Below, piece after piece: positions 1 to 64,000 of a stretch of 64,000 nt of DNA. Numbering within the stretch: the stretch's first letter is position 1; every line of letters begins with the position of its first letter. The position numbers and the translations under genes are program-made. Source of the DNA: an uncultured Chitinophaga sp. GTDB taxonomy: Bacteria > Bacteroidota > Bacteroidia > Chitinophagales > Chitinophagaceae. The stretch spans positions 752,696 to 816,695 of the forward strand of contig CAZQSZ010000001.1 of assembly GCA_964596345.1 (NCBI GenBank), written 5' to 3'. A model generated the notes under the pieces. The model had not been told where the DNA came from, ran no database searches, and saw nothing but the letters and a program-made list of their open reading frames with translations.

Positions 1-502
1 CATGGGGAATTTCTAAGAAGCCATTAGGCTTGGCTTCGTTGGTTGCCATCTTGCTGATGAACCTGGCTGATGATAAGCCGCAGGAAATCGGCAAACCGGT
101 TTCCGTAGTGATTGCTTTTCGTAATTCCCTGGCATATTTACTGACCCCGAAAAATTTATCCATGCCGGTTAGGTCAATATAAAATTCATCAATGGATGCT
201 TTTTCAAATAAAGGCACTCTTGCAGCAATGATCTCGGTGACCCAGCGGGAATATTTACTGTAATCACTGCGGCTGGCATTGGTAACAATAGCCTGCGGGC
301 AGAGTTGCATGGCTTTTTTCATTGGCATGGCCGAATGGATACCGAATTTCCGGGCCTCATAGCTGCAGGCAGCCACCACGCCCCGTTCATAACCTCCTAC
401 CAGCACAGGTTTCCCTTTCAGGGAAGGATCGTTGCGGATCTCCACGGAAACAAAAAATGAATCGAGGTCAAAATGGGCGATATACCTTTTTATGTCTGCC
501 AT
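1..502 (-). CDS. dinB: DNA polymerase IV (Y-family), N-terminal 167 codons; continues beyond the window start
   Basis: Absent from the ORF track because there is no stop in the window. Manual minus-strand translation from the ATG at 502-500 gives MADIKRYIAHFDLDSFFVSVEIRNDPSLKGKPVLVGG...AACSYEARKFGIHSAMP...IDEFYIDLTG. This carries the HxDxDxFFxSVE and SYEAR motifs of DinB. Confidence 0.85.
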   Translation of the reverse strand, partial: MADIKRYIAHFDLDSFFVSVEIRNDPSLKGKPVLVGGYERGVVAACSYEARKFGIHSAMPMKKAMQLCPQAIVTNASRSDYSKYSRWVTEIIAARVPLFEKASIDEFYIDLTGMDKFFGVSKYARELRKAITTETGLPISCGLSSARFISKMATNEAKPNGFLEIPH

Positions 503-585
503 CCGTGTATAAAGATAAATTTCTTTCAGGCAAAGGGTTGTTATTTGCCGGGGGCAATAAATTATATTTGAGGTACAGAAAGATA

Positions 586-1167
586 ATGACAGATACAGAG
601 CAACTCAGAAGGTTTATCAGCAGTGCTTTCCCATTGAAAGCCGAAGAATTAGACGCTTTAACTGCTATCTGGCAACCGTTTGAATGTAAACGTAAAACGA
701 TACTGACTGCTGCCGGTGAAACAGAACGTTATCTATATTTTGTACTGGAAGGAGTACAAAGAGCTTTTTATATCGGCGGGGAAAAAAAGGAGGCGACTAT
801 TGTATTTATGTATCCGCCCTCTTTTTCCGGGGTAGCTGATTCTTTCCTGACACAAACCCCATCGGCTTATTTTTTGGAGACACTGACCGGCAGCCGGTTT
901 CTTCGTACCACCTACAAACAGGTTAATGAACTCTGCGATCAATATCCGAATATTCAGAAAATGATACTGAAACTGACCGCTTTTGTTTTGAAAGGTGTAT
1001 TGGAAAGGCAGATCGAATTACAATGCTTCGGTGCCGAAGAGAAATTCAGGACCCTTTTGAAAAGAAGCCCGCATGTCCTGCAGATCATTCCACATAAATA
1101 CCTCGCTTCTTACCTCGGACTGGACGCCACTACTTTCAGCAAATTGCTGGGCTCTGTACGGTTATAG
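586..1167 (+). CDS. Crp/Fnr-family transcriptional regulator (cNMP-binding domain plus C-terminal HTH)
   Basis: ORF 322..1167 trimmed to the ATG at 586, because the upstream part is antisense to dinB. About 193 aa with a beta-roll region (RYLYFVLEGVQRAFY) and a C-terminal HTH (KYLASYLGLDATTFSKLL), typical of small Bacteroidota Crp-like regulators. Confidence 0.75.
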   Translation: MTDTEQLRRFISSAFPLKAEELDALTAIWQPFECKRKTILTAAGETERYLYFVLEGVQRAFYIGGEKKEATIVFMYPPSFSGVADSFLTQTPSAYFLETLTGSRFLRTTYKQVNELCDQYPNIQKMILKLTAFVLKGVLERQIELQCFGAEEKFRTLLKRSPHVLQIIPHKYLASYLGLDATTFSKLLGSVRL

Positions 1168-1183
1168 TTCAGCCTGGATTTGA

Positions 1184-1207
1184 AAATCTTGGGAAATACC
1201 AAGATTT
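1184..1207 (+). terminator. Stem-loop downstream of the Crp-like gene
   Basis: AAATCTTGG-gaaata-CCAAGATTT, a perfect 9-bp stem starting 17 nt after the stop. No clear T-run follows. Confidence 0.35.
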
Positions 1208-1248
1208 CCGGTACGCCGCCACTGTAGGTTTGTTGAAAATTATCAACC

Positions 1249-1866
1249 ATGCAAAAATTTATTAGTGCAGACCTGCTGAACGAGTTACAGGCAGATGTTC
1301 GTCAACTGATCGCCACTGCTACCTTATTAAAACTGGAGGATCCGGGTTGTTTACTGGAGCAACCGGCACCAGGCAAATGGAATGTGGTGCAGGTATTAGA
1401 GCACCTGAACAGTTATGGAAGATATTATCTTGTTGCCATTGAAAATTCCTTGCAACAGGATAAAAAAGCTACGGATATATTCAGATCAGGCTGGCTGGGG
1501 AATTATTTTACCAACCTGATGAAACCCGGTGCTGACGGCCAGGTAAATAATAAAATGAAAGCCCCGAAAGATCACCGTCCTTTACCACAACTGGATGTAT
1601 TCCCGGTGCTGAACACTTTTATAGACCAGCAGCAATACCTGCTGGAATTACTGGAAAAGGCAAAAGCCAAAGATATCGGGGCTATCCGCACACCCATTTC
1701 TATCTCCCGGTTTATCAAATTAAAGCTGGGCGATACCTTTCGTTTCCTGGTGGCACATGAACAACGGCATTTTGTGCAGCTGCAAAATATACTGCGGGCT
1801 ATACAGGAAGATAACCGGTGTTATAAAAAAACTGGTCCTTCAACAAAACCTGTAAAAGCAGTATAA
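1249..1866 (+). CDS. DinB-superfamily (DinB_2/YfiT-like) metal-dependent protein
   Basis: 205 aa. Conserved His positions (VLEHLNSYGRYY; C-terminal AHEQRHFVQ) fit the DinB four-helix-bundle family. Confidence 0.65.
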   Translation: MQKFISADLLNELQADVRQLIATATLLKLEDPGCLLEQPAPGKWNVVQVLEHLNSYGRYYLVAIENSLQQDKKATDIFRSGWLGNYFTNLMKPGADGQVNNKMKAPKDHRPLPQLDVFPVLNTFIDQQQYLLELLEKAKAKDIGAIRTPISISRFIKLKLGDTFRFLVAHEQRHFVQLQNILRAIQEDNRCYKKTGPSTKPVKAV

Positions 1867-1895
1867 GGTATGGGGTTGAATAGTTATTTTAGCCT

Positions 1896-2369
1896 ATGCA
1901 ATTAGAATGGCTGAAGACAGGTATTACCCCGCTGAAGGACTTGCTGACATTTTTAAATAATGAAAGTAAGACCAGTGATGTGATCAAAAAACAGGTGATC
2001 CGGGAGTTGCGGAATAACCTGAATATTTTTCACAATGCTTTTTTGAATGAAGTGAAGCCGGATGTGATGATCGACCTGCTCAGTAATGAAGCTATAAAGG
2101 AAGCGATAAAGAATAATTTCAAATTCAAAAAGATCAAGGCAGGGGATATCGAACCTTATCATGTATTTGATGACCGGAATAAAAAATACATTGGCTGGGA
2201 TGCCGAGCGGCTGATCGATAAGATCGATGAGAAAATAGAAGAGCTGCGCAATATCAAAAAGATGAACGGCGGCAGCGTGGAGAAAGTGAAAAATAATTTA
2301 TCACTGATGCTGAGCAACCTGTATTACCGGATGAAGTTGCTGGCTGATTTTATAAAGGGGCCTAAGTGA
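1896..2369 (+). CDS. Hypothetical protein, Lys/Asn/Ile-rich, predicted helical; no recognisable family
   Basis: 157-aa ORF with an ATG start, AT-rich relative to its neighbours. Its 3' end overlaps the rimM stop region by 8 nt (convergent). Confidence 0.45.
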   Translation: MQLEWLKTGITPLKDLLTFLNNESKTSDVIKKQVIRELRNNLNIFHNAFLNEVKPDVMIDLLSNEAIKEAIKNNFKFKKIKAGDIEPYHVFDDRNKKYIGWDAERLIDKIDEKIEELRNIKKMNGGSVEKVKNNLSLMLSNLYYRMKLLADFIKGPK

Positions 2370-2880
2370 GATACACATCCAGTAAACCTTCGGGTAATTG
2401 TACCAACACCTGTTTTTTCCGGTGATCAATTTTTTCCAAACTTCCTTCATGAATGGGGATCAGTACTTCTTTCGACTGAATTTCCAGCCGGCATAATACC
2501 TGGTGGGGTTGCTCGATCACTTCCAGGATTTCGCCTAATGATTCCCCATTATTGATGATAGTGTAACCAAGTAAACTAACCGGGGCTGATTTAGCAGCAA
2601 ATTTTTTAAAATCAGGTTCGGGAAGCCAGCATTCTTTTGGAGTAAGTTTCATGGCTGCTTCTCTTGAATCGGCGCCTTCCAGTTTGATATAAACTTCTTC
2701 TTCGCTTTTTATTTTGGTCGATTCAATGAACCAGGGAAGAAAGGAGTTTTTCTTGTCTTCAATGAAAAGAGCTTGTAGCCCCTTCAGAGAAGTCTTTTTA
2801 CCCAGTTCATGCTTCAGCACCAATTCGCCCTGCAGACCATGAACGGCTACCAGTTTTCCTATTTTATAATATCCTGCCAT
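2362..2880 (-). CDS. rimM: 16S rRNA processing protein RimM
   Basis: 172 aa. The N-terminus MAGYYKIGKLVAVHGLQGELVLK matches the RimM signature (GxxxxxHGxxGE). It sits directly downstream of rpsP, the conserved arrangement. Confidence 0.9.
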   Translation of the reverse strand: MAGYYKIGKLVAVHGLQGELVLKHELGKKTSLKGLQALFIEDKKNSFLPWFIESTKIKSEEEVYIKLEGADSREAAMKLTPKECWLPEPDFKKFAAKSAPVSLLGYTIINNGESLGEILEVIEQPHQVLCRLEIQSKEVLIPIHEGSLEKIDHRKKQVLVQLPEGLLDVYLT

Positions 2881-2920
2881 TGTTACAAAGATAAATGCAG
2901 ATCATCTGTAATTGAGAGTA

Positions 2921-2950
2921 ACAAAAAATCCCGGTTTAATAACCGGGATT
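2921..2950 (-). terminator. Rho-independent-type terminator or attenuator between rpsP and rimM
   Basis: AATCCCGGTT-taat-AACCGGGATT, a perfect 10-bp stem. On the minus strand it is followed by TTTTTTG. Confidence 0.6.
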
Positions 2951-2975
2951 CATGAACTTTCAGGATCAGGATATA

Positions 2976-3419
2976 TTATCCTTCACCACCGCCGCTTTCG
3001 GTCCTTCGCTCAGGTCTGCGACCTGGCATCGGACGTCTGGCTCTTTTCTGGCGATAAGCTTCGTCCTGGCGTTTTTTAATCTGGGCGTCGTGTTCGGCGC
3101 TCCATTTGGTGAACTTCTCCATCGCAGTTGCATCATCAAAAAGTCCCAGCCCCACACCACGGAGCAGGTGTTTCAGGTACAATACTCCTTTAAAGCTCAG
3201 GATACGGCGAACGGTGTCAGTAGGTGTTGCACCTTTGTTCAGCCACTCCAATGCTTTCTGGCGGTCCAGCTGAATAGTAGCAGGAACAGTCAGGGGATTG
3301 TAAGTACCTAATTTTTGGATGAATTTACCATCACGGGGTGCCCGTGAATCGGCGACTACAATAAAGTAGAAGGGTCTTTTTTTAGACCCGTGTCTTTGAA
3401 GACGGATTTTTGCTGACAT
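2976..3419 (-). CDS. rpsP: 30S ribosomal protein S16 with a charged C-terminal extension
   Basis: ORF 2976..3446 trimmed to the ATG at 3419. [42 protein letters not shown] is the canonical S16 N-terminus. The tail is Arg/Lys/Glu-rich, as in Bacteroidota S16. Confidence 0.92.
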
Positions 3420-3476
3420 AAATAGAAATTTAACAGCGTTAAACAATAATTGTTAGTTCCGGTAGAAACCGGACAG

Positions 3477-3507
3477 CAAATATAGGACGGGGGGAGGAGA
3501 TTGCAAA
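3477..3507 (-). promoter_or_regulatory. Candidate Bacteroidota sigma-A promoter for rpsP
   Basis: Minus strand reads TTTG (3507-3504), N19, TATATTTG (3484-3477). This matches the -33 TTG / -7 TAnnTTTG consensus. It lies 58 nt upstream of the rpsP ATG. Confidence 0.4.
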
Positions 3508-3512
3508 GAGAA

Positions 3513-3547
3513 AGTCCATAGTCCATGGTCAATAGCCCATAGCTATA
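3513..3547 (+). repeat. Five phase-locked degenerate heptads (AGTCCAT family)
   Basis: AGTCCAT AGTCCAT GGTCAAT AGCCCAT AGCTATA, read directly from the sequence. Confidence 0.6.
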
Positions 3548-3612
3548 TTTTCCGGGGATTTAGCTTACTTAACCTGGGCGGGATAATGAAAGGTGTTTCT
3601 TTATTTCTTGCG

Positions 3613-3640
3613 ATGGTCTATGGACTATCAACCATGGACT
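3613..3640 (-). repeat. Four heptads of the same family in inverted orientation
   Basis: Plus strand reads ATGGTCT ATGGACT ATCAACC ATGGACT. The reverse complement is AGTCCAT GGTTGAT AGTCCAT AGACCAT. Positions 3618-3640 are complementary to 3520-3542 at 20 of 23 positions. Confidence 0.6.
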
Positions 3641-4965
3641 TACCTCTTCATCCCCGGCATCATTTTGCCAAACATTCCCGCCTTGTTCATGCCTTTCATC
3701 ATGTCCCGCATTTGCTCAAACTGTTTCATAAAAGCATTTACCTCGGCAATGTCTTTACCGGCTCCTTTAGCAATGCGTTTGCGGCGGTTGCCGTCGATCA
3801 GGTCGGGATTGCTTCTTTCGGCGGGTGTCATGGAGTTGATCATCGCCTCAATGCCTTTAAAAGAGTCTTCGTTTACATCCAGGTCTTTGATCTGTTTGCC
3901 TACCCCGGGTATCATCCCCAGCAGATCTTTCATATTGCCCATTTTTTTGATCTGCTCCAGCTGCATTTTGAAGTCGGCAAAATCAAATTTATTCTTGCGA
4001 AGTTTTCCTTCAAGTTTCTTAGCCTGTTCTTCGTCAAATTGTTCCTGGGCTTTTTCTACTAACGAAGTGATATCACCCATACCAAGGATGCGTTGTGCCA
4101 TCCTTTCCGGGTAGAATACATCCAGGGTGTCCATCTTTTCACCACTACTGATGAATTTGATGGGTTTATTCACTGTGTATTTGATTGAAATGGCGGCACC
4201 ACCTCTTGTATCGCCATCCAGCTTGGTCAATACCACACCGGTAAAATCCAGTTTATCATTGAAAGCCTTAGCAGTGTTTACAGCATCTTGTCCTGTCATA
4301 GAGTCAACCACAAACAGGATTTCCTGGGGGTTAACGGCACTGCGGATATTGGCCACTTCGGTCATCATCACTTCATCTATGGCCAGGCGGCCGGCCGTAT
4401 CGATGATGACTACGTTTTTATTTTTACTCCTTGCATCCTTAACCGCATTTTGTGCAATTGCAACAGCATCTTTATTCTCTGGTTCGATATGTACATCCAC
4501 GCCGATCTGCTCCCCCAATACCCGCAATTGTTCCATCGCTGCCGGGCGGTAAATATCCGCTGCCACCAGCAGGGGAGAAAGCCCCTTTTTTGTTTTCAGG
4601 AAATTAGCCAGTTTGCCGCTGAATGTGGTTTTACCACTACCCTGCAGACCGGCAATCAATATCACAGCAGGATTACCCTTTGCATTGAAGCTGGCTTCCT
4701 GCCCGCCCATCAGCTCCGCCAGCTCGTCTTTTACGATCTTGGTCATGAGCTGGCCGGGAGAAATAGCATTGATCACCTTTTCGCCCATGGCCTTGTCCTT
4801 TACTTTATCTGTAAAGTCTTTGGCAATTTTATAATTCACATCCGCATCCACCAGGGCACGGCGGATCTCTTTTACCGTGGTGGCAATATTGAGTTCGGTA
4901 ATCCGGGCCTGGCCTTTGAGGTTCTTAAAGGCACTTTCTAATTTATCCTGTAAGCTGTTGAACAT
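3640..4965 (-). CDS. ffh: Signal recognition particle protein Ffh
   Basis: 441 aa. GTPase motifs GLQGSGKTT, DTAGR and TKLDGD, with a Met-rich C-terminal M domain. Confidence 0.95.
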   Translation of the reverse strand: MFNSLQDKLESAFKNLKGQARITELNIATTVKEIRRALVDADVNYKIAKDFTDKVKDKAMGEKVINAISPGQLMTKIVKDELAELMGGQEASFNAKGNPAVILIAGLQGSGKTTFSGKLANFLKTKKGLSPLLVAADIYRPAAMEQLRVLGEQIGVDVHIEPENKDAVAIAQNAVKDARSKNKNVVIIDTAGRLAIDEVMMTEVANIRSAVNPQEILFVVDSMTGQDAVNTAKAFNDKLDFTGVVLTKLDGDTRGGAAISIKYTVNKPIKFISSGEKMDTLDVFYPERMAQRILGMGDITSLVEKAQEQFDEEQAKKLEGKLRKNKFDFADFKMQLEQIKKMGNMKDLLGMIPGVGKQIKDLDVNEDSFKGIEAMINSMTPAERSNPDLIDGNRRKRIAKGAGKDIAEVNAFMKQFEQMRDMMKGMNKAGMFGKMMPGMKR

Positions 4966-4996
4966 GATTCACAAATGTTTTCGCTGTCACTAAATA

Positions 4997-5024
4997 AAAA
5001 GTGAACATCATGATGTTCACTTTT
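4997..5024. terminator. Terminator hairpin downstream of rpoD
   Basis: AAAAGTGAACATC-at-GATGTTCACTTTT, perfect 13-nt inverted arms. Effectively an ~11-bp stem, flanked by A and T runs on both sides. Confidence 0.6.
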
Positions 5025-5087
5025 AAACGAGTTGCAAAGATAAAGTAGAAGTGTAAAGATTATATCAGTGAGTACTGTTTTAGTTAA

Positions 5088-5963
5088 TTAAGCCCCGAGA
5101 TAAGTTCTTAAGATCCTTGTCCGGGTGTTTGTTTTCAGCTTGGTAATAGCCTTATCCTTGATCTGGCGAACCCTTTCCCTTGTCAGGTTGAATTTTTCGC
5201 CGATATCTTCCAGGCTCATCGGGTGGTCAACACCAATTCCAAAGAAATAACAAATCACCTCTTTTTGTCTTTCTGTCAGGGTTTTCAGGCTGCGGTCAAT
5301 TTCTGTTTTCAGGGATTCATTGTGATCCAGCTGACCATCTGTTTTTTCAGCATTAGGGTTGATCAGTACATCCAACAAGGTGCTGTCTTCACCCTCCGAA
5401 AGCGGTGTGTCCATGCTGACATGGCGGGAATTGATACCCAGCGTAGCGGATACTTCTTCCAGGTCCATTTCCAGTACTTCGGCCAGCTCTTCAGCAGAGG
5501 GTTCCCGTTCAAACTGCTGCTCCAGCGAGGAGAAAGCTTTTTGGATACGGTTGGTCAGTCCTACTTTGTTGAGGGGCAGGCGGACGATTCTTGACTGCTC
5601 GGCTAAAGCCTGTAAAATACTCTGGCGGATCCACCAAACAGCGTAGGAAATGAATTTGAAACCACGGGTTTCATCGAATCGCTGGGCGGCTTTTATAAGG
5701 CCGAGATTACCCTCATTAATAAGGTCAGGCAGCGACAATCCCTGGTTTTGGTACTGTTTGGCTACAGATACCACGAAACGCAGATTGGCCTTGGTCAGTC
5801 TGTCGAGTGACTTTTGACATCCTTGTTTAATAAGGGTGGCTAATTTGACCTCTTCTTCGGGGGTAATGAGTTCGACCTTGCCGATCTCCTGCAGGTACTT
5901 TTCTAAGCTTTGAGATTCACGATTGGTAATTGATTTCGTGATCTTCAATTGTCTCATGCTCAT
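5088..5963 (-). CDS. rpoD: Primary RNA polymerase sigma factor (short Bacteroidota sigma-70 type)
   Basis: 291 aa. Region 2 is [36 protein letters not shown] and region 4 is [22 protein letters not shown]. An alternative start lies two codons downstream at 5957. Confidence 0.9.
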
Positions 5964-6276
5964 AGGTATGGTTTTAGAATGGTGTATTTAAAGGGTTAAA
6001 GAATTATAAGTTTCAGTCTGCTTATGACTCTAAAAATACCCACCACAATGTCATTGCTTGTTCGGAACGTATTGAACTTCAAGGCAATTTAACCTTTTCA
6101 GTAATATGTGCCAAAAAAATTTTGGTTATTATTTAACGCTTGCCTAAGAGTTTTATTTTGTAAAGACTTGATTTGCTGTAAAACAAGGGGAAAAATAACC
6201 GGGAAAATATTTTGGCGCAATGATTTATTATTTATTATTGCAGCAGTCGCAACAGATTTATTAATAAGAGAAGAAG

Positions 6277-6654
6277 ATGAGCAAGCAATTATACACGTTA
6301 GAATTTCCTGTCCGGTGTTCACCATCTATTTTATACGAATTTTTATCCACACCGGCAGGTTTGGGCGAATGGTTCGCTGAAAAGGTTGATGAAAGAGACG
6401 GTATTTTTTACTTTGGCTGGAACGGGTCGTTTGATAAAGCAGACCTGCTGGAAACCGAGCAGGATAAATTTGTCCGCTTTCACTGGCAAACAGCCCCCAA
6501 GGATGAATACTTTGAATTCCGGATCGAAAAATCAGAGATCACCAACCAGACCATTTTAGTGATCAAGGATTTTGCCGAGAAAAAGGAAATCAAAGATCAG
6601 AGCCTGTTATGGGATCACCAGGTGAAAGACCTTTTTCACCGCCTGGGTAACTAA
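6277..6654 (+). CDS. START-like / SRPBCC-fold small protein
   Basis: 125 aa. SPSILYEFLSTPAGLGEWFAEKV resembles the small AHSA1/START-like proteins conserved in Bacteroidota. Family assignment is from memory only. Confidence 0.55.
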   Translation: MSKQLYTLEFPVRCSPSILYEFLSTPAGLGEWFAEKVDERDGIFYFGWNGSFDKADLLETEQDKFVRFHWQTAPKDEYFEFRIEKSEITNQTILVIKDFAEKKEIKDQSLLWDHQVKDLFHRLGN

Positions 6655-7262
6655 GCGTTTAGTATCTCCATTAATTTAGTGAATTCGGTAAACAGCCGGG
6701 AAGAAATATCATTCCACTGCTGAAGAGGATATTTTTGGGCCAGTTTTATAAATGGTTGTTGGGCAAGCAACCGTTCAAACTGTTCTTCTTTTATTTCTTT
6801 CACCGGTATATAGTTATCCTTTTCAAAATGATGCTCCCATTGATCATTATTGAGGCAAAGAAAAAAATCATTTTCGGCAAACAACGAGTATGAATTGCTA
6901 AGTCGTTGCTGAAATAGATCCTTGCAACTACCGGAGATATGAAGGGTAATGCTGAAAAAATTTCCCCACCAGAACATCGTACGGATCGTAAATACATTTT
7001 CCTTATTAAAATAACGGGGATGATCGAGTACCAGGTAGGGCAGGCCCTTGTAATTTTCTCCCTTTGAAATCTTAGGTAAAGAGCTGGTAAATTCAGCCGG
7101 GAAATTGATTTTCTCTTTTGCCAGGTACTCCTGCTGTTCAGCCTGGAGGGCTTCCAGCATATTTTTTACTTTTTGAATGATACCGTTCTTTGTTAAAATC
7201 CAATCTGTGTTGGTCACCAGTTCTAACTCGGTTGCTGAAAGCCTTATTTTTGCGGGATTCAT
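6651..7262 (-). CDS. Hypothetical protein (203 aa)
   Basis: Clean ATG-started ORF with no motif I can name. Convergent 4-nt overlap with the preceding gene. Confidence 0.5.
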   Translation of the reverse strand: MNPAKIRLSATELELVTNTDWILTKNGIIQKVKNMLEALQAEQQEYLAKEKINFPAEFTSSLPKISKGENYKGLPYLVLDHPRYFNKENVFTIRTMFWWGNFFSITLHISGSCKDLFQQRLSNSYSLFAENDFFLCLNNDQWEHHFEKDNYIPVKEIKEEQFERLLAQQPFIKLAQKYPLQQWNDISSRLFTEFTKLMEILNA

Positions 7263-7274
7263 ATCTAAAGATAA

Positions 7275-8720
7275 GTGATCAAAAAATTAGATAAACTCAT
7301 CATCAAAGCCTTTATCGGGCCTTTTATCGCAACGTTCTTTATTACGTTGCTGGTGCTGGTGATGCAGTTCTTCTGGCTGTATATCGATGATTTTGTCGGC
7401 AAAGGCCTGGGCGCCGGTTTGATCCTTGAATTTATCTGGTACCAGGGAGCCGTGCTGGTACCCTTAGCCCTTCCGCTGGCCATCCTGCTTTCTTCACTGA
7501 TGACTTTTGGTAACCTGGGTGAAAGTTTTGAATTAGTGGCCATCAAAGCGGCGGGCATCTCTTTGTTGCGGTTTATGCGGCCTTTATTTTTTGTGACCTT
7601 GCTTATTTGCGGGGTGGCTTTCCTTTTCTCCAATAATATCATTCCGATCGCTAACCTGAAATCAAGAACACTGCTGGCAGATATTGTGTACGCTAAACCC
7701 GCCTTCGACCTGAAAGAAGGGGTGTTTTATGATAAGATCAATGGCTTTGCGATCAAGATCGGGAAGAAAGAATCCAACGACAGCATTATCCGGGATGTGA
7801 TCATCTACGAACAGACCAATCCGGTGCAGGATAATTTTATTATCGCCAAAAGTGGTGTAATGCGGGTCACAGACGACAAAAGATATCTTGAATTCAACCT
7901 GCGGGACGGCTGGCGTTACCAGGAACGAACCAGCAATGCTTATGTTACCAACACAGAATTTGTGCGCCTGGGTTTTAAAGAATATACCAAACAGTTTGAT
8001 CTCAGCGCCTTTCAGTTTGTAAGAACTGATGATAGTGTCAATAAGAATAATGAACGGGTGTTGAGTATGCGGCAACTGGACATAGCAATCGACTCACTCA
8101 GAAAAGAGAATGATGCGATCAGGACGCAGTTGACAAAAACAATGTATGCAACCTGGACTTTTACGAAATACATTGACAGCAACTGGTCAAAACAGGAAGT
8201 GATTGATACGGGCACAAGAAAAAAGGCTGCCACTTTTTCGCAATGGCTGCCCGACTCTGCAAAGACGGATGTGGCTCAGCGGGCCTCCGGACAAGTTAAT
8301 TCTATAAGGGTCGGTCTTGAATCAACTGCTACAAATTTAAAGGACCGGGAACGAATTTTCAGGAAACATAAAATCGAATGGCACCGGAAAATATCTCTTT
8401 CCCTTGCCTGTCTTGTTTTGTTCCTGATCGGGGCACCATTGGGTTCTATTATCCGTAAAGGTGGATTGGGAACACCCCTGATATTTGCCATCATCTTCTT
8501 TATGGTCTTTTATTTCTCCAGTACCATGGGAGAAAAATTTGCCAAAGAAAATACCCTGAGCCCCTTGATGGGTATGTGGCTGGCCACTTTTGTCCTGGTG
8601 CCCATCGGTTTATTCCTTACTTACAAAGCCATGCGGGATTCGCAATTATTTAATAAAGAGTCTTATCACCGGCTTGCCAAAAAGCTGAGGTCTTTTTTCA
8701 ACCGTAAACAGGCGGTTTAA
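7275..8720 (+). CDS. LptF/LptG-family (YjgP/YjgQ) LPS export permease
   Basis: 481 aa with a GTG start. The N-terminus IKKLDKLIIKAFIGPFIATFFITLLVLVMQ is the family hallmark. Layout is TM clusters, a large periplasmic insert, then TM clusters. Confidence 0.8.
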   Translation: MIKKLDKLIIKAFIGPFIATFFITLLVLVMQFFWLYIDDFVGKGLGAGLILEFIWYQGAVLVPLALPLAILLSSLMTFGNLGESFELVAIKAAGISLLRFMRPLFFVTLLICGVAFLFSNNIIPIANLKSRTLLADIVYAKPAFDLKEGVFYDKINGFAIKIGKKESNDSIIRDVIIYEQTNPVQDNFIIAKSGVMRVTDDKRYLEFNLRDGWRYQERTSNAYVTNTEFVRLGFKEYTKQFDLSAFQFVRTDDSVNKNNERVLSMRQLDIAIDSLRKENDAIRTQLTKTMYATWTFTKYIDSNWSKQEVIDTGTRKKAATFSQWLPDSAKTDVAQRASGQVNSIRVGLESTATNLKDRERIFRKHKIEWHRKISLSLACLVLFLIGAPLGSIIRKGGLGTPLIFAIIFFMVFYFSSTMGEKFAKENTLSPLMGMWLATFVLVPIGLFLTYKAMRDSQLFNKESYHRLAKKLRSFFNRKQAV

Positions 8721-8777
8721 TATTATCTTTTTCCTTGCTGATTTCAGTTAATTTCGGGCACCATTCAATAGCTCTCT

Positions 8778-9551
8778 ATGCGACTACTCTTTTTTTGTTT
8801 GCCGGTACTGCTGACTGCCTGTAATTCTTCGGGTGAAACTAAAAAGAAAGAGGCTGTTATAAACAACAGCCCGGAACAAATCACTAATGAACAGGTAGCT
8901 GTTATTATACCTGCAGAATTAAGGGCGGATCAGGTGCCTCCATCGCTTAAGTTCCGTGGAAAAATTAATGAAGCCTGGCAATGGACGGATAACCTGGGGG
9001 ATAATATTCTTATAACTTCTTATGTTGAAGCTTTCGGGGATAAACAAAAAAACGAATTTGGGGTAGAGAGCCAAACAGCAGAATTGCATGCTTTTCATTT
9101 CGTGAAAAAGGATACAGGATATGCATTGCTTTGGAAAGTCAGTGATGCGATGAAATCATGCCCATTTGATCTTACTGTTGCTTTTATGAAGGGTTCAGCC
9201 ACTATCACTGATCTTGACAGTAATGGTATTGCTGAAACAACCATTCAATACAAATTGGCCTGCCGCAGCGATGTTTCCCCTGCCTATATGAAATTGATTA
9301 TGCACCAGGATACGGTCAAATATTCATTACGTGGACCTATGTGGATCAAAGCCGGCGAAAAAGATAGGTTTACTGTTACCGAAAGCGATGTGAACCTGGA
9401 GAAGCTGCCCCCCAAAGCAGATGAGTATGAACAAATCCTGCAAAGTTTCGGCCGCTATGAATCGGAAAAGGAATTTGCCGGTGCCCCGGCTGTTTTTTTG
9501 CAACATGCCCGGAAACAGTGGATGAAATATGTAAAGGAAAGTTTTGAATAA
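8778..9551 (+). CDS. Hypothetical lipoprotein
   Basis: Signal peptide with lipobox (LPVLLTAC-NSSGE). 257 aa, with no recognisable catalytic motif. Confidence 0.55.
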   Translation: MRLLFFCLPVLLTACNSSGETKKKEAVINNSPEQITNEQVAVIIPAELRADQVPPSLKFRGKINEAWQWTDNLGDNILITSYVEAFGDKQKNEFGVESQTAELHAFHFVKKDTGYALLWKVSDAMKSCPFDLTVAFMKGSATITDLDSNGIAETTIQYKLACRSDVSPAYMKLIMHQDTVKYSLRGPMWIKAGEKDRFTVTESDVNLEKLPPKADEYEQILQSFGRYESEKEFAGAPAVFLQHARKQWMKYVKESFE

Positions 9552-10545
9552 ACAGCCTGTGACAACACAACAACAAAATCTAAGCGTACAAAAATGGGTG
9601 GCCGCCGTATCAGTAGTATTGCTGGCAGTTAAAGTAATTGCTTATTACTCCACTCACTCTGTATCTATTCTTACAGATGCATTAGAGAGCATCGTAAACG
9701 TAGCAGCAGGTTTTATCGGCTTGTATAGTTTATTCATTGCGGCCAAACCCCGGGATATTGATCATCCCTACGGGCATGGAAAGGCAGAGTTTCTTTCAGC
9801 CGCCGTGGAAGGAACATTGATTGGCAGCGCAGGAGCTATTATTCTTTATAAAGCCATTCAAAATCTTATTAATCCCGTTGAACTGGAGAAGATCGATTAT
9901 GGAATTATCCTCGTGGCCATAACGGCAGTGGTCAATTTCCTGTTAGGCTACTATTGCCTGCAGGTTGGAAAAAGGAATAATTCAGCGGCATTAGCTGCAA
10001 GTGGAAAACACCTGCAAAGTGATACCTGGTCCACATTGGGAATCGTTGTCGGGCTTGTTCTTTTATATATGACCGGGGAAAAATGGATCGATAGCGTTGT
10101 CGCCATTGTTTTTGGGATATTTATTATGTATACTGGTTACAGGATTATCCGTAGTTCAGTGGCGGGTATCATGGATGAGGCCGACAAGAACTTATTAACA
10201 AAGCTGGTGGCAGTTTTAAATGCCAGCCGCAAGCCCAACTGGATTGACCTGCACAACCTGCGGGTCATAAAATATGGAAGTGTACTGCATATGGATTGCC
10301 ATCTTACAGTTCCCTGGTACCTGAATGTACATGAGGCGCACCACGAGATTGATGTGCTGGCAGCATTGGTGAGAAAAGAGTTTGGAGAATCAGTGGAGTT
10401 TTTTGTGCATTCGGATGGATGCCTTCCTTTTTCCTGTCGTATTTGCGACAAGAAGGAATGTTCCGAACGAAAGCATAATTTTGAACAACGGATCGGCTGG
10501 ACACTGGAGAATATTCTTCAAAATCAAAAACACCAGCTGGCATAG
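9544..10545 (+). CDS. Cation diffusion facilitator (CDF) family metal efflux transporter
   Basis: TTG start overlapping the previous gene by 8 nt. Contains the HSVSILTDALESIVN and DHPYGHGKAEF motifs, six TM segments and a cytoplasmic C-terminal domain. Confidence 0.85.
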   Translation: MNKQPVTTQQQNLSVQKWVAAVSVVLLAVKVIAYYSTHSVSILTDALESIVNVAAGFIGLYSLFIAAKPRDIDHPYGHGKAEFLSAAVEGTLIGSAGAIILYKAIQNLINPVELEKIDYGIILVAITAVVNFLLGYYCLQVGKRNNSAALAASGKHLQSDTWSTLGIVVGLVLLYMTGEKWIDSVVAIVFGIFIMYTGYRIIRSSVAGIMDEADKNLLTKLVAVLNASRKPNWIDLHNLRVIKYGSVLHMDCHLTVPWYLNVHEAHHEIDVLAALVRKEFGESVEFFVHSDGCLPFSCRICDKKECSERKHNFEQRIGWTLENILQNQKHQLA

Positions 10546-10547
10546 CA

Positions 10548-10943
10548 ATGAAAACAACGACTATTTGGAAAGGAGATCATCGTTTTGAAAGCGAACATGA
10601 AGGTAACAGGATCAGTGTGGATGGCGATAAGAAGAAAGGACATGGTCCCAAAGCTCTTTTATTATCCGGGTTGGCCGGCTGTTCGGGTATTGATGTGGTG
10701 GACATCCTGGAAAAGATGCGGGTACAATTTTCCGATTTCTCTATTGAAGTGGAGTCAGAACAAACAGAGGAAAACCCAAAGGTCTTTAAATGGATCCTGA
10801 TCACGTATATACTAAAGACAGCTGTTGAGAACGAAGAAAAAGTACGGAAAGCCATTGACCTGTCGCTGGAAAAATATTGTGGCGTTTCAGCTATGCTGCG
10901 AAAAAATTCGCCAATTAATTATAAATTGGAAATCCTGAAATAG
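10548..10943 (+). CDS. OsmC-family peroxiredoxin-like protein
   Basis: 131 aa. Contains GHGPKALLLSGLAGCSGIDVV and a second Cys in EKYCGVS, the OsmC/Ohr signature layout. Confidence 0.8.
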   Translation: MKTTTIWKGDHRFESEHEGNRISVDGDKKKGHGPKALLLSGLAGCSGIDVVDILEKMRVQFSDFSIEVESEQTEENPKVFKWILITYILKTAVENEEKVRKAIDLSLEKYCGVSAMLRKNSPINYKLEILK

Positions 10944-10947
10944 ACTT

Positions 10948-11355
10948 ATGCTTTCAATGAAGTCACAATATGCCTTTAAGGCATTAAGTTATCTCACGGT
11001 AAAATTTAACGAGGGTCCCGTGCTGATCTCCGAGATCGCCAAAAAGAAGAAGATCCCGTTAAAGTTTCTCGAAAATATCCTGCTGGAATTAAAGAAAGCG
11101 GGTATACTGGATAGCAAGAAAGGCAAAGGAGGGGGATACTTTCTCCGGCAACGGCCCGATAAGGTAAAAGTAGCTACCGTGATCCGGCTGATCAATGGAC
11201 CTATTGCCATGCTGCCTTGCGTAAGTCTCTATTTCTATGAACGTTGCAAGAATTGCGACGAGAAGAAATGCGGCCTTCATGACATGATGGTGGAAGTTCG
11301 GGACGCCACCCTGCAGATTGTTGAGAACAGGACGCTGCAAGACCTTGTCATGTGA
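10948..11355 (+). CDS. Rrf2-family transcriptional regulator with a four-Cys C-terminal cluster
   Basis: MLSMKSQYAFKALSYL... winged-helix N-terminus typical of Rrf2. The C-terminal region carries C-x8-C-x2-C-x4-C (PCVSLYFYERCKNCDEKKCGLH). Confidence 0.85.
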   Translation: MLSMKSQYAFKALSYLTVKFNEGPVLISEIAKKKKIPLKFLENILLELKKAGILDSKKGKGGGYFLRQRPDKVKVATVIRLINGPIAMLPCVSLYFYERCKNCDEKKCGLHDMMVEVRDATLQIVENRTLQDLVM

Positions 11356-11424
11356 TTATTCTGTTTTGTTTCTTACCAACAATAGTTAGCGGCATCGTTT
11401 GCACGATATATTCAGTCCACCGGG

Positions 11425-11455
11425 TTGGTGGGGTAATGAATTAAGCCTATTTTTG
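11425..11455 (+). promoter_or_regulatory. Candidate sigma-A promoter of the Prx-cys-siroheme block
   Basis: TTG (11425-11427), N20, TATTTTTG (11448-11455). It lies 21 nt upstream of the Prx ATG region. Confidence 0.35.
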
Positions 11456-11468
11456 TCTTCACAAAAAT
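11449..11468. promoter_or_regulatory. 20-bp perfect palindrome overlapping the -7 box (candidate operator)
   Basis: ATTTTTGT-cttc-ACAAAAAT, read directly. It sits immediately downstream of the Rrf2 gene. Confidence 0.3.
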
Positions 11469-11475
11469 TTCAATT

Positions 11476-12111
11476 ATGGCACTACGTCTCGGGGATGTTG
11501 CTCCCAACTTTAAAGCACAAACAACAGAAGGCGAAATAGATTTTTATGATTTCCTGGGAAACGGATGGGGAATATTATTTTCTCACCCCGCTGATTTCAC
11601 CCCGGTTTGTACAACTGAACTTGGGAAAACAGCCCTATTACAGGAGGAATTTGCCAAACGAAATGTAAAAGTGCTGGCAGTGAGTGTGGATCCGTTGGAT
11701 AAGCATATGGAGTGGAGAAAAGATATCAATGAAACACAACACTGCTCTGTTAGTTTTCCAATCATCGCTGATGAAGACAGGGTGGTTGCCCTGTTATATG
11801 ATATGATTCACCCGAATGCATCGGCAACTGCTACTGTGCGTTCTTTATTTGTGATCGGGCCCGATAAGCTAATTAAGCTGATGATCATTTATCCAGCTTC
11901 AACAGGTAGAAATTTTTACGAAGTATTAAGAGTGGTGGATTCATTACAGCTGACAGCGGGTTATAGCGTAGCTACACCGGCTGACTGGAAAGCAGGTGAG
12001 GATGTTATCGTTGTTCCGGCAGTGTCAACTGAAGATGCGATCAAGAAATTCCCTAAAGGGGTGAAGGTGGTTAAACCTTACCTGCGCTATACTCCACAAC
12101 CCAATCTTTGA
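11476..12111 (+). CDS. 1-Cys peroxiredoxin (Prx6-like)
   Basis: 211 aa. Contains FSHPADFTPVCTTELG, the peroxidatic-Cys motif, and the overall Prx6 length. Confidence 0.9.
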   Translation: MALRLGDVAPNFKAQTTEGEIDFYDFLGNGWGILFSHPADFTPVCTTELGKTALLQEEFAKRNVKVLAVSVDPLDKHMEWRKDINETQHCSVSFPIIADEDRVVALLYDMIHPNASATATVRSLFVIGPDKLIKLMIIYPASTGRNFYEVLRVVDSLQLTAGYSVATPADWKAGEDVIVVPAVSTEDAIKKFPKGVKVVKPYLRYTPQPNL

Positions 12112-12818
12112 TGCTGAGCAGCGAACAGATACAGGAAATAGAGAATAGCTCGTTGCCGGAAGCAATCCGTTTAATCACTGGTTTATTTCCCGGCGAAGTG
12201 GTCTTTTCTTCTTCTTTAGGACAGGAAGACCAGGTGCTCACGGATGTGATCTTCAAAAATGATCTGCCCGTTAAGATCTTCACGATCGATACGGGCAGGT
12301 TGTTTAATGAAACATATGAATTACTCGACCGTACCATTGCCCGGTATAAAAAACCAATACAGGTTTATTTCCCGGAAGCGGCTGATGTGGAAACGTTTGT
12401 AGCAGAAAAAGGGATCAACAGTTTTTATGAATCTGTGGACAACCGTAAGGAATGCTGCTATATCCGGAAAGTGATTCCATTGAACCGTGCATTGAAAGGA
12501 ACGAAGGTTTGGATTACCGGTTTAAGGGCTGAACAATCAAGCAACAGGCAACAGATGCCTATGATCGAATGGGCAGAAGATAAACAGTTATATAAGTTCA
12601 ACCCGCTGATGAACTGGAGCTATGATGAGATGATCAGTTATATCAATAAACATAATGTGCCCTATAACCGGTTGCATGATAAAGGATTTGTCAGCATCGG
12701 ATGTGCACCGTGTACAAGAGCCATTGAACCAGGTGAAGATGCAAGAGCCGGTCGCTGGTGGTGGGAAGCATCGCAGAAAGAATGCGGATTGCATGAAACA
12801 AAAGTGAAAGCGGGATAG
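12111..12818 (+). CDS. cysH: Adenylyl-sulfate (APS)-type assimilatory reductase, Fe-S-containing CysH
   Basis: ATG at 12111 overlaps the Prx stop (TGATG). Contains KECCYIRK plus IGCAPCTRA (the CC...CxxC cluster motif of APS reductases) and a C-terminal KECGLH. Confidence 0.85.
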   Translation: MLSSEQIQEIENSSLPEAIRLITGLFPGEVVFSSSLGQEDQVLTDVIFKNDLPVKIFTIDTGRLFNETYELLDRTIARYKKPIQVYFPEAADVETFVAEKGINSFYESVDNRKECCYIRKVIPLNRALKGTKVWITGLRAEQSSNRQQMPMIEWAEDKQLYKFNPLMNWSYDEMISYINKHNVPYNRLHDKGFVSIGCAPCTRAIEPGEDARAGRWWWEASQKECGLHETKVKAG

Positions 12819-12867
12819 TTTTTTTACCAGAATTGTTTGCAGTCAATGCAAACGTACAATAATAGTT

Positions 12868-13776
12868 ATGAGTAAATATCATTTGGATTACCTGGAGCAG
12901 CTCGAAGCAGAGAGTATTCACATTTTTCGTGAAGTGGCTGCTCAATTTGAAAGACCGGCACTCTTATTCAGTGGTGGGAAAGATTCTATTACGATGGTGC
13001 ACCTGGCCAAAAAAGCATTTGCGCCGGGAAAAATACCTTTTCCATTAGTGCATATTGATACCGGGCACAATTTCCCGGAAGCACTGGAATTCCGTGACTG
13101 GCTGGCCAACGAAGTCAATGCAACACTGGTTGTCAGGAAAGTGGAAGACACGATTAAACAAAAAAACCTGACGGAACCGAAAGGAAAATTTCCCAGCCGT
13201 AACTGGTTACAGACTTATACACTCTTAGATACGATCGAAGAATTCAAATTTGATGCTTGTATCGGTGGAGCCCGCAGGGATGAGGAAAAAGCAAGGGCAA
13301 AGGAAAGAATATTTTCTGTCCGGGATGAATTTGGGCAATGGAACCCCAAATTGCAACGACCAGAACTCTGGAATATTTACAATGGCAGAATTCATAAGGG
13401 GGAGAATGTGCGGGTATTCCCGATCAGCAACTGGACAGAACTGGACATCTGGAATTATATCCGCAAAGAAAATATTGATCTTCCGTCTATCTATTTTGCA
13501 CATGAGCGGCAGGTGATCGAACATGAAGGGCAGCTGGTGGCCATCAGTGAATTTGTGCAACCAGATGCAAGTGATGTGGTACTGACCAAACAAGTCCGGT
13601 ACAGAACGGTTGGTGATATGACCTGTACAGCTGCGGTTGAATCTGCTGCAGCTAACCTGGATGAAGTGATCAACGAGATCATAGCAACCAGGATCAGTGA
13701 GCGGGGAGAAACCAGGATCGATGATAAAGTAACGGAAGCAGCGATGGAAGATCGGAAGAAGAACGGGTATTTTTAA
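12868..13776 (+). CDS. cysD: Sulfate adenylyltransferase subunit 2
   Basis: 302 aa. Contains LLFSGGKDS (PP-loop) and is highly CysD-like throughout. Confidence 0.95.
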   Translation: MSKYHLDYLEQLEAESIHIFREVAAQFERPALLFSGGKDSITMVHLAKKAFAPGKIPFPLVHIDTGHNFPEALEFRDWLANEVNATLVVRKVEDTIKQKNLTEPKGKFPSRNWLQTYTLLDTIEEFKFDACIGGARRDEEKARAKERIFSVRDEFGQWNPKLQRPELWNIYNGRIHKGENVRVFPISNWTELDIWNYIRKENIDLPSIYFAHERQVIEHEGQLVAISEFVQPDASDVVLTKQVRYRTVGDMTCTAAVESAAANLDEVINEIIATRISERGETRIDDKVTEAAMEDRKKNGYF

Positions 13777-13837
13777 CTCCCAACTCCCTGAAGGGGGGCT
13801 TTGGGTAATATTCTTTGTAAATAAATTATCTAACTAT

Positions 13838-13904
13838 TTGGTCTTTCAGTGAGCGAAGGACCAATACAAATTAAGTTCCCTCCTGAGCTTGCCGAAGGAA
13901 GGGA
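13838..13904 (+). other. Two tandem related stem-loops in the cysD-cysN gap
   Basis: First: TTGGTCTTT-cagtgagcg-AAGGACCAA (13838-13864), 9 bp including one G-U pair. Second: TTCCCTCC-tgagcttgccgaa-GGAAGGGA (13876-13904), stem with a bulge. Both loops contain TGAGC and both hairpins contain CGAAGGA spanning the loop/3'-arm junction. Confidence 0.45.
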
Positions 13905-13913
13905 CAAAGTGAT

Positions 13914-15155
13914 ATGGATCTATTACGTTTTATAACTGCAGGTAGCGTCGATGACGGGAAAAGTACACTGATCGGGAGATTGTTGTACGATAGTAAGAAT
14001 ATTCTCATTGATCAGCTGGAAGCACTGGAAAAGTCAACGAAGAACAGGACCGATGGTTCTGTTGATCTTGCCTTGCTCACCGACGGGCTCAGGGCTGAAA
14101 GGGAACAGGGTATTACGATTGATGTGGCGTATCGTTACTTTACCACGCCGAAAAGAAAATTCATTATTGCCGATGCTCCCGGTCATGTGCAATACACCCG
14201 TAACATGATCACCGGTGCTTCTAATGCCAGCCTGATCATTGTTCTGGTAGATGCAAGACAAGGTGTGGTGGAACAGACAAGACGCCATTCTATTATCGCT
14301 TCTTTATTGAAGATACCGCATGTGGTGGTTGCTATCAATAAGATGGACCTGGTAGGGTACTCGCAGGATGTTTTCAATAATATCGTGATCGACTATGCTG
14401 AAGTGGCGAAGCAATTAGGATTAAAGAATGTGACCTATATCCCGATCAGTGCTTTGAATGGTGATAATATCGTGGACAGATCAGCGATCATCGACTGGTA
14501 TGATGGGAAGCCATTGCTGGAATTCCTGGAAGAAGTGGATACGGCACATGATATTGACCTGGATAATGCCCGTTTCCAGGTGCAGTTTGTAATCAGACCT
14601 CAGACGGAAGAATTACATGACTATCGTGGCTATGCCGGGAAGATTATCAGCGGTATTTATAAAAAAGGGGATAAGGTAAAAGTGTTGCCAGCTGGTTTGG
14701 AAACAACCATCAGTAAACTGGAAGTGGGTGGACAGGAAGTGGAAGAAGTATTTGCACCGCAGGCGGCCGTTATTCAACTGGCGGATGATATTGATATCAG
14801 CCGGGGCGATGCGATCATTAAAGCAGAAGATACACCTGTTGTCAGCAATGAACTCGAAGTTTTGCTCTGCTGGCTGGATGATAAACCTTTACAGGCGGGC
14901 AACAAGTATTATTTGCAGCACAACAGCCGTTTGGTGAGGGCCGTGGTGAAAAATATTGAATACAAACTGGATGTAAACACCCTTCAGCAACAGCCGGTGG
15001 AAGGAGGGGTAAAACTGAATGAAGTGGTCAAGGCCACGATCAGGACAGCATCAGCACTAGTGTATGATCCGTATGATCAATTTGTTGTAAACGGAAGTGC
15101 TATTCTTGTGGATGAAACAAGCAACAGTACGGTAGCGGCGGTGCTGCTGCAGTAA
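13914..15155 (+). CDS. cysN: Sulfate adenylyltransferase subunit 1 (GTPase); no fused APS kinase domain
   Basis: 413 aa. Contains GSVDDGKST (G1), DAPGH and NKMD. Confidence 0.92.
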   Translation: MDLLRFITAGSVDDGKSTLIGRLLYDSKNILIDQLEALEKSTKNRTDGSVDLALLTDGLRAEREQGITIDVAYRYFTTPKRKFIIADAPGHVQYTRNMITGASNASLIIVLVDARQGVVEQTRRHSIIASLLKIPHVVVAINKMDLVGYSQDVFNNIVIDYAEVAKQLGLKNVTYIPISALNGDNIVDRSAIIDWYDGKPLLEFLEEVDTAHDIDLDNARFQVQFVIRPQTEELHDYRGYAGKIISGIYKKGDKVKVLPAGLETTISKLEVGGQEVEEVFAPQAAVIQLADDIDISRGDAIIKAEDTPVVSNELEVLLCWLDDKPLQAGNKYYLQHNSRLVRAVVKNIEYKLDVNTLQQQPVEGGVKLNEVVKATIRTASALVYDPYDQFVVNGSAILVDETSNSTVAAVLLQ

Positions 15156-15196
15156 ATTTTTTTATCTAATTAGTCTATTAAAAAAGTAGAATATTA

Positions 15197-15991
15197 ATGA
15201 ATAACAAGGGCAGCGTAATACTGGCAGGAGCAGGTCCCGGTGATGCAGAACTCATTACTATAAAATTGCAAAAGCGGTTAAGGGAAGCTGATGTGATCAT
15301 TACTGACCGGCTGGTGAACCCAATGATCATTGAAGCACATGCAAGCCCTGAGGCCATAGTTATTGTTGCAGGTAAGCAGGGTTATAATGATGCTTCTGTT
15401 TCGCAGGAAGATATCTGCAACCTGATTGTTGTTCATGCACTGGATGGAAAAAATGTATTACGACTTAAAGGTGGTGATGTGGCTTTTTTCAGTAATGTAC
15501 TGGATGAACTGAAAGTGTTGGAGGAAAACAATATTTCGTTTGAGATCATCCCGGGTATTACCGCTGCATCAGGCGCATCTGCTTATGCAGGTATCCCGTT
15601 AACTGCCCGTGGATATGCCCAGGCTGTACAATTTATCACTTTCAATCCAACTAATTTTTATAGTTCAGACAAATGGAAAAGCCTGGCAGGCACGAGTGAT
15701 ACACTGGTATTTTACATGGCCGCCAAGAATATAGCTGACCTCGCTGAATTATTGTTGCGTTATACCCGGAAGCCTTCCACCCCGATGGCAGTGATTGAGC
15801 AGGCAACTACACAACATCAGCAGGTTCATATAAGCACCTTAAAAGATTGTGCCAGTGATTTTGCCGGAAAACACTTCAGTTCCCCTTCCCTGGTTATTGT
15901 AGGAGAAGTGGTGGAGTTACACCAGTCATTTAACTGGTTTGCCGCAGGGGGAACCGGTTCTGTATTCAATGAATTGATAACTGCTAAATAG
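15197..15991 (+). CDS. cobA: Uroporphyrinogen-III C-methyltransferase (SUMT)
   Basis: 264 aa. Contains GAGPGDAELITIKL...ADVIITDRLV and IPGITAASGA motifs. Confidence 0.85.
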   Translation: MNNKGSVILAGAGPGDAELITIKLQKRLREADVIITDRLVNPMIIEAHASPEAIVIVAGKQGYNDASVSQEDICNLIVVHALDGKNVLRLKGGDVAFFSNVLDELKVLEENNISFEIIPGITAASGASAYAGIPLTARGYAQAVQFITFNPTNFYSSDKWKSLAGTSDTLVFYMAAKNIADLAELLLRYTRKPSTPMAVIEQATTQHQQVHISTLKDCASDFAGKHFSSPSLVIVGEVVELHQSFNWFAAGGTGSVFNELITAK

Positions 15992-15996
15992 TAGCT

Positions 15997-17694
15997 ATGA
16001 TCGGCGAAGGAAGATTAAAACAATTACGCCAGTTTCTGGAAAGCTACTCACAGGAGGAGCTGGTCTGGATCAATGGCTACCTGTCTGGTATCGTGGCTAA
16101 CCGGAATACGAATGGCCATGAAACAAAGCAGGCTGTAAAAAAAATAAACCTTTTATTCGGCACCGAAACCGGGAATTCAAAAAGATTGGCCACTCAATTA
16201 GCAGGAGTAGCCAAAAAGAAAGGCATTCATGTAAAATTGACTGATCTAAGTCAGTACCGCCTGGCTGATCTTTCAAAAGAAGAATATTTTTTTGTCGTGA
16301 TCAGTACACAGGGCGAAGGGGAACCTCCCATCCCGGCGAAGAAATTCTATGATCATTTACAGGAAACTACTTTATCGCTACCGGGTCTGAAGTATAGTGT
16401 ACTTGCACTGGGTGATTCATCTTATCCCCTGTTTTGCAAAACTGGGGAGGAGGTGGATGCAAAGCTTGAACAGTTTGGCGGGGCAAGAGTAGTTCCGTTG
16501 CAAAAATGTGATGTTGATTATGAAGAAGACGCTGCCAGCTGGTTTGATAAGGTGCTGGCCATAGTGGATCAACAGACAGCAGTAACCCCGGTGCCTGTTG
16601 CAGTGAAGCCAGTAGAGAAAAAGGCGACAGGGAAAAAATATTACCACGGGAAAATTCTAACGAATATCAACCTGAATGACAGGGGCTCTAATAAACAAAC
16701 GTACCATATCGAGATCGGAGCGGATGAGCCGATAGCTTATGAACCCGGTGATACAATTGGCATTGTACCTGCTAATAGAAAAGAAGTAGTGGATAGAATC
16801 ATTGCTTTAACTGGAATTGATCCTTCTTTGGAAATAAGTACAGCAAAAGCAACAGCAGCAGTAAGGGAATTGCTGACCTATAACCTCAATATCTGCTACC
16901 TGCTTACATCAACAGTTAAAAAATATGCGGCTATTACTGAGCAGGAAATTCCGGATATAAGAATGGACCTTGTTGATCTGCTGAGGATATACCCGCTAAA
17001 AAATACAGGCCAGTTTATAGAAGTACTCAAATCATTAATGCCCATAGCACCCCGGTTATATTCTGTATCATCTTCCCCTGCAGCACATGGAGAAAATGAA
17101 GTGCATATCACCGTGGCAAGAAACCAGTTCCTGGCGCAGGACGAACACCGCTTTGGTTTGTGCAGCGAATTCCTGGGCGATCAGCCAGTTGGGACGACAA
17201 TGAGTTTTTATGTGCACAAGGATAAGAATTTCAAACTCCCGGCTTCTGATAAAGATGTGATCATGATCGGACCCGGTACCGGTGTGGCACCTTTCCGGGC
17301 CTTCCTTGCACACCGGGATGCAACAGGTGCTGTTGGCAGAAACTGGTTCTTTTTTGGTGAACAGCATTTCCTGACTGATTTTTTATACCAGTCAGAAATG
17401 CAGCAATATGTGCAAACAGGAGTTTTAACAAATATTGACCTGGCGTTTTCAAGAGACCAGCCAGCGAAGATTTATGTACAGCACCGGATGCTGGCAAAAG
17501 CGGCAGAATTATATCAATGGATCAGTAGCGGAGCCTACCTCTTTATCAGCGGTACCAAAGACCCGATGAGTAAAGATGTGGAAGCTGCCCTGTTGCAGAT
17601 CATTGAAAAGGAAGGGAAAAAAACAAATGACGAAGCCCGGCAATACCTGGAGCAATTGGAAAAGGACGGAAGATATGAGAAGGATGTGTATTGA
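15997..17694 (+). CDS. cysJ: Assimilatory sulfite reductase (NADPH) flavoprotein alpha component
   Basis: 565 aa. Flavodoxin domain (LFGTETGNSKRLA) plus an FAD/NADPH domain (RLYSVSSS, GPGTGVAPFRAF, C-terminal YEKDVY). Confidence 0.85.
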   Translation: MIGEGRLKQLRQFLESYSQEELVWINGYLSGIVANRNTNGHETKQAVKKINLLFGTETGNSKRLATQLAGVAKKKGIHVKLTDLSQYRLADLSKEEYFFVVISTQGEGEPPIPAKKFYDHLQETTLSLPGLKYSVLALGDSSYPLFCKTGEEVDAKLEQFGGARVVPLQKCDVDYEEDAASWFDKVLAIVDQQTAVTPVPVAVKPVEKKATGKKYYHGKILTNINLNDRGSNKQTYHIEIGADEPIAYEPGDTIGIVPANRKEVVDRIIALTGIDPSLEISTAKATAAVRELLTYNLNICYLLTSTVKKYAAITEQEIPDIRMDLVDLLRIYPLKNTGQFIEVLKSLMPIAPRLYSVSSSPAAHGENEVHITVARNQFLAQDEHRFGLCSEFLGDQPVGTTMSFYVHKDKNFKLPASDKDVIMIGPGTGVAPFRAFLAHRDATGAVGRNWFFFGEQHFLTDFLYQSEMQQYVQTGVLTNIDLAFSRDQPAKIYVQHRMLAKAAELYQWISSGAYLFISGTKDPMSKDVEAALLQIIEKEGKKTNDEARQYLEQLEKDGRYEKDVY

Positions 17695-17723
17695 TGATGC
17701 GAAAACGCAATTGTACAACAGGT

Positions 17724-17760
17724 GAACAGAATTACAGGACGATGAAGAGTGCGACGCAAC
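17724..17760 (+). repeat. Copy A of a repeated intercistronic element
   Basis: GAACAGAattacaggACGATGAAGAGTGCGACGCAAC. The core 17739-17760 matches 53418-53439 at 21 of 22 positions. Confidence 0.7.
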
Positions 17761-17819
17761 AGGTGTTGAGCAGGATTATATAAGCTGGCAGCATGATCAT
17801 TTAAAGAGCAATTTACAGT

Positions 17820-19484
17820 ATGAGCGAAAAAAATAATTTATCAGCAGTTGAACGGATCAAGACATCCAGTGATGGTTTGCGGGGCACGTTGAAAGAAAGT
17901 CTGCAGGACGGGCTGACCGGTGCCTTGAAAGAAGATGATCAGTCGCTGATCAAATTTCACGGCCTGTACCAGCAGGATGACAGGGACAGGAGAGAAGAAC
18001 GTACGGAGAAAAAATTAGAATGGTTATATTCTTATATGATCCGGTTACGGCTTCCCGGAGGTTTTTTAACAGCAGAGCAGTGGATCGGTTTACATCATAT
18101 AGCTGGTGAGCATTCAACTGGCACCATCAAGATCACCACACGCCAAACTGTACAACTGCATGGAATAGTAAAATCACATATTAAACCAACGATACAGTCT
18201 TTCAATACCCTTCATCTTGATTCTATTGCTGCCTGCGGTGATGTGAACAGGAATGTAACCTGCAGTGCTCACCCCAGAGAATCAGCGATACATGAACAGG
18301 TGTTTCAATATGCAGATAAGATCAGTGTGATGGCTTTACCCAAAACAAGATCTTATTATGAAATATGGCTGGATGAAGAACAGATAGCAGATAAGAAAGA
18401 AGATGATCCTTTATACCAGGACCGCTACCTGCCCAGGAAATTCAAAGTAGGTATTGCCATTCCGCCGAATAATGATGTGGATGTACTGACCAATGATGTC
18501 GGCTTGATTGCTATCATTGAAAATAATGAACTGAAAGGATTCAATATTGCAGCCGGTGGCGGTTTAAGTTCCACGCATGGCAACCCCGCAACTTATGCAA
18601 GACTGGCAACGGTGTTGGGATTTGTGGATACAGAAGAAAAAGTATTGAAAGCAGTATATGAGATCATGACCATTCAACGGGATCATGGTAACAGGAGTGA
18701 CCGGAAACTGGCCCGGCTGAAATATACGATCGATAAGCTGGGTGTTGATCCGTTTAAGGAAGAATTAGAGAAACGATGCGGATTTAAACTTGAGCCGGTA
18801 AAACCCTACACGTTTACTACAAGAAAAGATCATTATGGCTGGAAGCAGAATCATGAAGGCAACTGGTATTATACCGTGTTTGTGGAAAATGGAAGGATAC
18901 TGGATGATGAAAAACTGCCACTGAAAACAGCCTTACTGGAAATAGCCAAAACAGGTAAGCTGAATTTCCGGTTTACAGGCAATCAGAATGTAATACTTGC
19001 AGATGTAAAAGAGGCAGACAAAAATGAGATTGATGCATTATTGCAGCAGTTTAATATCAGTGATCATACTGCTGCTGCGGGGGCACTGCGCAAAAATGCA
19101 ATGGCTTGTGTGGCATTCAATACCTGCCCGTTGGCATTGGCAGAGGCACAGCGTTACCTGCCTTCCCTGGTTGATAAGATCGAACCTTTACTGAAGAAGC
19201 ATTCAATTGAGCAAGAAGAGATCATATTACGAATGACCGGTTGCCCCAATGGGTGCGGCCGTTCCCCGGCTGCAGAAATTGGTTTTGTTGGAACCGCCTA
19301 TGGACAATACAACCTGCATATTGGAGGAGACAGGATCGGTGAAAGATTGAATAGAAAATATAAGGACAGCCTGGATGAGCCGCAAATACTGGAAGAGCTG
19401 GATCAATTGTTTGCTGTGTATAGTGCGAAAAGAAACGCCGGGGAAACCTTTGGTGATTTTGTCATCCGTGAAAAAATAGTGTGA
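17820..19484 (+). CDS. cysI: Assimilatory sulfite reductase hemoprotein beta component (siroheme/[4Fe-4S])
   Basis: 554 aa. Cluster/siroheme Cys motifs [11 protein letters not shown] and [11 protein letters not shown]. Confidence 0.92.
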
Positions 19485-20749
19485 TGTTTTTGTACGACAA
19501 TTATTTTAGACAACGCCTGCAGGAACTAAAGGATAACGGCTCCTACCGCTATTTTTTAGAAGTGAACAAGAGTGCCCAGCACTTTCCGCATTTCTATTAC
19601 CAGGATGCCAGTGGGATGCAACGTTCAGCGGTGAACTGGTGCAGTAATGATTATCTCTGTATGAGTACAAGGGAAGAGGTAATCGCCAAACTTGGATTTG
19701 TTACACACCGCAGTGGCACCGCCAGCAGTGGTACCCGAAATATTTCAGGTACGACAGTGCATCATAAAGAACTGGAAACAACTTTGGCGGCCTGGCATAA
19801 AAAAGAAGCCGCCTTATTATTCAACGGAGCTTATGCGGCAAATGTAACAACACTGCAAACATTGGGCAGGCATATTCCCGGGCTGATCTTTATTTCAGAT
19901 GAGCGGAACCATGCTTCCCTGATCGAAGGGATGAGAGGAGCAGGTAATGAGAAAAGAATTTTCCGTCACAATGATATGAAAGAGCTGGAAAGAATTTTGA
20001 ATGCCATTCCGCTGCAAACGCCCAAGTTGCTGGTATTTGAATCGGTGTATTCCATTTCAGGAACCATCGCCCCGGTAAAAGAGATCATCGCATTGGCAAG
20101 AAAGTATAACGCCATGACTTATGTTGATGAAGTCCATGCCGTCGGGCTTTATGGAGAAACAGGGGCCGGTATTTTTGAACAGGAAAAACTGCAGGATGAA
20201 ATTGATATCCTGAACGGGACCCTCTCGAAGGCAATTGGTGTGTTTGGCGGATATATTGCAGCTTCAGCTGTGATCATTGATTTTATCCGTAGTTATGGAA
20301 GTGGGTTTATTTTCACCACTTCATTGCCCCCTGCTGTTTGCAGTGCTGCTACTAAAAGTATACAGTTGATTCAACAGCATCCGGAATGGAGACAGGAGTT
20401 CAGGGCTAATGTTCAGTTGCTTCGAAAAGCCCTGCAGGAAAACCAGGTTGAGTTCCGTACTAACGATTCACATATCACCAGTGTACCAATCAGGGATGCG
20501 GTCCGGTGCAGGCAACTGGCCAATGAACTGCTGCAAAAACAGGGAGTGTACCTGCAGCCGATCAATTATCCAACTGTACCCAAAGGCGAAGAATGCCTCC
20601 GCATTATTGTAACGGCAAGGCACCTGGTAAAGCATATTAATCATTTGGCATTTAGTTTATCTAAAATAATTCATGGAGACGATCAGGCTCATAGGACGGG
20701 ATTCGCGGCTTTCGCTGCTGCAACTGGAGATAGTGAAGCAGCGTATTGA
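19484..20749 (+). CDS. hemA: 5-aminolevulinate synthase homologue (C4/Shemin-type, alpha-oxoamine synthase family)
   Basis: ATG at 19484 overlaps the cysI stop (TGATG). Motifs closely track alphaproteobacterial ALAS as I recall it: [62 protein letters not shown] (PLP lysine), [14 protein letters not shown] and [19 protein letters not shown]. Confidence 0.8.
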
Positions 20750-22196
20750 AACAGCAGCGAGCGGAATCAAAGTGGAGATCATTGCCCGCAGCAGCCGGGG
20801 CGATGAGCTGCAGGATGTGCCTTTGCAAACCGTGGAAGGAAGCGATTTTTTTACACAGGATATTTTTGATGCCCTGGAGAATGGAACTGCCGATATTGCT
20901 GTTCATTCATTAAAAGATATGAGCAACGAACATTTTTTTGGAACCAATAAGTTTGCCGTGGTGGACAGGGATGATACCAGGGACGTGGCCATCTTCCAAA
21001 AAGATATTCAACGAAAAATCACAGAAGGAAAACAGATCGTTATCGGAACCTGTTCCCCCAGGCGGGAAGAAATGGCAATTGGTTTTTTGCAAAAGGCTTT
21101 ACCGCAGTTGCATACCAATTTCCGGGTGGTTACAAAAACGATCCGGGGAAATGTGGATACAAGATTACGAAAACTGGAGAGTGGTGAGTATGATGGTATC
21201 ATCCTCGCAACAGCCGGGCTAAACAGATTATTGAGAAGCTGTGAAGATGCGGGAGTAAAGGAGTTATTGAAAGATAAAAAGCTGATGTTGTTACCGCTGG
21301 TAGAATGTGTGCCTGCTCCCTGCCAGGGAGCTATTGTGGCAGAAGCAGTTCCCGGAAACAGCAGGGCTATAGAATTGCTCAATATCATCAACAATAGCAG
21401 CTTGATGATTGATTGTACGAGGGAGAAGAAAGAAGCCTTGCAATATGGCGTGGGTTGTTTGCAAAAATTTGGAGTTACTACATTTAATCATGATGGTAAG
21501 AAGAGTTTGTATGCAGCGGGTAAGAATAGCAAAGGACAGTCATTTAGCAAATGGGAAGGATTACCGGAGTTGGATATTGCTACTAAGAAATTTTTCAGCA
21601 GTACAGATTATATGGGTGAATTTTTTGGTTACGACTATCATGCCGAGACAATTCAAATCAATGAACCGGTAGTTTACGTTGCCAATTATAAAGCAGTACA
21701 TCATAATAGTCTTACCGGCCAGTTAAGTGAAAAGAAAGTCTGGGCGGCCGGCACCAAAACCTGGTATGAACTGGCTAAGAAAGGAGTCTGGGTAGAGGGA
21801 TCTGCAGATGCTTTCGGGCTGGAAACATTGATCCCGGTTTGGCAAATGCCACTGATCGGGATTGAGAAAGAGGAAGTAGCTGTGATTACAAATGACCAGT
21901 CAAAGACGAACTGGCAACAAAAGAACTGGAAGGTTTACAGCACTTATTCTTTACTGGAAGAACAATCGGTGGTAATAAGTGAGCAGATCAAAGAAGCGGA
22001 TGTTATCTTCTGGACAAGTTTCCGGCAGTACCAGCAGTATAAAGAACTGCTAAAAAATAATGTGCAGCATGTTTGCCCTTTTGGGGAAACAGCAGAACAA
22101 TTCAAAGCAGCAGGTTTGAAACCTGTAGTATTTCCAAACATAAAAGCATTTCAGCAATGGAGACAAACTTCTGGCCAGTTACCCAGCGTCGCCTGA
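20673..22196 (+). CDS. hemC: Hydroxymethylbilane synthase with a ~210-aa C-terminal uroporphyrinogen-III-synthase-like extension
   Basis: Residues ~1-295 carry HemC motifs: [52 protein letters not shown] and cofactor Cys VGCLQKF. The tail resembles HemD segments ([43 protein letters not shown]). Confidence 0.8.
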
Positions 22197-23152
22197 GAGC
22201 AGGTACACATATAAGAGAGCTGATAGCCTCGGTAAAACTCAATCACAAGAGTTTTATCCAGCCGGTATTTGTGGAGGAAGGGATCAGCTCTCCAAGAACA
22301 GTGAAGGGGTTAAATGAGGTGCAGGTAGAAATGGCGGATTCAATAGTATATAGTATGGAACAGGATATCAGGAACGGGATTTCAAAATTCCTGTTATTTC
22401 CTGTACCAGCAACGAAAAAGGATAAGGAGTTTGATTTCTCATTTGCTGCTAATGTGATAAGGCGGGTAAAGGAAAATTTCGGTGAAGATGCATGGCTGGC
22501 TGCAGATGTTTGCTTATGCAGTTATACTACGCATGGGCATTGTGGTATTCTAAACCAGGATCACACACAGCTCTTAAACAGCAAAACAGTGGAACTGTTG
22601 AGCCACTATGCTTCTTTATTGGCTAATGCCGGGGTGGATTGTATTGCGCCGAGTGATATGATGGATGGCCGTATAGGGGCGATCAGAAGCAAACTGGATG
22701 CGCTGGGGTATGAACAGGTAAGCATCATGAGCTATGCAGCAAAGTTTAGTTCGCAGTTTTACGGGCCTTTCAGGGATGCCTGTCATTCTGTTCCCAATTC
22801 AACTGGATTGAAAAACAGGAAGACATACCAGTTATCCCCCTTTACTATCAACGATGCACTGGCATCTGCCATGCGGGATGAAAAAGAAGGAGCTGATATA
22901 TTGATGGTAAAACCAGCAGCACTTTATACAGATATAATCGCAAAACTGAAGCAACAAACCTTAAAGCCGGTGGCAGCATACCATGTGAGCGGGGAGTATG
23001 CAGCTATTGAAGCGTTGGCGGAGAAAGGTTTGCTGGACAGGGAAGCAGCACATGTGGAGGTGTGGGCGGCGCTGCAACGCAGCGGGGCAGATATTATTAT
23101 TTCCTATGCGGCAAGAAATGCAAAAGAGTGGATCAACCAGGCAATCATTTAA
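22157..23152 (+). CDS. hemB: Porphobilinogen synthase (ALA dehydratase), Zn-type
   Basis: ORF 22073..23152 (TTG start) trimmed to the ATG at 22157, where homology begins ([14 protein letters not shown]...IQPVFVEEG). Contains the Cys-rich metal site DVCLCSYTTHGHCG, PSDMMDGRIG and the active-site MVKPA. Confidence 0.9.
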   Translation: METNFWPVTQRRLRAGTHIRELIASVKLNHKSFIQPVFVEEGISSPRTVKGLNEVQVEMADSIVYSMEQDIRNGISKFLLFPVPATKKDKEFDFSFAANVIRRVKENFGEDAWLAADVCLCSYTTHGHCGILNQDHTQLLNSKTVELLSHYASLLANAGVDCIAPSDMMDGRIGAIRSKLDALGYEQVSIMSYAAKFSSQFYGPFRDACHSVPNSTGLKNRKTYQLSPFTINDALASAMRDEKEGADILMVKPAALYTDIIAKLKQQTLKPVAAYHVSGEYAAIEALAEKGLLDREAAHVEVWAALQRSGADIIISYAARNAKEWINQAII

Positions 23153-23167
23153 AAGTTAACAGGACCG

Positions 23168-24688
23168 ATGGATAGTCATATAGATAAAACAGCCCCGGAA
23201 ACAAGTAACGGTGATGGTACAAAGAACCAGTTGTATCCTGTTTTCCTGAAACTGGAGCAGTTAAATATTTTACTGGTGGGAGCCGGTAATGTAGGGTTGG
23301 AGAAATTACATTCACTTTTGTCGAATTCTCCCCAGGCAAAGATCACGGTAGTGGCACCAGGGGTTAAAAAAGAAGTAAGGGAATTGGTACAAAAGCATCC
23401 TTCTTGCACAATTATTGAAAGGCAATTCCAGGAGGAAGATCTTGAGAATAAAGAGCTGGTTATTTTAGCAACTGATAATAAAGAATTACACCAGGATATC
23501 ACCCAACTCGCCAATGCCAACAAGATACTGATCAATGTGGCAGATACACCCGAACTCTGTGATTTCTATTTGGGCAGTATTGTGCAGAAGGGATTATTGA
23601 AGATCGCTATCTCCACCAATGGGAAATCGCCAACAGCAGCCAAACGTATCAGGGAAGTTTTGAATGAATCTTTGCCTTCAGAACTGGATGAGCTGATCAG
23701 TAACCTGAATAAGGTGCGGGGTAAGCTGAACGGTAATTTTGACTATAAAGTAAAAAAGCTGAATGCACTTACCAAAATCCTGGTAGATAAGGACAGCACC
23801 GTGGGTGAAAGAAGATGGCGAAAGATCGCTACCTGGTCCTTGGTCATTTTTGCCTCTATGCTTGTCGGGCATTTCATTTTATCTTATTTGCCTTTCCGGC
23901 AAATAGCAGATGATACGGTGGCGTGGTACGGTACATTGGATAAAAATTTTCACTGGATGGTGCTGGCTGGTTTTCTTGCACAAATGGTGGATGGAGCCAC
24001 CAGTATGGGATACGGAGTTACGAGTTCGGTTGTTTTACAAACGGCACAGGTAAGCCCTGCTGCCATTAGTGCCGGTATTCATACGGCAGAGATGTTTACT
24101 ACAGCTGCGTCGGGGTATAGTCACTATAAATTCAAGAATGTAAATAAAAAATTATTTAAGGCGCTGGTGATTCCAGGTGTTATTGGCGCTGTATTGGGAG
24201 CTTTATTATTAGTTTGGTTTGATGACACACATATTAAGTATCTGCGTCCCGCTATGGCTATTTATACATTGATGCTCGGCTTAAAGATATTCAGTAATGC
24301 GTTTCGTACTACCGGAAAGAGTAAATTCAAACGCTATGGCTGGCTGGCGGGTGCAGGTGGTTTCCTGGATTCATTCGGGGGAGGAGGCTGGGGACCCATT
24401 GTTACCTCCACACTGATAACAAAAGGAAGGACACCCAGGTATGTTATTGGTTCTGTAAGCCTGACCGAATTCTTTGTTACGCTGGCCAGTGCTTTTACAT
24501 TTTTTACGCTTATAGGTGTGCAAGGCTGGCAAATAATACTGGCATTGGTACTGGGAGGAGTTATAGCCGCACCTATTGCAGCGAAGCTGGCAGGTAAATT
24601 GCCTAAGAAAACCTCTTTCGTTTTATTAGGAGTTATTGTCGTTGCCTGGAGCACCAGGATATTAATTAATACCTTTATATCCCTATAG
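23168..24688 (+). CDS. Fusion of a precorrin-2 dehydrogenase/sirohydrochlorin ferrochelatase (SirC/Met8/CysG-N-like) domain to a TauE/SafE (TSUP) family membrane permease
   Basis: One uninterrupted 506-aa ORF. Residues ~25-215 contain YPVFLKLEQLNILLVGAGNVG and NVADTPELCDFYLGSIVQKGLLKIAISTNGKSPTAAKRIRE. Residues ~225-506 are multi-TM with Gly-rich TSUP-like motifs (MVDGATSMGYG, GGFLDSFGGGGWGPI). Confidence 0.7.
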   Translation: MDSHIDKTAPETSNGDGTKNQLYPVFLKLEQLNILLVGAGNVGLEKLHSLLSNSPQAKITVVAPGVKKEVRELVQKHPSCTIIERQFQEEDLENKELVILATDNKELHQDITQLANANKILINVADTPELCDFYLGSIVQKGLLKIAISTNGKSPTAAKRIREVLNESLPSELDELISNLNKVRGKLNGNFDYKVKKLNALTKILVDKDSTVGERRWRKIATWSLVIFASMLVGHFILSYLPFRQIADDTVAWYGTLDKNFHWMVLAGFLAQMVDGATSMGYGVTSSVVLQTAQVSPAAISAGIHTAEMFTTAASGYSHYKFKNVNKKLFKALVIPGVIGAVLGALLLVWFDDTHIKYLRPAMAIYTLMLGLKIFSNAFRTTGKSKFKRYGWLAGAGGFLDSFGGGGWGPIVTSTLITKGRTPRYVIGSVSLTEFFVTLASAFTFFTLIGVQGWQIILALVLGGVIAAPIAAKLAGKLPKKTSFVLLGVIVVAWSTRILINTFISL

Positions 24689-24741
24689 TATTGGGACGAT
24701 GAGTTTACCTTTGTCCTCTTTTTACAAGTAAGTCTAATTTT

Positions 24742-25917
24742 ATGGCGAAGCAACACCCGGAAACAAAGGCGATCCGTATTCAGACCAGGCAAACGGGCCA
24801 GAAAGAACATTCAACCCCGTTATTCCTGACCAGCAGTTTTACCTATGAATCAGCAGAGGATATGGCTGCCGCTTTTGCCGATGACTCACTGGAAGTGAAT
24901 ATTTATTCCCGTTTTTCCAACCCAACCGTTGATGAATTTATTATCAAGATCGCTACTCTCGAAGGGGCAGAAGATGGTATTGCCACCGGAACAGGGATGG
25001 CCGCAGTGTTTTCCACTTTCATGACTTTTTTATCCAAAGGAGATCATATCATTTCTGCTTCTGCGGTGTTTGGCTCCACTCATACCATCCTTACTAAATA
25101 TTTACCGAAATGGGGCATTGAGAGTTCTTATTTTGATATGAGCAAACCGGAAACTATTGCAGCATTGATCAAACCAACTACCAAAATGCTGTATATCGAA
25201 ACACCGAGTAATCCCGGATTGGATATTATTGACATTGAGTATGTTTCGGTGCTTTGCAAACAGCATAATATTTTGCTGGTAGTGGATAATTGTTTTGCTA
25301 CCCCGGCGGTACAGCAACCCATAAAATTTGGCGCTGATCTCGTACTACATTCTGCTACCAAATTTATTGACGGGCAGGGCAGGGTATTAGGTGGAGTGGT
25401 GGTAGGCCGGAAAGAACTGATCAACCCGATGTATTTATTTGTACGGAATACCGGCCCTTCATTGAGCCCGTTCAATGCCTGGGTGCTTAGTAAAAGCCTG
25501 GAGACATTATTCATCCGCATGGATAAGCATGCAACAAATGCGATGCAACTGGCTGTGGCTTTACAAAATCATCCGAAGATCGGTTCGGTAAAATATCCTT
25601 TCCTGGAATCACATCCGCAATATGCCATTGCAAAAAAGCAAATGAGTAATGGCGGTGGTATCGTCACTTTTGAATTAAAAGGGGGTATTGAAAGTGGCCG
25701 GAAGTTCCTGAATGCACTACAAATGCTTTCCATGACCAATAATTTGGGCGACAGTCGCAGCATCGCTTCGCATCCTGCTTCTACCACCCATTCCAAACTG
25801 ACAGAGGAAGAAAGGCAGTCTGTCGGGATAACGCCGGGATTAATCAGGCTTTCTGTTGGCCTGGAACATCCGGATGACGTGTTGCAGGATATTTTACAGG
25901 CGCTGAATAAGTGCTGA
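24742..25917 (+). CDS. metZ: O-succinyl/O-acetyl-homoserine sulfhydrylase (Cys/Met-metabolism PLP enzyme)
   Basis: 391 aa. Contains LFLTSSF, YSRFSNPTV, HSATKFIDGQGR (PLP lysine), LSPFNAW and NLGDSRS...HPASTTH, closely MetZ-like. Confidence 0.8.
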   Translation: MAKQHPETKAIRIQTRQTGQKEHSTPLFLTSSFTYESAEDMAAAFADDSLEVNIYSRFSNPTVDEFIIKIATLEGAEDGIATGTGMAAVFSTFMTFLSKGDHIISASAVFGSTHTILTKYLPKWGIESSYFDMSKPETIAALIKPTTKMLYIETPSNPGLDIIDIEYVSVLCKQHNILLVVDNCFATPAVQQPIKFGADLVLHSATKFIDGQGRVLGGVVVGRKELINPMYLFVRNTGPSLSPFNAWVLSKSLETLFIRMDKHATNAMQLAVALQNHPKIGSVKYPFLESHPQYAIAKKQMSNGGGIVTFELKGGIESGRKFLNALQMLSMTNNLGDSRSIASHPASTTHSKLTEEERQSVGITPGLIRLSVGLEHPDDVLQDILQALNKC

Positions 25918-26643
25918 TTATTTTCCCTTCCATTTATTTAATTGCTGTAGTAAAGCTTTTAATTCTTTCGGCAAAGCTGCTTCCAGTTCAATTGTTTTGT
26001 TATCACTGTCCGTAAAACTTAACTGGTAAGCATGCAAAGCCAGCCTGTTTAACAAAGGCCGTTCTTCCAGTTCATTTTTGGAGAGTTTGAATTTTTTATG
26101 CTTCAGCGAAGACAATAAAACAGGTTTTCCGTCACCATATAATGGATCACAAACTATCGGATGCCCCATTTCTTTTGCATGCACCCTGATCTGGTGTGTT
26201 CTGCCGGTATGAATTTGAAATTGCAGCCAGGCATACACGCCAAAATCTTCCAGTACTTCATAATCGGTCAGTGCATCTTTTCCCTTCCGGTGAACGATCA
26301 TGCTGCCGTTTTTGGCAGGATGTTCCCCCATCGGTGCATCAATGCTCCCCGTCTTTTCCATAGGCGAGCCAATGACCAGGCCGAGGTATATCTTTTTCGT
26401 AAGCCGTCCTTCAAACTGAAGCGAAAGCTGTTTATGGGCTGCTTCATTCTTCGCAAAGATGATCAGGCCGCTGGTATCTTTATCCAGCCGGTGCACCGTA
26501 AAGATGTTGCCGTATTTATCTTTCAGTAATTGCTTCAGTGAAATTTCTTTTCCTTCCCGGTCAGGAATAGATAATAAACCGGATGGTTTGTTCAATGCAA
26601 CCCAGTTTTCGTTTTCAACAATAATAATATCCCGGAGATTCAT
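25918..26643 (-). CDS. RluA-family pseudouridine synthase
   Basis: 241 aa. Contains the HRLDKDTSGL catalytic-Asp motif and HQIRVH. Confidence 0.85.
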   Translation of the reverse strand: MNLRDIIIVENENWVALNKPSGLLSIPDREGKEISLKQLLKDKYGNIFTVHRLDKDTSGLIIFAKNEAAHKQLSLQFEGRLTKKIYLGLVIGSPMEKTGSIDAPMGEHPAKNGSMIVHRKGKDALTDYEVLEDFGVYAWLQFQIHTGRTHQIRVHAKEMGHPIVCDPLYGDGKPVLLSSLKHKKFKLSKNELEERPLLNRLALHAYQLSFTDSDNKTIELEAALPKELKALLQQLNKWKGK

Positions 26644-26688
26644 TGGTTGTAATTAGTAACTCTTTGTGGTTATGAAGGGGCTTTAAAA

Positions 26689-27621
26689 TTATTTCCCTTT
26701 TCCAAAATGTTTGAGGTCCCGAATTTCCTTTTCAGAAAGAAAACGCCATTTACCTCTTTCTACGTTTTTCTTGGTAAGACCGGCAAACGTCACCCGGTCA
26801 AGATTTTTTACATCATAACCGAGGTGTTCGAAAATGCGGCGAACGATACGGTTGCGTCCGCTGTGAATTTCCACGCCGATCTGGGTTTTGTCTTTCATAT
26901 CGGAATAGGCCAGCACATCCACACTGGCGGGGCCATCTTCCAGCACCACGCCTTTTAATATCTGGTCAAAATCTTTTTTATCGAGCGGTTTGTCTAACGT
27001 AACAGCATAGATCTTTTTGACTTCATTGCTGGGATGTGTTAGTTTTTGTGCCAGTTCACCATCATTGGTGAGCAATAAAACCCCGGAGGTATTCCGGTCC
27101 AGGCGACCGACCGGGTACACCCGTTCTGTCGTTGCTTTCCCGATCAGGTCCAGCACTGTTTTTCTTTTTTGCGGATCATCGGTAGTGGTGATATAATCTT
27201 TGGGCTTATTGATCAGGATATAAACAAGGTTCTTGGCCAGGAATATTTTCCTACCATTCACTCTTACTTCATCGGTGGCCGCTACTTTATGCCCCGGTTC
27301 GGTGACCAATTCATTGTTCACTTTCACTTTGCCTTCTTTCACTATTTCTGCGGCTTCCCGCCGTCCGCAGATACCGGAATGGGCAATGAATTTATTGAGC
27401 GGCATGGAACCGGTGGGTTCCGGACGTTTATGAACAACAGCAGCCGGCACTTTTTGCCCGCGGATAACCGCCTGCTGGCCCCTTACTTCTGCTTTTTTCT
27501 TTTCGAAGAATTCTTCCCGCTCTTTTTTGAACTTTCTTTTTTCCTGTTTGAACTGTTCTTTGACGGCGGCGTTACTTTTCTTTTTCGTGAACTTGTCGAA
27601 ATGGGATGACTTCTTTTGCAT
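26689..27621 (-). CDS. RsuA/RluB-family pseudouridine synthase with an S4 domain and a ~70-aa Lys-rich N-terminal extension
   Basis: Contains MPLNKFIAHSGICGRREAAEIV (S4), GRLDRNTSGVLLLTNDG and GRNRIVRR. Confidence 0.85.
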   Translation of the reverse strand: MQKKSSHFDKFTKKKSNAAVKEQFKQEKRKFKKEREEFFEKKKAEVRGQQAVIRGQKVPAAVVHKRPEPTGSMPLNKFIAHSGICGRREAAEIVKEGKVKVNNELVTEPGHKVAATDEVRVNGRKIFLAKNLVYILINKPKDYITTTDDPQKRKTVLDLIGKATTERVYPVGRLDRNTSGVLLLTNDGELAQKLTHPSNEVKKIYAVTLDKPLDKKDFDQILKGVVLEDGPASVDVLAYSDMKDKTQIGVEIHSGRNRIVRRIFEHLGYDVKNLDRVTFAGLTKKNVERGKWRFLSEKEIRDLKHFGKGK

Positions 27622-27675
27622 ATGTGCTGGGTTGCTGTTTTACAACAGTAATTTGATGAACCGCAAAGATAACTA

Positions 27676-27709
27676 AAAGGCCTGTCCTTATTGCAGGGGA
27701 CAGGCCTTT
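27676..27709. terminator. Hairpin terminator downstream of the LTXXQ gene
   Basis: AAAGGCCTGTCC-ttattgcagg-GGACAGGCCTTT, a perfect 12-bp stem. Confidence 0.6.
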
Positions 27710-27728
27710 ATTGTATGAATAAGGGTAC

Positions 27729-28370
27729 TTATATTGTTTCCTGCATTTTACCAGGCTTATGCTTTCTTTTTTCTTTCATTTTCTGTAATTGTTCTTCCGT
27801 AAGTACTGATTTCATCTTTTCTTTTTGTTCCTTCATCAGTTCTTTTGATTTTTCTCTTTTTTGTTCGGCTGACAGGGCTTTATCTTCCCGGATGGCTTTC
27901 ATTTTTTCTGCCATGGCTTTGCGGTTCTCCGCCATTTTAGCAGACTGTTCTTCGGTCAGCTTGAGCTCTTCTTTCATCCGGGCTTCTTTTTTTTGACCAA
28001 ACTCTTTTGCTTTCGCAGCTCTTGCTTCTTTATCTTTTTGTTGCTGGGCTTTTTGTTCAGGGGTTAACAGGCTTTGAAATTTTTGTTCATGCTCTTTGCG
28101 GAGAGATTCCATTCTTTCACGGCTCTCTTTCACAGTAATATTATCCTGCTTTCTCAGTTCCTCCATTTTTTTCTGTTGCTCCTGGTTCAGGGCTTTGACT
28201 TTAGCTTTTTGTTCTTCACTCAGGTTCAGGTTGGCCAGTTGTTTTTTTGGGTACATTTTCTGGGAGGCATGTGGTCTGAACCCATCATGTTTCCGTTCAG
28301 GAATTTCCTGTGCTGCTGCATTAGCAACAATAAATGCGGCTGCTAAAACGGTTACGATTATTTTTTTCAT
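27729..28370 (-). CDS. Secreted Lys/Glu-rich LTXXQ-repeat protein (Spy/CpxP-like periplasmic chaperone family)
   Basis: Signal peptide MKKIIVTVLAAAFIVANAAA. Six L[ST]xEQ repeats: LSEEQ, LNQEQ, LTPEQ, LTEEQ, LSAEQ and LTEEQ. Confidence 0.55.
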   Translation of the reverse strand: MKKIIVTVLAAAFIVANAAAQEIPERKHDGFRPHASQKMYPKKQLANLNLSEEQKAKVKALNQEQQKKMEELRKQDNITVKESRERMESLRKEHEQKFQSLLTPEQKAQQQKDKEARAAKAKEFGQKKEARMKEELKLTEEQSAKMAENRKAMAEKMKAIREDKALSAEQKREKSKELMKEQKEKMKSVLTEEQLQKMKEKRKHKPGKMQETI

Positions 28371-28519
28371 GCTATACTATTTTGAAAGTTAGATGCCCGG
28401 TGAGGAAATAAACCTTCGCCCGGTTCTGTTAAAAAAAGGTGGACGATTAACAGACCGGGGCGGATTCCAAGGGTTTAACCCAAACTAAGAAATATTTCGT
28501 ATTAAGGACAAGCGGGTAC

Positions 28520-29569
28520 TTAAAGGGCTTCTTTGTTGGCCAATTGTCCACAGGCGGCATCAATATCTTTACCGCGGCTGCGGCGGAGACGGGCATTCAC
28601 CCTGTTCTTGCCGAGGTAGGCCATAAATTCTTCCACCCTCTCTTCATCGGGTTTTTCAAATTTGGCAAAATCAATGGGGTTATACTCAATAATATTAATA
28701 AGATCGGCCGGTACCTGCCGGTAAATTTTGATCAGTTCGTCCGCATCTTTGATCGTATCGTTGAAGTTCTTGAAAAGGATATATTCAAAAGTGATCTCGT
28801 TCTTGGTTTGCTTGTAGAAATAGTTCAATGCATCGATCAGTGTCTTGATATTGTTCGTGTCATTGATCGGCATGATCTCGTGCCGCTTGGCATCCGTAGC
28901 TGCATGCAGGGACAAAGCCAGTTTGAATTTTACTTTATCATCTGCTAATTGGCGAATACCTTTTGCCACACCGGCGGTGGAAACAGTGATCCGTTTCGGG
29001 CTCATGGCTAAACCATCAGCGGCTGTGATCCGTTCAATTGCTTTCACTACATTTTTATAGTTCAGCAAAGGCTCGCCCATACCCATGAAAACAATATTGG
29101 TCAGTTTTTTACCCTGTACTTTTTCGGATTGCTGGTTGATCAGCACCACTTCATCATATATCTCATCATAATCCAGGTTTCTTTTCCGGTCGATATAGCC
29201 GGTGGCGCAGAACTTACAACTCAGCGAACAACCGATCTGTGAGGAAACGCAGGCTGTATTCCTGGATTCAGTTGGTATCATCACCCCTTCCACGAGGTGT
29301 CCGTCCCAGGTTTTGAAACGGCTTTTAATAGTTCCGTCAGCGGAATATTGTGTTGCATCAATGCTAAGGGCGGGCAACGTAAATTGTTCGCCTAATTGCT
29401 GGCGCAGGTCCTTGCTCAGGTTGGTCATATCCGCAAAACTCATGGCCTGTTTCTGCCAGATCCATTCATGCACCTGTTTGGCCCTGAATTTTTTTTCTCC
29501 CAGCTCTTCAAAATAGGTTTCCAGTTCGGCCAGGGAAAGATGCCGTATGTTATTCAGTACTTTTTTCAT
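28520..29569 (-). CDS. rlmN: 23S rRNA/tRNA adenine-C2 methyltransferase RlmN (radical SAM)
   Basis: ORF trimmed from the TTG at 29578 to the ATG at 29569 (MKKVLNNIRH...). Contains FRAKQVHEWIW, CSLSCKFCATG (CX3CX2C) and a C-terminal DIDAACGQL. Confidence 0.9.
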   Translation of the reverse strand: MKKVLNNIRHLSLAELETYFEELGEKKFRAKQVHEWIWQKQAMSFADMTNLSKDLRQQLGEQFTLPALSIDATQYSADGTIKSRFKTWDGHLVEGVMIPTESRNTACVSSQIGCSLSCKFCATGYIDRKRNLDYDEIYDEVVLINQQSEKVQGKKLTNIVFMGMGEPLLNYKNVVKAIERITAADGLAMSPKRITVSTAGVAKGIRQLADDKVKFKLALSLHAATDAKRHEIMPINDTNNIKTLIDALNYFYKQTKNEITFEYILFKNFNDTIKDADELIKIYRQVPADLINIIEYNPIDFAKFEKPDEERVEEFMAYLGKNRVNARLRRSRGKDIDAACGQLANKEAL

Positions 29570-29641
29570 CAGCGGCAAAGATAACCACTACTAAACGGAT
29601 TGACTGATTTACCGGATATTTGCCTCTTAAATGTAAAATGA

Positions 29642-30838
29642 ATGAAGGCTGTCTATATAATTGATGCTGTCAGAACTCCCATTGGAAAATATGGTGGTTC
29701 CCTCAGCAGCATTCGTCCCGATGACCTGCTGGCCCATGTGATCCGGTCACTGGTTCATCGAAACCCTTCGGTGGATGTAAATGCCATTGAAGATGTGATA
29801 GCAGGTGATGCCAACCAGGCCGGTGAAGATAACCGGGATGTGGCCCGGATGGCAGCACTACTGGCGGGTTTACCGGTAACAGTGGCCGGTAACACCGTCA
29901 ACCGTTTATGTGCTTCCGGCCTGCAGGCGATTATGGATGCCGCAAGACAGGTTATGTGCGGAGATGCAGAATTGATCATTGCAGGAGGAGTGGAAAGTAT
30001 GACCAGGGCTCCTTTTGTGATGGCCAAAACCTCCTCCCCTTATTCGAGGAACGTGGAGATACATGATACTACTATCGGCTGGAGGTTTACCAATAAAAAG
30101 CTGGCAGAGATGCATTATCCCTATAGCATGGGAGAAACAGCAGAGAATGTGGCGAAGCAATGGAAGATCTCCAGACAGGAGCAGGATACATTTGCCTTAT
30201 CCTCCCAGCACAAGTATTTTGAAGCCGCCGCAGCCGGTAAGTGGAAAGATGAGATGGCCCCGGTAGTCATCCTCGGTGCCAAAGAAGAACAAATTTTGTT
30301 TGAAGCAGATGAACACCCCCGCCAGTCAACCATGGATAAATTGTCTTCGCTGAAACCAGCTTTTGCCAAAGATGGAACAGTAACCGCTGGTAATTCTTCG
30401 GGCATCAATGACGGTGCCGCTGCCCTGCTGCTCGCCAGTGAGGAGGCCGTGAAAAAGTATAATCTCCTGCCCATGGCCAGGGTAGTGTCTATGGCCGTGG
30501 CAGGTGTTGACCCATCCATCATGGGTATCGGCCCTGTGCCGGCCACCAAAAAAGCCCTGCAAAGAGCCGGGTTAAAAGTAAGTGACCTCGATCTTATTGA
30601 ATTGAATGAGGCTTTTGCATCCCAGTCAATTGCCTGTATCCGGGAACTGGGGCTTGACATTAATAAGGTAAATGTGAATGGCGGTTCCATTGCTATCGGC
30701 CATCCTTTGGGCTGTAGCGGTGTTCGCATTTCGGCTACGTTGTTGCATGAAATGAAGAGAAGCGGGTCGAAGATTGGCCTGGCAACGATGTGCGTCGGGG
30801 TGGGACAGGGTGCTGCTGTTATTTATGAAAAAATGTAA
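29642..30838 (+). CDS. Acetyl-CoA C-acyltransferase (thiolase)
   Basis: 398 aa. Contains NRLCASGLQAI (active Cys), GHPLGCSG and MCVGVGQG. Confidence 0.9.
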   Translation: MKAVYIIDAVRTPIGKYGGSLSSIRPDDLLAHVIRSLVHRNPSVDVNAIEDVIAGDANQAGEDNRDVARMAALLAGLPVTVAGNTVNRLCASGLQAIMDAARQVMCGDAELIIAGGVESMTRAPFVMAKTSSPYSRNVEIHDTTIGWRFTNKKLAEMHYPYSMGETAENVAKQWKISRQEQDTFALSSQHKYFEAAAAGKWKDEMAPVVILGAKEEQILFEADEHPRQSTMDKLSSLKPAFAKDGTVTAGNSSGINDGAAALLLASEEAVKKYNLLPMARVVSMAVAGVDPSIMGIGPVPATKKALQRAGLKVSDLDLIELNEAFASQSIACIRELGLDINKVNVNGGSIAIGHPLGCSGVRISATLLHEMKRSGSKIGLATMCVGVGQGAAVIYEKM

Positions 30839-30898
30839 TTTCAACTAGTTTCTGTAACTTTTGCTATTGCTTTAACGTAAAGGCCATAAAACCAACAT

Positions 30899-31276
30899 AT
30901 GAAAAAATTAATGCTCTCTTTTTTTGCAATCAGCCTCACCTGTATTGTTGCTGCCCAACAAGACAGCACCTTGCAGCAATATACCGGCAAGTATAAATTC
31001 CCGGAAGGAAGTGTGGTAACCGAAGTTACAGTTGCCATTGAAAATGGAGTGCTGCTCGCCAATTCACCCATGGGGAGCTCAGAATTGAAGAAAACGGAAG
31101 CGGATGTTTTCGAGATCGTTGCTTATGGCGGTACGGCCACGTTCAAAAGAACAGAAGGAAAGATATCCGGTGTACAGATGATCGTCGGGGATATCATACT
31201 GGAAGGAACAAAGGCCGAAAGCACAATTAATTTAGCCGGTGCTTGCAGTAATTTGCGGGGATTTTTCCGAAAATAA
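30899..31276 (+). CDS. Small secreted hypothetical protein
   Basis: 125 aa with a signal peptide (MKKLMLSFFAISLTCIVAAQ). No family recognised. Confidence 0.5.
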   Translation: MKKLMLSFFAISLTCIVAAQQDSTLQQYTGKYKFPEGSVVTEVTVAIENGVLLANSPMGSSELKKTEADVFEIVAYGGTATFKRTEGKISGVQMIVGDIILEGTKAESTINLAGACSNLRGFFRK

Positions 31277-31430
31277 AGGCACAATTTTTCTTATTTATTT
31301 TCCTGCTAGTTAGCGGCTTAGCTCCACTTTGCCGTTCATATATTTATTTGGCCATTCAGATGCCATCTTCCTATTTTCGTGCAGCAAAATTTAACAGCAG
31401 TTTGTCTTTAAACACCTGTTAGATTTTTTT

Positions 31431-31446
31431 GACATCTGTAGATGTC
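31431..31446. promoter_or_regulatory. Inverted repeat upstream of susC (candidate operator)
   Basis: GACATCT-gt-AGATGTC, perfect 7-nt arms, 75 nt upstream of the SusC ATG. Confidence 0.25.
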
Positions 31447-31520
31447 TCCAATACACCCCACGGAAAACCAATATTTCGAAAGATTAAGGCGTACTTATTT
31501 TTTATTTTAAATCAAAACAC

Positions 31521-34500
31521 ATGAGGAAATTGACTCTGCTCCTGCTGGGGGTTTTGTTGTTTGCAGGCCAGGCCATGGCGCAACGAACCATTACCGGCAA
31601 GGTTACCGACGATAAGGGTAACCCACTCCCCAACGTTTCTGTAGTTGTAAAAGGTACAACTGCTGGTACCACCACAAAAGCCGATGGAACCTATTCATTG
31701 GCCGTGCCTTCCAACGCAAGGACGCTGGTGTTTTCATCAATTGATATGGCAACACAGGAAATGAATGTCTCCAGCAATTCTATCATTTCAGTTACCATGT
31801 CAACTCAGGCCAAGAATATGGATGAAGTTATCGTCGTGGCATATGGAACAGTTAAAAAGGGAGAGTATACCGGATCTTCTGCACAGATCAATGCTAAAGA
31901 GATTGAAAACAGGCCAATAACGAACGTGGCAAATGCATTGGTTGGTTCTGCACCAGGTATTCAAACTACAACCGCCAGTGGTCAGCCTGGTTCAAGCCCG
32001 GCTATCCGTTTAAGGGGTTTTGGTTCTATCAACGCTTCCAGTGCGCCTTTGATTGTTGTTGATGGAGCTCCTTATGTAGGAGGCCTTGCTAATATCAACC
32101 CGGATGATGTAGAATCGGTTTCCACTTTAAAAGATGCATCTGCTGCGGCTCTCTATGGCTCAAGAGGTGGTAATGGTGTGATTCAAATTACAACAAAAAA
32201 AGGGAAGAAAAACAGGAACACACTTGGGTTCAAAATGTCTCATGGGTTTACCTCAAGAGCTATCCCTGAATACGACCAGGTAAATGCATTTGATTATTAT
32301 CCGCTGATGTGGGAATCCTACAGGAATGTATTGAATAAAACCACTAATATCCCCCTTGCGGATGCTAATCAGCTGGCTTCAGGTCTTTTTCCCCGTTTCA
32401 CCACAGGAGCGAATACAGGAAGACAGAATTATAATGGTGCAGCATTCGATGATATTTATACTTTGCTTGGACGTTATAACCCTTTTGTTGGCGTTACGGG
32501 TACACAGATCGTTTTACCTAACGGTACACTGAACCCGCTGGCGGCGCAATTAAGATACAGTACGGATGATCTTGACTGGTTTAAAGCTTTCTACCGCCAG
32601 GGCAGCCGTTCTGATTACGGGCTGAATTATAGCGGTGGTAATGATAAATCAGATTATTACGGCTCCTTTGGTTATACTAATGAAAAAGGATTTGTTACCC
32701 GTTCTGAATTAAAACGTTTCAGCGGCCGTTTGAGTATCAATACACAACCTGTTAAATGGTTTAAAACAGGCTTTAACGTATCGGGATCTGTCATCAACAG
32801 CGATTTCCCTGCTGAAGGCGGTATCGTAAACCCCTTCTCTTTCGCAAGAGGTATGGGACCGATTTACCCGGTTTTTGCAATTGATCCAACTTCAGGCCAG
32901 GTTTTATTGGATAACCTGGGTAATCCAAGATATGATTATGGCAATATACCACAAGTTGGTGCCCGCCCGGTTAACCAGGGACGTCATGCGATCTATGAAA
33001 ATATACTGAACATTGCCCGCTGGAAAAGAAATATCTTAAGCGGAAGGGCATATGGAGACCTGATATTCTCTAAAGAATTAAAGTTCACCACAAGTATTCA
33101 ATACGATGTGCAGGACTACCAGGAAGAAAGTTTCGAAAATAAATTTATTGGTGACGGGGCACCTTCTGGCAGGGCCAGCCGCACCATTGATAAAAACACC
33201 GCTTATACTTTTGGCCAATTGCTGAGTTATAACAAAAAATTTGGTGTACATAATGTTAGTGCACTCATTGGTCATGAGAATTATAATTTCCAGTATAACT
33301 ATTTCTATGGGTTTAAAGTAGATCAGTTATTTGATGATGGTAATACTGAGTTTCCCAACTTTGCTACTATCAGCAACTTACTTTCTCAAACAGATAACCA
33401 TACTATCGAAAGCTATTTATCAAAGCTCAACTATGATTTTGATGGTAAATACTTCTTCTCAGGGGCATTGCGCAGAGATGGTAATTCCCGTTTTTATAAA
33501 GATGTTAGATGGTCCAACTTCTGGTCTGTAGGCCTGGGCTGGAGATTAGATAAAGAGAAATTCTTTAATGTGGGCTGGGTGGATCAACTGAAACTGAGAG
33601 GCTCCTATGGAAGTACCGGTATCGAAGCCGGCATTGGTTATTATCCTTACCAGGGCTTATACGGTTTGGGCTTTAATAATAATACCGCAGGAGGTGTGTT
33701 ACAAACTGCATTGCCTAACTATGATCTGACATGGGAAGCATCAAACAGTCTTGATATCGGCGTTGACTTCTCTTTATTAAAAGGAAGACTCACCGGTAGC
33801 GTTGAGTTCTTCGACAGGCAATCAAAAGATTTGATCTTTAGTGTGCCTCAACCATTATCGAATGGTGGAGCAACAGGTGGCGGTTTTTCAGTAGCTCAGA
33901 ATATCGGAAGTATGTACAACCGTGGATTTGAATTACAGTTAACAGGTGAAATTATCCGGAAACGTGATTTTGGATGGACGGCGACACTAAATGCCACTAC
34001 GTTTAAGAATGAAATAACCAAGATGCCTGAAACACCAAAAGAAATCATTGATTTTCCTCATCAGCTGGCAGCAGGTTATTCCAGGTATGATTATTTCCTG
34101 AGAGATTATTATGGAGTTGATCCTTCTGATGGTGCTGCCTTATATAGAAACGTTATTACTTATAATGCAGCTAACTCCCGCATTTTTGACAACGGAAAAG
34201 GCGGGAAAGACACAGTGACGACCTTATATTCTAATGCAAGACAGGTATATGTTGGGAAATCTTCTATTCCTGATGTATATGGTAGTTTTGGAAACACTTT
34301 CCGTTATAAGGATGTTTCCCTGACTTTCCTCTTCACTTATCAGTTAGGTGGTTATGCTTATGATAATGGCTATGCGGGTTTGATGGGCCCCGGCAGCCAG
34401 TATGGCGGCGGTCTTCATGTGGATATGTTGAAGCGCTGGCAGAAACCGGGTGATATCACCAATGTTCCCCGGATGCAAAATGATCAGGGAACTAACTTTG

Positions 34501-34754
34501 CGGGTTCTTCCACCCGTTTCCTGATCAGTGCCACACACCTGCAGTTAAATAATATCAACCTGACTTATAACCTTCCTAAAGGTTTGCTGGGTAAGATGGG
34601 TGCAGATAATGCCCGTGTATTCCTGAGTGCAGAAAATGTATGGCTCTTTGCAAAAAGAAAAGGATTACTTGTGAACCAAAACTTTGATGGCCAAAACTCA
34701 AATACTTATCCACCGGCAAGAGTTATTACTGCTGGTCTTAGCGTTAACTTCTAA
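31521..34754 (+). CDS. SusC/RagA-family TonB-dependent outer-membrane transporter
   Basis: 1077 aa. Signal peptide, a carboxypeptidase-regulatory-like N-domain (ITGKVTDDKGNPLPNVSVVVKGT), a plug (DEVIVVAYGT...) and a terminal aromatic residue. No STN/anti-sigma domain. Confidence 0.9.
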   Translation: MRKLTLLLLGVLLFAGQAMAQRTITGKVTDDKGNPLPNVSVVVKGTTAGTTTKADGTYSLAVPSNARTLVFSSIDMATQEMNVSSNSIISVTMSTQAKNMDEVIVVAYGTVKKGEYTGSSAQINAKEIENRPITNVANALVGSAPGIQTTTASGQPGSSPAIRLRGFGSINASSAPLIVVDGAPYVGGLANINPDDVESVSTLKDASAAALYGSRGGNGVIQITTKKGKKNRNTLGFKMSHGFTSRAIPEYDQVNAFDYYPLMWESYRNVLNKTTNIPLADANQLASGLFPRFTTGANTGRQNYNGAAFDDIYTLLGRYNPFVGVTGTQIVLPNGTLNPLAAQLRYSTDDLDWFKAFYRQGSRSDYGLNYSGGNDKSDYYGSFGYTNEKGFVTRSELKRFSGRLSINTQPVKWFKTGFNVSGSVINSDFPAEGGIVNPFSFARGMGPIYPVFAIDPTSGQVLLDNLGNPRYDYGNIPQVGARPVNQGRHAIYENILNIARWKRNILSGRAYGDLIFSKELKFTTSIQYDVQDYQEESFENKFIGDGAPSGRASRTIDKNTAYTFGQLLSYNKKFGVHNVSALIGHENYNFQYNYFYGFKVDQLFDDGNTEFPNFATISNLLSQTDNHTIESYLSKLNYDFDGKYFFSGALRRDGNSRFYKDVRWSNFWSVGLGWRLDKEKFFNVGWVDQLKLRGSYGSTGIEAGIGYYPYQGLYGLGFNNNTAGGVLQTALPNYDLTWEASNSLDIGVDFSLLKGRLTGSVEFFDRQSKDLIFSVPQPLSNGGATGGGFSVAQNIGSMYNRGFELQLTGEIIRKRDFGWTATLNATTFKNEITKMPETPKEIIDFPHQLAAGYSRYDYFLRDYYGVDPSDGAALYRNVITYNAANSRIFDNGKGGKDTVTTLYSNARQVYVGKSSIPDVYGSFGNTFRYKDVSLTFLFTYQLGGYAYDNGYAGLMGPGSQYGGGLHVDMLKRWQKPGDITNVPRMQNDQGTNFAGSSTRFLISATHLQLNNINLTYNLPKGLLGKMGADNARVFLSAENVWLFAKRKGLLVNQNFDGQNSNTYPPARVITAGLSVNF

Positions 34755-34763
34755 AATTTCAAT

Positions 34764-36251
34764 ATGAAAAAAATATTTTTAATACTTGCTATTGGCTCTT
34801 TAGCTCTTAGCTCCTGTAAAAAGGATTACCTCGAGACAAAGCCCACCAATGCGGTGTCTGACGGGGTTGTATTCACCAATACCACCGATGCCTGGAAAGC
34901 AATCGAAGGTATGCACCGGTTTCTCTACCGCCAGATGTATGGTTCGCAGGCATTGGGTGGTATCAGCGGAAATATGATCTATATGGATGCACTTGGTGAA
35001 GATCTTGTTATGACTGGTCAATCTAATGGCTGGTTCATCGGTGAATACCGCTGGATCAACCATCGCCTTGTTACAAGTACCATTTGTTATTACAATTACT
35101 TGTACTTCTTCTCCTTTATTTCCAATGCTAATCAGATACTTGCCCAGATAGATGCAGCTACCGGTCCGCAGTCAGATAAGGATGCTATCAAAGGACAAGC
35201 ATTGGCATACAGGGGCTGGGCATATTTTATGATGATCCAGTTGTATGGCGAACGTTTTGATAAAAACGGAGCAAACGACGGATTAGGATTGCCAATGCGT
35301 ACCGCACCAACTGTTGGAGCTACTCCCCGGGTATCTGTTGCAGAAGTATATACACAAATCAATCAGGATTTGACGGATGCGATTACATTATTAAATGGAT
35401 CAGTGGCAGCCCGCCGCGATAAGTCGCATATCAATGTAAATGTTGCCCGTGGTTTCAAAGCAAGAGTAGCACTTGCACAGCAAAATTGGACTGAAGCTGC
35501 ACAATTGGCGGCACAGGCAAGGCAGGGTTTTTCCTTGATGACAAATGCTCAGTACATGGGAGGTTTTAATAATTATACCAACCCGGAATGGATATGGGGC
35601 TTTAAGCAACAGGAAGACCAGGGAACTTTTTTCTATTCTTTCTTTGCTTACCTATCCTGCAATTTTAACTCAACAAATATCAGGACCAATCCCAAGGCGA
35701 TTAACTCAAGGTTGTATAACCTGATCTCGGCAACCGATGTAAGAAAGGGATTATGGGATCCAACCGGAACAAACACGGCATTCCCTATTCCTTTAAATCC
35801 AAATGGTTCAAGATTTCCTTATATGAACCGTAAGTTCTTTGTCAATAATGTTGCGGTAAGTGCCGGGGATGTGCCCCTGATGCGTGCTGCAGAGATGTAT
35901 CTTATCGAAGCTGAAGCATTGGCACGGGCAGGAGGCCAGGATGTAGCAGCTCGCCAGGCTTTATTTACACTGGCCAGCCAGCGGGACCCCAATTATGTTT
36001 TATCAACTAATAGCGGTCAGGCATTAATTGACGAGATCATGGTACAGCGCAGGGTTGAATTATGGGGTGAAGGCTTCCGCTTTTATGATCTGAAGCGTAC
36101 GAACAGTCCATTGGACCGTACGGGTGCTAATCATAATGCTTCTTTAGCAGGAATTTTTTCCATGCCGGCCGGCGATAAACAATGGCAGTTCCTGATTCCC
36201 CAGCAAGAATTGAATAATACGAATGGGGTGGTGGTGCAGAATCCACTCTAA
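34764..36251 (+). CDS. SusD/RagB-family nutrient-binding lipoprotein
   Basis: Lipobox LALSSC. 495 aa, 10 nt after susC. C-terminal RRVELWGEGFRFYDLKR motif. Confidence 0.9.
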   Translation: MKKIFLILAIGSLALSSCKKDYLETKPTNAVSDGVVFTNTTDAWKAIEGMHRFLYRQMYGSQALGGISGNMIYMDALGEDLVMTGQSNGWFIGEYRWINHRLVTSTICYYNYLYFFSFISNANQILAQIDAATGPQSDKDAIKGQALAYRGWAYFMMIQLYGERFDKNGANDGLGLPMRTAPTVGATPRVSVAEVYTQINQDLTDAITLLNGSVAARRDKSHINVNVARGFKARVALAQQNWTEAAQLAAQARQGFSLMTNAQYMGGFNNYTNPEWIWGFKQQEDQGTFFYSFFAYLSCNFNSTNIRTNPKAINSRLYNLISATDVRKGLWDPTGTNTAFPIPLNPNGSRFPYMNRKFFVNNVAVSAGDVPLMRAAEMYLIEAEALARAGGQDVAARQALFTLASQRDPNYVLSTNSGQALIDEIMVQRRVELWGEGFRFYDLKRTNSPLDRTGANHNASLAGIFSMPAGDKQWQFLIPQQELNNTNGVVVQNPL

Positions 36252-36273
36252 TCAGCAAAGGTTATTTATACGT

Positions 36274-36302
36274 AAAGGGCTGCCCAAACCGGACAGCCTT
36301 TT
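36274..36302. terminator. Imperfect hairpin between convergent susD and the ABC permease
   Basis: AAAGGGCTG-cccaaaccgga-CAGCCTTTT, with one bulged G. Confidence 0.35.
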
Positions 36303-36320
36303 ACATTTATCAGTGATTTT

Positions 36321-37508
36321 TTAGTAAAGCTTAAAAAGCAATTTCCTCACCATCCTGAAATTAGTGATCACCGAAAGGATGATCAGCAACAAGGCAATGA
36401 CCAGGATACTCCAGTGAAGGAAAGATGACAATTCCGGCCGGTCATACATTACAAAATGATGAAAGAGCCATTGCATTCCCTGGGTTAATAAGAGGGCAAA
36501 TAGCACAACAAGAATATAAACAGGAATGAATTGACGGGCTACGTTTTTACTGAGCCAGGAAGGCGAATACCCCAACGTCAGTAATAACTGTAAACTGTCT
36601 TTACTGCGGGCAATGACAAGTTGCAGGTAAAAGGAGAACAACATCAGTGCTAATACGATAACAAGAATGCCAAAAACACCCAGTCCCGTAATGATACCTT
36701 GTAGTATTTGCTTGGAACGGCCAAAAGCAGTTTTGTCTTTGTTGACCCGGTAATGCTTTTGTTCTAGGAACTGAAGCAGCTCGTTACTGTTCGCATCTTT
36801 TGTTTTAATAAATACACGGGAAGCTTTGGTGTCATCAACACCTTCCAGCGTTTTATTGGCCCAGCCCAGGAAGGAAGCGGGAACCAGCACAGAATTGACC
36901 CGGTCTGAAAATGCCACAATGTTGGCCCTGAAAGTTTGTTGCCCTAATTTCCCTTCGCATCGAAGTGTGATACTCAGGTTTCCTGCTGTAGCGGTTGATA
37001 CCTGCGGCAAACCATAGCTGGGTGCAAATACGTTATACATTTCCAGGAAATCGGATGAAAAAATAACCGGAACCACTGTTTGTCCTTCACTCCAGGTAAA
37101 ATTGGGTGGAACTGTGTCAATAAAATTATTATCCAGTGCTTCGATAAAAATATCGGAAGCAAAAGGGATCATATCGCCTGCACTGGCTACTACTTTAAAA
37201 CGGTTGGGGATCAATGGAGCTGCATCATCAATAAAGGGGGCCGCTTTCAGCTCTGCCACATCAGCCGGGCTGAAGCGGTTATCCTGCCCCATGTTATCAT
37301 TGGTGATGAGCTTGGTGACAGATACATAATCAAAACCGTTTTTCCGGATACTTGTTTTCTTTAACAGCGATTGAATATTAAAGAACATTTGCAACGAAGA
37401 CAGTAATAATAATACACCAATTCCAAGCCCGATATAGGAAAACCAGCGGGAAGCAGCATTGGTTCCGGTGAGCAAAAGTGGTTTTATGGTTTTGTAGGAA
37501 AGCGGCAC
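36321..37508 (-). CDS. FtsX/LolE-like ABC transporter permease
   Basis: 395 aa with a GTG start. One N-terminal TM, a ~220-aa extracytoplasmic domain, then three C-terminal TMs. Confidence 0.75.
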   Translation of the reverse strand: MPLSYKTIKPLLLTGTNAASRWFSYIGLGIGVLLLLSSLQMFFNIQSLLKKTSIRKNGFDYVSVTKLITNDNMGQDNRFSPADVAELKAAPFIDDAAPLIPNRFKVVASAGDMIPFASDIFIEALDNNFIDTVPPNFTWSEGQTVVPVIFSSDFLEMYNVFAPSYGLPQVSTATAGNLSITLRCEGKLGQQTFRANIVAFSDRVNSVLVPASFLGWANKTLEGVDDTKASRVFIKTKDANSNELLQFLEQKHYRVNKDKTAFGRSKQILQGIITGLGVFGILVIVLALMLFSFYLQLVIARSKDSLQLLLTLGYSPSWLSKNVARQFIPVYILVVLFALLLTQGMQWLFHHFVMYDRPELSSFLHWSILVIALLLIILSVITNFRMVRKLLFKLY

Positions 37509-37518
37509 GGGATATTAT

Positions 37519-38160
37519 TTATAAATGAAATAATCGGGTGAAGGGGAAATAGTCAATCCGTTCAAGGTCGGCAAAGACGATGCAGGCATTGCGTTCCCGG
37601 CTTTCTTCCAGCATCAGCTCCATAGCTTTTTGCGAATTCTCATTGTCCAGGTGACTGAATGGTTCATCCAATAATAAAAAATCAAAGGGCTGTAACAGGG
37701 AACGGATAATAGCCACCCGTTGCTGTTCGCCATAGGAACAGATCCTTGCTTTCGATTGCAGCTTATTACCAATACCGAGCCGGCTGGCCATGTATTGAAT
37801 TTTCTCTTTGCTGTGATAAGGGTTCAGTTGCCGCTTGATCTCTAAGTTCTCCAGTACCGTTTGTTCAGGAAATAAACGGAGATCCTGGAAGACAATACTG
37901 ATATGGTTACTGCGGTGCAGGGCAAAATCCTCTGCATTGAACTGGCTGATGTTTTTATCACCATATTTGACCATGCCTTTATATTCTTTCCGCATACCAT
38001 ATATAAAATGCATGAGAGAAGTTTTGCCACTGCCGGAAGGGGCTACGATCTTGATCATTTCTCCTTTGAAGAAGGCAAGGTCTTTCCCCCAAACCTGAGA
38101 GCCTGACTTCCGGCTTTCTTCAAAGTAAGCAGGTAATAATTGTTGTAGCTGTAATTGCAT
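37519..38160 (-). CDS. ABC transporter ATP-binding protein (LolD/FtsE-like) with an atypical signature motif
   Basis: Walker A is APSGSGKTS and Walker B is FLLLDEPFSHLD. The signature reads CSYGEQQRVAI instead of LSGGEQQR. Confidence 0.85.
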   Translation of the reverse strand: MQLQLQQLLPAYFEESRKSGSQVWGKDLAFFKGEMIKIVAPSGSGKTSLMHFIYGMRKEYKGMVKYGDKNISQFNAEDFALHRSNHISIVFQDLRLFPEQTVLENLEIKRQLNPYHSKEKIQYMASRLGIGNKLQSKARICSYGEQQRVAIIRSLLQPFDFLLLDEPFSHLDNENSQKAMELMLEESRERNACIVFADLERIDYFPFTRLFHL

Positions 38161-38177
38161 AGTTGCAATAATAAATT

Positions 38178-38215
38178 AAAAACCACAGGTTCTTTTAACA
38201 GGGCCTGTGGTTTTT
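38178..38215. terminator. Hairpin terminator downstream of the large lipoprotein gene
   Basis: AAAAACCACAGG-14 nt-CCTGTGGTTTTT, a perfect 12-bp stem with flanking A/T runs. Confidence 0.6.
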
Positions 38216-38238
38216 ATTAATGAATGATGTGTTATTAT

Positions 38239-39930
38239 TTATTTTGCGGGAGGAGGAGCTATTACTGCTGCTGAATCTGTAGCGGGATTTTCCCATTCTC
38301 TCCGGTAGGCTTCTTCTCTTCTTTTTTCCTGTTCTTTCATTTTTAAAGCAATAAAACCCAGGTAGCTGTTCAGTTGTTTCAGGCTGTTGGTATTTTTATC
38401 CACCATATTAATTTCTATGTAGCTGTCCGAACCGCCATCTTTATATTCACCACCGTGGAAAACAATATCCTGCCATACTTTCAATGACTGGTCGGCGATG
38501 AGTGTGGCCGTGGAATCGCTGGCAAAAGATGGTTTCGAGCCACTGATGAATTTTTGTATATCCAGGAAGCCGCCCATCGGGTGTCCTTTGATCTTGCTGA
38601 TAAAGGAATGCTCCGTTTTAGCAGCTCCGAATGAATGCACAGAAGCAGAATCACTGCCGGCGATGAACCAGTTATCTTTCAGCAGGTAGGGTATTTTATT
38701 TACAAAATCATTGGCACTGGCGCCTGCTTCCTGGCCGATCTTTTCTTTCAGGATGGTCATCAGCTTCTCAAAAGAAGGCTTATCAGCTACAGACGTAGCG
38801 AATAATATTTTGGCATCAGGCTCTGTTGATTTGTAAGTATGCTGGGTGCCGTCATACATCGTCATTGTTTTTTCTTTTTCACCGACAGAGAAATCGGACA
38901 CAGAGAGCAGCAGGTCTCCTTTATTGGCTTTTACAAAATCTTCCACACTGAAACCCGCTTCGGCCAGGAACATATTTACAAGGCCGTCCACCCCCAGCAG
39001 GGATATAAATTCTTTTACTCCTTCAGGGGGATAATTCATGGCAATCAGAGCAGCCACATCGCCGGCAGGAATGCTTTTCAGCATCTCTTCATCAAGAGTT
39101 TTCATGCTGTATTTCTTATAAACAGCTGCCAGTTCCTTATTGTAATAACTTCTGCCTTTTGCTGTGATCTTACCATTGTCAAAGCTGATGGTGGCCGCAC
39201 TGATATTACCTTCAAATAACAGGCTGGCTTTGGTAATGGCCAGCATAGCCGGCAGTGCATTACTGTAAAGAGATCCTGCATTCATCCAGAAATGAACATC
39301 ACCCCCTTCTTTCATCATGGATGCAAATTTGTCATTACTGCCAATGCTCTTACTGCCTTTCAGTTCATACACTTCTTTGGCAAATTTTACCAGGCTGTCC
39401 GTATCGAAACGACGGCTTTTTCCGTTGTTACCCATCATGGAAGCACCGCTGTTGATATCCGGGTTGTCGGCGATGAATACAAGCCGCTTATCGTTCCAGG
39501 TAAGTACGTTGCTGTTTTCGGCAATTACAGACAGCCCTTCTTTTTTCTCCACTTTTTCTCCTTCCCGTATTTTGCCGATAAAAGTTTCAAATTTCTTTTC
39601 ATCACCAATGCCGCAAACAAAGGCCATGTAGCCTCCCCGTCCGCGGGTCTTCAGGAAAATATAGGCATCCGATTTTACATTGATACCTGATTCATCCGGG
39701 TTATCAAGAATTTTTTTAGCCAGGTCATCTTTGACTTCTTCATTGGCCACTTTGAACCACTCACTTTTTTTGATCTCCTCCCAGGGTAGTTTGGAGCTGA
39801 GAGAAGCACCATCAATATGGACAACGATAGCTGCATCTTCCGGTACCGGTATATTGGCTTTGTTGGAACAGGAAGCAAATACGATCACCAGCAATGCGAT
39901 GGCAGCCAGCGATGTTAGTTTTAATTTCAT
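38239..39930 (-). CDS. Large lipoprotein, DUF4836-like (family from memory)
   Basis: 563 aa. Lipobox VFASC-SNK. No catalytic motif recognised. Confidence 0.55.
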   Translation of the reverse strand: MKLKLTSLAAIALLVIVFASCSNKANIPVPEDAAIVVHIDGASLSSKLPWEEIKKSEWFKVANEEVKDDLAKKILDNPDESGINVKSDAYIFLKTRGRGGYMAFVCGIGDEKKFETFIGKIREGEKVEKKEGLSVIAENSNVLTWNDKRLVFIADNPDINSGASMMGNNGKSRRFDTDSLVKFAKEVYELKGSKSIGSNDKFASMMKEGGDVHFWMNAGSLYSNALPAMLAITKASLLFEGNISAATISFDNGKITAKGRSYYNKELAAVYKKYSMKTLDEEMLKSIPAGDVAALIAMNYPPEGVKEFISLLGVDGLVNMFLAEAGFSVEDFVKANKGDLLLSVSDFSVGEKEKTMTMYDGTQHTYKSTEPDAKILFATSVADKPSFEKLMTILKEKIGQEAGASANDFVNKIPYLLKDNWFIAGSDSASVHSFGAAKTEHSFISKIKGHPMGGFLDIQKFISGSKPSFASDSTATLIADQSLKVWQDIVFHGGEYKDGGSDSYIEINMVDKNTNSLKQLNSYLGFIALKMKEQEKRREEAYRREWENPATDSAAVIAPPPAK

Positions 39931-39955
39931 AATTGATTTTTATTGATAGGGTTTA

Positions 39956-41326
39956 CTAAATGAAAGAAAAGCTTGTTAACTGGTTTTGCAAAAGGGTTTG
40001 TTGCTCCCCGGTTTTAATGTTTTTAAGTTTAACGGCGCCTGCTTTTACTTCCTCTTCCCCCAAAATAACCACATAGGGGATACCCTTTTTCTCGGCGTAT
40101 TTAAATTGCTTGTCAAATTTACTGTTCTCAGGGTAAAGTTCACCACGAATGCCTGTTTCTCTTAATTGTTGCAACAGGCTGAAAGCAACCTTACTTTCAG
40201 CGTCACCCAAATGAAAGAAAAGCACCTGGGTGCCGATATGCACTTCTTCGGGGAAGAGTTGTAATTCTTCCATTACATCATAGATCCTGTCTACACCAAA
40301 CGATATACCAACGCCCGGTATATTGGGAACGCCAAATAGACCTGTCAGGTCATCATACCGGCCGCCACCACCAATACTTCCCATCTGGACATTGTTTGCT
40401 TTTACTTCGAAGATGATACCTGTATAATAGTTAAGACCTCTTGCTAAGGTAAAATCAATGGACAGTTGCAAACCCTGCGCTTTGACCTGTGAGCAGAGAT
40501 ATTCGATCTCCCCGATCCCTTTTTTACCCGCTTCATTTTTCTCAAGCAGTTGTTTTGCCTGTACCAGTTTGTCTTCGTTTGTCCCGGTGATAGCAAGATA
40601 TTGTTCAATCATTGTTACCTGTTCTGCTGTCAAACCTCTTTGCAGCAGTTCCTCTTTTACTTTTTCAAGACCAATCTTGTCCAGCTTATCAATCGCTACG
40701 GTGATAGCGGTCATCTTATTAGCGCCGCCACATATTTCAGCCAGCGCTGTTAATACTTTCCTGCTGTTGATCTTTATTTCAACGGGAATGCCCAGCTTAT
40801 TGAAAACAGTGGCATAAATAATGGCAAGCTCCACTTCATTTAATAATGAATTACTACCCACCACATCGGCATCGCATTGATAAAACTCCCGGTATCTTCC
40901 TTTTTGCGGGCGGTCGGCTCTCCACACAGGCTGCACCTGGTAGCGTTTGAAAGGGAAACTCAGTTGGCCATGATTCATGGCCACATACCGGGCAAAGGGT
41001 ATAGTGAGATCATACTTTAATGCTCTTTCGGTTATGCCTTTGCTGTTTTTACCCTGCAATACTTTCTCAAAATCATCCCGCACCTGTTTTTCCTTGGCAG
41101 GATTATCTAAACCATTATTAAGTATTTTGAAAATCAGTTTATCTCCTTCTTCACCATACTTCCCCATCAATGTATCTAAGTTTTCCATGGCCGGTGTTTC
41201 CAAAGGCTGAAAACCGTATAATTCAAATACATTCCGTATTGTGCCGAGAATATAATTCCGCTTACGAACAACATCCGGTCCGAAATCCCTGGTGCCCTGT
41301 GGTAATCCAACTGTAACTTTTGCCAT
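39956..41326 (-). CDS. hisS: Histidine--tRNA ligase
   Basis: 456 aa. Class II motifs: GTRDF, FKRYQVQPVWRADRPQKGRYREFYQCD and GGGGRYD. Confidence 0.95.
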   Translation of the reverse strand: MAKVTVGLPQGTRDFGPDVVRKRNYILGTIRNVFELYGFQPLETPAMENLDTLMGKYGEEGDKLIFKILNNGLDNPAKEKQVRDDFEKVLQGKNSKGITERALKYDLTIPFARYVAMNHGQLSFPFKRYQVQPVWRADRPQKGRYREFYQCDADVVGSNSLLNEVELAIIYATVFNKLGIPVEIKINSRKVLTALAEICGGANKMTAITVAIDKLDKIGLEKVKEELLQRGLTAEQVTMIEQYLAITGTNEDKLVQAKQLLEKNEAGKKGIGEIEYLCSQVKAQGLQLSIDFTLARGLNYYTGIIFEVKANNVQMGSIGGGGRYDDLTGLFGVPNIPGVGISFGVDRIYDVMEELQLFPEEVHIGTQVLFFHLGDAESKVAFSLLQQLRETGIRGELYPENSKFDKQFKYAEKKGIPYVVILGEEEVKAGAVKLKNIKTGEQQTLLQNQLTSFSFI

Positions 41327-41329
41327 GTA

Positions 41330-41821
41330 TTATTTCAAATGAGATGAAACGGGTGTACTACTGTTTACTGCATATTTTTCAATGATCCTGTCACAAACCT
41401 CACTGATCATCTTATACACTTCATGATAGCCGGGTTCAGTTCCGTAATAAGGGTCGGGGACATCTGCATTTTTCCCCGGGAACTGTTCATTCATCAGCAG
41501 TTCTGCTTTCCCGATGTCAAATTTATTTTTTGCGATCCTCTTCATATCATCCAGCACATCGCCTGCCAGTGCATAGATCTTATCATAGTTGTCAAAATCC
41601 GCCGCAGTAAAACGCCGGGCTCTTTGTGTGGAAATATCAATTCCATGCAGCCGGGCTACTTTTTGTGACAAAGGATGAGGCGGTTCACCCGTATGATAGC
41701 TGTTGGTACCTGCACTCTCCACACTCCAGGTCAAGCCTGCTTCAAACGCCTTCTGTTGTAAAATGCCTTCTGCCAGCGGACTGCGGCAAATATTACCAAG
41801 GCAAACCATCAGGATTTTCAT
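41330..41821 (-). CDS. Low-molecular-weight protein-tyrosine/arsenate-reductase-type phosphatase
   Basis: MKILMVCLGNICRSPLAEG (CX5RS P-loop). 163 aa. Confidence 0.85.
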   Translation of the reverse strand: MKILMVCLGNICRSPLAEGILQQKAFEAGLTWSVESAGTNSYHTGEPPHPLSQKVARLHGIDISTQRARRFTAADFDNYDKIYALAGDVLDDMKRIAKNKFDIGKAELLMNEQFPGKNADVPDPYYGTEPGYHEVYKMISEVCDRIIEKYAVNSSTPVSSHLK

Positions 41822-41935
41822 GCCTGCAAAGATAAGGAGGCCGGGGCATGGTTGCTAGGGGTATTACAACAGTGCTTTAACTAATAACATATGGAATCAA
41901 TGGTTGAACAGCATCTCATAATCAAACACAGCACC

Positions 41936-42778
41936 ATGACAAACAAAGAGATCCTGCAATCAGATATGCTCGACATTTTGTTCGAAAAAAGAAATAAAGC
42001 TTATGGAGCTTATGCCCTGCGCCGCGGTTACGATCAGCGTATGCTGCTGGCACTTGGTTCAGGATTGGCCATCATTTTTTCTGTCGTACTCTTTACTATT
42101 ATTGGCGGGAATAATGATATGCCCAATGATTCTTTACCAGCGAAACAAATAATTACGGTGCAAACGATTGAAATACCGGCAGAACCTGAAAAACCCAAAG
42201 AGCCGGAGAAACCTAAGGAAAAACCTGCTGCCCCGAAAGTCATAAAGCAGGTAGCTACCGTAAAGAATACAACGAACATTAAGATCGAACCGGATAAGAT
42301 TGTAAAGACTATTGAAATGCCAGCAATAACTGATCTGAAAGACAAGCAGACAGGTACTGAGAATATTGCCGGCGAAAAACCAGGCAATATTGCTATCGTA
42401 ACAGAAAAACCTGCAAATACCGGCAATGGTGAAGGCAAGGGAACTGGAACAGAAAAGCAAAGCGATTTCATCATCAATGAAAGGGCTCCTGAATTTCCCG
42501 GTGGTGAAGAAGCCCTGGCTCGTTTTTTATCCCGGAACCTGAATACGCCGGAAGAGCTAGAGGCCGGGCAGAAAAAAGCAGTCAGAATCAGGTTTACGGT
42601 CGGTAGTGATGGTACTATTTCTTTAATGGAGATCGTGCAAACAGGGGGTGATATGTTTGATAAAGAAGTGGTGAGGGTCTGTAAGAAAATGCCCCGCTGG
42701 AAACCGGCCATTCAAAACGGGGTGCATGTACCTGTGAGCTATGTGCTGCCGGTAACATTTATCGGCACAGAACAGTAA
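41936..42778 (+). CDS. tonB: Energy transducer TonB (paralogue 1)
   Basis: ORF trimmed to the ATG at 41936. Contains LDILFEKRNKAYGAYALR, one TM, a Pro/Lys/Glu-rich linker (EPEKPKEPEKPKEKP) and a C-terminal TonB domain (PEFPGGEEAL...). Confidence 0.8.
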   Translation: MTNKEILQSDMLDILFEKRNKAYGAYALRRGYDQRMLLALGSGLAIIFSVVLFTIIGGNNDMPNDSLPAKQIITVQTIEIPAEPEKPKEPEKPKEKPAAPKVIKQVATVKNTTNIKIEPDKIVKTIEMPAITDLKDKQTGTENIAGEKPGNIAIVTEKPANTGNGEGKGTGTEKQSDFIINERAPEFPGGEEALARFLSRNLNTPEELEAGQKKAVRIRFTVGSDGTISLMEIVQTGGDMFDKEVVRVCKKMPRWKPAIQNGVHVPVSYVLPVTFIGTEQ

Positions 42779-42814
42779 AAAATCCATAATTTTCAGCCCC
42801 TGAAAAAGAATAAC

Positions 42815-43060
42815 ATGTCAGCAGAAGAATATGAGAAAAAAAGAAGGCAGCAGGTATCCCTGGTCCGCTCTATATTAGATTATCTTGTCGGGATTTCTAT
42901 TACCGGGTTTGGTGTATTCATGCTGGTAAGAGACAGGTGGAAACTGGATTTTAATGAAACATTTCCCCCGGGGAAAATTGATAAATTCTTCGGAGCTGTT
43001 TGTATCGCATATGGTATCTGGCGGATGTACAGGGGTTATAAGAAAAATTATTTCAGATGA
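42815..43060 (+). CDS. Small two-TM membrane protein
   Basis: 81 aa with two hydrophobic spans. ATGA overlap with the next gene. Confidence 0.5.
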   Translation: MSAEEYEKKRRQQVSLVRSILDYLVGISITGFGVFMLVRDRWKLDFNETFPPGKIDKFFGAVCIAYGIWRMYRGYKKNYFR

Positions 43061-43992
43061 TCAGAAGATGGGTTAGTTTTTTTTTGTTTGCATGTGCCTG
43101 CGGGTTGATGATGGCAGGCTGCAAATCCTATGATGAACAGGAAAGGGAACTTCCGGATACCTATAAAAGAGGAACGATCAGGGTTAGTGCGGATGAATCA
43201 TTCAAACCCATCATTGATGCGCAGGTGCAGGTGTATGAATCCAATTACCCGGGAACAAAGATCATTGTAGATTATAAACCGGAGGCAGATTGTTTACGGG
43301 ATTTGCTGGTGGATAGTGTAAGGATGGTGATTGCCACCCGCAAGTCAAGTGTAGGAGAAAAAGAAGCGGTGTCAGATTCTTTGAAAATTGGCCTGGAAGA
43401 CCTTATAGTGGCCAGGGATGCAGTGGCGGTGATCGTGAACCCGCAAAGTGAGGACTCTTTTTTCACCATGAATGAGATCAAAGCGATACTCCGGGGCAAT
43501 TTTAATAAAAATTTAATTCCTGTATTTGACGGGGTAAAAGCAACCAGTACCATACGTTTTATCATCGATTCTATATTACATGGAGATACACTTACGAGTA
43601 AGGCTATGGCTGCCCGGTCCAGCGAAGAAGTGATCGATTATATCGCAAAGACGCCAGGGGCAGTTGGTTTTATCGGGGTGAGCTGGGTTGGCAATAAAGA
43701 TGATGCTGCTCAATTAGGCTTTTTGAAAAAGGTGAAATTGGTTAATATAGAAAGTGCATACCTGCCTGGGAAATACGTGTTGCCCTACCAGGTCAACATT
43801 TATGATGGGAATTACCCCATGGTACGGGATTTGGTTTATATACTGAAGGAAAGGCACAAAGGACTGGGACATGGATTTGGCGATTTTATGGGGGGAGAGA
43901 AGGGGCAACTGATTTTTAAAAGGGCTTACCTGATGCCGGCATTGCGGGATTTTATTTTGCGCAAGGCAGAATTAAGGGACGACGGGCTGTAA
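43057..43992 (+). CDS. PstS-like periplasmic substrate-binding-fold lipoprotein
   Basis: Lipobox MMAGC. Contains GTIRVSADESFKPI... and GAVGFIGVSWV, resembling PstS-family binding proteins. Confidence 0.65.
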   Translation: MIRRWVSFFLFACACGLMMAGCKSYDEQERELPDTYKRGTIRVSADESFKPIIDAQVQVYESNYPGTKIIVDYKPEADCLRDLLVDSVRMVIATRKSSVGEKEAVSDSLKIGLEDLIVARDAVAVIVNPQSEDSFFTMNEIKAILRGNFNKNLIPVFDGVKATSTIRFIIDSILHGDTLTSKAMAARSSEEVIDYIAKTPGAVGFIGVSWVGNKDDAAQLGFLKKVKLVNIESAYLPGKYVLPYQVNIYDGNYPMVRDLVYILKERHKGLGHGFGDFMGGEKGQLIFKRAYLMPALRDFILRKAELRDDGL

Positions 43993-44046
43993 AAAGAAAT
44001 GTACAAGTAATTATATTTACAACTCTTTAAAGTAAAAGAAAAGAAA

Positions 44047-45789
44047 ATGAAGAAAACCGTAATGATTGCAGTGATTGGCTTCCTGTCGGCAGCCGGTCTG
44101 AAAGCACAAACCCTGCAGGAAGGTATCAACCACCTGTATGCGGACCGTTTCAAGAGTGCTGTGAGTGTTTTTGAAAAATTGCTCGCCGCTAATCCCAATA
44201 ATATTGACGCTACCTACTGGTTAGGCCAGACCTACCTGGACATGGATAAAAATGATCAGGCCCGCCAGCTGTATGATAAAGCACTTACGGCAAGCTCCAA
44301 TGCCCCGTTGATACTGGTGGGAAGAGGTCATGTGGACCTGCTGGATAAAAAAACAGCAGATGCCCGCCAGAAATTTGAGACGGCCATTACCATGACACGC
44401 ACCAAAAAAGGGGATGATCCTGTTATCCTGAACGCCGTGGGCCGTGCCAACGTGGATGCCAAAGAAGGAGACCTGGCGTATGCAGTGGCAAAGCTGGAAG
44501 ATGCAGTTAAAAGAGATGATAAAAATGCTGAGATCTACCTGAACCTGGGTAACGCTTATCGTAAGGCAAGACCGGGTGAGGGTGGCGGACAGGCGTTTCA
44601 AAACTATAGAAAGGCACTGGATGTAAACCCCAATTTTGCGGTGGCTTATGTAAGGCTGGCTAAATTATTTGAAGCGCAAAGAAATGGTGAATTGTACCTC
44701 GAGAACCTTAACAAGGCGGTGGAAGTTGATACGAAGTTTTCCCTCGGTTATTACGAATTATTCTACTATTATTTTTTCCGGCAGAAATATGAAGATGCAG
44801 AAGGTCACCTGAAAAAATTTATTGATAGTAAGCAGCCCGAAACCTATACTGAAGATCAGCGTATGTATGCGGAGCTTTGCTGGGCCCGTAAGGATTACAC
44901 CTGCGCTATCAGCAAAGCAGAAAATATAATTACGGAGATGGGAGAACAAACCAAACCCAAAGTACTGAAGCTGCTGGCTGACTCGTATTTGCAAAAAGGA
45001 GATTTTGAAAATGCAAAAAAATATGTTGACTGGTATTTCAGAAGAGAAAAGCCTGATGAGTTAATTGCATTTGACTATGAATTGAAAGCGGATATTTATT
45101 CAAAAATACCCGGCCAGGAAGAGGCTTTATATGCTATCTATCTTGAAGGAGTAAGGGTTGATACAATTGTGGACAATAAAGTTGATATTTTAAAGAAAGC
45201 AGCTGCCTACTTCAAAGAAAAAGGCCAGCGGGACAAAGAAGGAGATATGTGGGCTAAACTGGTGGAAATAAAACCCAAACCAACCCTGACCGATTATTTT
45301 GAGGCGGCCCGTTCTTATTATTTTGGCAAGAAATATCCTCAATCCCGGGATTTCGCTCTGCAAATGATCGAAAAATATCCTGCAGAGAGTTTTGGTTATG
45401 ACTGGGCATATAATAACAGCCAGGTTATTGATACCGTGAAAAAAGACAGTATTGCTGTTCCGGACGCATTGAAGTTGTTTGAATTTGCCCAGAAGGATAC
45501 AGTGAAATTCAAAGCTCAATATATTAAGACAGCCCGTTTCCTTGCGGTTTATTATACCAATGATGCCAAGGATAAGGATAAGGCACTCGAATTTTTGAAG
45601 AAGTGGCAGGAAGCTGATGTGGTCAATGCACCTACTATTCAGCAGTACATTGACCAGTTGCAAAAATCACCTGCGGCAAAACCTGGGACGCCAAGAGGTA
45701 ATGCACAACCTCCCCGCCAGGGAACAGCCCCTAAACCAACAACAAAACCAGCAACAACTACTAACAAAGTAGCCGCTGTAAAGAAATAA
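44047..45789 (+). CDS. Tetratricopeptide-repeat protein with a Pro/Thr/Lys-rich C-terminal tail
   Basis: 580 aa with a signal peptide and repeated TPR-like A/Y/L patterns (YWLGQTYLDM..., YLNLGNAYRKA...). Confidence 0.75.
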   Translation: MKKTVMIAVIGFLSAAGLKAQTLQEGINHLYADRFKSAVSVFEKLLAANPNNIDATYWLGQTYLDMDKNDQARQLYDKALTASSNAPLILVGRGHVDLLDKKTADARQKFETAITMTRTKKGDDPVILNAVGRANVDAKEGDLAYAVAKLEDAVKRDDKNAEIYLNLGNAYRKARPGEGGGQAFQNYRKALDVNPNFAVAYVRLAKLFEAQRNGELYLENLNKAVEVDTKFSLGYYELFYYYFFRQKYEDAEGHLKKFIDSKQPETYTEDQRMYAELCWARKDYTCAISKAENIITEMGEQTKPKVLKLLADSYLQKGDFENAKKYVDWYFRREKPDELIAFDYELKADIYSKIPGQEEALYAIYLEGVRVDTIVDNKVDILKKAAAYFKEKGQRDKEGDMWAKLVEIKPKPTLTDYFEAARSYYFGKKYPQSRDFALQMIEKYPAESFGYDWAYNNSQVIDTVKKDSIAVPDALKLFEFAQKDTVKFKAQYIKTARFLAVYYTNDAKDKDKALEFLKKWQEADVVNAPTIQQYIDQLQKSPAAKPGTPRGNAQPPRQGTAPKPTTKPATTTNKVAAVKK

Positions 45790-45814
45790 AACTCGGTTTT
45801 CTTCTTTTACTTTT

Positions 45815-45845
45815 AGAATCCCTTGCCCTTGTGGCGGGGGATTCT
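45815..45845 (+). terminator. Terminator hairpin after the TPR gene
   Basis: AGAATCCC-15 nt-GGGATTCT followed by TGTTTTC. Confidence 0.5.
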
Positions 45846-45906
45846 TGTTTTCGCTGGCTTTCAGTATTCTAATTATATTTTATCAGGTAATTTGAGGTGG
45901 CCGTCT

Positions 45907-45914
45907 TATTTTTG
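45907..45914 (+). promoter_or_regulatory. Possible -7 box upstream of nuoA
   Basis: TATTTTTG matches TAnnTTTG, 18 nt before the nuoA ATG. No well-spaced -33 TTG was seen. Confidence 0.25.
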
Positions 45915-45931
45915 CCCGAAGAGAAAAACCT

Positions 45932-46327
45932 ATGTTCCATTTGCTCCAGACAGGCCTTAATTCCACCGACGCCGGCTCTTACCTTCCGGTTGGTATCCAA
46001 ATTTTGATTGCGGTAGGGCTGGTCGCTTTCCTGATGTTTGCCACCCATATGCTGGGTCCCAAAAGAAAGACAACGGATAAGCTGCAGAATTTTGCCAGTG
46101 GTATTGAAAGCCATGGTGATGCCCGCCAGCCGATGGCGATCAAGTATTTCCTGACAGCGATCCTTTTTGTGTTGTTTGATGTGGAAGTGATCTTTTTCTA
46201 TCCCTATGCTGTGAATTTCAGGGAGCTGGGCTGGAATGGGTTCTGGGCGGTGTTGATGTTTGTAGGCTTTTTCCTTTGTGGGTTCACCTATATCATTAAA
46301 AAAGGTGCGCTGAAGTGGGAAGACTGA
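45932..46327 (+). CDS. nuoA: NADH-quinone oxidoreductase subunit A
   Basis: 131 aa with three TMs. Contains YESGI-like GIESHGDARQ and FDVEVIFFYP. Confidence 0.9.
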   Translation: MFHLLQTGLNSTDAGSYLPVGIQILIAVGLVAFLMFATHMLGPKRKTTDKLQNFASGIESHGDARQPMAIKYFLTAILFVLFDVEVIFFYPYAVNFRELGWNGFWAVLMFVGFFLCGFTYIIKKGALKWED

Positions 46328-46341
46328 TCTGTGGCTGTGCA

Positions 46342-46365
46342 AATTTGAGAATGTGAAAATGAAAC
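46342..46365 (+). repeat. Three phased octads of the AATTTGA word family
   Basis: AATTTGAG AATGTGAA AATGAAAC. Inverted relatives ATCAAACT TTCAAATT lie at 46417-46432. Confidence 0.3.
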
Positions 46366-46438
46366 TTAAGGAGGAGTTGGGTTGTTATAAAGATTAAATT
46401 TTCTGTTTGCACGATTATCAAACTTTCAAATTGTAATT

Positions 46439-47023
46439 ATGTCCCGTCCCGTATCATATAATCTTATCAAAAAGCCCCTGGAAGCAGATATCAGCATTGT
46501 TGATATGCCCGATGGCAGCATGGGCGAAGGTTTTTTTGCAACCTCACTGGATAAAGTGATTGGCCTGGCCCGCAAGAACTCCATTTGGCCTTTACCGTTT
46601 GCCACTTCCTGTTGTGGTATCGAATTCATGGCTACCATGGGCTCACATTATGACCTGGCCCGTTTTGGCTCTGAAAGGGTGGGATTTTCTCCCCGGCAGT
46701 GTGATTTACTTATGGTAATGGGAACCATTGCTAAAAAAATGGGTCCGGTGGTGAAACAGGTGTATTTACAAATGGCCGAACCCAGGTGGGTAATGGCGGT
46801 AGGTGCCTGCGCCAGCAGTGGAGGTATATTTGATACATACAGTGTACTGCAGGGAATTGACCAGGTGATACCGGTGGATGTATATGTACCGGGTTGTCCG
46901 CCAAGACCGGAAGCAATCATAGATGGCGTTCTCAGAATACAGGACCTGGTGGGAAAAGAAAGCCTTAGAAGAAGAAATGGTGAGCAATACAAAGGATTAT
47001 TAGAAAGTTACGGTATACAATAG
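46439..47023 (+). CDS. nuoB: NADH-quinone oxidoreductase subunit B
   Basis: Contains CCGIEFMA and GCPPRPE, the N2 cluster motifs. Confidence 0.95.
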   Translation: MSRPVSYNLIKKPLEADISIVDMPDGSMGEGFFATSLDKVIGLARKNSIWPLPFATSCCGIEFMATMGSHYDLARFGSERVGFSPRQCDLLMVMGTIAKKMGPVVKQVYLQMAEPRWVMAVGACASSGGIFDTYSVLQGIDQVIPVDVYVPGCPPRPEAIIDGVLRIQDLVGKESLRRRNGEQYKGLLESYGIQ

Positions 47024-47034
47024 GCAGCGCTGCC

Positions 47035-47062
47035 AATTTGATAATTTGACAATGGAGTAATG
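47035..47062 (+). repeat. Phased octads running into the nuoC start codon
   Basis: AATTTGAT AATTTGAC AATGGAGT AATG, where the last ATG is the nuoC start. Confidence 0.3.
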
Positions 47063-47578
47063 GCAATAACGAACGACATAATCAAACAACGGCTGGTTGA
47101 GAAATTTGGCGAACAGGTGACCGGTTTTGAAGAACCTTACGGCATGCTCAGCTTTGAAGCGCCGAAGGAGCTGAACCTGAAAGTACTCAACTTCCTGTAC
47201 GATGATGAGGAACTAAAGTTCCGTTTTATGACAGACCTTACGGGTGTACATTACCCGGACCAGGCGGGCAGGGAACTGGCGGTTGTTTACCATCTCCATA
47301 ACCTGGTGGATAATATCCGCATCCGTTTCAAAGTATTTACTGATATCAATAAGCCTGATATATATACTGCATCCGGACTGTTTTCAGCAGCCAACTGGAT
47401 GGAGAGAGAAACCTATGATTTTTTTGGGGTGAACTTTGTCGGTCATCCCAACCTGAAGCGGATACTGAACGTGGAGGAAATGGATTATTTCCCGCTGCGT
47501 AAAGAGTTTCCGTTGGAAGACCAGACGAGGATTGATAAGGATGATGAGATGTTTGGAAGGGGAGGAACAATTAATTAA
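47060..47578 (+). CDS. nuoC: NADH-quinone oxidoreductase subunit C
   Basis: 172 aa. Contains ANWMERETYDFFGVNFVGHP. Confidence 0.92.
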   Translation: MAITNDIIKQRLVEKFGEQVTGFEEPYGMLSFEAPKELNLKVLNFLYDDEELKFRFMTDLTGVHYPDQAGRELAVVYHLHNLVDNIRIRFKVFTDINKPDIYTASGLFSAANWMERETYDFFGVNFVGHPNLKRILNVEEMDYFPLRKEFPLEDQTRIDKDDEMFGRGGTIN

Positions 47579-47657
47579 TGCGGTAATTAGAGAATCTGGG
47601 AATCAATAGCATTTTTAATTCCCGGGTTGTCCAATTCAAGAATTTTCAAATCGAATC

Positions 47658-48881
47658 ATGTCAGAACATCATATCAAATTACCGGAAGGAAGTATAGAGA
47701 AAACCACTACCACGCTGAACCTGGGTCCCACCCACCCGGCCACGCATGGGGTGATGCAGAATATACTGGAACTCGATGGTGAACGGATCGTTTCCACCGA
47801 GCAGACCATTGGATATATTCATCGTGCTTTTGAGAAATTGGCCGAACGCCGTCCGCTGGCACAGATCACCACCCTGACCGACCGGTTGAATTATTGCTCC
47901 TCACCCCTCAATAATATGGGCTGGCACCTGACCTGTGAAAAATTACTGGGTGTGAAAACCCCAAAACGGGTTGACTATCTCCGCATCATCATCATGGAAT
48001 TGGCAAGAATTTCAGATCACCTGATCTGTAATTCGATTGTTGGGGTGGATGCCGGTGCATATACCGGGTTCCTCTATGTGATGCAGTATCGTGAACTGAT
48101 CTATGAGATATATGAGGAAGTTTGTGGTGCCCGTTTAACAACCAATATAGGCCGGATAGGCGGCTTTGAAAGAAATTTCAATGATATCGCTTTTCAGAAA
48201 TTAGAAAAATTCCTTGCAGAATATCCTCGGGTTTTGAAAGAATTTGAGAACCTGTTCCAGCGTAACCGGATCTTTATGGAAAGAACACAGGGTACCGGTG
48301 CCATCAGTGCTGAACGGGCATTGAATTATGGCTTTACAGGTCCTAACCTCAGGGCAGCCGGCGTTGATTATGATGTAAGGGTGCATTCTCCTTACAGCAG
48401 TTACGAAGATTTTCAATTTAATATACCGGTCGGTACCACCGGTGATAACTATGACCGCTGGCTGGTTCGTGAAAAAGAAATGTGGGAGAGTCTCAGCATC
48501 ATTGAACAGGCTTACCAGAAAGTGCAGGAATTCAAAGGAGCTGAAGCTGATGTCTACCATGCCGATGTGCCCGAGTATTATTTGCCCCCCAAAGCTGATG
48601 TGTATACCAAGATGGAAGCACTAATCTACCATTTCAAGATCATCATGGGAGAAACCAATATTCCTGCAGGGGAAGTGTATAATTCCATTGAGGCTGGTAA
48701 CGGGGAATTGGGTTTTTACCTGATCAGTGACGGCGGACGAACACCGTACCGGTTGCATTTCCGCAGGCCTTGTTTTGTGTATTACCAGGCATACGAAGAA
48801 CTGATCAAAGGATCCATGCTGAGTGATGCGATCATGACCATGAGTAGTTTGAACCTGATAGCAGGAGAATTAGATGCCTAA
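47658..48881 (+). CDS. nuoD: NADH-quinone oxidoreductase subunit D
   Basis: 407 aa. Contains LNLGPTHPATHGV and C-terminal SLNLIAGELD. Confidence 0.95.
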   Translation: MSEHHIKLPEGSIEKTTTTLNLGPTHPATHGVMQNILELDGERIVSTEQTIGYIHRAFEKLAERRPLAQITTLTDRLNYCSSPLNNMGWHLTCEKLLGVKTPKRVDYLRIIIMELARISDHLICNSIVGVDAGAYTGFLYVMQYRELIYEIYEEVCGARLTTNIGRIGGFERNFNDIAFQKLEKFLAEYPRVLKEFENLFQRNRIFMERTQGTGAISAERALNYGFTGPNLRAAGVDYDVRVHSPYSSYEDFQFNIPVGTTGDNYDRWLVREKEMWESLSIIEQAYQKVQEFKGAEADVYHADVPEYYLPPKADVYTKMEALIYHFKIIMGETNIPAGEVYNSIEAGNGELGFYLISDGGRTPYRLHFRRPCFVYYQAYEELIKGSMLSDAIMTMSSLNLIAGELDA

Positions 48882-48893
48882 ACAAATTTGATA

Positions 48894-49391
48894 ATGAAAT
48901 TTTCAGACGATAAATTAAAAGAGGTACAGCAGATCATTGAACGCTACCCGAAGGGAAAGCAGAAGAGTGCTGTTATTCCTGTGCTGCACCTGGCCCAGGA
49001 AGAATTTGGTGGCTGGCTGAGTGCAGAAACAATGGACTATGTGGCTTCTTTGCTGAGTATTGAACCCATTGAAGTGTATGAAGTGGCGACTTTCTACAGC
49101 ATGTACAACCTGAAGCCGGTGGGTAAATATATGTTTGAAGTATGCCAGACCGGTCCCTGTATGCTGAATGGCAGTGACAATATCGTGAAATATATCTATG
49201 ATAAACTGGGCATTAAACCCGGGGAAACAACGGCTGACGGATTGTTTACATTAAAAACGGTAGAGTGCCTGGGCGCCTGCGGTTATGCACCGATGATGCA
49301 GCTGGGAAAACACTACCGGGAGCATCTGACCAAAGAAAAAATTGATGCGATCGTGGACGAGTGCAGGAAAAATGCGGCCAGCAGTAATTAA
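48894..49391 (+). CDS. nuoE: NADH-quinone oxidoreductase subunit E
   Basis: Trimmed from the TTG at 48888 to the ATG at 48894. 2Fe-2S Cys residues in CQTGPC...CLGACGYAP. Confidence 0.92.
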   Translation: MKFSDDKLKEVQQIIERYPKGKQKSAVIPVLHLAQEEFGGWLSAETMDYVASLLSIEPIEVYEVATFYSMYNLKPVGKYMFEVCQTGPCMLNGSDNIVKYIYDKLGIKPGETTADGLFTLKTVECLGACGYAPMMQLGKHYREHLTKEKIDAIVDECRKNAASSN

Positions 49392-49394
49392 GCA

Positions 49395-49814
49395 ATGAGA
49401 GGAATAGTAACGATAGTATTGTTCTTTACAAGCCTGGTGGTGGTCGCACAAACAGCAGACGAGAAGCTGGTGACAACGATAAAAGAATTTCACCAGGCTC
49501 TGGTGAAGAAGAATACGGTTTCAATCATCCAGCAAACAGATAACGCAGTGAGCTATGGACATAGCAACGGCTGGGTGGAAACCAAAGCAGAGATGATCAA
49601 TAACCTGGAAACAGGCTATTTGACCTACAGGAGTTTTAAAGAAGACAGCCTGCAGGTAATAATAAACGGGAATGTGGCGCATGCAAGGTTTATAGCGGAT
49701 ATTGAAGCCACATTAAACCAGAAGGATAGCCAGTTTCACCTGAAAGTGCTGGAAGTATGGGTGAAGAAAGGAAAACGTTGGTTATTGTTTGCGAGACAAG
49801 CGGTGAAAGGATAA
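49395..49814 (+). CDS. Secreted NTF2-like / DUF4440-like small protein embedded in the nuo operon
   Basis: 139 aa with a signal peptide (MRGIVTIVLFFTSLVVVAQT). The pattern ...YGHSNGWVETK...GNVAHARF...VLEVWVKKGKRWLLFARQAV is typical of the SnoaL/DUF4440 cone fold. Starts 3 nt after the nuoE stop. Confidence 0.6.
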   Translation: MRGIVTIVLFFTSLVVVAQTADEKLVTTIKEFHQALVKKNTVSIIQQTDNAVSYGHSNGWVETKAEMINNLETGYLTYRSFKEDSLQVIINGNVAHARFIADIEATLNQKDSQFHLKVLEVWVKKGKRWLLFARQAVKG

Positions 49815-49865
49815 TTGATTTAAAAAACAGGAAGGTGTTGGCTTTGGCCTCACTTGACAAGTAAT

Positions 49866-51224
49866 ATGGGAAGAAAATTATTATTAGACAAAGCTCACGT
49901 TGAAAACATCAGGCTCTATGATGTGTATCGCCGTGAAGGTGGCTACCGCAGCGTGGAGAAGGCCCTGAAAACAATGGTTCCTGATGCGGTAACGGAAGAA
50001 GTCAAGAAAAGCGGCCTCCGTGGCCGTGGTGGTGCTGGTTTTCCAACCGGTATGAAATGGAGTTTCCTGGCTAAACCGGAAGGAGTGCCCCGCTACCTGG
50101 TTGTGAATGCGGATGAATCGGAACCTGGAACCTTCAAAGACCGTTACCTGATGGAATTCATCCCGCATTTATTAATAGAAGGAATGATCGTTTCCTCTTT
50201 TGCTTTGGGTTCCAATACTTCTTATATCTATATCCGTGGTGAATATGCCTGGATCGTTGGCATCCTTGAACAAGCCATACAGGAAGCAAAAAATAATGGC
50301 TGGTTGGGTAAAAATATTTTAGGAACCGGTTTCGATCTTGAAATATATGTGCAGCGGGGTGCCGGTGCTTATATCTGTGGTGAAGAAACGGCCTTGCTGG
50401 AATCATTAGAAGGAAAAAGAGGTAACCCGAGAATAAAACCTCCCTTCCCGGCGGTAAAAGGATTATATGATTGCCCGACCGTGGTGAACAATGTGGAAAC
50501 GATAGCTGCTGTTGTGCCCATCATTAATGAAGGTGGTGAAGAGTATGCAAAAATCGGGGTGGGTAAATCAACCGGCACCAAACTGATCTCTGCCTGTGGT
50601 AATATTAAGAAGCAGGGGGTATATGAAATTGATATGACGATTTCTGTAGAAGAATTTATCTACAGCGATGAATATTGTGGTGGTATTGCGAATGGAAGAA
50701 AGTTGAAAGCCTGCATTCCCGGTGGATCATCCGTTCCTATTTTACCGGCAAATCTTTTATTAAAGACTGCTAAAGGTGAAACAAGGATGATGAACTATGA
50801 AAGTTTATCCGATGGTGGTTTTGCAACCGGTTCGATGATGGGATCCGGTGGTTTTATCGTAATGGATGAAGACCAGTGCGTGGTGAAGCATACATATACA
50901 TTGGCAAGATTCTATCGCCATGAAAGTTGTGGCCAGTGTTCGCCCTGCCGCGAGGGAACCGGCTGGATGGAAAAGATATTATTGAACATAGAAAATGGCA
51001 AAGGTAAACTGAGTGATATTGATCTGCTCTGGGATATTCAGCGGAAAATAGAAGGCAACACGATCTGCCCCTTGGGAGACGCAGCCGCATGGCCGGTAGC
51101 GGCAGCCATCCGTCATTTCCGGGATGAGTTTGAATGGCATGTGAATAACCCGGCAGAATGCCAGCGCAGGAATTATGGATTGATGCATTATGCAGATCCC
51201 ATCCATGTGCCGGTAAGTGCTTAA
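49866..51224 (+). CDS. nuoF: NADH-quinone oxidoreductase subunit F
   Basis: Trimmed from the TTG at 49854 to the ATG at 49866. Contains GRGGAGFPTG, GAGAYICGEETALLESLEG and ESCGQCSPCREG. Confidence 0.95.
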   Translation: MGRKLLLDKAHVENIRLYDVYRREGGYRSVEKALKTMVPDAVTEEVKKSGLRGRGGAGFPTGMKWSFLAKPEGVPRYLVVNADESEPGTFKDRYLMEFIPHLLIEGMIVSSFALGSNTSYIYIRGEYAWIVGILEQAIQEAKNNGWLGKNILGTGFDLEIYVQRGAGAYICGEETALLESLEGKRGNPRIKPPFPAVKGLYDCPTVVNNVETIAAVVPIINEGGEEYAKIGVGKSTGTKLISACGNIKKQGVYEIDMTISVEEFIYSDEYCGGIANGRKLKACIPGGSSVPILPANLLLKTAKGETRMMNYESLSDGGFATGSMMGSGGFIVMDEDQCVVKHTYTLARFYRHESCGQCSPCREGTGWMEKILLNIENGKGKLSDIDLLWDIQRKIEGNTICPLGDAAAWPVAAAIRHFRDEFEWHVNNPAECQRRNYGLMHYADPIHVPVSA

Positions 51225-51250
51225 TAAAAGATTGAACGTACAAGCAATAT

Positions 51251-52336
51251 ATGAGCGAAGAGAAAAAATTATTTAAAGTAACCATCGACAACATCACGGT
51301 GGAAGTGGAGCCGGGAACAAGTATCCTGCAGGCGGCCCGTAAGATTGGTGGCGATGTGGCACCCCCTGCGATGTGTTATTATACCAAGCTGAAAGGCAGT
51401 GGAGGTAAATGCCGTACCTGCCTGGTGGAAGTAGCGGCTGGTTCAACTGCTGATCCCAGGCCGATGCCGAAGCTGGTAGCCTCCTGCCGTACCAACGTCA
51501 TGGATGGCATGATCGTGAAAAACATTACCAGTTCCCGGGTGGTGGATGCAAGAAACGGTGTGGTGGAATTCTTATTACTCAATCATCCATTGGATTGCCC
51601 GGTTTGTGACCAGGCCGGCGAATGTCATTTGCAGGATCTTGGCTACGATCATGGAAAAGAAGGCACCCGTTATGAATTCAGCCGCCGTACATTTAAAAAA
51701 CATGATCTGGGCCCATATATACAATTACACATGACGAGATGCATTCTCTGTTATCGTTGTGTGTTCACCGCTGACCAGGTAACGAATAAACGAGTACATG
51801 GTGTGCTGGACCGGGGTGATCATGCGGAAATAGCCACCTATATTGAAAAGAGTTTGGATAATGACTTTATCGGTAATGTGATTGATGTTTGCCCGGTGGG
51901 AGCTCTGACTGATAAAACATTCCGGTTTAAGAACCGGGTGTGGTTTACCAAACCCGTAGATGCGCATTGCAGTTGTGATAAATGTTCAGGCAAAGTGCAG
52001 TTGTGGATGAGAGGGGATGAAGTGCTGCGGGTGACAGCCAGGAAAGATGAATGGGGTGAAGTGCACGATTGGATCTGCAATACCTGCCGGTTTGAAAGAA
52101 AGAAAGTAAGTGACTGGACAATAGAAGGGCCAACCAAAGTGAATCGTCATTCTGTTATTTCACAGGGCCATTATGTGGGACTGAAGAAACCGGATGAAAC
52201 ACTGCCGGAAGTAATGGGTGGCAGGCAACCCAAATTATTAATGGATATTCACAGCGTCAGCGACGTGAATTCGGTAGAGCTGAGTGCATTGCCCGGTCCG
52301 GCAACAAGTAAGACATTTGAAAAGAAAGAACCATAA
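51251..52336 (+). CDS. nuoG: NADH-quinone oxidoreductase subunit G (short form without the large molybdopterin-like domain)
   Basis: 361 aa. Contains 2Fe-2S (CYY..C..C), HPLDCPVCDQAGEC and CILCYRCV...CPVGAL. Confidence 0.9.
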   Translation: MSEEKKLFKVTIDNITVEVEPGTSILQAARKIGGDVAPPAMCYYTKLKGSGGKCRTCLVEVAAGSTADPRPMPKLVASCRTNVMDGMIVKNITSSRVVDARNGVVEFLLLNHPLDCPVCDQAGECHLQDLGYDHGKEGTRYEFSRRTFKKHDLGPYIQLHMTRCILCYRCVFTADQVTNKRVHGVLDRGDHAEIATYIEKSLDNDFIGNVIDVCPVGALTDKTFRFKNRVWFTKPVDAHCSCDKCSGKVQLWMRGDEVLRVTARKDEWGEVHDWICNTCRFERKKVSDWTIEGPTKVNRHSVISQGHYVGLKKPDETLPEVMGGRQPKLLMDIHSVSDVNSVELSALPGPATSKTFEKKEP

Positions 52337-52345
52337 TAACTGAAC

Positions 52346-53398
52346 ATGTATTTATTAGCAATTGACTGGTGGCTGATCCTGGAAAAAGTGATACTGATAG
52401 CCTGTATCGTTGGGTTATCCTTTTTTATTGCTATGTACACCACCTATGCAGAAAGAAAGGTGGCGGCCTGGTTACAGGATCGTATTGGTCCGAACAGGGC
52501 GGGTCCTTTTGGTATCTTTCAACCCCTGGCTGATGGGGGTAAATTATTCTTCAAAGAAGAGATCATACCACTGGCTTCCAATAAATTTCTTTTCATATTA
52601 GGCCCGGGACTGGCCATGATCACAGCACTGCTGACAAGTTCAGTAATTCCCTGGGCGGCTCCGTTTGTAAAAGGAGATGGAGGTGTCATTCCCATGCAGG
52701 TGGCTGATGTCGATATGGGCATCTTGCTGGTGTTTAGTATTGTAAGTGTGGGTGTATATGGGATCATGATCGGCGGCTGGGCATCGAATAATAAATTCTC
52801 GCTGATGGCGGCTATCCGCGGCGCATCACAAATGGTATCGTATGAGTTGCCGATGGGCCTGGCCCTGATCGCTGTGTTATTTATGACAGGATCATTAAAG
52901 ATGAGTGAGATCGTGGCCAACCAGGTGCAGCATGGCTGGCATATCATTTACCAGCCGCTTGGATTTATTATCTTCTTTGTTTGTGCCCTGGCTGAATGTA
53001 ACCGTACACCATTTGATCTTCCGGAAGCAGAAAACGAATTGAACTTTGGATATCACCAGGAGTATTCATCGATGAAACTGGGTTTCTACCTTTTTGCTGA
53101 ATACATCAATATGTTCGTCAGCAGTGCAGTGATGACGACCCTGTATTTCGGAGGTTATGATATACCATTTGTAAATGAAGCCTCCTGGGGATTAGCCCCG
53201 TGGCTGATGACGCTGATCAGTTTCAGTGTGTTTATGGCCAAGGTGGCGTTCTTCCTGTTTGTATTCTTGTGGATACGCTGGACGATACCCCGTTTCCGGT
53301 ATGACCAGCTGATGAACCTGGGCTGGAAGAAACTGATACCGCTGGCACTGGTGAATATGATCATTACCGCAGCTGTATTGCTGTGGCTGAAGAAATAA
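52346..53398 (+). CDS. nuoH: NADH-quinone oxidoreductase subunit H
   Basis: 350 aa. Contains YAERKVAAWLQDRIGPNR and ECNRTPFDLPEAENEL. Confidence 0.95.
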   Translation: MYLLAIDWWLILEKVILIACIVGLSFFIAMYTTYAERKVAAWLQDRIGPNRAGPFGIFQPLADGGKLFFKEEIIPLASNKFLFILGPGLAMITALLTSSVIPWAAPFVKGDGGVIPMQVADVDMGILLVFSIVSVGVYGIMIGGWASNNKFSLMAAIRGASQMVSYELPMGLALIAVLFMTGSLKMSEIVANQVQHGWHIIYQPLGFIIFFVCALAECNRTPFDLPEAENELNFGYHQEYSSMKLGFYLFAEYINMFVSSAVMTTLYFGGYDIPFVNEASWGLAPWLMTLISFSVFMAKVAFFLFVFLWIRWTIPRFRYDQLMNLGWKKLIPLALVNMIITAAVLLWLKK

Positions 53399-53410
53399 GT
53401 GCTGAGTTAA

Positions 53411-53439
53411 GAACAGAACGATGAAGGGTGCGACGCAAC
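53411..53439 (+). repeat. Copy B of the repeated intercistronic element
   Basis: GAACAGA-ACGATGAAGGGTGCGACGCAAC. See copy A at 17724-17760. Confidence 0.7.
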
Positions 53440-53454
53440 CTGCCTACCGGCAGG
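53439..53454 (+). other. GC-rich hairpin in the nuoH-nuoI gap
   Basis: CCTGCC-tacc-GGCAGG, a perfect 6-bp stem immediately after repeat copy B. Confidence 0.35.
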
Positions 53455-53479
53455 CAGGCGATGATGATAAGAATTACTG

Positions 53480-53507
53480 TTGCCGGGCACATAAACATAT
53501 ATATTTG
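53480..53507 (+). promoter_or_regulatory. Candidate internal sigma-A promoter ahead of nuoI
   Basis: TTG (53480-53482), N17, TATATTTG (53500-53507), 28 nt upstream of the nuoI ATG. Confidence 0.4.
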
Positions 53508-53534
53508 CGAAAATTTTAAAAGCTGAAAAGCTTT

Positions 53535-54086
53535 ATGCAGTTAACACAAAGAGCAAAACCTGTAGATCGTAAGCCGATGACCTTCCTGGAGAGTATCTAT
53601 CTCTGGAATATCCTGAAGGGTATGGGTATTACGATCAGTCACCTTTTTAAAAGAAAGGCGACGATACAATATCCTGAACAGAAAAGAACTTTTTCGCAGG
53701 TGTTCAGGGGCTTGCATGTGCTGAACCGGGATGAGCAGGGTCGTGAACGCTGTACCGCCTGCGGTTTATGTGCAGTCGCCTGCCCGGCAGAAGCCATTAC
53801 CATGGAAGCGGCTGAGCGGTTGCCGGAAGAAGAGCATTTGTACCGGGAAGAGAAATATGCAGCGAAATACGAGATCAATATGCTGCGCTGCATTTTCTGT
53901 GGTTTGTGCGAAGAAGCTTGCCCGAAGGATGCGATCTATTTGTCACAAACTTTTGCACCGGCCAACTACGGAAGAAAAGGATTTATTTATAAAAAAAATG
54001 AATTGCTGATACCCAACCCCGTAACACAGCCGGAGGAGTATAAGAAGGCGTTGGGCGACAGGGCAGCAAAAGAACAAATGAATTAA
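53535..54086 (+). CDS. nuoI: NADH-quinone oxidoreductase subunit I
   Basis: Two ferredoxin motifs, CTACGLCAVACP and CIFCGLCEEACP. Confidence 0.95.
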   Translation: MQLTQRAKPVDRKPMTFLESIYLWNILKGMGITISHLFKRKATIQYPEQKRTFSQVFRGLHVLNRDEQGRERCTACGLCAVACPAEAITMEAAERLPEEEHLYREEKYAAKYEINMLRCIFCGLCEEACPKDAIYLSQTFAPANYGRKGFIYKKNELLIPNPVTQPEEYKKALGDRAAKEQMN

Positions 54087-54120
54087 TTAATACAGGCAAT
54101 AGTACCAACTGCATTTTAGA

Positions 54121-54621
54121 ATGAACATTACGCAAATATTATTCTGGTTCCTTTCGGTGGTAGCCTTGTTCAGTGCACTGATGCTGATCACCAGTAAAAA
54201 CCCGGTGTACAGTGTGCTGTGGCTGATTGTTACCTTCTTTGCTATTTCCGGTCATTATATTTTACTGAATGCACAGTTCCTGGCTATTGTGAATATCATT
54301 GTTTATGCCGGGGCCATCATGGTACTATTTCTTTTTGTGATCATGCTGATGAACCTGAATAAAGAAACGGAACCACAGAAGAATAAATGGCTGAAACTGG
54401 CAGGCGCCGTTTCAGGAGGTTGTTTATTACTGGTACTGGTGGCAGCGCTGAAAGATACAGAGGCTAAAGACAAGCTGGCGGAAGTGAGCACCGGTGATAT
54501 TGGATTAATTAAAAATCTCGGAAAGGAATTATTTACCAAATATGTGGTGCCGTTCGAGATCAGCAGTGTATTGTTCCTGAGTGCAATGGTGGGGGCCGTG
54601 GTGATTGGAAAAAAAGAATAA
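54121..54621 (+). CDS. nuoJ: NADH-quinone oxidoreductase subunit J
   Basis: 166 aa, hydrophobic. Position in the operon supports the call. Confidence 0.88.
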   Translation: MNITQILFWFLSVVALFSALMLITSKNPVYSVLWLIVTFFAISGHYILLNAQFLAIVNIIVYAGAIMVLFLFVIMLMNLNKETEPQKNKWLKLAGAVSGGCLLLVLVAALKDTEAKDKLAEVSTGDIGLIKNLGKELFTKYVVPFEISSVLFLSAMVGAVVIGKKE

Positions 54622-54624
54622 GAA

Positions 54625-54678
54625 AGCCGTTAGCTGTAAGCTATGAGCCACGAGCAGGCTCGCAGCTGATAGCTCAGG
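54625..54678. repeat. AGC-phased heptad array folding into an imperfect hairpin (nuoJ-nuoK spacer)
   Basis: AGCCGTT AGCTGTA AGCTATG AGCCACG AGCAGGC, then inverted GCTCGCA GCTGATA GCTCAGG. Arms 54640-54655 and 54658-54673 pair at 13 of 16 positions. Confidence 0.55.
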
Positions 54679-54696
54679 GTTCAAAGTTTAAAAGGT

Positions 54697-55062
54697 ATGC
54701 CGATAAATTATTACATATTTCTGTCGATCGCTTTATTTGCTATTGGTATAGTGGGTGTGCTGACACGTCGCAATGCGATCATCATTTTTATGTGCATTGA
54801 ATTAATGCTGAATGCAGTGAATTTGTTACTGGTGGCTTTTTCAAAATTTCATCATTTGAAGCACCTGGATTCGATTGCGAATGCAGCAAAAGATCCATCA
54901 TTGCCCATTTATCCTTATGTGGGTGGTGATGGACAGATTTTCGTATTCTTTATCATGGTGGTGGCAGCGGCAGAAGTAAGTGTGGGGCTGGCGATCATTG
55001 TAATGATGTACAGGAATATCCACTCCGTGGATGTGAATTTTTTGAACCGGTTAAAACATTAA
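54697..55062 (+). CDS. nuoK: NADH-quinone oxidoreductase subunit K with an enlarged TM2-TM3 loop
   Basis: 121 aa. Conserved Glu residues in [10 protein letters not shown] and [12 protein letters not shown]. There are ~20 extra residues ([27 protein letters not shown]) compared with the ~100-aa forms I recall. Confidence 0.9.
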
Positions 55063-55067
55063 AATAC

Positions 55068-55102
55068 AGCTACCAGCCATTGGCTGATAGCATATAGCTG
55101 AA
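55068..55102 (+). repeat. AGC-phased heptad array (nuoK-nuoL spacer)
   Basis: AGCTACC AGCCATT GGCTGAT AGCATAT AGCTGAA, ending 1 nt before the nuoL ATG. Confidence 0.55.
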
Positions 55103-55103
55103 T

Positions 55104-57011
55104 ATGCAGAACGCTTTACAAATAGTTTACCTGATTCCGCTGTTGCCACTGATTGGTTTTTTGATCAACGGGCTCGGAAGAAAACATTTATCCAAATCAC
55201 TCATCGGGCTGATTGGAAGCGGTGTTATCCTTGCTTCTTTTGCACTGAGTATCTGGGTGTTTTTGCAGGTGAAAGGAGGTAATACGCATATCGCTAACTA
55301 TTTCAATTTTATTAAAGTCGGCGATCTTGCCATTCCGTTTGCTTTCCAGATCGATCAACTGTCTTCTATTTTCTTACTGATCATTACAGGTGTTGGTTTT
55401 CTCATCCATGTGTATTCCACTTCCTATATGCATGAAGAAAAGACGGAACACTACGGAAGATATTTCGCTTACCTGAACCTGTTCGTTTTCTCGATGCTGC
55501 TGCTGGTTATGGGTGCCAACTATGTCATTCTCTTCATCGGTTGGGAAGGGGTAGGCCTCTGTTCCTATTTGCTCATCGGATATTGGTTTAAAAAACCGGA
55601 GTATAATAAAGCAGCCAACAAGGCTTTTATCATGAACCGCATTGGTGATCTTGCTTTTTTGATCGCTATTTTCTGGATGATTGCCAAAGTGGGGAATGTG
55701 AATTTTAATGACGTATTTGTTTTTGCGGAAGCCAATAAAGGCACCCCTAAATTCACTTATACTGACATTACAGTTATAACCTTACTGCTTTTTGTAGGAG
55801 CTACCGGTAAAAGTGCTCAGATACCTCTCTATACCTGGCTGCCGGATGCCATGGCAGGGCCAACCCCTGTCTCTGCCCTGATCCATGCGGCTACGATGGT
55901 AACGGCGGGCATCTACATGATCGCCAGGAGTAACATCTTATATTCCATGTCAGCGGTGACGATGAATGTGGTGGCGATAGTTGGATTAGCGACCGCTTTG
56001 TTAGCAGCAACAATAGCCCTGAAGCAAAATGATATTAAAAAAGTGCTGGCCTATTCAACGGTGAGCCAGTTAGGATTTATGTTCCTCGCATTGGGAACAG
56101 GTAATTATGTAGCGGCTGTTTTTCATGTGATGACACATGCTTTCTTTAAGGCTTTGTTATTCCTGGGCAGTGGTAGTGTGATCCATGCAATGGGTGGCGA
56201 ACAGGATATTCGTAACATGGGCGGGCTGAGTAAAAAACTGACGATCACTTATCTCACTTTCCTTATTGGTTGTATTGCTATTTCAGGCATACCTCCGTTC
56301 AGTGGGTTCTTTTCAAAAGATGCGATCCTGCTGAGTGCCTTCGAACATAATAAGCTATTATACGGCATTGCATTATTCACCGCCATGCTGACCGCCTTTT
56401 ATATGTTCCGGTTATTGATCATCACCTTCAGTGGGAAATTCAGGGGCACACAGGAGCAGGAACATCATTTGCATGAAAGCCCGTCTGCTATGACCATCCC
56501 ATTGATCATTCTCGCTGTACTTTCAATCGTGGGTGGTTTTGTTGGAGTGCCGGAAGCATTGATGCACGGAGGTGACAGACTGGGTGAATTCCTGGCGCCT
56601 GTTATTGCACCGGCAAAACATACGAACCCGGTTTCTCATAATACTGAATATGGCCTGATGGCCTTGTCAACTGTTGCGGTGTTGTTCATGATTGTTTTTG
56701 CCTGGATGAAATTCCGCAATTACCAGCGTAAAGAAGCAACAGGTTTTGGAAAAGTGCTGGAGAATAAATGGTATGTGGATGAGTTGTATGATAAAATAAT
56801 TGTAAACCCGCTGCACAAGTTTGGAGGATTCCTGAAATCCGTGATCGAGAGATCGGTGATTGATGGGTTGGTGAATGGAGTGGGTAAAGTAATACATTAT
56901 GGAGGCCGCCAGCTTCGGTTGCTGCAGAGCGGCCAGGCAGGCAGTTATGTATTGCTGATGGTACTGAGTATGCTGTTGGTTTTTGTTGTGCAATTCTTTT
57001 TGAGAAAATAA
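55104..57011 (+). CDS. nuoL: NADH-quinone oxidoreductase subunit L
   Basis: 635 aa, antiporter-like. Contains WEGVGLCSYLLIGYW. Confidence 0.95.
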   Translation: MQNALQIVYLIPLLPLIGFLINGLGRKHLSKSLIGLIGSGVILASFALSIWVFLQVKGGNTHIANYFNFIKVGDLAIPFAFQIDQLSSIFLLIITGVGFLIHVYSTSYMHEEKTEHYGRYFAYLNLFVFSMLLLVMGANYVILFIGWEGVGLCSYLLIGYWFKKPEYNKAANKAFIMNRIGDLAFLIAIFWMIAKVGNVNFNDVFVFAEANKGTPKFTYTDITVITLLLFVGATGKSAQIPLYTWLPDAMAGPTPVSALIHAATMVTAGIYMIARSNILYSMSAVTMNVVAIVGLATALLAATIALKQNDIKKVLAYSTVSQLGFMFLALGTGNYVAAVFHVMTHAFFKALLFLGSGSVIHAMGGEQDIRNMGGLSKKLTITYLTFLIGCIAISGIPPFSGFFSKDAILLSAFEHNKLLYGIALFTAMLTAFYMFRLLIITFSGKFRGTQEQEHHLHESPSAMTIPLIILAVLSIVGGFVGVPEALMHGGDRLGEFLAPVIAPAKHTNPVSHNTEYGLMALSTVAVLFMIVFAWMKFRNYQRKEATGFGKVLENKWYVDELYDKIIVNPLHKFGGFLKSVIERSVIDGLVNGVGKVIHYGGRQLRLLQSGQAGSYVLLMVLSMLLVFVVQFFLRK

Positions 57012-57030
57012 CTGGATTTAGAAAATTAAT

Positions 57031-58512
57031 ATGATCCCTGTTTTACTGATACTGCTTCCTTTACTGACCGGCCTGGTAACATTCTTTATAAAAGATGAAA
57101 GGACGGCCCGTTCCTGGGCATTACTGGCTTCAATAGCCACACTTGCCGTGTCCTTACTTGGCCTGACGGTGATGAATGATGCTACCCACCTTGCCCACCA
57201 AGCACAATGGTTACAGACAATCGGCAGCAGTTTCTCAGTTAAAGTGGATGGAATGGGCCAGTTGCTTTGCTTACTGACCGCTATTTCTTTCCCACTGATT
57301 TTTGTAAGCACCTGGCACAGTAACTATAAAAAGGCAAATAACTTTTTTGCACTCATGTTGCTCGGGCAGGCAGGATTGATGGGAGTCTTTGTGGCCATGG
57401 ATGCTTTACTATTCTATTTCTTCTGGGAACTGGCACTGATACCGATGTATTTTCTCGCTTCTCAATGGGGTGGCGAAAAAAGGATCAAAGCAACGTTCAA
57501 ATTCTTTATCTATACGTTTGTCGGATCGGTATTGATGCTGGTTGGTATCTTATACCTGCAGTCTCAAACACCCGATCATTCGTTTGCCTTGCAATCATTT
57601 TATAATCTCAATTTGCCAAAAGGGACACAGAACTGGGTGTTCTGGTTATTCTTTGTTGCTTTTGCAATCAAAATGCCCGTCTGGCCTTTCCATACCTGGC
57701 AGCCGGATGCGTATGAACAATCTCCTACAGCTACCACGATGGTGCTGAGTGGGATCATGGTGAAAATGGGTTTACTGGGGGTGATCCGCTGGTTAATACC
57801 TGTATTGCCGATTGCATCTTACCAAAACGGGGATATGGTGATGTCTATGGCAGTGATCGGTATCGTATATGCTTCACTCATTGCTATCCGTTCTGATGAT
57901 ATCAAACGGCTGATCGCTTATTCATCCATAGCACATATCGGCCTGATGTGTATGGCGCTTTTTGCAGAAAACAAAAGCGGTGTGCAGGGAGTGATGATAC
58001 AAATGTTCAATCACGGTATCAATATCATTGGTTTATGGATCATGGTGGAAGTGATTGAACGGCAGTATGGCACCCGTAAATTATCTGAACTGGGAGGTCT
58101 GGCACAAAAGGCACCGGTGATGGCTATCTTTTTTGTGATCGTGGCCCTGGCCAATATCGCCTTACCGCTCACCAATGCATTCGCAGGTGAATTCCTGATG
58201 TTTAATAGTTTGCTGTCTGCCAAAACATCTTATCTCTACGCTATTCTTTTTACCGTTTTTGCCGGGTTGGGTATTATCCTGGCCGCGGTATATACGCTGA
58301 ATATGATCCGCAAAATATTTTTCGGCGAACTGACGGCGGTAACAGCTAATGCACAGGATTTGAAACTGAATGAGAAACTGGTGATGGGTATCATTGTGAT
58401 CCTGGTATTCTGGTTCGGAGTGTACCCGCAGGCATTGTTGAATATTACAGATGAATTGTCACAGGTACTGGTCAATAAAATGGAGATTAGTCATTTATTA
58501 CGCAAGCAATAA
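57031..58512 (+). CDS. nuoM: NADH-quinone oxidoreductase subunit M
   Basis: 493 aa, antiporter-like. Contains FFWELALIPMYFL and HTWQPDAY. Confidence 0.95.
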   Translation: MIPVLLILLPLLTGLVTFFIKDERTARSWALLASIATLAVSLLGLTVMNDATHLAHQAQWLQTIGSSFSVKVDGMGQLLCLLTAISFPLIFVSTWHSNYKKANNFFALMLLGQAGLMGVFVAMDALLFYFFWELALIPMYFLASQWGGEKRIKATFKFFIYTFVGSVLMLVGILYLQSQTPDHSFALQSFYNLNLPKGTQNWVFWLFFVAFAIKMPVWPFHTWQPDAYEQSPTATTMVLSGIMVKMGLLGVIRWLIPVLPIASYQNGDMVMSMAVIGIVYASLIAIRSDDIKRLIAYSSIAHIGLMCMALFAENKSGVQGVMIQMFNHGINIIGLWIMVEVIERQYGTRKLSELGGLAQKAPVMAIFFVIVALANIALPLTNAFAGEFLMFNSLLSAKTSYLYAILFTVFAGLGIILAAVYTLNMIRKIFFGELTAVTANAQDLKLNEKLVMGIIVILVFWFGVYPQALLNITDELSQVLVNKMEISHLLRKQ

Positions 58513-58524
58513 GTAAGAGGTTGT

Positions 58525-59898
58525 ATGAACGCATTAATTCTTTCGGCTGTTTTGGGTGTTGTTATGATGTTCAGTGGTATACTGCTGAAACAGAAGAGTG
58601 CTATCCGCAGCCTTGCCATTGCAGGGATATTGCTGTTGCTGGTAAGTAATATACTGGAAACCTACGGCACTGTTTTCTTTAAGGTCAATGTTGAAGGGCT
58701 GATATATTACGACCGGTTTGCCCTTTTCTTCAATACGATTGTATTTATATCCACTTTGCTTTATTTAGTACTGACAGCAAGGGATATGGAAAAAGTGGGG
58801 GTGAACTATGCGGAGTACTTTGCACTGATCTTCTTTATACTTTGTGGTATTACACTGACTTCTTCCTTCAAATCGTTACTGATATTATTTCTTGGGATTG
58901 AGATCATTTCAATTCCGCTTTATATTCTTACCGGTACAGATAAGAGAAACCTGAAGAGCAATGAAGCTTCCCTGAAATATTTATTACTCGGGGCTTTTTC
59001 AACCGGGTTGATGCTGATGGGTATTGCACTGATCTATGGAGCAAGAGGAACCTTCAGTACAGAAGGAGCAAACCTGGTGGCGGATAAACCCTCTGCGTTG
59101 CTCGTGGCGGGTATGATCCTGTTATTGTTTTCCATGTCGTTTAAAGCTTCCGCTGCACCATTCCATTTCTGGACACCGGATGTGTATGACGGGGCCCCCA
59201 CCGTATTTACTTCTTTCATGGCAACGATTGTAAAAGCGGCTGTATTCATCGCATTTATCCGTTTGTTTGATGAGGTTTTTGGTACGCTGAGACCGCAATG
59301 GCAATTATGGATCGCAGTTATTACTGCAGCCACTTTATTTATAGGTAATATCACTGCTGTTTTCCAGCAAAGTGTGAAGAGAATGCTGGCTTATTCGAGC
59401 ATTGCACAGGCCGGGTTTATGCTATTGTCGCTGTATGCCATGAATACGGACGCCAAAGAAGGTATTTTGCTTTATGTAACTGCCTATAGTTTTGCTACCA
59501 TTGGCATTTTTGCGGTGCTGGCTAAAATGAATGACTACACGTTTGACGGATTCAATGGCCTGGCCCAAAAAGATCCGCTGGTGGCGGGTTCACTTACTGT
59601 TTTCTTATTATCCCTCGCCGGTATACCATTAACCGCCGGTTTCCTGGCTAAATTTTATATGCTGAAAGCAACCGTGGCTACTCCGCAGGGATTATGGCTG
59701 GCCATATTTGCCATCCTGATGGCCGCTGTCAGCGTTTACTATTATTTCCGGGTTATACAGGCCATGTATTTCAAAGAAGGAGATGCCAAAGCACCGGAAA
59801 CCACTCCTGCTTTCAGGTGGACCCTGGTCATTCTTGCAGCGTTAATCATACTGCTGGGTATCTTCCCTGACCTGCTGCTGCACTGGTTTTATTTTTAA
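58525..59898 (+). CDS. nuoN: NADH-quinone oxidoreductase subunit N
   Basis: 457 aa. Contains FKASAAPFHFWTPDVYDGAP. Confidence 0.95.
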   Translation: MNALILSAVLGVVMMFSGILLKQKSAIRSLAIAGILLLLVSNILETYGTVFFKVNVEGLIYYDRFALFFNTIVFISTLLYLVLTARDMEKVGVNYAEYFALIFFILCGITLTSSFKSLLILFLGIEIISIPLYILTGTDKRNLKSNEASLKYLLLGAFSTGLMLMGIALIYGARGTFSTEGANLVADKPSALLVAGMILLLFSMSFKASAAPFHFWTPDVYDGAPTVFTSFMATIVKAAVFIAFIRLFDEVFGTLRPQWQLWIAVITAATLFIGNITAVFQQSVKRMLAYSSIAQAGFMLLSLYAMNTDAKEGILLYVTAYSFATIGIFAVLAKMNDYTFDGFNGLAQKDPLVAGSLTVFLLSLAGIPLTAGFLAKFYMLKATVATPQGLWLAIFAILMAAVSVYYYFRVIQAMYFKEGDAKAPETTPAFRWTLVILAALIILLGIFPDLLLHWFYF

Positions 59899-59930
59899 TC
59901 TGCCGTTCATACCGGATCACATTTTTATCA

Positions 59931-59955
59931 GGCTTCTTTGTTTACCTTAGAAGCC
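59931..59955 (+). terminator. Hairpin after nuoN
   Basis: GGCTTCT-11 nt-AGAAGCC, a perfect 7-bp stem with no T-run. Confidence 0.3.
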
Positions 59956-59965
59956 AATTCCAGGT

Positions 59966-61243
59966 ATGAATTTTCGTGATGTCCTTTCGCTGGCTTTCCG
60001 TACTGTCCGGGGTAATAAACTAAGGACAGGATTAACTGTTGCCATCATCGCATTTGGTATAATGGCGCTGGTCGGTATCATTACGGCTATAAAAGCCATG
60101 AACCAGAAATTCACGGAAAGTTTCTCTACCATGGGAGCCAATGCGTTTACTATCCGTTTCAAAGAAAGGAATATCCGTTTCGGTGGTGGTGGCAATTCAG
60201 ATGTCAAACTCTCCAAAAAAGGAAGCCGTAAAGAAAAAAAATCCAACCTGGATAAGAAGATCACCCTGGATGAAGCGGAGTTGTTTGTGAACCGGTTCGG
60301 GTTTCCTGCTACTAAAAGCATTTCCGTTTTTGGCAACCGGAGCAATATTGTTTCGCATGAAGCCCGGAAAACAAGCCCGAATGTGACGATGTTTGGAGGT
60401 GATGATAATTATCTTTTGTTGAATGGGTTCTCCCTTGCCTTTGGCCGGAACCTGAACAGGATGGATGTGCAGACGGGAAGAAATGTATGTATACTCGGGT
60501 ATGATGTGGCCAGTAAACTATTCAAGGAAGGTATTGAGAGGGCGGAAAATGCAGTCGTCAGGTTAAATAATATTCCTTACCGGGTCATTGGTGTATTAGA
60601 GAGCAGAGGCTCCACTTTTGGTTTCAGCAGGGATAATGTGGTGATAACAACCTACAAGAATTCCGACCGGAATTTCCCCTCTGGTTTTTCTTTTGTGATC
60701 GCCGTGATGACCGAAGATATCCTGAAAGTGCCGGCGGCCATGGGTGAAGCAGAAGGCACCTTCAGGGCTATCCGTAAACTAAATACCACGGAGGAGAATA
60801 ATTTTGTACTGGACCGCAGCGATAGTGTGGCTGAAAAGGCAATGAACAGTCTTGGTTTTTTGACCATATCGGCAACAGTGATCGGTTTTATAACCTTAAT
60901 AGGAGCTGCCATCGGTCTGATGAATATCATGCTGGTCTCCGTATCCGAACGAACGAAGGAGGTGGGTTTGATCAAGGCGATTGGGGGAAAGAGTAAAATG
61001 GTAAGACGCCAGTTCCTGCTGGAGGCAATTATTATCAGTTTATTGGGTGCTTTTTTTGGTATTATACTGGGTATTATGGTCGGCAACCTCTTTTCTAAAG
61101 TATTGAATACGGGATTTGTAGTGCCCTGGAACTGGGTTTTGTACGGCATCGTTATCTGCACACTGGTGGGTTTAGCTGCGGGATTATACCCGGCCTGGAA
61201 GGCTGGAAAACTGAACCCGATCGATGCTTTACGTTATGAATAA
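59966..61243 (+). CDS. MacB/FtsX-like ABC transporter permease (no adjacent ATPase)
   Basis: 425 aa. The N-terminus MNFRDVLSLAFRTVRGNKLRTGLTV is typical of MacB-type permeases. Has a periplasmic domain, a C-terminal FtsX TM bundle, and ends ...PIDALRYE. Confidence 0.8.
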   Translation: MNFRDVLSLAFRTVRGNKLRTGLTVAIIAFGIMALVGIITAIKAMNQKFTESFSTMGANAFTIRFKERNIRFGGGGNSDVKLSKKGSRKEKKSNLDKKITLDEAELFVNRFGFPATKSISVFGNRSNIVSHEARKTSPNVTMFGGDDNYLLLNGFSLAFGRNLNRMDVQTGRNVCILGYDVASKLFKEGIERAENAVVRLNNIPYRVIGVLESRGSTFGFSRDNVVITTYKNSDRNFPSGFSFVIAVMTEDILKVPAAMGEAEGTFRAIRKLNTTEENNFVLDRSDSVAEKAMNSLGFLTISATVIGFITLIGAAIGLMNIMLVSVSERTKEVGLIKAIGGKSKMVRRQFLLEAIIISLLGAFFGIILGIMVGNLFSKVLNTGFVVPWNWVLYGIVICTLVGLAAGLYPAWKAGKLNPIDALRYE

Positions 61244-61466
61244 GCATGCAGCAGAATTGACCGGGATTCAGTCTTCTTTCATCTCCGATAAATTTGTTAT
61301 CAAATTATTTTGCAGGGAGTTGCAGCATATGAAAAAATCCTTAACTTGAAGCCCTTTCGCAGAAAAACTGCGGAAGTTAGATTTTTGTATAAACTTTTTT
61401 GTTAGCATTGTAATTCCTAATTCTGGATTAGTATTTAACTTTTAAAAAAACTAAAAAATTAAGATC

Positions 61467-62321
61467 ATGGCAGAGACTAAACCAACTGCATCCGTTAAGG
61501 CTACTTCGGTTCAACCTAAAAAAAGCAGTAACATTATCTCATGGATCGCTCCGATTGTTTGTATTATTGCGGGTTACGCAATATGGCGTTTTATCATGGG
61601 TAATCCCGACGGGTTCAAGGAACCAGATTTAGCTGGTGGTTTCTGGCCCAAGCATCATAAACCTATTGGTGCATTGAATGGTATTTATGAAGGAGGTATC
61701 ATCGTTCCGTTGCTTGTTGCTATGTTCCTGATGGTACTCGTATTTTCTATTGAGCGTTTCCTGACTATTCAAAAAGCATTAGGCAGTGGCTCTATTTCTG
61801 ATTTTATCCGTAAAGTACAGTACCACCTGGCCAACCGCAATGTGGACGCTGCATTATCTGAGTGTGATAAACAAAGAGGATCTGTTGGTAATGTAATGAA
61901 GGCTGGTTTGCGCCGTTACAAAGAAATGATCAATGAAGGCGGCCTGGATACAGAGCAAAAAGTAATGTCTATCCAGAAAGAAGTGGAAGAAGCCACAGCA
62001 CTGGAGCTCCCGATGTTGCAAAAGAACCTGGTATTCCTTTCCACCATTACTTCAGTAGGTACATTGGTGGCCCTGTTGGGTACTGTATTAGGTATGATCC
62101 GTTCTTTCGCTGCGCTTGGAGCTGAAGGCGGCGGAAGTAACACTAATGATCTGGCTGTGGGTATCTCCGAAGCCTTGTATAACACGGCATTAGGTATCGG
62201 TACTTCAGCAATAGCCCTGATCATGTATAACATTTTTACTACCAAGATCGACTCCATCACATACGGTATTGATGAATCAGGTTTCACATTGACACAAAGC
62301 TTTGCTTCTCTTTACAAATAA
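61467..62321 (+). CDS. exbB: MotA/TolQ/ExbB proton-channel protein
   Basis: 284 aa. The C-terminal TM pair carries GTVLGMIRSF...ISEALYNTALGI. Confidence 0.85.
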   Translation: MAETKPTASVKATSVQPKKSSNIISWIAPIVCIIAGYAIWRFIMGNPDGFKEPDLAGGFWPKHHKPIGALNGIYEGGIIVPLLVAMFLMVLVFSIERFLTIQKALGSGSISDFIRKVQYHLANRNVDAALSECDKQRGSVGNVMKAGLRRYKEMINEGGLDTEQKVMSIQKEVEEATALELPMLQKNLVFLSTITSVGTLVALLGTVLGMIRSFAALGAEGGGSNTNDLAVGISEALYNTALGIGTSAIALIMYNIFTTKIDSITYGIDESGFTLTQSFASLYK

Positions 62322-62379
62322 GAGTGAATAGCTTGTGGATTTTCAGAAACTATTCATCTAATATTAAATTGAGTAAGAT

Positions 62380-63033
62380 ATGCCCAGTGTTAAAATGCCA
62401 AGAAAAAGTACGGATACGGATATGACTCCCTTCGTGGATATCGCCTTCCTGATCCTGTCCTTTTTCATCATGGCAACCAAATTTAAACCGGCGGAGCCTG
62501 TAAAAGTCGAGACGCCGAATTCAGTTTCTTCCCAGATATTAGAAGAAAATAATGCACTGCTGATTTCTATTTCCAACGATAGTAAGGTGTATGTTACCAT
62601 TTCAACACCGAACGATAAGACGGGAAGTAAATTAAGGGACGTCGTAGAAGGGATCAATACATCCCGCAACCTTAATTTGACGGAAAAACAAAAGGCCAGT
62701 TTTAAAACTGCACCGATCATCGGTGTTCCTTTTGCCAGTCTCGGTGGGTACCTGAACCTTTCAAAAGATGACCAGGAAAAATTCAAAGCTCCCGGTATCC
62801 CTGTATTAGATACATTGAATAATGAACTGATATGGTGGGTGGCTGAGACCAAGAAAGCCTTCGCCGGGGAGAAGCTGATCTATTTGATCAAGGGAGATAA
62901 TAATTCGAAGTATCCCACTTTTGAAGCAGTGATCAATGCATTACGGAAAAATGATGAGTTCAAATACAACCTCATTACTTCCCGTGAAGAAGCACCGGCA
63001 GGAACTGAATTGTATAAAGAGCGTCTTAAGTAA
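62380..63033 (+). CDS. exbD: ExbD/TolR-family biopolymer transport protein
   Basis: N-terminus ...DMTPFVDIAFLILSFFIM (TolR/ExbD TM with conserved Asp). 217 aa. Confidence 0.8.
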   Translation: MPSVKMPRKSTDTDMTPFVDIAFLILSFFIMATKFKPAEPVKVETPNSVSSQILEENNALLISISNDSKVYVTISTPNDKTGSKLRDVVEGINTSRNLNLTEKQKASFKTAPIIGVPFASLGGYLNLSKDDQEKFKAPGIPVLDTLNNELIWWVAETKKAFAGEKLIYLIKGDNNSKYPTFEAVINALRKNDEFKYNLITSREEAPAGTELYKERLK

Positions 63034-63066
63034 AAGGATATTTAATAATCCTAAAATTTAAAAATT

Positions 63067-63696
63067 ATGGCAAGTATAGATAGTGGTGGTGGCGATAGCG
63101 GCCACAAAAAAGGACCCGGTGTAAAGAAAGCCAAGAAGCTCTCTACCCGTGTGGACATGACACCGATGGTGGATCTGGGGTTCCTGCTGATCACTTTCTT
63201 CATTTTTACGGCCACATTAAGCTCTCCAACAACGATGGATCTTAATATGCCAAAAGAGTCAGACAAAAAGGAAGATGAGACCAAGATCAAACAATCAGGT
63301 GCCCTGACCATTATGCTGGGTAAGAATAACAATGTGTATTATTATGAAGGCGAACTTGCAGCTGATGGGTCTAATTTTAAACAGACTACATTCAAAGGCA
63401 TCCGGGATGAAATTATTAAGAAACGGCAGGATGTGATCAAAAATCACATTCATGACGATAAATGCCAGGAAATCCGGGATAAGGCAAAAACCAAGGCGAA
63501 AAGCGGCGACAACAGTTGGGAAAAGGCAGATCTTGACCGTGACTTTGTAGTTGTGATCAAACCAACAGAAGAAGCTACTTATAAAAATGCCGTTGATATC
63601 CTGGATGAAATGACCATCAATGCTGTAAAACGGTTTGCAGTGGTGAAAATATCAGAGTCAGAACTGGGGCTTGTTAAAGCAACTGAGGGTCAGTAA
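63067..63696 (+). CDS. exbD: ExbD/TolR-family biopolymer transport protein (second copy)
   Basis: Contains DMTPMVDLGFLLITFFIF. 209 aa. Confidence 0.8.
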   Translation: MASIDSGGGDSGHKKGPGVKKAKKLSTRVDMTPMVDLGFLLITFFIFTATLSSPTTMDLNMPKESDKKEDETKIKQSGALTIMLGKNNNVYYYEGELAADGSNFKQTTFKGIRDEIIKKRQDVIKNHIHDDKCQEIRDKAKTKAKSGDNSWEKADLDRDFVVVIKPTEEATYKNAVDILDEMTINAVKRFAVVKISESELGLVKATEGQ

Positions 63697-63762
63697 AGAA
63701 TTCCGGGTATTTTGTATGGAATGTATTTTGAACAGCATCTAATTCATTAAAACAAATAAAGT

Positions 63763-64000
63763 ATGGACGCAAATAAGATATTGTCCTCCAGTATTCTGGA
63801 CCTCATTTTTGAGGGCAGGAACAAGGAGTATGGGGCATATGAACTGCGTAAAACTTACAATAAAAGGATTACGTTAGCACTGATCATAACAGCCTCTATA
63901 GCGCTGCTGGCTTTGCTGGGATCCATATTGGCAAGTGAGCTGAAAAGCTCAAACAAAGAAGATATTGACATTAAGGAGGTTACTATCCAGGATCTCAAAC
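63763..64000 (+). CDS. tonB: Energy transducer TonB (paralogue 2), N-terminal 79 codons; runs off the window end
   Basis: Not in the ORF track. Manual translation gives MDANKILSSSILDLIFEGRNKEYGAYELRKTYNKRITLALIITASIALLA..., which shares the LDxxFExRNKxYGAYxLR motif with the TonB at 41936. Confidence 0.75.
   Translation, partial: MDANKILSSSILDLIFEGRNKEYGAYELRKTYNKRITLALIITASIALLALLGSILASELKSSNKEDIDIKEVTIQDLK

Follow-up and report, generated by a model that had tools for sequence, protein, structure and literature searches.

Organization of the locus

A run of twelve co-directional open reading frames, all on the + strand, occupies positions 11476 to 25917 of the window – the whole 64-kb stretch of DNA analysed here, from a member of the Chitinophagaceae, a bacterial family of soil and wastewater. 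An ORF check of the window confirmed the coordinates, and profile searches upheld the families assigned in the first-pass annotation:

11476..12111, + strand: 1-Cys peroxiredoxin (Prx), with AhpC-TSA and 1-cysPrx_C domains
12111..12818, + strand: CysH, APS reductase type (TIGR02055, 251 bits against a cutoff of 235)
12868..13776, + strand: CysD, sulfate adenylyltransferase small subunit (TIGR02039, 423 against 397)
13914..15155, + strand: CysN, sulfate adenylyltransferase GTPase subunit (TIGR02034, 521 against 336)
15197..15991, + strand: CobA/SUMT, uroporphyrinogen III to precorrin-2 (TIGR01469, 242 against 185)
15997..17694, + strand: CysJ-like sulfite reductase flavoprotein (Flavodoxin_1, FAD_binding_1, NAD_binding_1)
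17820..19484, + strand: CysI, siroheme/[4Fe-4S] sulfite reductase hemoprotein (TIGR02041, 763.5 against 756.6)
19484..20749, + strand: ALAS, 5-aminolevulinate synthase, the C4/Shemin enzyme (TIGR01821, 484 against 339)
20673..22196, + strand: HemC-HemD fusion (TIGR00212 for the HemC part, 173 against 164)
22157..23152, + strand: HemB, porphobilinogen synthase (NF006762, 354 against 297)
23168..24688, + strand: CysG-N/SirC-like precorrin-2 dehydrogenase fused to a TauE/TSUP permease (TIGR01470, 121 against 62)
24742..25917, + strand: MetZ-like O-succinylhomoserine sulfhydrylase, a Cys/Met PLP enzyme (Cys_Met_Meta_PP, 433 bits)

CysN, at 413 aa, is without a CysC (APS-kinase) domain, the bifunctional model being matched only at positions 23–430 of 632. 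CysJ has the correct domain architecture, yet its TIGR01931 score of 538 bits lies below the equivalog cutoff of 668; the MetZ-like enzyme, a sulfide consumer, scores 512.5 bits with NF006003, slightly below the cutoff of 522. The MetZ-like gene closes the array and the gene after it is convergent.

In the junction sequences, Prx and CysH overlap in a TGATG whose ATG, at 12111, is the CysH start, while the ALAS ATG at 19484 has one base in common with the cysI stop codon, again within TGATG. For HemB the most likely start, judging from M29 and the start of the orthologue P0121, is ATG 22157 rather than TTG 22073; with this start the two long overlaps, ALAS/HemCD and HemCD/HemB, measure 77 nt and 40 nt, and similar long overlaps are present again in related loci. 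The remaining gaps are of 5–53 nt, except for two of 137 and 125 nt. The earlier description of TGATG overlaps, two long overlaps and two larger gaps is thus retained, with the HemB start and the range of the remaining gaps revised.

Enzymes of the tetrapyrrole route

On sequence comparison the oxoamine synthase of the array is a bona fide ALA synthase. Its best PDB matches are all ALAS, at 344–365 bits against about 190 for KBL/SPT, and alignment with PDB 7x98 shows matching residues in GTLSKA (the PLP-lysine motif), NHASLIEG, DEVHAVG, WCSNDYL and GTRNISGT. It belongs to the same family as the alpha-proteobacterial and mitochondrial enzymes (HemA/HemT, ALAS1/2; PDB 2BWN, 7X98, 5QQQ), exceeds the curated equivalog cutoff and matches in its motifs. 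It differs from them in occurring in Bacteroidota – current reviews limit bacterial ALAS to the alpha-proteobacteria – and in being partnered with a sulfite reductase rather than with heme or bacteriochlorophyll genes. Scores to bacterial and human ALAS are alike, within the range given above, and that to yeast ALAS is lower (307), so there is no obvious recent transfer.

The HemC-HemD fusion comprises a hydroxymethylbilane synthase (aa 1–~290) followed by a uroporphyrinogen-III synthase (aa ~305–500, nt ~21585–22196). In this tail Pfam HEM4 is sub-threshold, at 20–21 bits, as it is in seven of nine orthologues. Structure prediction nonetheless confirms the tail as HemD: the AlphaFold (AF2) model has a pLDDT of 90.9, and what was earlier called a 'HemD-like tail' resembles uroporphyrinogen-III synthases only (11 of 11 Foldseek matches in the PDB with E≤1e-3).

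HemB carries a Zn-type Cys triad, DVCLCSYTTHGHCG, and stands in an isolated lineage: one 50%-cluster representative is 73% identical and every other at most ~54%, mainstream HemB representatives being ~58–64% identical among themselves. Its closest relatives outside the clade (52–54%) are found in a 37%-GC lineage, in heme operons ordered GluTR-HemCD-HemB-HemL-(HK-RR)-HemE-HemN/HemY (L022–L024). Common to these operons and the window are the order ALA-forming enzyme, HemC-HemD fusion, HemB, the overlapping frames, and a homologous, unusually divergent HemD tail; the low-GC operons, however, begin with GluTR and continue after HemB with HemL and the heme branch, whereas the window array has ALAS instead of GluTR/HemL, and then SirC-TauE. 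Bdellovibrionales names occur among the HemB relatives of these operons. A hemA-hemC-hemD-hemB order has been reported in Chlorobium. Indirectly, the isolation of HemB and the placement of its nearest outside relatives in those low-GC heme operons tend to favour a lineage distinct from the housekeeping one.

SirC-TauE consists of a CysG-N/SirC part (aa ~20–215) and a TauE/TSUP part (aa ~220–506), with domains NAD_binding_7, Sirohm_synth_M and TauE; the two are separate genes in L006 and L016. PDB matches of the first part include CysG (66 bits) and B. megaterium SirC (60 bits), and alignment with CysG sets VADTP opposite VVDAP and KSP opposite TSP. A ferrochelatase function of the domain, in addition to that of precorrin-2 dehydrogenase, is putative. 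The cluster contains no SirB/CbiX gene. As for the permease, Corynebacterium glutamicum CysZ is a TSUP/TauE-family sulfate uptake protein of the cys cluster. Here, too, a TauE/DUF81 permease lies inside a sulfate-assimilation cluster, one without any other sulfate transporter; unlike CysZ it is fused to a siroheme dehydrogenase domain – a fusion found in many lineages – and its role in sulfate transport is putative.

The assignments of ALAS, HemB, HemC-HemD, CobA and CysG-N/SirC support the earlier claim that the tetrapyrrole genes are exactly those leading from glycine and succinyl-CoA to siroheme. Also borne out is the claim that no heme-specific step is present: Pfam scans of the remaining ORFs of the window, down to a length of 150 aa, found none of the heme-specific enzyme families.

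A palindrome common to sulfur and siroheme promoters

Four features concern control of the array:

10948..11355, + strand: Rrf2-family transcription regulator (Pfam Rrf2, 111 bits; TIGR00738)
11413..11435, + strand: operator-like palindrome CAGTCCACCGGGTTGGTGGGGTA (exact match to GTCYACY-N5-RGTRG; PWM 23 bits)
11448..11455, + strand: putative Bacteroidota -7 box TATTTTTG (read from the intergenic sequence; consensus TAnnTTTG)
15171..15193, + strand: second operator-like site TAGTCTATTAAAAAAGTAGAATA (one-mismatch match; PWM 21.9 bits)

The first palindrome precedes the Prx ATG by 41 nt and covers part of the position at which a Bacteroidota-type promoter would have its -33 element, TAnnTTTG being the -7 consensus of Bacteroidetes promoters; the second site, 4 nt before the CobA ATG, is conserved in L001–L003. 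These are the only two operator sites in the window and both are within the cluster.

Like the cys and ALAS operons, the genes for the alternative sulfite reductase, SirC-TauE and a TonB-dependent receptor have the 23-bp palindrome, TAGTCTACT-N5-AGTAGGG, in their promoters. Exact matches number 21, from 11 loci and all intergenic, and the PWM returned 58 matches against 0–1 in shuffles. Across 80 independent metagenome loci there are 93 sites of at least 16 bits, none within a labelled gene: 46 are upstream of ALAS/Sir, 18 of the TonB receptor, eight of SirC-TauE and six of CysD, with others upstream of Prx, CobA and CysH. Ten of the 28 Sir-type metagenome loci are without a high-scoring site upstream of ALAS.

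The same palindrome at the cys, ALAS, alternative sulfite reductase and SirC-TauE promoters, together with the adjoining Rrf2 gene, supports co-regulation. In L001–L004, L016, L019 and L064 this gene immediately precedes the cys operon; its product, whose PDB relatives are IscR/CymR-type regulators, is the candidate that probably binds the palindrome, and its C-x8-C-x2-C-x4-C motif, read from the sequence, hints at Fe-S or redox sensing. There are parallels with the Rrf2 regulons of CymR (cysteine metabolism in Firmicutes) and IscR (Fe-S assembly), in which the gene for a small winged-helix protein neighbours the operon that it controls and a ~23-bp palindromic operator, like that predicted here, overlaps the promoter. 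The window protein nonetheless scores far below the equivalog cutoffs of both and differs in Cys spacing, and its operator sequence presumably differs from theirs.

Conservation of the arrangement

The arrangement was found again in 17 related loci, drawn from genomes and assemblies, and in 80 metagenome loci, the core order ALAS-HemCD-HemB-SirC being kept in ~97 related Chitinophagaceae loci. The first-pass annotation had raised the question of whether ALAS-hemC-hemB lies beside cysI elsewhere: it does in related Chitinophagaceae loci, with either CysI or a divergent NirA-family sulfite reductase (Sir) upstream. A siroheme-dependent sulfite reductase is directly upstream of ALAS in 44 of 52 informative loci. 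Among the window and 15 further loci this neighbour is CysI in eight and an opposite-strand NirA-family Sir in eight; in the metagenome loci it is Sir in 18, CysI in 11, a nitrate-assimilation cluster in seven and another gene in one. The module thus stays linked to a siroheme enzyme even where that enzyme is of another type and lies on the opposite strand. GluTR, HemL, HemE and HemN were found in none of the flanks of the related or metagenome loci.

A proposed dedicated supply of siroheme

The reading we favour, with reasonable though far from complete confidence, is that this Chitinophagaceae assimilation locus encodes, alongside the sulfate-to-sulfide enzymes, the whole of the pathway that makes their cofactor, under common regulation. 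ALAS would form ALA from glycine and succinyl-CoA, HemB would convert it to porphobilinogen, and the HemC-HemD fusion would carry this to uroporphyrinogen III; methylation by CobA would yield precorrin-2, which the CysG-N/SirC domain would oxidise and, by inference, charge with iron (siroheme enzyme roles are reviewed in PMC7242693). The siroheme would go to CysI or to the alternative NirA-family sulfite reductase. In the window ALAS-HemCD-HemB is translationally coupled to cysI and within itself, through the 1-nt TGATG overlap and the two long overlaps, and is therefore produced alongside the apoenzyme. Where the module forms a separate operon, as in some relatives, it has the promoter-overlapping palindrome of the cys operon, probably bound by the adjoining Rrf2 regulator. 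The earlier proposal of a cofactor supply line co-expressed with the sulfite reductase stands as regards the complete route, the coupling to cysI, the common operator-like motif and the conserved linkage.

A critical issue is whether the module is the only tetrapyrrole trunk of the cell. The C5 route and ancestral hemB, hemC and hemD could have been lost, leaving ALAS-HemCD-HemB to feed both heme and siroheme, its place in the sulfur locus reflecting history – insertion beside cobA/sirC – and not dedication. In the sequences that the searches reached, no second hemB, hemC or hemD, and no GluTR or HemL, came from a Chitinophagaceae genome. The organism respires, given the complex I operon inside the window, and therefore needs heme from some source; the nearest relatives of HemCD and HemB belong to heme operons of the general kind; and in another lineage (L020) an ALAS-HemC-HemD fusion followed by HemB sits in a non-sulfur, housekeeping-looking context, so a module of this type can act as a general trunk. 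Against a sole trunk, linkage to a siroheme enzyme and SirC is kept in the ~97 loci through several rearrangements, and a heme-branch gene is never adjacent to the module. Moreover, as a separate operon the module ends with SirC-TauE and its core promoter includes an operator of the cys type, which would be a strange way to control a supply of heme that the cell cannot do without. In favour of the dedicated reading, a published survey table scores Flavobacteriaceae, of the same class, as C5=1 and C4=0, making C5 the probable ancestral Bacteroidota route. We regard the sole trunk as possible but rather doubtful, and think it somewhat the better bet that the cell has another trunk besides this module, or else imports heme and has this as its trunk. 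Its selected role, we infer, is siroheme supply, decoupled from the route that feeds heme.

It is very improbable that the oxoamine synthase is something other than ALAS (KBL, BioF, SPT or a cyclising ALAS-like enzyme, for instance) and the product of the cluster other than siroheme. Similarity alone subclassifies this family poorly, and Streptomyces has ALAS paralogues with other roles; yet the protein clears the ALAS cutoff and scores 330 bits with the BioF model, below that model's own cutoff, the top PDB matches lead by ~170 bits, the aligned motifs fit ALAS, and the gene is overlapped by, and coupled to, those for HemC-HemD and HemB, enzymes that take ALA-derived substrates only. Chance adjacency, or an assembly artefact that brought heme and cys loci together, has next to no probability, being contradicted by the same order in independent assemblies from many projects (contigs of 0.6–2.2 Mb included) and by overlapping start and stop codons at the junctions.

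Siroheme supply from within an assimilation locus has partial precedents. The Bacillus cysH operon includes ylnD/E/F (sirA/B/C) and E. coli cysG lies beside nirBDC, placing siroheme genes in sulfur and nitrogen assimilation operons. As in the window, the SUMT, dehydrogenase and chelatase steps that follow uroporphyrinogen III are there co-encoded with siroheme-dependent assimilation; but the route in those operons starts only from uroporphyrinogen III, which the housekeeping C5 trunk supplies, whereas the window locus includes the whole trunk (ALAS, HemB, HemC, HemD), coupled to cysI. The first-pass annotation knew of no earlier account of such an arrangement, and we found no description in the searchable literature of glycine-to-siroheme genes within a sulfur-assimilation cluster. 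In the Chitinophagaceae, every siroheme gene from glycine onward is kept in the sulfur-assimilation cluster, starting with an ALAS that reviews confine, among bacteria, to the alpha-proteobacteria.

Results

The twelve co-directional open reading frames that the first-pass annotation claimed for 11476-25917 were all found, and their families were confirmed by Pfam and NCBIfam. The sulfur side comprises a 1-Cys peroxiredoxin (Prx), an APS-type CysH (TIGR02055, 251 against a cutoff of 235), CysD, a CysN without an APS-kinase domain, the uroporphyrinogen methyltransferase CobA (equivalog model, 242 versus 185) and a MetZ-like sulfhydrylase that falls slightly under the MetZ cutoffs. Both subunits of the NADPH assimilatory sulfite reductase CysJI are encoded: the hemoprotein CysI passes its model (TIGR02041, 763.5 against 756.6), and the CysJ-like flavoprotein has the expected three-domain architecture and scores under its equivalog cutoff (538 versus 668).

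The junction layout proposed at first pass – TGATG overlaps, short gaps, two long overlaps and two wide gaps – stands, with small corrections to the start of HemB and to the range of the gaps. CysH and ALAS both begin at the ATG of a TGATG stop-start overlap, and the HemC-HemD fusion (HemCD) has its ATG within the ALAS frame, for an overlap of 77 nt. The most likely start of HemB is ATG 22157 (residue 29 in the longest open reading frame), which gives a 40-nt overlap with HemCD; a TTG start at 22073 was rejected, the closest orthologue beginning at the position of residue 29. The remaining gaps measure 5-53 nt, apart from 137 nt between CysD and CysN and 125 nt between CysJ and CysI. Comparable gene overlaps occur in distant relatives. 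Scans for sigma-70-type promoters and terminators did no better than on shuffled sequence, as expected for Bacteroidota, and Rfam matched neither a riboswitch nor any other RNA in the window. Short inverted repeats rich in GC (for example CCCTGAAGGGG, CCCTCCTGAGCTTGCCGAAGGAAGGG and CCCCTCCTCGGAGGGG), which look like small REP-like hairpin insertions, lie in the two long gaps of the window (13777-13913 and 17695-17819) and in the corresponding gaps of relatives (L007:9729-10000 and L013:5687-5952).

The entry enzyme of the tetrapyrrole genes is an alpha-oxoamine synthase that scores 484 bits with TIGR01821 (cutoff 339). Its five best matches in the PDB are all ALAS (307-365 bits), and alignment to ALAS 7X98 shows conservation of the PLP-lysine motif, of other motifs and of the N-terminal YRYF motif; their roles in PLP and substrate binding we assume from established ALAS structures. 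Equivalog model, PDB matches and motifs together identify the predicted product as 5-aminolevulinate synthase. Assignment to KBL, BioF or SPT was ruled out: each of these models scored below its own cutoff, and the best corresponding PDB chains reached about 190 bits or less. The protein has hundreds of close homologues, those with names being labelled Chitinophagaceae, Ferruginibacter or Bacteroidota; annotation pipelines already name them 5-aminolevulinate synthase, and the gene call as such is therefore not novel.

HemC is recognised by TIGR00212 (173 versus 164), and its domain 3 has, in every orthologue, a conserved G-C-(L/I)-Q motif whose cysteine we take to be that of the dipyrromethane cofactor. 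Beyond it lies a tail of roughly 200 residues, described at first pass as HemD-like. Pfam HEM4 scores the tail at 20-21 bits (cutoff 27.5), with matches in 7 of 9 orthologues (best E 5e-6), and a profile-based search against the sequences in the PDB gave no match. An AlphaFold (AF2) model built from an alignment of 26 homologues reached a pLDDT of 90.9, and with this model as Foldseek query every match at E<=1e-3 (11/11) was a uroporphyrinogen-III synthase (probability 1.00; highest TM 0.59). Flexibility of the domain hinge plausibly explains the modest TM. The description is thus borne out, and the model points to a HemC-HemD fusion with the two-domain HemD fold. HemB (NF006762, 354 versus 297) has the Zn-type metal motif DVCLCSYTTHGHCG together with the MVKPA and SYAAKF motifs.

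The siroheme branch is completed by a CysG-N/SirC domain (TIGR01470, 121 versus 62) fused to a TauE/TSUP permease. The domain contains a GAGNVG motif and is as similar to bifunctional CysG (66 bits in the PDB) as to monofunctional SirC (60 bits). Aligned to CysG, it has D and S at the positions of Asp104 and Ser128. With the tail protein assigned as HemC-HemD, the path from glycine to siroheme is complete at the level of genes, iron insertion excepted. The determinants of sirohydrochlorin ferrochelatase activity are not understood (PMC7242693). No SirB/CbiX gene was seen in the cluster, and iron insertion must come from the CysG-N/Met8p-like domain, a putative ferrochelatase. The first-pass view of the tetrapyrrole genes as a glycine-to-siroheme set agrees with the confirmed identities of ALAS, HemB, HemC, HemD, CobA and the SirC domain. 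Its companion observation, that the window lacks any heme-specific step, holds for the other scanned open reading frames of at least 150 aa, among which Pfam detected no GluTR, HemL, URO-D, HemN/F, HemY/G or ferrochelatase.

The tethering of a soluble cofactor enzyme to a membrane permease is odd. Domain and permease form one polypeptide in the window (23168-24688) and in most relatives, and two adjoining genes in some loci (L006:12696-14256 and L016:13780-15340).

The order ALAS-HemCD-HemB followed by SirC(-TauE) was found at 13 of 13 related genome loci and 4 of 4 assembly loci. Another 80 loci came from metagenomes scanned with the HemD tail as query; where the contig extends far enough, HemCD has ALAS before it and HemB and SirC after it, in all save three or four divergent variants. 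The check for ALAS-hemC-hemB near cysI in relatives thus shows an arrangement that recurs, across 17 genome and assembly loci and 80 from metagenomes. The flanks of the related loci contained no GluTR, HemL, HemE or HemN. Directly upstream of ALAS in the first set we found CysI (8) or, on the opposite strand, a NirA-family siroheme reductase of 703-717 aa (8); in the metagenome set the neighbour was this reductase (Sir, 18), CysI (11), a nitrate-assimilation cluster (7) or a sigma-54 activator (1). The association with siroheme-dependent assimilation has therefore survived replacement of the enzyme, inversion of the strand and relocation; among the genomic arguments for a functional link, this persistence is the strongest.

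In about half of the loci it is Sir that replaces CysJI. The protein has a C-terminal extension of about 150-200 aa with a weak HEPN match; its assignment as a CysI orthologue was rejected, the protein being of the NirA family and under every NCBIfam equivalog cutoff. Sir and the divergent ALAS each have their own copy, in their promoters, of the operator described below.

NirA-family reductases divergent from ALAS
L004:7749-9860, minus strand
L005:7633-9768, minus strand
L016:7385-9538, minus strand
L019:7722-9863, minus strand

The seven nitrate-type metagenome loci (L027:779-7744, and likewise L032, L037, L039, L047, L050 and L055) carry nitrate-assimilation genes in place of a sulfite reductase beside the ALAS module: a 1201-aa NasA-like molybdopterin enzyme fused to Pyr_redox_2/Rubredoxin_C/BFD domains, a nitrate-reductase-associated protein, a rubredoxin-domain protein, MobA, Rdx and, in some, MOSC. 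The operator is still present in their ALAS promoters; the flanks showed no gene for a nitrite reductase. Divergent variants lie at L090:6508-7938, where a HemCD-like protein (35% identical) directly follows CysI with no ALAS between, at L097:1-2361, where SirC-TauE immediately follows HemCD with no HemB, and at L077:1138-2547.

Reading of the intergenic regions revealed a palindrome with the consensus TAGTCTACT-N5-AGTAGGG. Exact matches to GTCYACY-N5-RGTRG number 21, in 11 loci, every one of them intergenic, and a position weight matrix trained on 20 sequences gave 58 matches, against 0-1 in shuffles. In the 80 independent metagenome loci (688 kb), the matrix found 93 sites, 0 of them within labelled genes: 46 upstream of ALAS and divergent Sir, 18 of a TonB-dependent receptor, 8 of SirC-TauE and 6 of CysD, with further sites upstream of Prx, CobA and CysH. 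The 64-kb window has only two sites, both in the cluster.

Operator-like sites and regulator gene in the window
11413-11435, operator-like site CAGTCCACCGGGTTGGTGGGGTA, 41 nt upstream of the Prx ATG
15171-15193, second operator-like site TAGTCTATTAAAAAAGTAGAATA, inside the operon, ending 4 nt before the CobA ATG and conserved in the related loci L001-L003
10948-11355, Rrf2-family protein with four cysteines in the spacing C-x8-C-x2-C-x4-C (PCVSLYFYERCKNCDEKKC)

Judging from a TAnnTTTG-type -7 box 12 nt downstream, the site at the Prx promoter covers the expected -33 region; that at CobA is too near the start codon for a simple promoter operator. The promoters of the cys operon and of the ALAS operon thus have a cis-element in common, and the occurrence of the same operator on separate ALAS transcription units places the ALAS module together with the sulfur genes in one predicted regulon. 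In the window and in relatives, the gene immediately preceding the cys operon encodes a regulator of the Rrf2 family, which we infer to be the obvious candidate for binding the operator (for example TAGTCTACTAATTTAGTAGGG). Its cysteine spacing differs from that of IscR and is not known from CymR.

The Rrf2 gene is the last of a conserved array of LptF/G, cation-efflux, OsmC and Rrf2 genes, which in the window has no operator site of its own. Often SirC-TauE is followed by a TonB-dependent receptor (CarboxypepD_reg, Plug, barrel), in many cases with DUF2490 next; the receptor genes are preceded by the operator motif, sometimes in two copies.

TonB-dependent receptor loci
L004:16088-19072, receptor
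L010:15389-17944, receptor
L017:15312-18197, receptor, with DUF2490 at L017:18270-19022

An exhaustive search of 1.84 billion representatives (50% clusters) placed the cluster HemB in an isolated clade: one representative stands at 73% identity and all others at about 54% or less, whereas mainstream HemB representatives are about 58-64% identical among themselves. A profile of the nearest representatives retrieved mainstream HemBs only, the sole lineage names being Bdellovibrionales and Bdellovibrio. The closest outside HemBs (52-54%) belong to a lineage of 37% GC, in operons of the type GluTR-HemCD-HemB-HemL-(HK-RR)-HemE-HemN/HemY, and the HemC-HemD fusion of that lineage is 31-33% identical to that of the window over its full length, odd tail included. 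A third arrangement, in a non-sulfur context, joins ALAS, HemC and HemD in one 940-aa protein followed by HemB.

Trunk genes in other contexts
L022:5516-13439, GluTR-type heme operon
L023:5489-13454, GluTR-type heme operon
L024:7418-16334, GluTR-type heme operon
L020:7177-10975 (ENA ERZ27280226 k141_2364393; GC 37%), single ALAS-HemC-HemD open reading frame of 940 aa

The GluTR-type operons run from a short GluTR (295-325 aa, GlutR_N only) through the HemC-HemD fusion, HemB, HemL and a response regulator to HemE and HemN and/or HemY. Some have a histidine kinase beside the response regulator; a two-component system inside a heme operon is unusual. In L020, HemB comes directly after the fusion, the ALAS-like domain matches ALAS in the PDB at 280 bits versus 200 for SPT/KBL, and the neighbours are purE, folD, pgpA, ruvA and nuoA, with no sulfur genes.

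The order ALA-forming enzyme, HemCD, HemB differs from pathway order and thereby marks a shared evolutionary unit. In Chitinophagaceae the unit has ALAS in place of GluTR/HemL and SirC-TauE in place of the heme branch.

Discussion

A central issue is whether the cluster provides siroheme alone or all the tetrapyrroles of the cell. We think it somewhat probable that it encodes a dedicated or second trunk, the case of a heme importer included. A dedicated or added module is favoured by the isolated HemB lineage, by the linkage to SirC and siroheme enzymes, by the cys-type operator in the core promoter and by the use of C5 in Flavobacteriaceae: among the rows listed in the table of a heme-auxotrophy survey, this family of the same class has C5=1 and C4=0, and Chitinophagaceae do not appear. 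That the cluster holds the only early tetrapyrrole genes of the cell we consider unlikely. For this explanation speak the housekeeping context of the L020-type ALAS-HemC-HemD-HemB module and the need of the organism for heme; the complex I operon in the window indicates that the organism respires. A second Chitinophagaceae hemB or a GluTR came neither from the genome scan with ALAS and the metagenome scan with the HemD tail nor from the homologue searches, in which the HemB representatives mostly have no taxonomic names.

Taking the dedicated trunk further, we propose a scheme whose prospects we judge to be evenly balanced. Chitinophagaceae would make heme by an ordinary route, or import it, and would maintain in parallel a private C4 (Shemin) trunk – ALAS, HemB and HemC-HemD – for siroheme only, induced together with sulfite or nitrite reduction via an Rrf2 repressor and escaping the feedback of heme on C5.

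Siroheme-branch genes within cys operons are known from Bacillus ylnDEF, and the present cluster resembles that system in this respect; it differs in adding the entire trunk. What is new here is that trunk with its C4 entry, coupled to cysI and with an operator in common. In the full-text literature that we searched, neither an ALAS from Bacteroidota nor a cys locus with a trunk-plus-siroheme module is described. Reviews published in 2020 and 2026 (PMC7242693 among them) restrict bacterial ALAS to the alpha-proteobacteria, a standing statement that the Bacteroidota ALAS contradicts.

The operator and the Rrf2 gene constitute a candidate for a new sulfur or Fe-S regulon of the Bacteroidota, and ALAS-HemCD-HemB-CobA-SirC a compact, ready-made cassette for the engineered production of siroheme or of B12/F430 precursors, starting from glycine and succinyl-CoA. 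The ALAS gene belongs to a locus that is widespread and conserved in a major family of soil and wastewater bacteria, and this locus offers a testable case in which a cofactor pathway, from its very first committed precursor onwards, is encoded together with its client enzyme, coupled to it in translation and predicted to share its regulation. Were the trunk duplicated, it would show how cells partition flux between heme and siroheme in branched tetrapyrrole synthesis. If our proposal of a private trunk is true, Chitinophagaceae would provide the first bacterial ALAS outside the alpha-proteobacteria with a defined primary-metabolic role, and also the first case in which the common tetrapyrrole trunk has been duplicated for one particular cofactor.

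Follow-up and report, generated by a model that had tools for sequence, protein, structure and literature searches.

A predicted 5-aminolevulinate synthase within a Chitinophaga sulfate-assimilation cluster, probably serving siroheme synthesis

An open reading frame at positions 19484-20749 (+ strand) of the window, the 64,000-nt stretch of an uncultured Chitinophaga genome that we analysed, is predicted to encode a 5-aminolevulinate synthase (ALAS), as supported by profile HMM scoring, structure matches, active-site residues and phylogeny. We put a probability of roughly 0.8 on the reading that this ALAS is functional and is the genome's only tetrapyrrole entry, that the cassette containing it supplies siroheme to the sulfite reductase CysI, and that haem is scavenged. 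A 2026 review of haem biosynthesis names the alphaproteobacteria as the only bacteria with ALA synthase (PMC13564367). The enzyme described here would be the sole tetrapyrrole entry of a Bacteroidota lineage, serving siroheme instead of haem. NCBI automatic annotation already labels these proteins as ALAS, and in our search of the literature on ALAS in Bacteroidota or Chitinophagaceae, siroheme and haem auxotrophy, no paper described such a gene arrangement.

Identity of the synthase

The ORF translates without stops into 421 aa, and the six sequence blocks that had pointed the original prediction to an ALAS were all recovered verbatim. As was also predicted, its ATG at 19484 overlaps the cysI stop codon (TGA, 19482-19484) by one common base, in the context gTGATGt; an alternative GTG start lies one codon upstream, at 19481. 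The catalytic core spans residues 3-396 and is followed by a run-on tail of 25 residues (397-421) that overlaps the downstream hemCD gene.

TIGR01821 was the sole NCBIfam model passed, at 483.9 bits (cut-off 338.55, E 3.5e-145). The protein stayed under the cut-offs of the BioF model TIGR00858 (330.3 bits, cut-off 426.45), the KBL models TIGR01822 (247.7 bits, cut-off 493) and NF005394 (296.6 bits, cut-off 460), and the SPT models NF047599, NF047600 and NF047603 (210-244 bits, cut-offs 500-670; the score of 244 faces a cut-off of 640). Its top PDB matches are the ALAS entries 7x98, 2bwn and human ALAS2 (E 1e-101 to 1e-108), with 7x98 and 2bwn at 1e-104 to 1e-108 and a KBL structure at only 1e-55. 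By these E-values and that of TIGR01821, the resemblance to ALAS far exceeds chance. Pairwise alignment to 2bwn (R. capsulatus numbering) showed that R21, N54, T83, N85, H142, S189, D214, H217, T245, K248, T278 and R374 are conserved. The PLP lysine K248 together with N54, H142, S189, D214, H217, T245 and R374 is present in all 15 Chitinophagaceae copies compared, as are T83 and N85. R21, T83 and N85 are what we take to be the succinyl-CoA carboxylate-binding positions that tell ALAS from KBL, BioF and SPT; they read R/T/N here, compared with K/V/F in E. coli KBL, R/S/H in E. coli BioF, and K/V/F, R/S/L and R/A/M in the genome's own three paralogues, which share the superfamily and PLP chemistry and are ~31-32% identical to the ALAS.

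In a maximum-likelihood tree rooted with KBL/BioF (the E. coli proteins and the genome's own paralogues), the protein falls on the ALAS side, with SH-aLRT 98 (IQ-TREE PMSF, 55 rows), and the same split has a FastTree support of 99 (118 rows). The grouping with KBL or BioF that the original prediction had left open thus appeared neither in the tree nor in HMM scoring. Furthermore, the genome has a true KBL at another locus (C1:545422-546702, 687.8 bits, cut-off 493), and also a separate BioF-like gene, which leaves neither of these two roles vacant.

Within the ALAS side, the protein belongs to a well-supported clade of its own, apart from alphaproteobacterial and eukaryote-length sequences and from every biochemically characterised ALAS (~48-52% identity). 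As this clade holds no characterised enzyme, its activity is proposed from the conserved residues and the gene context. Like alphaproteobacterial ALAS (HemA/HemT; R. capsulatus PDB 2BWN; PDB 7X98), the protein is a fold-type-I PLP α-oxoamine synthase and passes the same equivalog HMM. Its identity to named alphaproteobacterial hemA genes is 47-48%, and the residues contacting PLP, glycine and succinyl-CoA are all conserved. In contrast to those enzymes, which supply haem or bacteriochlorophyll, the present one is encoded in a cys/siroheme cluster of a Bacteroidota genome, carries the tail overlapping the next gene, and lies in a clade that includes ALAS-HemC fusions.

The α-oxoamine synthase family is notoriously difficult to assign by sequence, the BioF and KBL models still give ~300-330 bits, and the clade lacks a characterised member, all of which could suit an enzyme of other specificity (a KBL, a BioF, an SPT, or an ALAS-like cyclising enzyme from secondary metabolism). 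We nevertheless consider this very unlikely, since the curated cut-off of TIGR01821 alone is exceeded, the carboxylate-binding residues are ALAS-like, the tree sets the protein apart from KBL and BioF, and both of these have their own genes. It would also leave unexplained the HemC fusions of related lineages, the tetrapyrrole gene neighbours in 21 of 21 related loci, and a HemB for which no other gene in the genome could supply ALA.

The gene cluster and the proposed route to siroheme

The ALAS gene lies in a co-directional cluster on the + strand, just downstream of a gene for a putative Rrf2-family regulator (10948-11355; PF02082, E 4.7e-32). The cluster opens with a 1-Cys peroxiredoxin (11476-12111; PF00578, PF10417), followed by a CysH-type (P)APS reductase (12108-12818; PF01507, E 1e-48), the sulfate adenylyltransferase small subunit CysD (12868-13776; PF01507, E 2.5e-43) and its GTPase subunit CysN (13914-15155; PF00009, PF22594). 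Next come the uroporphyrinogen-III C-methyltransferase CobA/SUMT (15197-15991; TIGR01469, 242 bits, cut-off 185), a CysJ-like sulfite reductase flavoprotein (15997-17694; Flavodoxin_1, FAD_binding_1, NAD_binding_1) and the siroheme-dependent sulfite reductase haemoprotein CysI, of the NIR_SIR/CysI type (17820-19484; PF01077, PF03460). The cassette itself, with CobA upstream of it, then runs in the order ALAS, HemC-HemD, HemB, SirC-TauE, and the last gene of the cluster encodes an O-succinylhomoserine sulfhydrylase-like enzyme, a sulfide consumer (24742-25917; NF006003, 512.5 bits, slightly below the cut-off of 522).

The gene after ALAS encodes a fusion of hydroxymethylbilane synthase and uroporphyrinogen-III synthase (HemC-HemD, 20673-22196; TIGR00212, 172.7 bits, cut-off 164). 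It starts in the +1 frame relative to ALAS, 77 nt ahead of the ALAS stop. We do not attribute this overlap to a sequencing error or to a frameshift in an ALAS-HemCD fusion gene, as hemCD has its own ATG, the HemC profile begins at residue 4, and an overlap of 74-77 nt is retained in three related MAGs (93-95% identity). The N-terminal part of the predicted HemCD model matches PBG deaminase structures (E 1e-18). For the C-terminal domain, phmmer against PDB sequences gave no match, Pfam HEM4 reached a sub-threshold 21.5 bits (threshold 27.5), and a Foldseek search with the full-length model matched no folds other than those of HemC and periplasmic binding proteins. Folded separately, the domain gave a model of pLDDT 89 for which uroporphyrinogen-III synthases take each of the first 13 places among the PDB matches (E down to 2e-7), and it is by this predicted fold only that we assign it as a putative HemD.

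HemB, a Cys-rich, Zn-type porphobilinogen synthase (22157-23152; NF006762, 354 bits, cut-off 297), carries the motif DxCxCxYx3GHCG. Its ORF opens at TTG 22073, and ATG 22157, which gives 331 aa, the length of its relatives, is the probable start. The next product (23168-24688; TIGR01470, 120.9 bits, cut-off 62.3) joins SirC/CysG-N, comprising precorrin-2 dehydrogenase and a putative ferrochelatase, to a TauE/SafE permease (PF13241, PF14824, PF01925).

Taken together, these predicted functions would form a complete route. ALAS would condense glycine and succinyl-CoA to 5-aminolevulinate with release of CoA and CO2, HemB would convert ALA to porphobilinogen, and the HemC-HemD fusion would carry this on to uroporphyrinogen III. 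CobA would then yield precorrin-2, which the SirC/CysG-N domain, with its putative chelatase, may convert to siroheme for insertion into CysI, encoded directly upstream and start-stop coupled to ALAS. Parts of this arrangement are familiar from E. coli and Salmonella (CysG with cysJIH) and Bacillus megaterium (sirABC), where the same SUMT and CysG-N/SirC-type domains take uroporphyrinogen III to siroheme for CysI and are likewise linked to sulfate-assimilation genes. In those organisms, however, the uroporphyrinogen III comes from the housekeeping pool made by the C5 route, whereas the present cluster has its own ALAS, HemB, HemC and HemD in a genome that lacks a housekeeping pathway.

This Shemin-type branch would be transcribed together with the sulfate-assimilation genes and expressed along with them. 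Scans for σ70-type promoters and terminators produced no excess of hits over shuffled sequence, and none of the listed holders of the stretch is recorded as RNA. Four short contigs of a single metatranscriptome, produced in a related study, match the cluster, one of them within ALAS (20111-20350), which is a weak hint of expression, with DNA carry-over as another possible source.

Tetrapyrrole genes in the genome and the family

The genome is a wastewater MAG of 10 contigs with a completeness of 100% and a contamination of 0.02%. GluTR and HemL are absent from it, HemE has no candidate whatever, and neither HemH (two first-look candidates scored) nor AhbA/B (nine scored) has a match at E<=0.001. 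There is no CbiX-type chelatase elsewhere in the genome and no corrin methylase, CobA being one of only two TP_methylase genes. HemB is the only ALAD; HemCD, CobA, SirC and CysI each occur once, all within this cluster, and CysI is the only NIR_SIR protein found and gives a single blastp match in the genome ORF set. From these absences we infer that siroheme is the only evident tetrapyrrole product and, as no other ALA route exists in the genome, that ALAS is the cell's only tetrapyrrole entry point. With no enzymes leading from uroporphyrinogen III or siroheme to haem, and none for corrins, the entire Shemin-type branch would serve sulfite reduction. The original prediction of a pathway dedicated to siroheme is thus supported by the gene content, and ALAS stands as the C4 entry point that it proposed, though not as an additional route beside another.

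The genome also contains three COX1 genes of haem-copper oxidases, whose haem would be scavenged. This host would then be a haem auxotroph, as judged from the missing homologues, although non-homologous or unrecognised enzymes are possible. Such enzymes, acting from siroheme or from uroporphyrinogen to haem, could in principle let the cassette supply both cofactors and spare the cell auxotrophy. The oxidases' need for haem would favour a hidden route, and haem pathways have often been revised, as with the coproporphyrin-dependent and Ahb routes, so that unrecognised steps are conceivable. We consider it improbable because of the HemE, HemH and AhbA/B results above, because this triple absence recurs in all eight other ALAS-bearing genera of the family, because an HmuY-like haem-binding protein is encoded, and because the cassette is set among cys genes and not respiratory genes.

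Also very unlikely is an artefact of assembly or binning, whereby a contaminating alphaproteobacterium would have contributed the cassette or assembly gaps would hide the haem genes. While a MAG in 10 contigs invites the question, its completeness and contamination values argue against both, the cassette lies within a contig of 962 kb and is surrounded by genes typical of Bacteroidota, the ALAS does not nest within the alphaproteobacterial sequences, and ~20 independent MAGs have an identical or similar arrangement, several of them on contigs of 1-3 Mb.

The siroheme-only reading is also consistent with the pattern across 101 Chitinophagaceae genera. ALAS occurs in nine, and all nine lack GluTR and HemH, possess an NIR_SIR (siroheme) reductase, and share a low-scoring HemB of the Zn type that is distinct from the family's usual HemB. 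Among the sister genera, GluTR is found in 70 and HemH in 70. A further 20 of the 101 genera have no HemB, and NIR_SIR is missing there too. The family thus falls cleanly into three states: a complete haem pathway by the C5 route, the siroheme cassette with ALAS, or no tetrapyrrole pathway. Siroheme reductases are missing only in the last, and the family offers a tractable natural experiment in how cofactors drive the loss and replacement of genes. A respiring haem auxotroph may, it appears, retain a tetrapyrrole pathway of its own, or gain one, to serve one cofactor alone, and pipelines for pathway completeness that take C4/C5 together with the "common" module to mean "haem synthesis" would misclassify such genomes.

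Relatives and origin of the cassette

The arrangement is well preserved in related loci: hemCD lies directly 3′ of ALAS in 21 of 21, hemB and sirC-tauE come next wherever the fetched locus extends so far, and an NIR_SIR reductase adjoins ALAS in most. The nearest tree relatives outside Chitinophagaceae are ALAS-HemC-HemD fusions (Saprospiraceae P0123 and P0124; P0195 and P0201, ~890 aa), which contain the same enzymes in the same order but in one polypeptide, compared with two genes and a 77-nt out-of-frame overlap here. Natural ALAS-HemC fusions among these outgroups include P0123 (917 aa) and P0195 (894 aa), whose sister is P0124, from a Saprospiraceae MAG and the sole representative ALAS cluster protein with a taxon name. 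Sister ALAS lineages are P0134, P0129 and P0195.

The original prediction that the synthase was horizontally acquired is upheld in part. The Zn-type HemB unlike that of the family and the patchy occurrence across it make a horizontal origin of the cassette plausible, but no donor was found, and the ALAS clade does not nest within the alphaproteobacteria. The cassette may have been acquired as one unit. In a poorly resolved single-marker tree of Ffh from 41 genomes, the cassette is patchy and the starred branches force at least three changes, among which gains are not separable from losses.

We tentatively propose, as a possibility that we rate below even odds, that ALAS-HemCD-HemB(Zn)-SirC is a mobile Chitinophagales siroheme cassette of a second, non-alphaproteobacterial ALAS lineage, in a clade shared with the free-standing ALAS-HemC-HemD fusions, and that it was passed repeatedly among bacteria that had lost haem synthesis. 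If so, bacteria without haem synthesis would keep assimilatory sulfite reduction, ALAS would not have been invented by the alphaproteobacteria and would have no tie to haem, and being a haem auxotroph would be separable from being tetrapyrrole-free. Being compact, the cassette could also be used as a portable part that supplies engineered hosts with siroheme.

Identity and ends of the ALAS gene

The open reading frame at 19484-20749 on the forward strand of the window translates into 421 residues with no internal stop, and all the sequence blocks that the original prediction had quoted for the product are found in this translation. The one-base overlap between its ATG and the upstream TGA (gTGATGt) was likewise confirmed, as was the identity of the upstream neighbour, cysI, which encodes a NIR_SIR/CysI-type sulfite reductase haemoprotein. 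A GTG one codon upstream of the ATG is an alternative start. At the other end, the hemCD ATG (20673, +1 frame) lies 77 nt ahead of the ALAS stop, so that the two genes share 20673-20749, each in its own frame. The ALAS profile stops precisely at the hemCD start, and because the final 25 ALAS residues lie beyond the profile, they are probably an unconstrained run-on. In other Chitinophagaceae loci, this junction shows short overlaps or small gaps.

The product had been called a 5-aminolevulinate synthase, with 2-amino-3-ketobutyrate CoA ligase (KBL) and 8-amino-7-oxononanoate synthase (BioF) as the competing families. TIGR01821 (5-aminolevulinate synthase) was the sole NCBIfam model above its curated cut-off (483.9 bits versus 338.55), while the BioF model (330 against 426 bits), the KBL models (297 against 460 and 248 against 493 bits) and three serine palmitoyltransferase (SPT) models (210-244 against 500-670 bits) all fell below theirs. 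The top five sequence matches in the PDB are ALAS entries, including 7x98, 2bwn, human ALAS2 and yeast ALAS (E 1e-90 to 1e-108), with KBL next at E 1e-55. A pairwise alignment with 2bwn and a MAFFT alignment of 118 sequences showed conservation of R21, N54, T83, N85, H142, S189, D214, H217, T245, K248, T278 and R374 (R. capsulatus numbering). T83 and N85, which we take to be the contacts of the succinyl-CoA carboxylate in the 2BWN structure of R. capsulatus ALAS, are T/N in 15 of 15 Chitinophagaceae copies, compared with V/F in KBL, S/H in BioF, and S/L, A/M and V/F in three paralogues from the same genome, the last being its KBL orthologue. Trees from FastTree (118 rows) and IQ-TREE (LG+C20 PMSF, 55 rows), which took E. 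coli KBL and BioF plus these three paralogues as the root, placed the protein on the ALAS side (support 99 and SH-aLRT 98, respectively), clustering with neither KBL nor BioF. Together, these data uphold the ALAS assignment and support the enzyme as a further member of the known ALAS family. Elsewhere the genome also carries a genuine KBL (688 bits versus the cut-off of 493), together with a BioF-like gene and one more α-oxoamine synthase; therefore, the KBL and BioF functions are not vacant. The third paralogue (contig C2, 393712-394971; L004) is under every NCBIfam cut-off (KBL 293, SPT 287, BioF 278 bits) and is possibly an acyltransferase of the sphingolipid or sulfonolipid type.

Within the ALAS tree (IQ-TREE, 55 rows), the Chitinophagaceae proteins form one clade with the homologues P0122, P0123 and P0124, the last from a Saprospiraceae MAG (SH-aLRT 96). 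Together with P0134, P0129 and P0195/P0201, it makes up a 16-row group (SH-aLRT 95), apart from the set that holds eukaryote-length proteins and the named hemA genes of the alphaproteobacteria Ruegeria, Roseobacter, Rhizobium and Sinorhizobium. ALAS is naturally fused to HemC in P0123 (917 aa) and P0195 (894 aa), which argues independently that enzymes of this lineage supply the tetrapyrrole pathway; Saprospiraceae and other relatives carry as a single protein of ~900 aa the enzymes that are encoded here by two overlapping genes. In a plasmid collection, 29 Bacillus plasmids encode a protein, some member of the α-oxoamine synthases, matching this ALAS at E <= 1e-80.

A predicted siroheme cassette in a probable haem auxotroph

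The gene lies within 13 co-directional genes (10948 to 25917) encoding, in order, an Rrf2 regulator, a 1-Cys peroxiredoxin, CysH, CysD, CysN, CobA (SUMT), CysJ, CysI, ALAS, a HemC-HemD fusion, HemB, a SirC/CysG-N-TauE permease fusion and an O-succinylhomoserine sulfhydrylase-like enzyme. The Rrf2-family regulator gene (10948-11355) ends 120 nt upstream of the peroxiredoxin gene, the first of the cluster proper. The N-terminal half of HemCD resembles porphobilinogen deaminase structures (E 1e-18). Its HemD half is sub-threshold in Pfam and gave no match in a PDB sequence search; the AlphaFold model of this domain (pLDDT 89) has uroporphyrinogen-III synthases as all of its best 13 PDB matches (E 2e-7 to 2e-4). 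The hemB start is probably ATG 22157, giving 331 aa as in relatives. The SirC fusion is a single ORF (23168-24688, forward strand) with a siroheme-forming SirC/CysG-N domain at residues 23-205 and a TauE/SafE (TSUP) membrane permease at residues 265-493, and it is maintained in the related loci that extend that far. Given these assignments, the HemD fold included, every step from glycine and succinyl-CoA to siroheme appears to be encoded in the cluster, adjoining the siroheme-using enzyme.

The genome itself (GCA_964596345.1; 4.6 Mb in 10 contigs, 100% complete, 0.02% contaminated, with the window inside a 962-kb contig) was searched in all six frames for the remaining pathway genes. These searches found no glutamyl-tRNA reductase (GluTR; best match 20 bits), no GSA aminomutase above cut-off, no candidate uroporphyrinogen decarboxylase (HemE), and no ferrochelatase (HemH), AhbA/B siroheme decarboxylase or CbiX chelatase. 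Only two TP_methylase genes are present, CobA and one other, and a corrin branch is therefore lacking. HemB occurs once, as do HemCD, CobA, SirC and CysI by blastp against all ORFs. The absence of the C5 route, HemE, HemH, Ahb and the corrin branch supports the proposed dedication of the ALAS to siroheme. The proposal of a C4 entry point holds in that the enzyme is predicted to feed tetrapyrroles, but without a GluTR/GSA aminomutase route it is therefore the only entry in this genome and not an extra one. Yet the genome has three haem-copper oxidase subunit I genes. A possible contributor to haem scavenging is an HmuY-like haem-binding protein (contig C4, 180620-181510; L036, L037), which matches the HmuY profile twice within a single 475-aa frame. 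The simplest reading would be a respiring haem auxotroph in which siroheme is the sole self-made tetrapyrrole, and we put the probability of a siroheme-only ALAS cassette in a haem auxotroph at about 80%.

Three tetrapyrrole states in Chitinophagaceae

We sampled one genome per genus from 101 Chitinophagaceae genera; as these genomes are kin, the counts describe the sample, with no statistics attached. ALAS is present in 9 genera, this genome counted. GluTR and HemH each occur in 70, in nearly identical sets, and neither is in any of the 9 ALAS genomes. HemB is found in 81, of which 72 score 419-489 bits against the ALAD profile; scores of 342-355 bits belong to exactly the 9 ALAS genomes. NIR_SIR reductases are present in 63, among them 9/9 ALAS genomes (adjoining ALAS in 8) and 0/20 HemB-less ones. 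The latter 20 genera have no HemB, GluTR, HemH, ALAS or NIR_SIR at all; most of their genomes are nearly complete, at 1.9-4.2 Mb. Losing tetrapyrrole synthesis altogether seems to be a common event in the family. These counts thus show three states: a full C5 haem pathway; the ALAS siroheme cassette, where a siroheme enzyme is present and a haem pathway is not; and neither a tetrapyrrole pathway nor a siroheme enzyme.

Across 400 sampled genomes of the phylum, the only ones with ALAS above cut-off were two more from Chitinophagaceae and one from a second Chitinophagales family. The related loci, from Chitinophagaceae/Chitinophagales MAGs, have hemCD directly 3′ of ALAS in 21 of 21 cases, followed by hemB and sirC-tauE wherever the locus extends far enough. 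Upstream lies either same-strand cysJI or a divergent NIR_SIR reductase on the opposite strand. The divergent gene, which occupies this position at roughly half of these loci (L014, L015, L017, L024-L026, L028-L030), is an open frame of ~700 aa that is ~25% identical to CysI and possibly encodes a sulfite or nitrite reductase of the ferredoxin type.

Origin, novelty and expression of the cassette

The cassette HemB (22157-23152) is of the Zn/Cys-rich type (DxCxCxYx3GHCG, DVCLCSYTTHGHCG), whereas the usual Chitinophagaceae HemB is Asp-rich (DVALDPYx3GHDG, DVALDPYSSYGHDG); the two are 36-41% identical, compared with 66-75% among the usual type within the family. Therefore, the cassette was not carved from the family's own haem pathway. 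A 41-genome Ffh tree, itself weakly resolved, interleaves the three states, and its well-supported branches require at least 3 changes of ALAS state. Two ALAS genomes, G069 and G047, are sisters by Ffh and far apart in the ALAS tree. This pattern is compatible with a cassette that was acquired and passed on as one unit, but does not prove it. Horizontal acquisition, one of the two origins first proposed, is plausible given the differing HemB type and the patchy states; no donor was identified.

Close homologues are already named '5-aminolevulinate synthase [Chitinophagaceae bacterium]' by the automatic pipelines of NCBI and JGI, and phage-borne AlaS is known (PMC11480375). Our full-text literature search returned no paper on ALAS in Bacteroidota or on a siroheme-dedicated Shemin route, and a 2026 review of haem biosynthesis (PMC13564367) names alphaproteobacteria as the sole bacterial holders of ALA synthase. 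What is new relative to known systems is the predicted Shemin-type siroheme-only cassette within a probable haem auxotroph.

Metagenomes from 12 studies, several of them possibly the source of the assembly itself, hold the window stretch, with at least 96% of sampled words in bioreactor and sludge samples and 81% in one biofilm. Four contigs in one metatranscriptome of a related study are at least 99% identical to the cluster, on the peroxiredoxin gene, cysH, cysD and ALAS (20111-20350), a weak hint that it is expressed.

Follow-up and report, generated by a model that had tools for sequence, protein, structure and literature searches.

The locus described here raises the question of what a siroheme-forming enzyme and a membrane permease do in a single polypeptide chain. 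It lies in a stretch of 64,000 nucleotides from an uncultured Chitinophaga sp. (the window), to which all coordinates refer, and the following features were placed on it.

11476..25917, + strand: co-directional cluster around the fusion, an assimilatory sulfate-reduction gene set
23168..24688, + strand: whole fusion ORF, P0001, 506 aa
23225..23785, + strand: CysG-N/Met8p/SirC-type domain, predicted cytoplasmic, residues ~20-206 (TIGR01470, Foldseek, AF2 secondary structure)
23279..23296, + strand: NAD-binding GAGNVG, G38-G43, the Rossmann GxGxxG
23534..23554, + strand: NVADTPE, with N123, catalytic D126 and P128 (alignment to 1pjq)
23609..23632, + strand: ISTNGKSP, tetrapyrrole platform (alignment to 1pjq; S149/T150 = CysG S127/S128, P155 = CysG P133)
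23798..23887, + strand: linker transmembrane helix TM0, residues ~211-240 (AF2 helix 211-240, hydropathy)
23948..24682, + strand: TSUP/TauE permease core, residues ~261-505 (Pfam TauE, AF2 helices)
23987..24016, + strand: Gly-rich motif of repeat 1, VDGATSMGYG 274-283 (G276, Y282 and G283 invariant)
24365..24394, + strand: Gly-rich motif of repeat 2, LDSFGGGGWG 400-409 (D401 and G405-G409 invariant)

The frame runs without interruption over 506 codons, from the ATG at 23168 to the stop at 24688 on the + strand, as the earlier note had read it. Both halves score above their HMM cut-offs, and P0001 is a genuine fusion in which a siroheme-forming domain of the CysG-N/Met8 type is joined to a TSUP permease, in three parts: the N-terminal domain, TM0 and the TSUP/TauE core. 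The motifs were found at the claimed positions (GAGNVG 38-43, NVADTPE 123-129, ISTNGKSP 148-155, VDGATSMGYG 274-283 and LDSFGGGGWG 400-409).

The N-terminal domain matched the NCBIfam model cysG_Nterm (TIGR01470) over residues 23-191 with 120.9 bits (cut-off 62.3), Pfam NAD_binding_7 (PF13241) over residues 25-137 (E 1.8e-27, 96.3 bits, cut-off 22.1) and Pfam Sirohm_synth_M (PF14824) over residues 144-163 (E 2.8e-8, 33.5 bits, cut-off 25). The AF2 model, with a mean pLDDT of 77.9 for the whole protein and 84-94 for residues 31-130, presents a Rossmann fold, a central beta domain and a three-helix C-terminal subdomain, a three-subdomain fold common to CysG-B of CysG (Salmonella/E. coli), Met8p and B. 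megaterium SirC. Foldseek returned 1pjs_A (E 3.5e-9), 3dfz_B (E 8.9e-8, TM target 0.62) and 1kyq_A (E 3.9e-6). In the alignment to CysG (1pjq), N123, D126 and P128 correspond to N101, D104 and P106, and K46 corresponds to K27; with P133 and the Rossmann GxGxxG, these are the catalytic and tetrapyrrole-contact residues that P0001 has in common with the CysG group, and their roles in CysG have been described (PMC7018833). N123, D126, P128, P155 and K46 are invariant in 56 fused homologues; in the GAGNVG motif of the 56-sequence alignment, G38 is invariant and G40 is at least 90 % conserved. Bifunctional enzymes carry a D-x-P ('DAPK') loop where the monofunctional SirC has SSFS (PMC7018833), and P0001 reads DTPE at this place. 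As judged by alignment, none of the residues with which bifunctional CysG catalyses or binds the tetrapyrrole has been lost from the domain. Among pairs of fused proteins (type A), it matches the permease half in degree of conservation.

The genome, which is 100 % complete, encodes a siroheme-dependent CysI passing TIGR02041. A profile search of this genome gave no other convincing NAD_binding_7 protein, and a search for CbiX and CbiK found neither. Considering that all catalytic residues are kept and that this is the sole convincing domain of its kind in a genome without CbiX or CbiK, the N-terminal domain should be the siroheme supplier for CysI. We infer that it is probably a cytoplasm-facing, NAD+-dependent precorrin-2 dehydrogenase/sirohydrochlorin ferrochelatase of the CysG-B/Met8p type, predicted to be a dimer, which would convert precorrin-2 from the neighbouring CobA to siroheme for CysI. 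In CysG the module is joined to a C-terminal SUMT (CysG-A), whose R260, R261 and D262 enter the active site, whereas in P0001 the SUMT is the separate gene cobA (15197-15991), as in Met8p/Met1p, and the C-terminal partner is a membrane permease.

The C-terminal half matched Pfam TauE (PF01925) at residues 265-493 (E 1.5e-32, 113.6 bits, cut-off 32.6), covering model positions 2-232 of 237, which places it in the TauE/TSUP family. The earlier note had described this half as polytopic and TSUP-like; the family identity stands, but the extra helix ahead of the Pfam match, TM0, had not been set apart. According to the AF2 model, the core consists of two repeats that each combine a broken helix with three transmembrane helices, and about 5 residues separate the last helix of the N-terminal domain from TM0. 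A Gly-His pair in TM0, G234-H235, recurs in many homologues, though not in all, and TM0 is also present in the unfused orthologues at loci L107, L108 and L012. In the predicted topology, TM0 would bring the polypeptide from the cytoplasmic to the periplasmic side, where the TSUP core begins; with TM0 running from inside to outside, the K/R-rich loops 321-328, 378-391, 418-425 and 476-481 would be cytoplasmic. A sequence search of the PDB with the C-terminal half gave no matching chain, and Foldseek returned no solved TSUP structure apart from a faint resemblance to another fold, BacA/UppP (6fmt, E 0.014); this reflects the scarcity of TSUP structures and not a position of P0001 outside the family.

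The cluster runs, in order, through peroxiredoxin, cysH (APS-reductase type), cysD, cysN, cobA, cysJ, cysI, 5-aminolevulinate synthase, hemC(-D), hemB and the fusion, and closes with an O-succinylhomoserine sulfhydrylase-like gene. The fusion is the only transporter gene of the cluster, and the remaining genes cover every step from sulfate to homocysteine. The proposal that the permease may be the sulfur-anion transporter of the cluster is supported in so far as its best reading is a sulfate importer. We give a probability of roughly 55 % to P0001 being a bifunctional inner-membrane protein, an active siroheme-forming enzyme joined to a TSUP permease for sulfate uptake, with the fusion fixing their co-expression. 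Sulfate (possibly also sulfite) would be taken up through the TSUP core, sulfate would be converted to APS by CysDN and then to sulfite by the APS-reductase-type CysH, and sulfite would be reduced to sulfide by CysJI with siroheme and passed on to homocysteine. The fusion itself would be a 'Rosetta-stone' event fixing the co-expression of two operon partners.

The model for this reading is CysZ (Cg3112) of C. glutamicum, a TSUP/DUF81 protein that adjoins the siroheme ferrochelatase gene cysY and is needed for growth below 5 mM sulfate (PMC1266029, PMC5840216). There, in fpr2-cysIXHDNYZ, the TSUP gene likewise stands at the end of a sulfate-reduction operon beside a siroheme-completing enzyme (cg3113 + cg3112), and by genetic evidence the cells cannot do without it when sulfate is low (PMC1266029). 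The two systems differ in that CysY and CysZ are encoded separately, CysY being a class II chelatase of the CbiX/SirB type, whereas P0001 is a single polypeptide with a dehydrogenase-chelatase of the CysG-B/Met8p type; the P0001 permease also has the additional N-terminal helix TM0. Its likeness to CysZ is one of family and operon position, and in the published TSUP tree the branches near Cg3112 are weakly supported (PMC5840216). From the genomic context, we infer that the TSUP half most likely imports sulfate, like CysZ.

The absence of CysPUWA and SulP noted earlier is correct for the cluster, and a CysT/W profile search of the genome gave no match. The idea that the genome has no other sulfate importer was rejected, as two SulP genes are present, both away from the cluster. 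One of them, flanked by a beta-carbonic anhydrase and DabA, has a bicarbonate context; the second (C7:84548) could be the real sulfate importer. Additionally, a second, unfused TSUP gene (G000:C4:232492-233247) adjoins a persulfide-dioxygenase-rhodanese gene, a neighbourhood that is a known context of TauE-type sulfite efflux (PMC7315123). This second TSUP is a better candidate for a sulfite exporter than the fusion, and the better fit favours sulfate import by P0001.

The comparative data point the same way. The unfused orthologues adjoin cysH, cysD and cysN: the order is TSUP-cysH-cysD-cysN-sir-cobA-sirC at L107, with TSUP and sirC at opposite ends of the operon, and cysH-cysD-cysN-TSUP at L108, where SirC was not found nearby. 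At L005, L007, L052 and L062, a fused or relic-bearing gene stands between cysD and cysN. Within 10 kb of 80 fused loci we counted cysI 66 times, cobA 60, cysN 54, cysD 49 and cysH 44. Across 61 genera of the family, all 31 fusion-bearing genomes contain CysD and none of the 23 CysD-negative genomes contains the fusion, these being raw genome counts that ignore shared ancestry; gain or loss of the cluster as one block may explain the co-occurrence. In the phylum sample, the 8 of 8 class-level genomes with the siroheme branch and no clear CysH have no TSUP, which also argues for sulfate import. One sampled genome (G210) has the fusion and no CysH or NIR_SIR match at the thresholds used. That a sulfate-activation cluster can bring its importer along is seen in the PAPS-type cysC-cysDN clusters of relatives (L100, L102), which carry their own SLC13-type permease. 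In the cysDN neighbourhoods of TSUP-lacking relatives, SLC13-type permeases were found only in these PAPS-type clusters, the other membrane ORFs beside cysDN being lipid-synthesis enzymes, a sulfatase and DUF3810. Several relatives, G020, G069, G079 and G190 among them, have cysH, cysDN and SirC and no orthologous TSUP; the permease is therefore not indispensable.

An export of sulfite or thiosulfate by a TauE/SafE-like TSUP half appears unlikely. It would act as a safety valve expelling toxic sulfite when the siroheme/CysJI capacity trails CysH, and through the fusion the valve would be joined to the step that it guards. In favour of this, Pfam names the family after sulfite exporters, sulfite efflux is the role linked to characterised TauE proteins (PMC7315123), and unfused orthologues, the one at L107 among them, lie right beside cysH, which produces sulfite. 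Exporters of the TauE/SafE group (TC 2.A.102; Cupriavidus necator TauE) have PF01925, the two-repeat core and the Gly-rich motifs in common with P0001. However, the genes of the TauE/SafE exporters of sulfite/sulfoacetate lie among desulfonation or sulfide-oxidation genes, whereas the P0001 gene lies in a reductive assimilation operon in which no such genes were found, and in this genome another TSUP already occupies the classical sulfite-efflux neighbourhood. Moreover, two relatives that would reduce sulfite without activating sulfate (G002 and G012, with cysI and a standalone SirC and without CysD) have no orthologous TSUP, an assimilatory operon with an exporter and no importer would be incomplete, and the closest cys-operon permease studied by experiment is an importer (PMC1266029).

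Transport of another solute by the TSUP half is improbable to the same degree. The solute would be thiosulfate, a sulfonate or the chelatase metal (Fe2+/Co2+), and SulP or a system not yet recognised would bring in the sulfate. TSUP proteins vary in substrate, few of them have been assayed, and the phylogeny of the family is poorly resolved (PMC5840216); both the additional SulP gene and the relatives with a full pathway and no TSUP are compatible with this reading. Against it, the cluster contains no desulfonation or thiosulfate-specific genes. As for the metal, loci in which SirC lies apart or is missing (L107, L108) still have the permease beside cysH/cysDN, and we know of no TSUP that carries metals.

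Sulfate import in the same chain as siroheme synthesis does not require that the two be mechanically coupled, considering how labile the fusion is. Besides the separate genes at L107 and the unfused TSUP at L108, the halves occur as a split pair at L111, in one frame with 2 stops between them in G248, and as a truncated form with SirC and TM0 only. In type B proteins, which occur where another SirC exists, TM0 is preceded by a motif-less, fast-evolving N-terminal remnant. Types A and B interleave on a TSUP-domain tree, a quick tree with SH-aLRT support only, on which the well-supported branches force at least 11 changes of each label; a single origin of type B was consequently rejected. One close relative by its permease half (P0122) has an N-terminus without a Pfam match, which by eye is closer to a degraded uroporphyrinogen methyltransferase than to SirC. 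The splitting, truncation and decay argue for co-expression and against an obligatory mechanical coupling. The permease had been described as physically tethered to the enzyme; such a coupling is not needed where there are two genes (L107), a split pair (L111) or a decayed enzyme half (type B), and the tether looks dispensable. This evolutionary lability is new here.

The same forms bear on the view that the N-terminal domain serves, in addition to catalysis or in its place, as an allosteric gate that tunes sulfate influx to the siroheme-making capacity, with NAD(H), precorrin-2 or sirohydrochlorin as ligands, in parallel with STAS on SulP and TrkA_C on SLC13 carriers. We consider it rather less probable than either of the other substrates of transport discussed above. 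Type B proteins retain a cytoplasmic domain before TM0 after loss of the catalytic motifs, other sulfate carriers bear cytoplasmic regulatory domains (TrkA_C at L100 and L102), and the link into TM0 is short in the AF2 model. SulP-STAS and SLC13/CitMHS-TrkA_C resemble P0001 in being secondary anion carriers with a soluble cytoplasmic domain, encoded with sulfate-activation genes; their domains are regulatory and non-enzymatic, whereas that of P0001 is a conserved biosynthetic enzyme, N-terminal and attached through an added helix. The type B N-terminal domains, however, have a mutual identity of about 20 % compared to 70-83 % for the permease halves and have lost GxGxxG, and the fully unfused orthologues work without such a domain. 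A conserved regulatory role of the type B domain was largely rejected on this ground, and by their sequences these domains look like decaying relics rather than conserved sensors.

Fainter still is the prospect that the SirC domain is both enzyme and gate, with bound NAD(H), precorrin-2 or sirohydrochlorin throttling sulfate entry by way of the short link into TM0. If this were true, sulfite production would never outpace removal by siroheme-loaded sulfite reductase, a cofactor-biosynthesis enzyme would be the regulatory domain of a transporter, and the type B domains would be remnants keeping only the structural part of the gating role.

Finally, an assembly or sequencing artefact merging sirC with a downstream TSUP gene, for which the two in-frame stops of G248 could speak, was rejected as next to impossible, because the identical protein is present on 7 contigs, thousands of fused homologues from metagenomes and independent projects are known, at least 588 fused loci occur across several orders in a species-representative collection of isolates and MAGs, the fused form is kept in 28 of 61 genera of the family, and the linker and TM0 are conserved among homologues.

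The best 120 homologues (72-97 % identity, ~490-520 aa) all contain the three domains, and the fusion was found in Chitinophagales, Cytophagales, Flavobacteriales, Sphingobacteriales and Ignavibacteriota, nearly always within a sulfate-assimilation cluster. The architecture, which the earlier note did not recognise as described, is then neither rare nor unseen; the database proteins are named 'TSUP family transporter' or 'siroheme synthase-like protein'. No paper describing it was found in a search of the openly accessible literature. The fusion is common in Bacteroidota genomes and present in databases yet seems to be unstudied, an uncharacterised variant built from known parts.

The current names each hide half of the function, and in genomes like this one the enzyme half is the only route to siroheme. 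Since the cys clusters of Bacteroidota lack CysPUWA, the route of sulfate uptake for assimilation in most of the phylum is not established, and the fusion family offers a widely distributed, testable importer candidate. By comparison, it also lends weight to the view of certain TSUP proteins as importers of sulfate and not exporters of sulfite, a view so far based mainly on one C. glutamicum mutant. With its intact, split, truncated and decayed states, the family forms a natural series in which fusion, fission and subfunctionalisation can be studied cleanly.

The protein is encoded by one frame.

23168-24688, + strand: fusion ORF, 506 aa, no interruption

Pfam placed NAD_binding_7 at residues 25-137, Sirohm_synth_M at 144-163 and TauE at 265-493, each above the curated cut-off, and the NCBIfam model of the CysG N-terminal domain (TIGR01470) scored 120.9 bits against a cut-off of 62.3. 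ORF, Pfam and NCBIfam thus bear out the single SirC/CysG-N plus TauE frame claimed in the earlier note; the motifs quoted there were each found in place, and the TauE match puts the C-terminal half in TSUP/TauE. Profile, residue and fold tests place the protein in the CysG-N/Met8p/SirC family; profile and repeat structure place it in TSUP as well.

An assembly or sequencing artefact merging two genes is ruled out by conservation across contigs, homologues, genera and loci. The identical protein lies on 7 contigs, and all of the best 120 database homologues (72-97 % identity, about 490-520 aa) have the three domains. Relatives keep the fusion: of 61 genera compared within the family, 28 encode it full-length, 14 of 251 genomes sampled evenly from the phylum carry it, and it matches at least 588 loci in a species-representative genome collection. 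Named carriers in that collection include Chitinophagales (Niastella, Paraflavitalea, Chitinophaga, Niabella), Cytophagales (Hymenobacter, Rufibacter, Pontibacter), Flavobacteriales (Flavobacterium cauense, Chryseobacterium) and Sphingobacteriales (Pedobacter albus, Mucilaginibacter), together with Ignavibacteria MAGs. The architecture had been noted as unrecognised. A literature search, with most subscription journals outside its reach, indeed found no paper describing it, but databases contain it in large numbers, labelled generically as 'TSUP family transporter' or 'siroheme synthase-like protein'. The fusion is a real, ancient, widespread and uncharacterised variant of known parts and does not amount to a new type of system. 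A single in-frame TAA interrupts each of two fused orthologues that are full-length in other respects (G019:C1:367536-369008 and G095:C1:4164821-4166281); they may be pseudogenes or assembly errors.

In a sequence search of the PDB, residues 23-191 aligned with Salmonella CysG residues 4-169, and the AF2 model (mean pLDDT 77.9; 84-94 over residues 31-130) matched CysG, SirC and Met8p in Foldseek. In CysG, D104 is essential to both activities, P106 and P133 are the cap and platform for the tetrapyrrole, and N101 and K27 bind its carboxylates; a D-A-P-K loop is kept in bifunctional CysG and Met8p, with SSFS in monofunctional SirC (PMC7018833). The equivalents in the fusion, N123, D126, P128 (loop DTPE), P155 and K46, are invariant in 56 fused homologues (44-89 % identity). 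The 100 % complete genome has no second convincing NAD_binding_7 protein, no CbiX/SirB and no CbiK. Considering these intact residues and the absence of those other proteins, we infer that the N-domain would perform both the dehydrogenase and the ferrochelatase steps for CysI.

The C-terminal half, described earlier as polytopic, is predicted by the AF2 model and hydropathy to comprise a linker helix, TM0, at about residues 211-240, ahead of the Pfam TauE region, and then two repeats, each a Gly-rich broken helix followed by three long helices.

Residues 274-283: Gly-rich motif of a broken helix
Residues 400-409: Gly-rich motif of a broken helix

All four K/R-rich loops (321-328, 378-391, 418-425, 476-481) would be cytoplasmic if the enzyme domain is cytoplasmic and TM0 runs from inside to outside, a topology consistent with the positive-inside rule. 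TM0 is also present in unfused orthologues (loci L012, L107, L108); the TSUP subfamily therefore started with TM0 before the enzyme became attached to its cytoplasmic N-terminus. The PDB holds no TSUP structure, and the sole fold likeness of the membrane half in Foldseek was a weak one, to BacA/UppP.

The fusion is the eleventh of 12 co-directional genes (11476-25917).

Gene 1: 1-Cys peroxiredoxin
Gene 2: cysH, APS-reductase type (TIGR02055 above cut-off)
Genes 3 and 4: cysD, cysN
Gene 5: cobA, encoding SUMT
Gene 6: cysJ
Gene 7: cysI (TIGR02041 above cut-off)
Gene 8: 19484-20749, 5-aminolevulinate synthase (TIGR01821, 483.9 bits, cut-off 338.55)
Gene 9: hemC with a long C-terminal extension, hemC(-D)
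Gene 10: hemB
Gene 12, after the fusion: O-succinylhomoserine-sulfhydrylase-like gene

The cluster holds genes for all steps that convert sulfate to homocysteine and glycine to siroheme, transport excepted, and the TSUP half is its only transport candidate. The 5-aminolevulinate synthase gene is start-stop coupled to cysI, with hemC(-D) and hemB downstream; among 80 related fused loci, only 5-6 share this insert (L019, L026, L043, L076; partly L034).

Within 10 kb of 80 fused loci we found cysI at 66, cobA at 60, cysN at 54, cysD at 49 and cysH at 44. Four genomes sampled from a single genus in the same class have TSUP as a gene of its own directly beside cysH; the one inspected (L107) has the order TSUP-cysH-cysD-cysN-sir-cobA-sirC, which puts SirC at the opposite end. 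L108, from another family, reads cysH-cysD-cysN-TSUP with no SirC nearby, and in L005, L007, L052 and L062 the gene sits between cysD and cysN. The operon association of TSUP is independent of the fusion. In the window, the 137-nt cysD-cysN spacer (13777-13913) is the exact TSUP-gene site of those last four loci and might be what a relocated gene left behind.

Among the 61 family genera, CysD is present in all 31 fusion genomes and the fusion in 0 of 23 genomes without CysD; the complete genomes G002 and G012 have cysI and a standalone SirC, without CysD or TSUP. In the phylum sample, TSUP occurs in 19 of about 27 genomes with a clear CysH and in 0 of 8 class-level genomes with SirC and a NIR_SIR protein and no clear CysH. 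These counts are raw, ignore shared ancestry and carry no more than moderate weight. Sulfate-activation genes can be accompanied by an importer: in relatives, PAPS-type cysDN clusters with cysC have their own SLC13/CitMHS-TrkA_C permease (L100, L102). In L100 3092-4870 (genome G051) and L102 7822-9609 (G031) this permease, with two TrkA_C domains, precedes cysC, cysD and cysN; both clusters stand apart from the assimilatory cysH-cysDN genes and probably serve sulfation reactions. In C. glutamicum, growth below 5 mM sulfate requires the TSUP/DUF81 protein CysZ, whose gene adjoins the siroheme ferrochelatase gene cysY (PMC1266029; review PMC5840216).

Other transporters of the genome bear on what the permease half carries.

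G000:C4:232492-233247 (L114 4462-5265), - strand: second TSUP/TauE, unfused, 267 aa, 157.8 bits
G000:C1:524379-525545 (L113 4358-5938): SulP permease, between beta-carbonic anhydrase and DabA inorganic-carbon transporter subunit

The genome has two SulP genes. The context of the one listed suggests bicarbonate rather than sulfate transport; the other is a candidate importer. Sulfite export by the TSUP half is unlikely, since the fusion lacks the gene neighbourhood by which TauE/SafE exporters are defined and the second TSUP is the better candidate: it neighbours a Crp-family regulator and a persulfide-dioxygenase-type metallo-beta-lactamase-fold and rhodanese protein, a known context of putative sulfite/thiosulfate efflux (PMC7315123), and is probably the genome's module for it. 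Transport of some other solute by the fusion is equally improbable. Together, the operon, phyletic, precedent and rival-transporter points favour sulfate import by the permease half, perhaps also of sulfite as in C. glutamicum, to which we give, from context, a probability of roughly 0.55-0.6.

The fusion is labile. A standalone SirC follows cobA-cysJ-cysI in about ten genera. In genome G030, a 249-aa standalone SirC (L006 219-968, - strand) ends in a TM0-homologous hydrophobic helix (…MVTGHILFSI) and looks like the membrane-anchored remnant of a fusion that was truncated; G030 also carries, between cysD and cysN, a TSUP with an N-terminal relic (L005). In L111 6200-7999 (G248), SirC and TSUP share a frame with two stop codons between (…EKNNF*FMVHFQSH*AIKLMEDK…), which is either a fission, a very recent pseudogenisation or a sequencing error in that assembly.

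Alongside the intact fusions (type A), permeases with a decayed, motif-less N-terminal domain (type B) occur. These proteins have 417-480 aa, and their permease half is 55-65 % identical to the window protein (four genome-derived examples). Their N-domain has lost the GxGxxG, NVAD loop and STNGKSP block, keeping at most a weak NAD_binding_7 signal. Three of the four type B genomes examined (G005, G030, G042) have another intact SirC; none was detected in the fourth, G037. On the permease-domain tree (a quick search, SH-aLRT support only) the types are thoroughly interleaved, well-supported branches forcing at least 11 changes of each label, and type B arose repeatedly. Both halves are conserved about equally in type A pairs; in type B pairs N-domain identity is about 20 % even with permease halves 70-83 % identical. 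Therefore the enzyme half decayed many times once redundant, and the permease can do without an intact enzyme partner. Such decay speaks for a fusion that secures co-expression, not an obligatory physical coupling, and weakens the case for a conserved regulatory role of the N-domain. Of the proposed sulfur-anion transporter tethered to the siroheme enzyme, the transporter part stands as the cluster's only candidate, but the tether is probably dispensable. The closest relative by permease half (78 % identity), the 467-aa metagenome protein P0122, has no Pfam match in its N-terminus, which by eye looks like a decayed uroporphyrinogen methyltransferase (…GESVIRLVGDDMFLGS…IPVEIIPAL…) and not like SirC.

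The CysY/CysZ pair of C. glutamicum is the closest likeness in function, and the fusion resembles that pair merged into a single chain, although its enzyme is of the Met8p/CysG-B type whereas the C. glutamicum enzyme is a CbiX-type chelatase. On genomic context the permease half is a candidate member of the CysZ(Cg) class of sulfate importers, typified by Cg3112. The fusion is useful for annotation and offers a good starting point for genetic work on how Bacteroidota take up sulfate.
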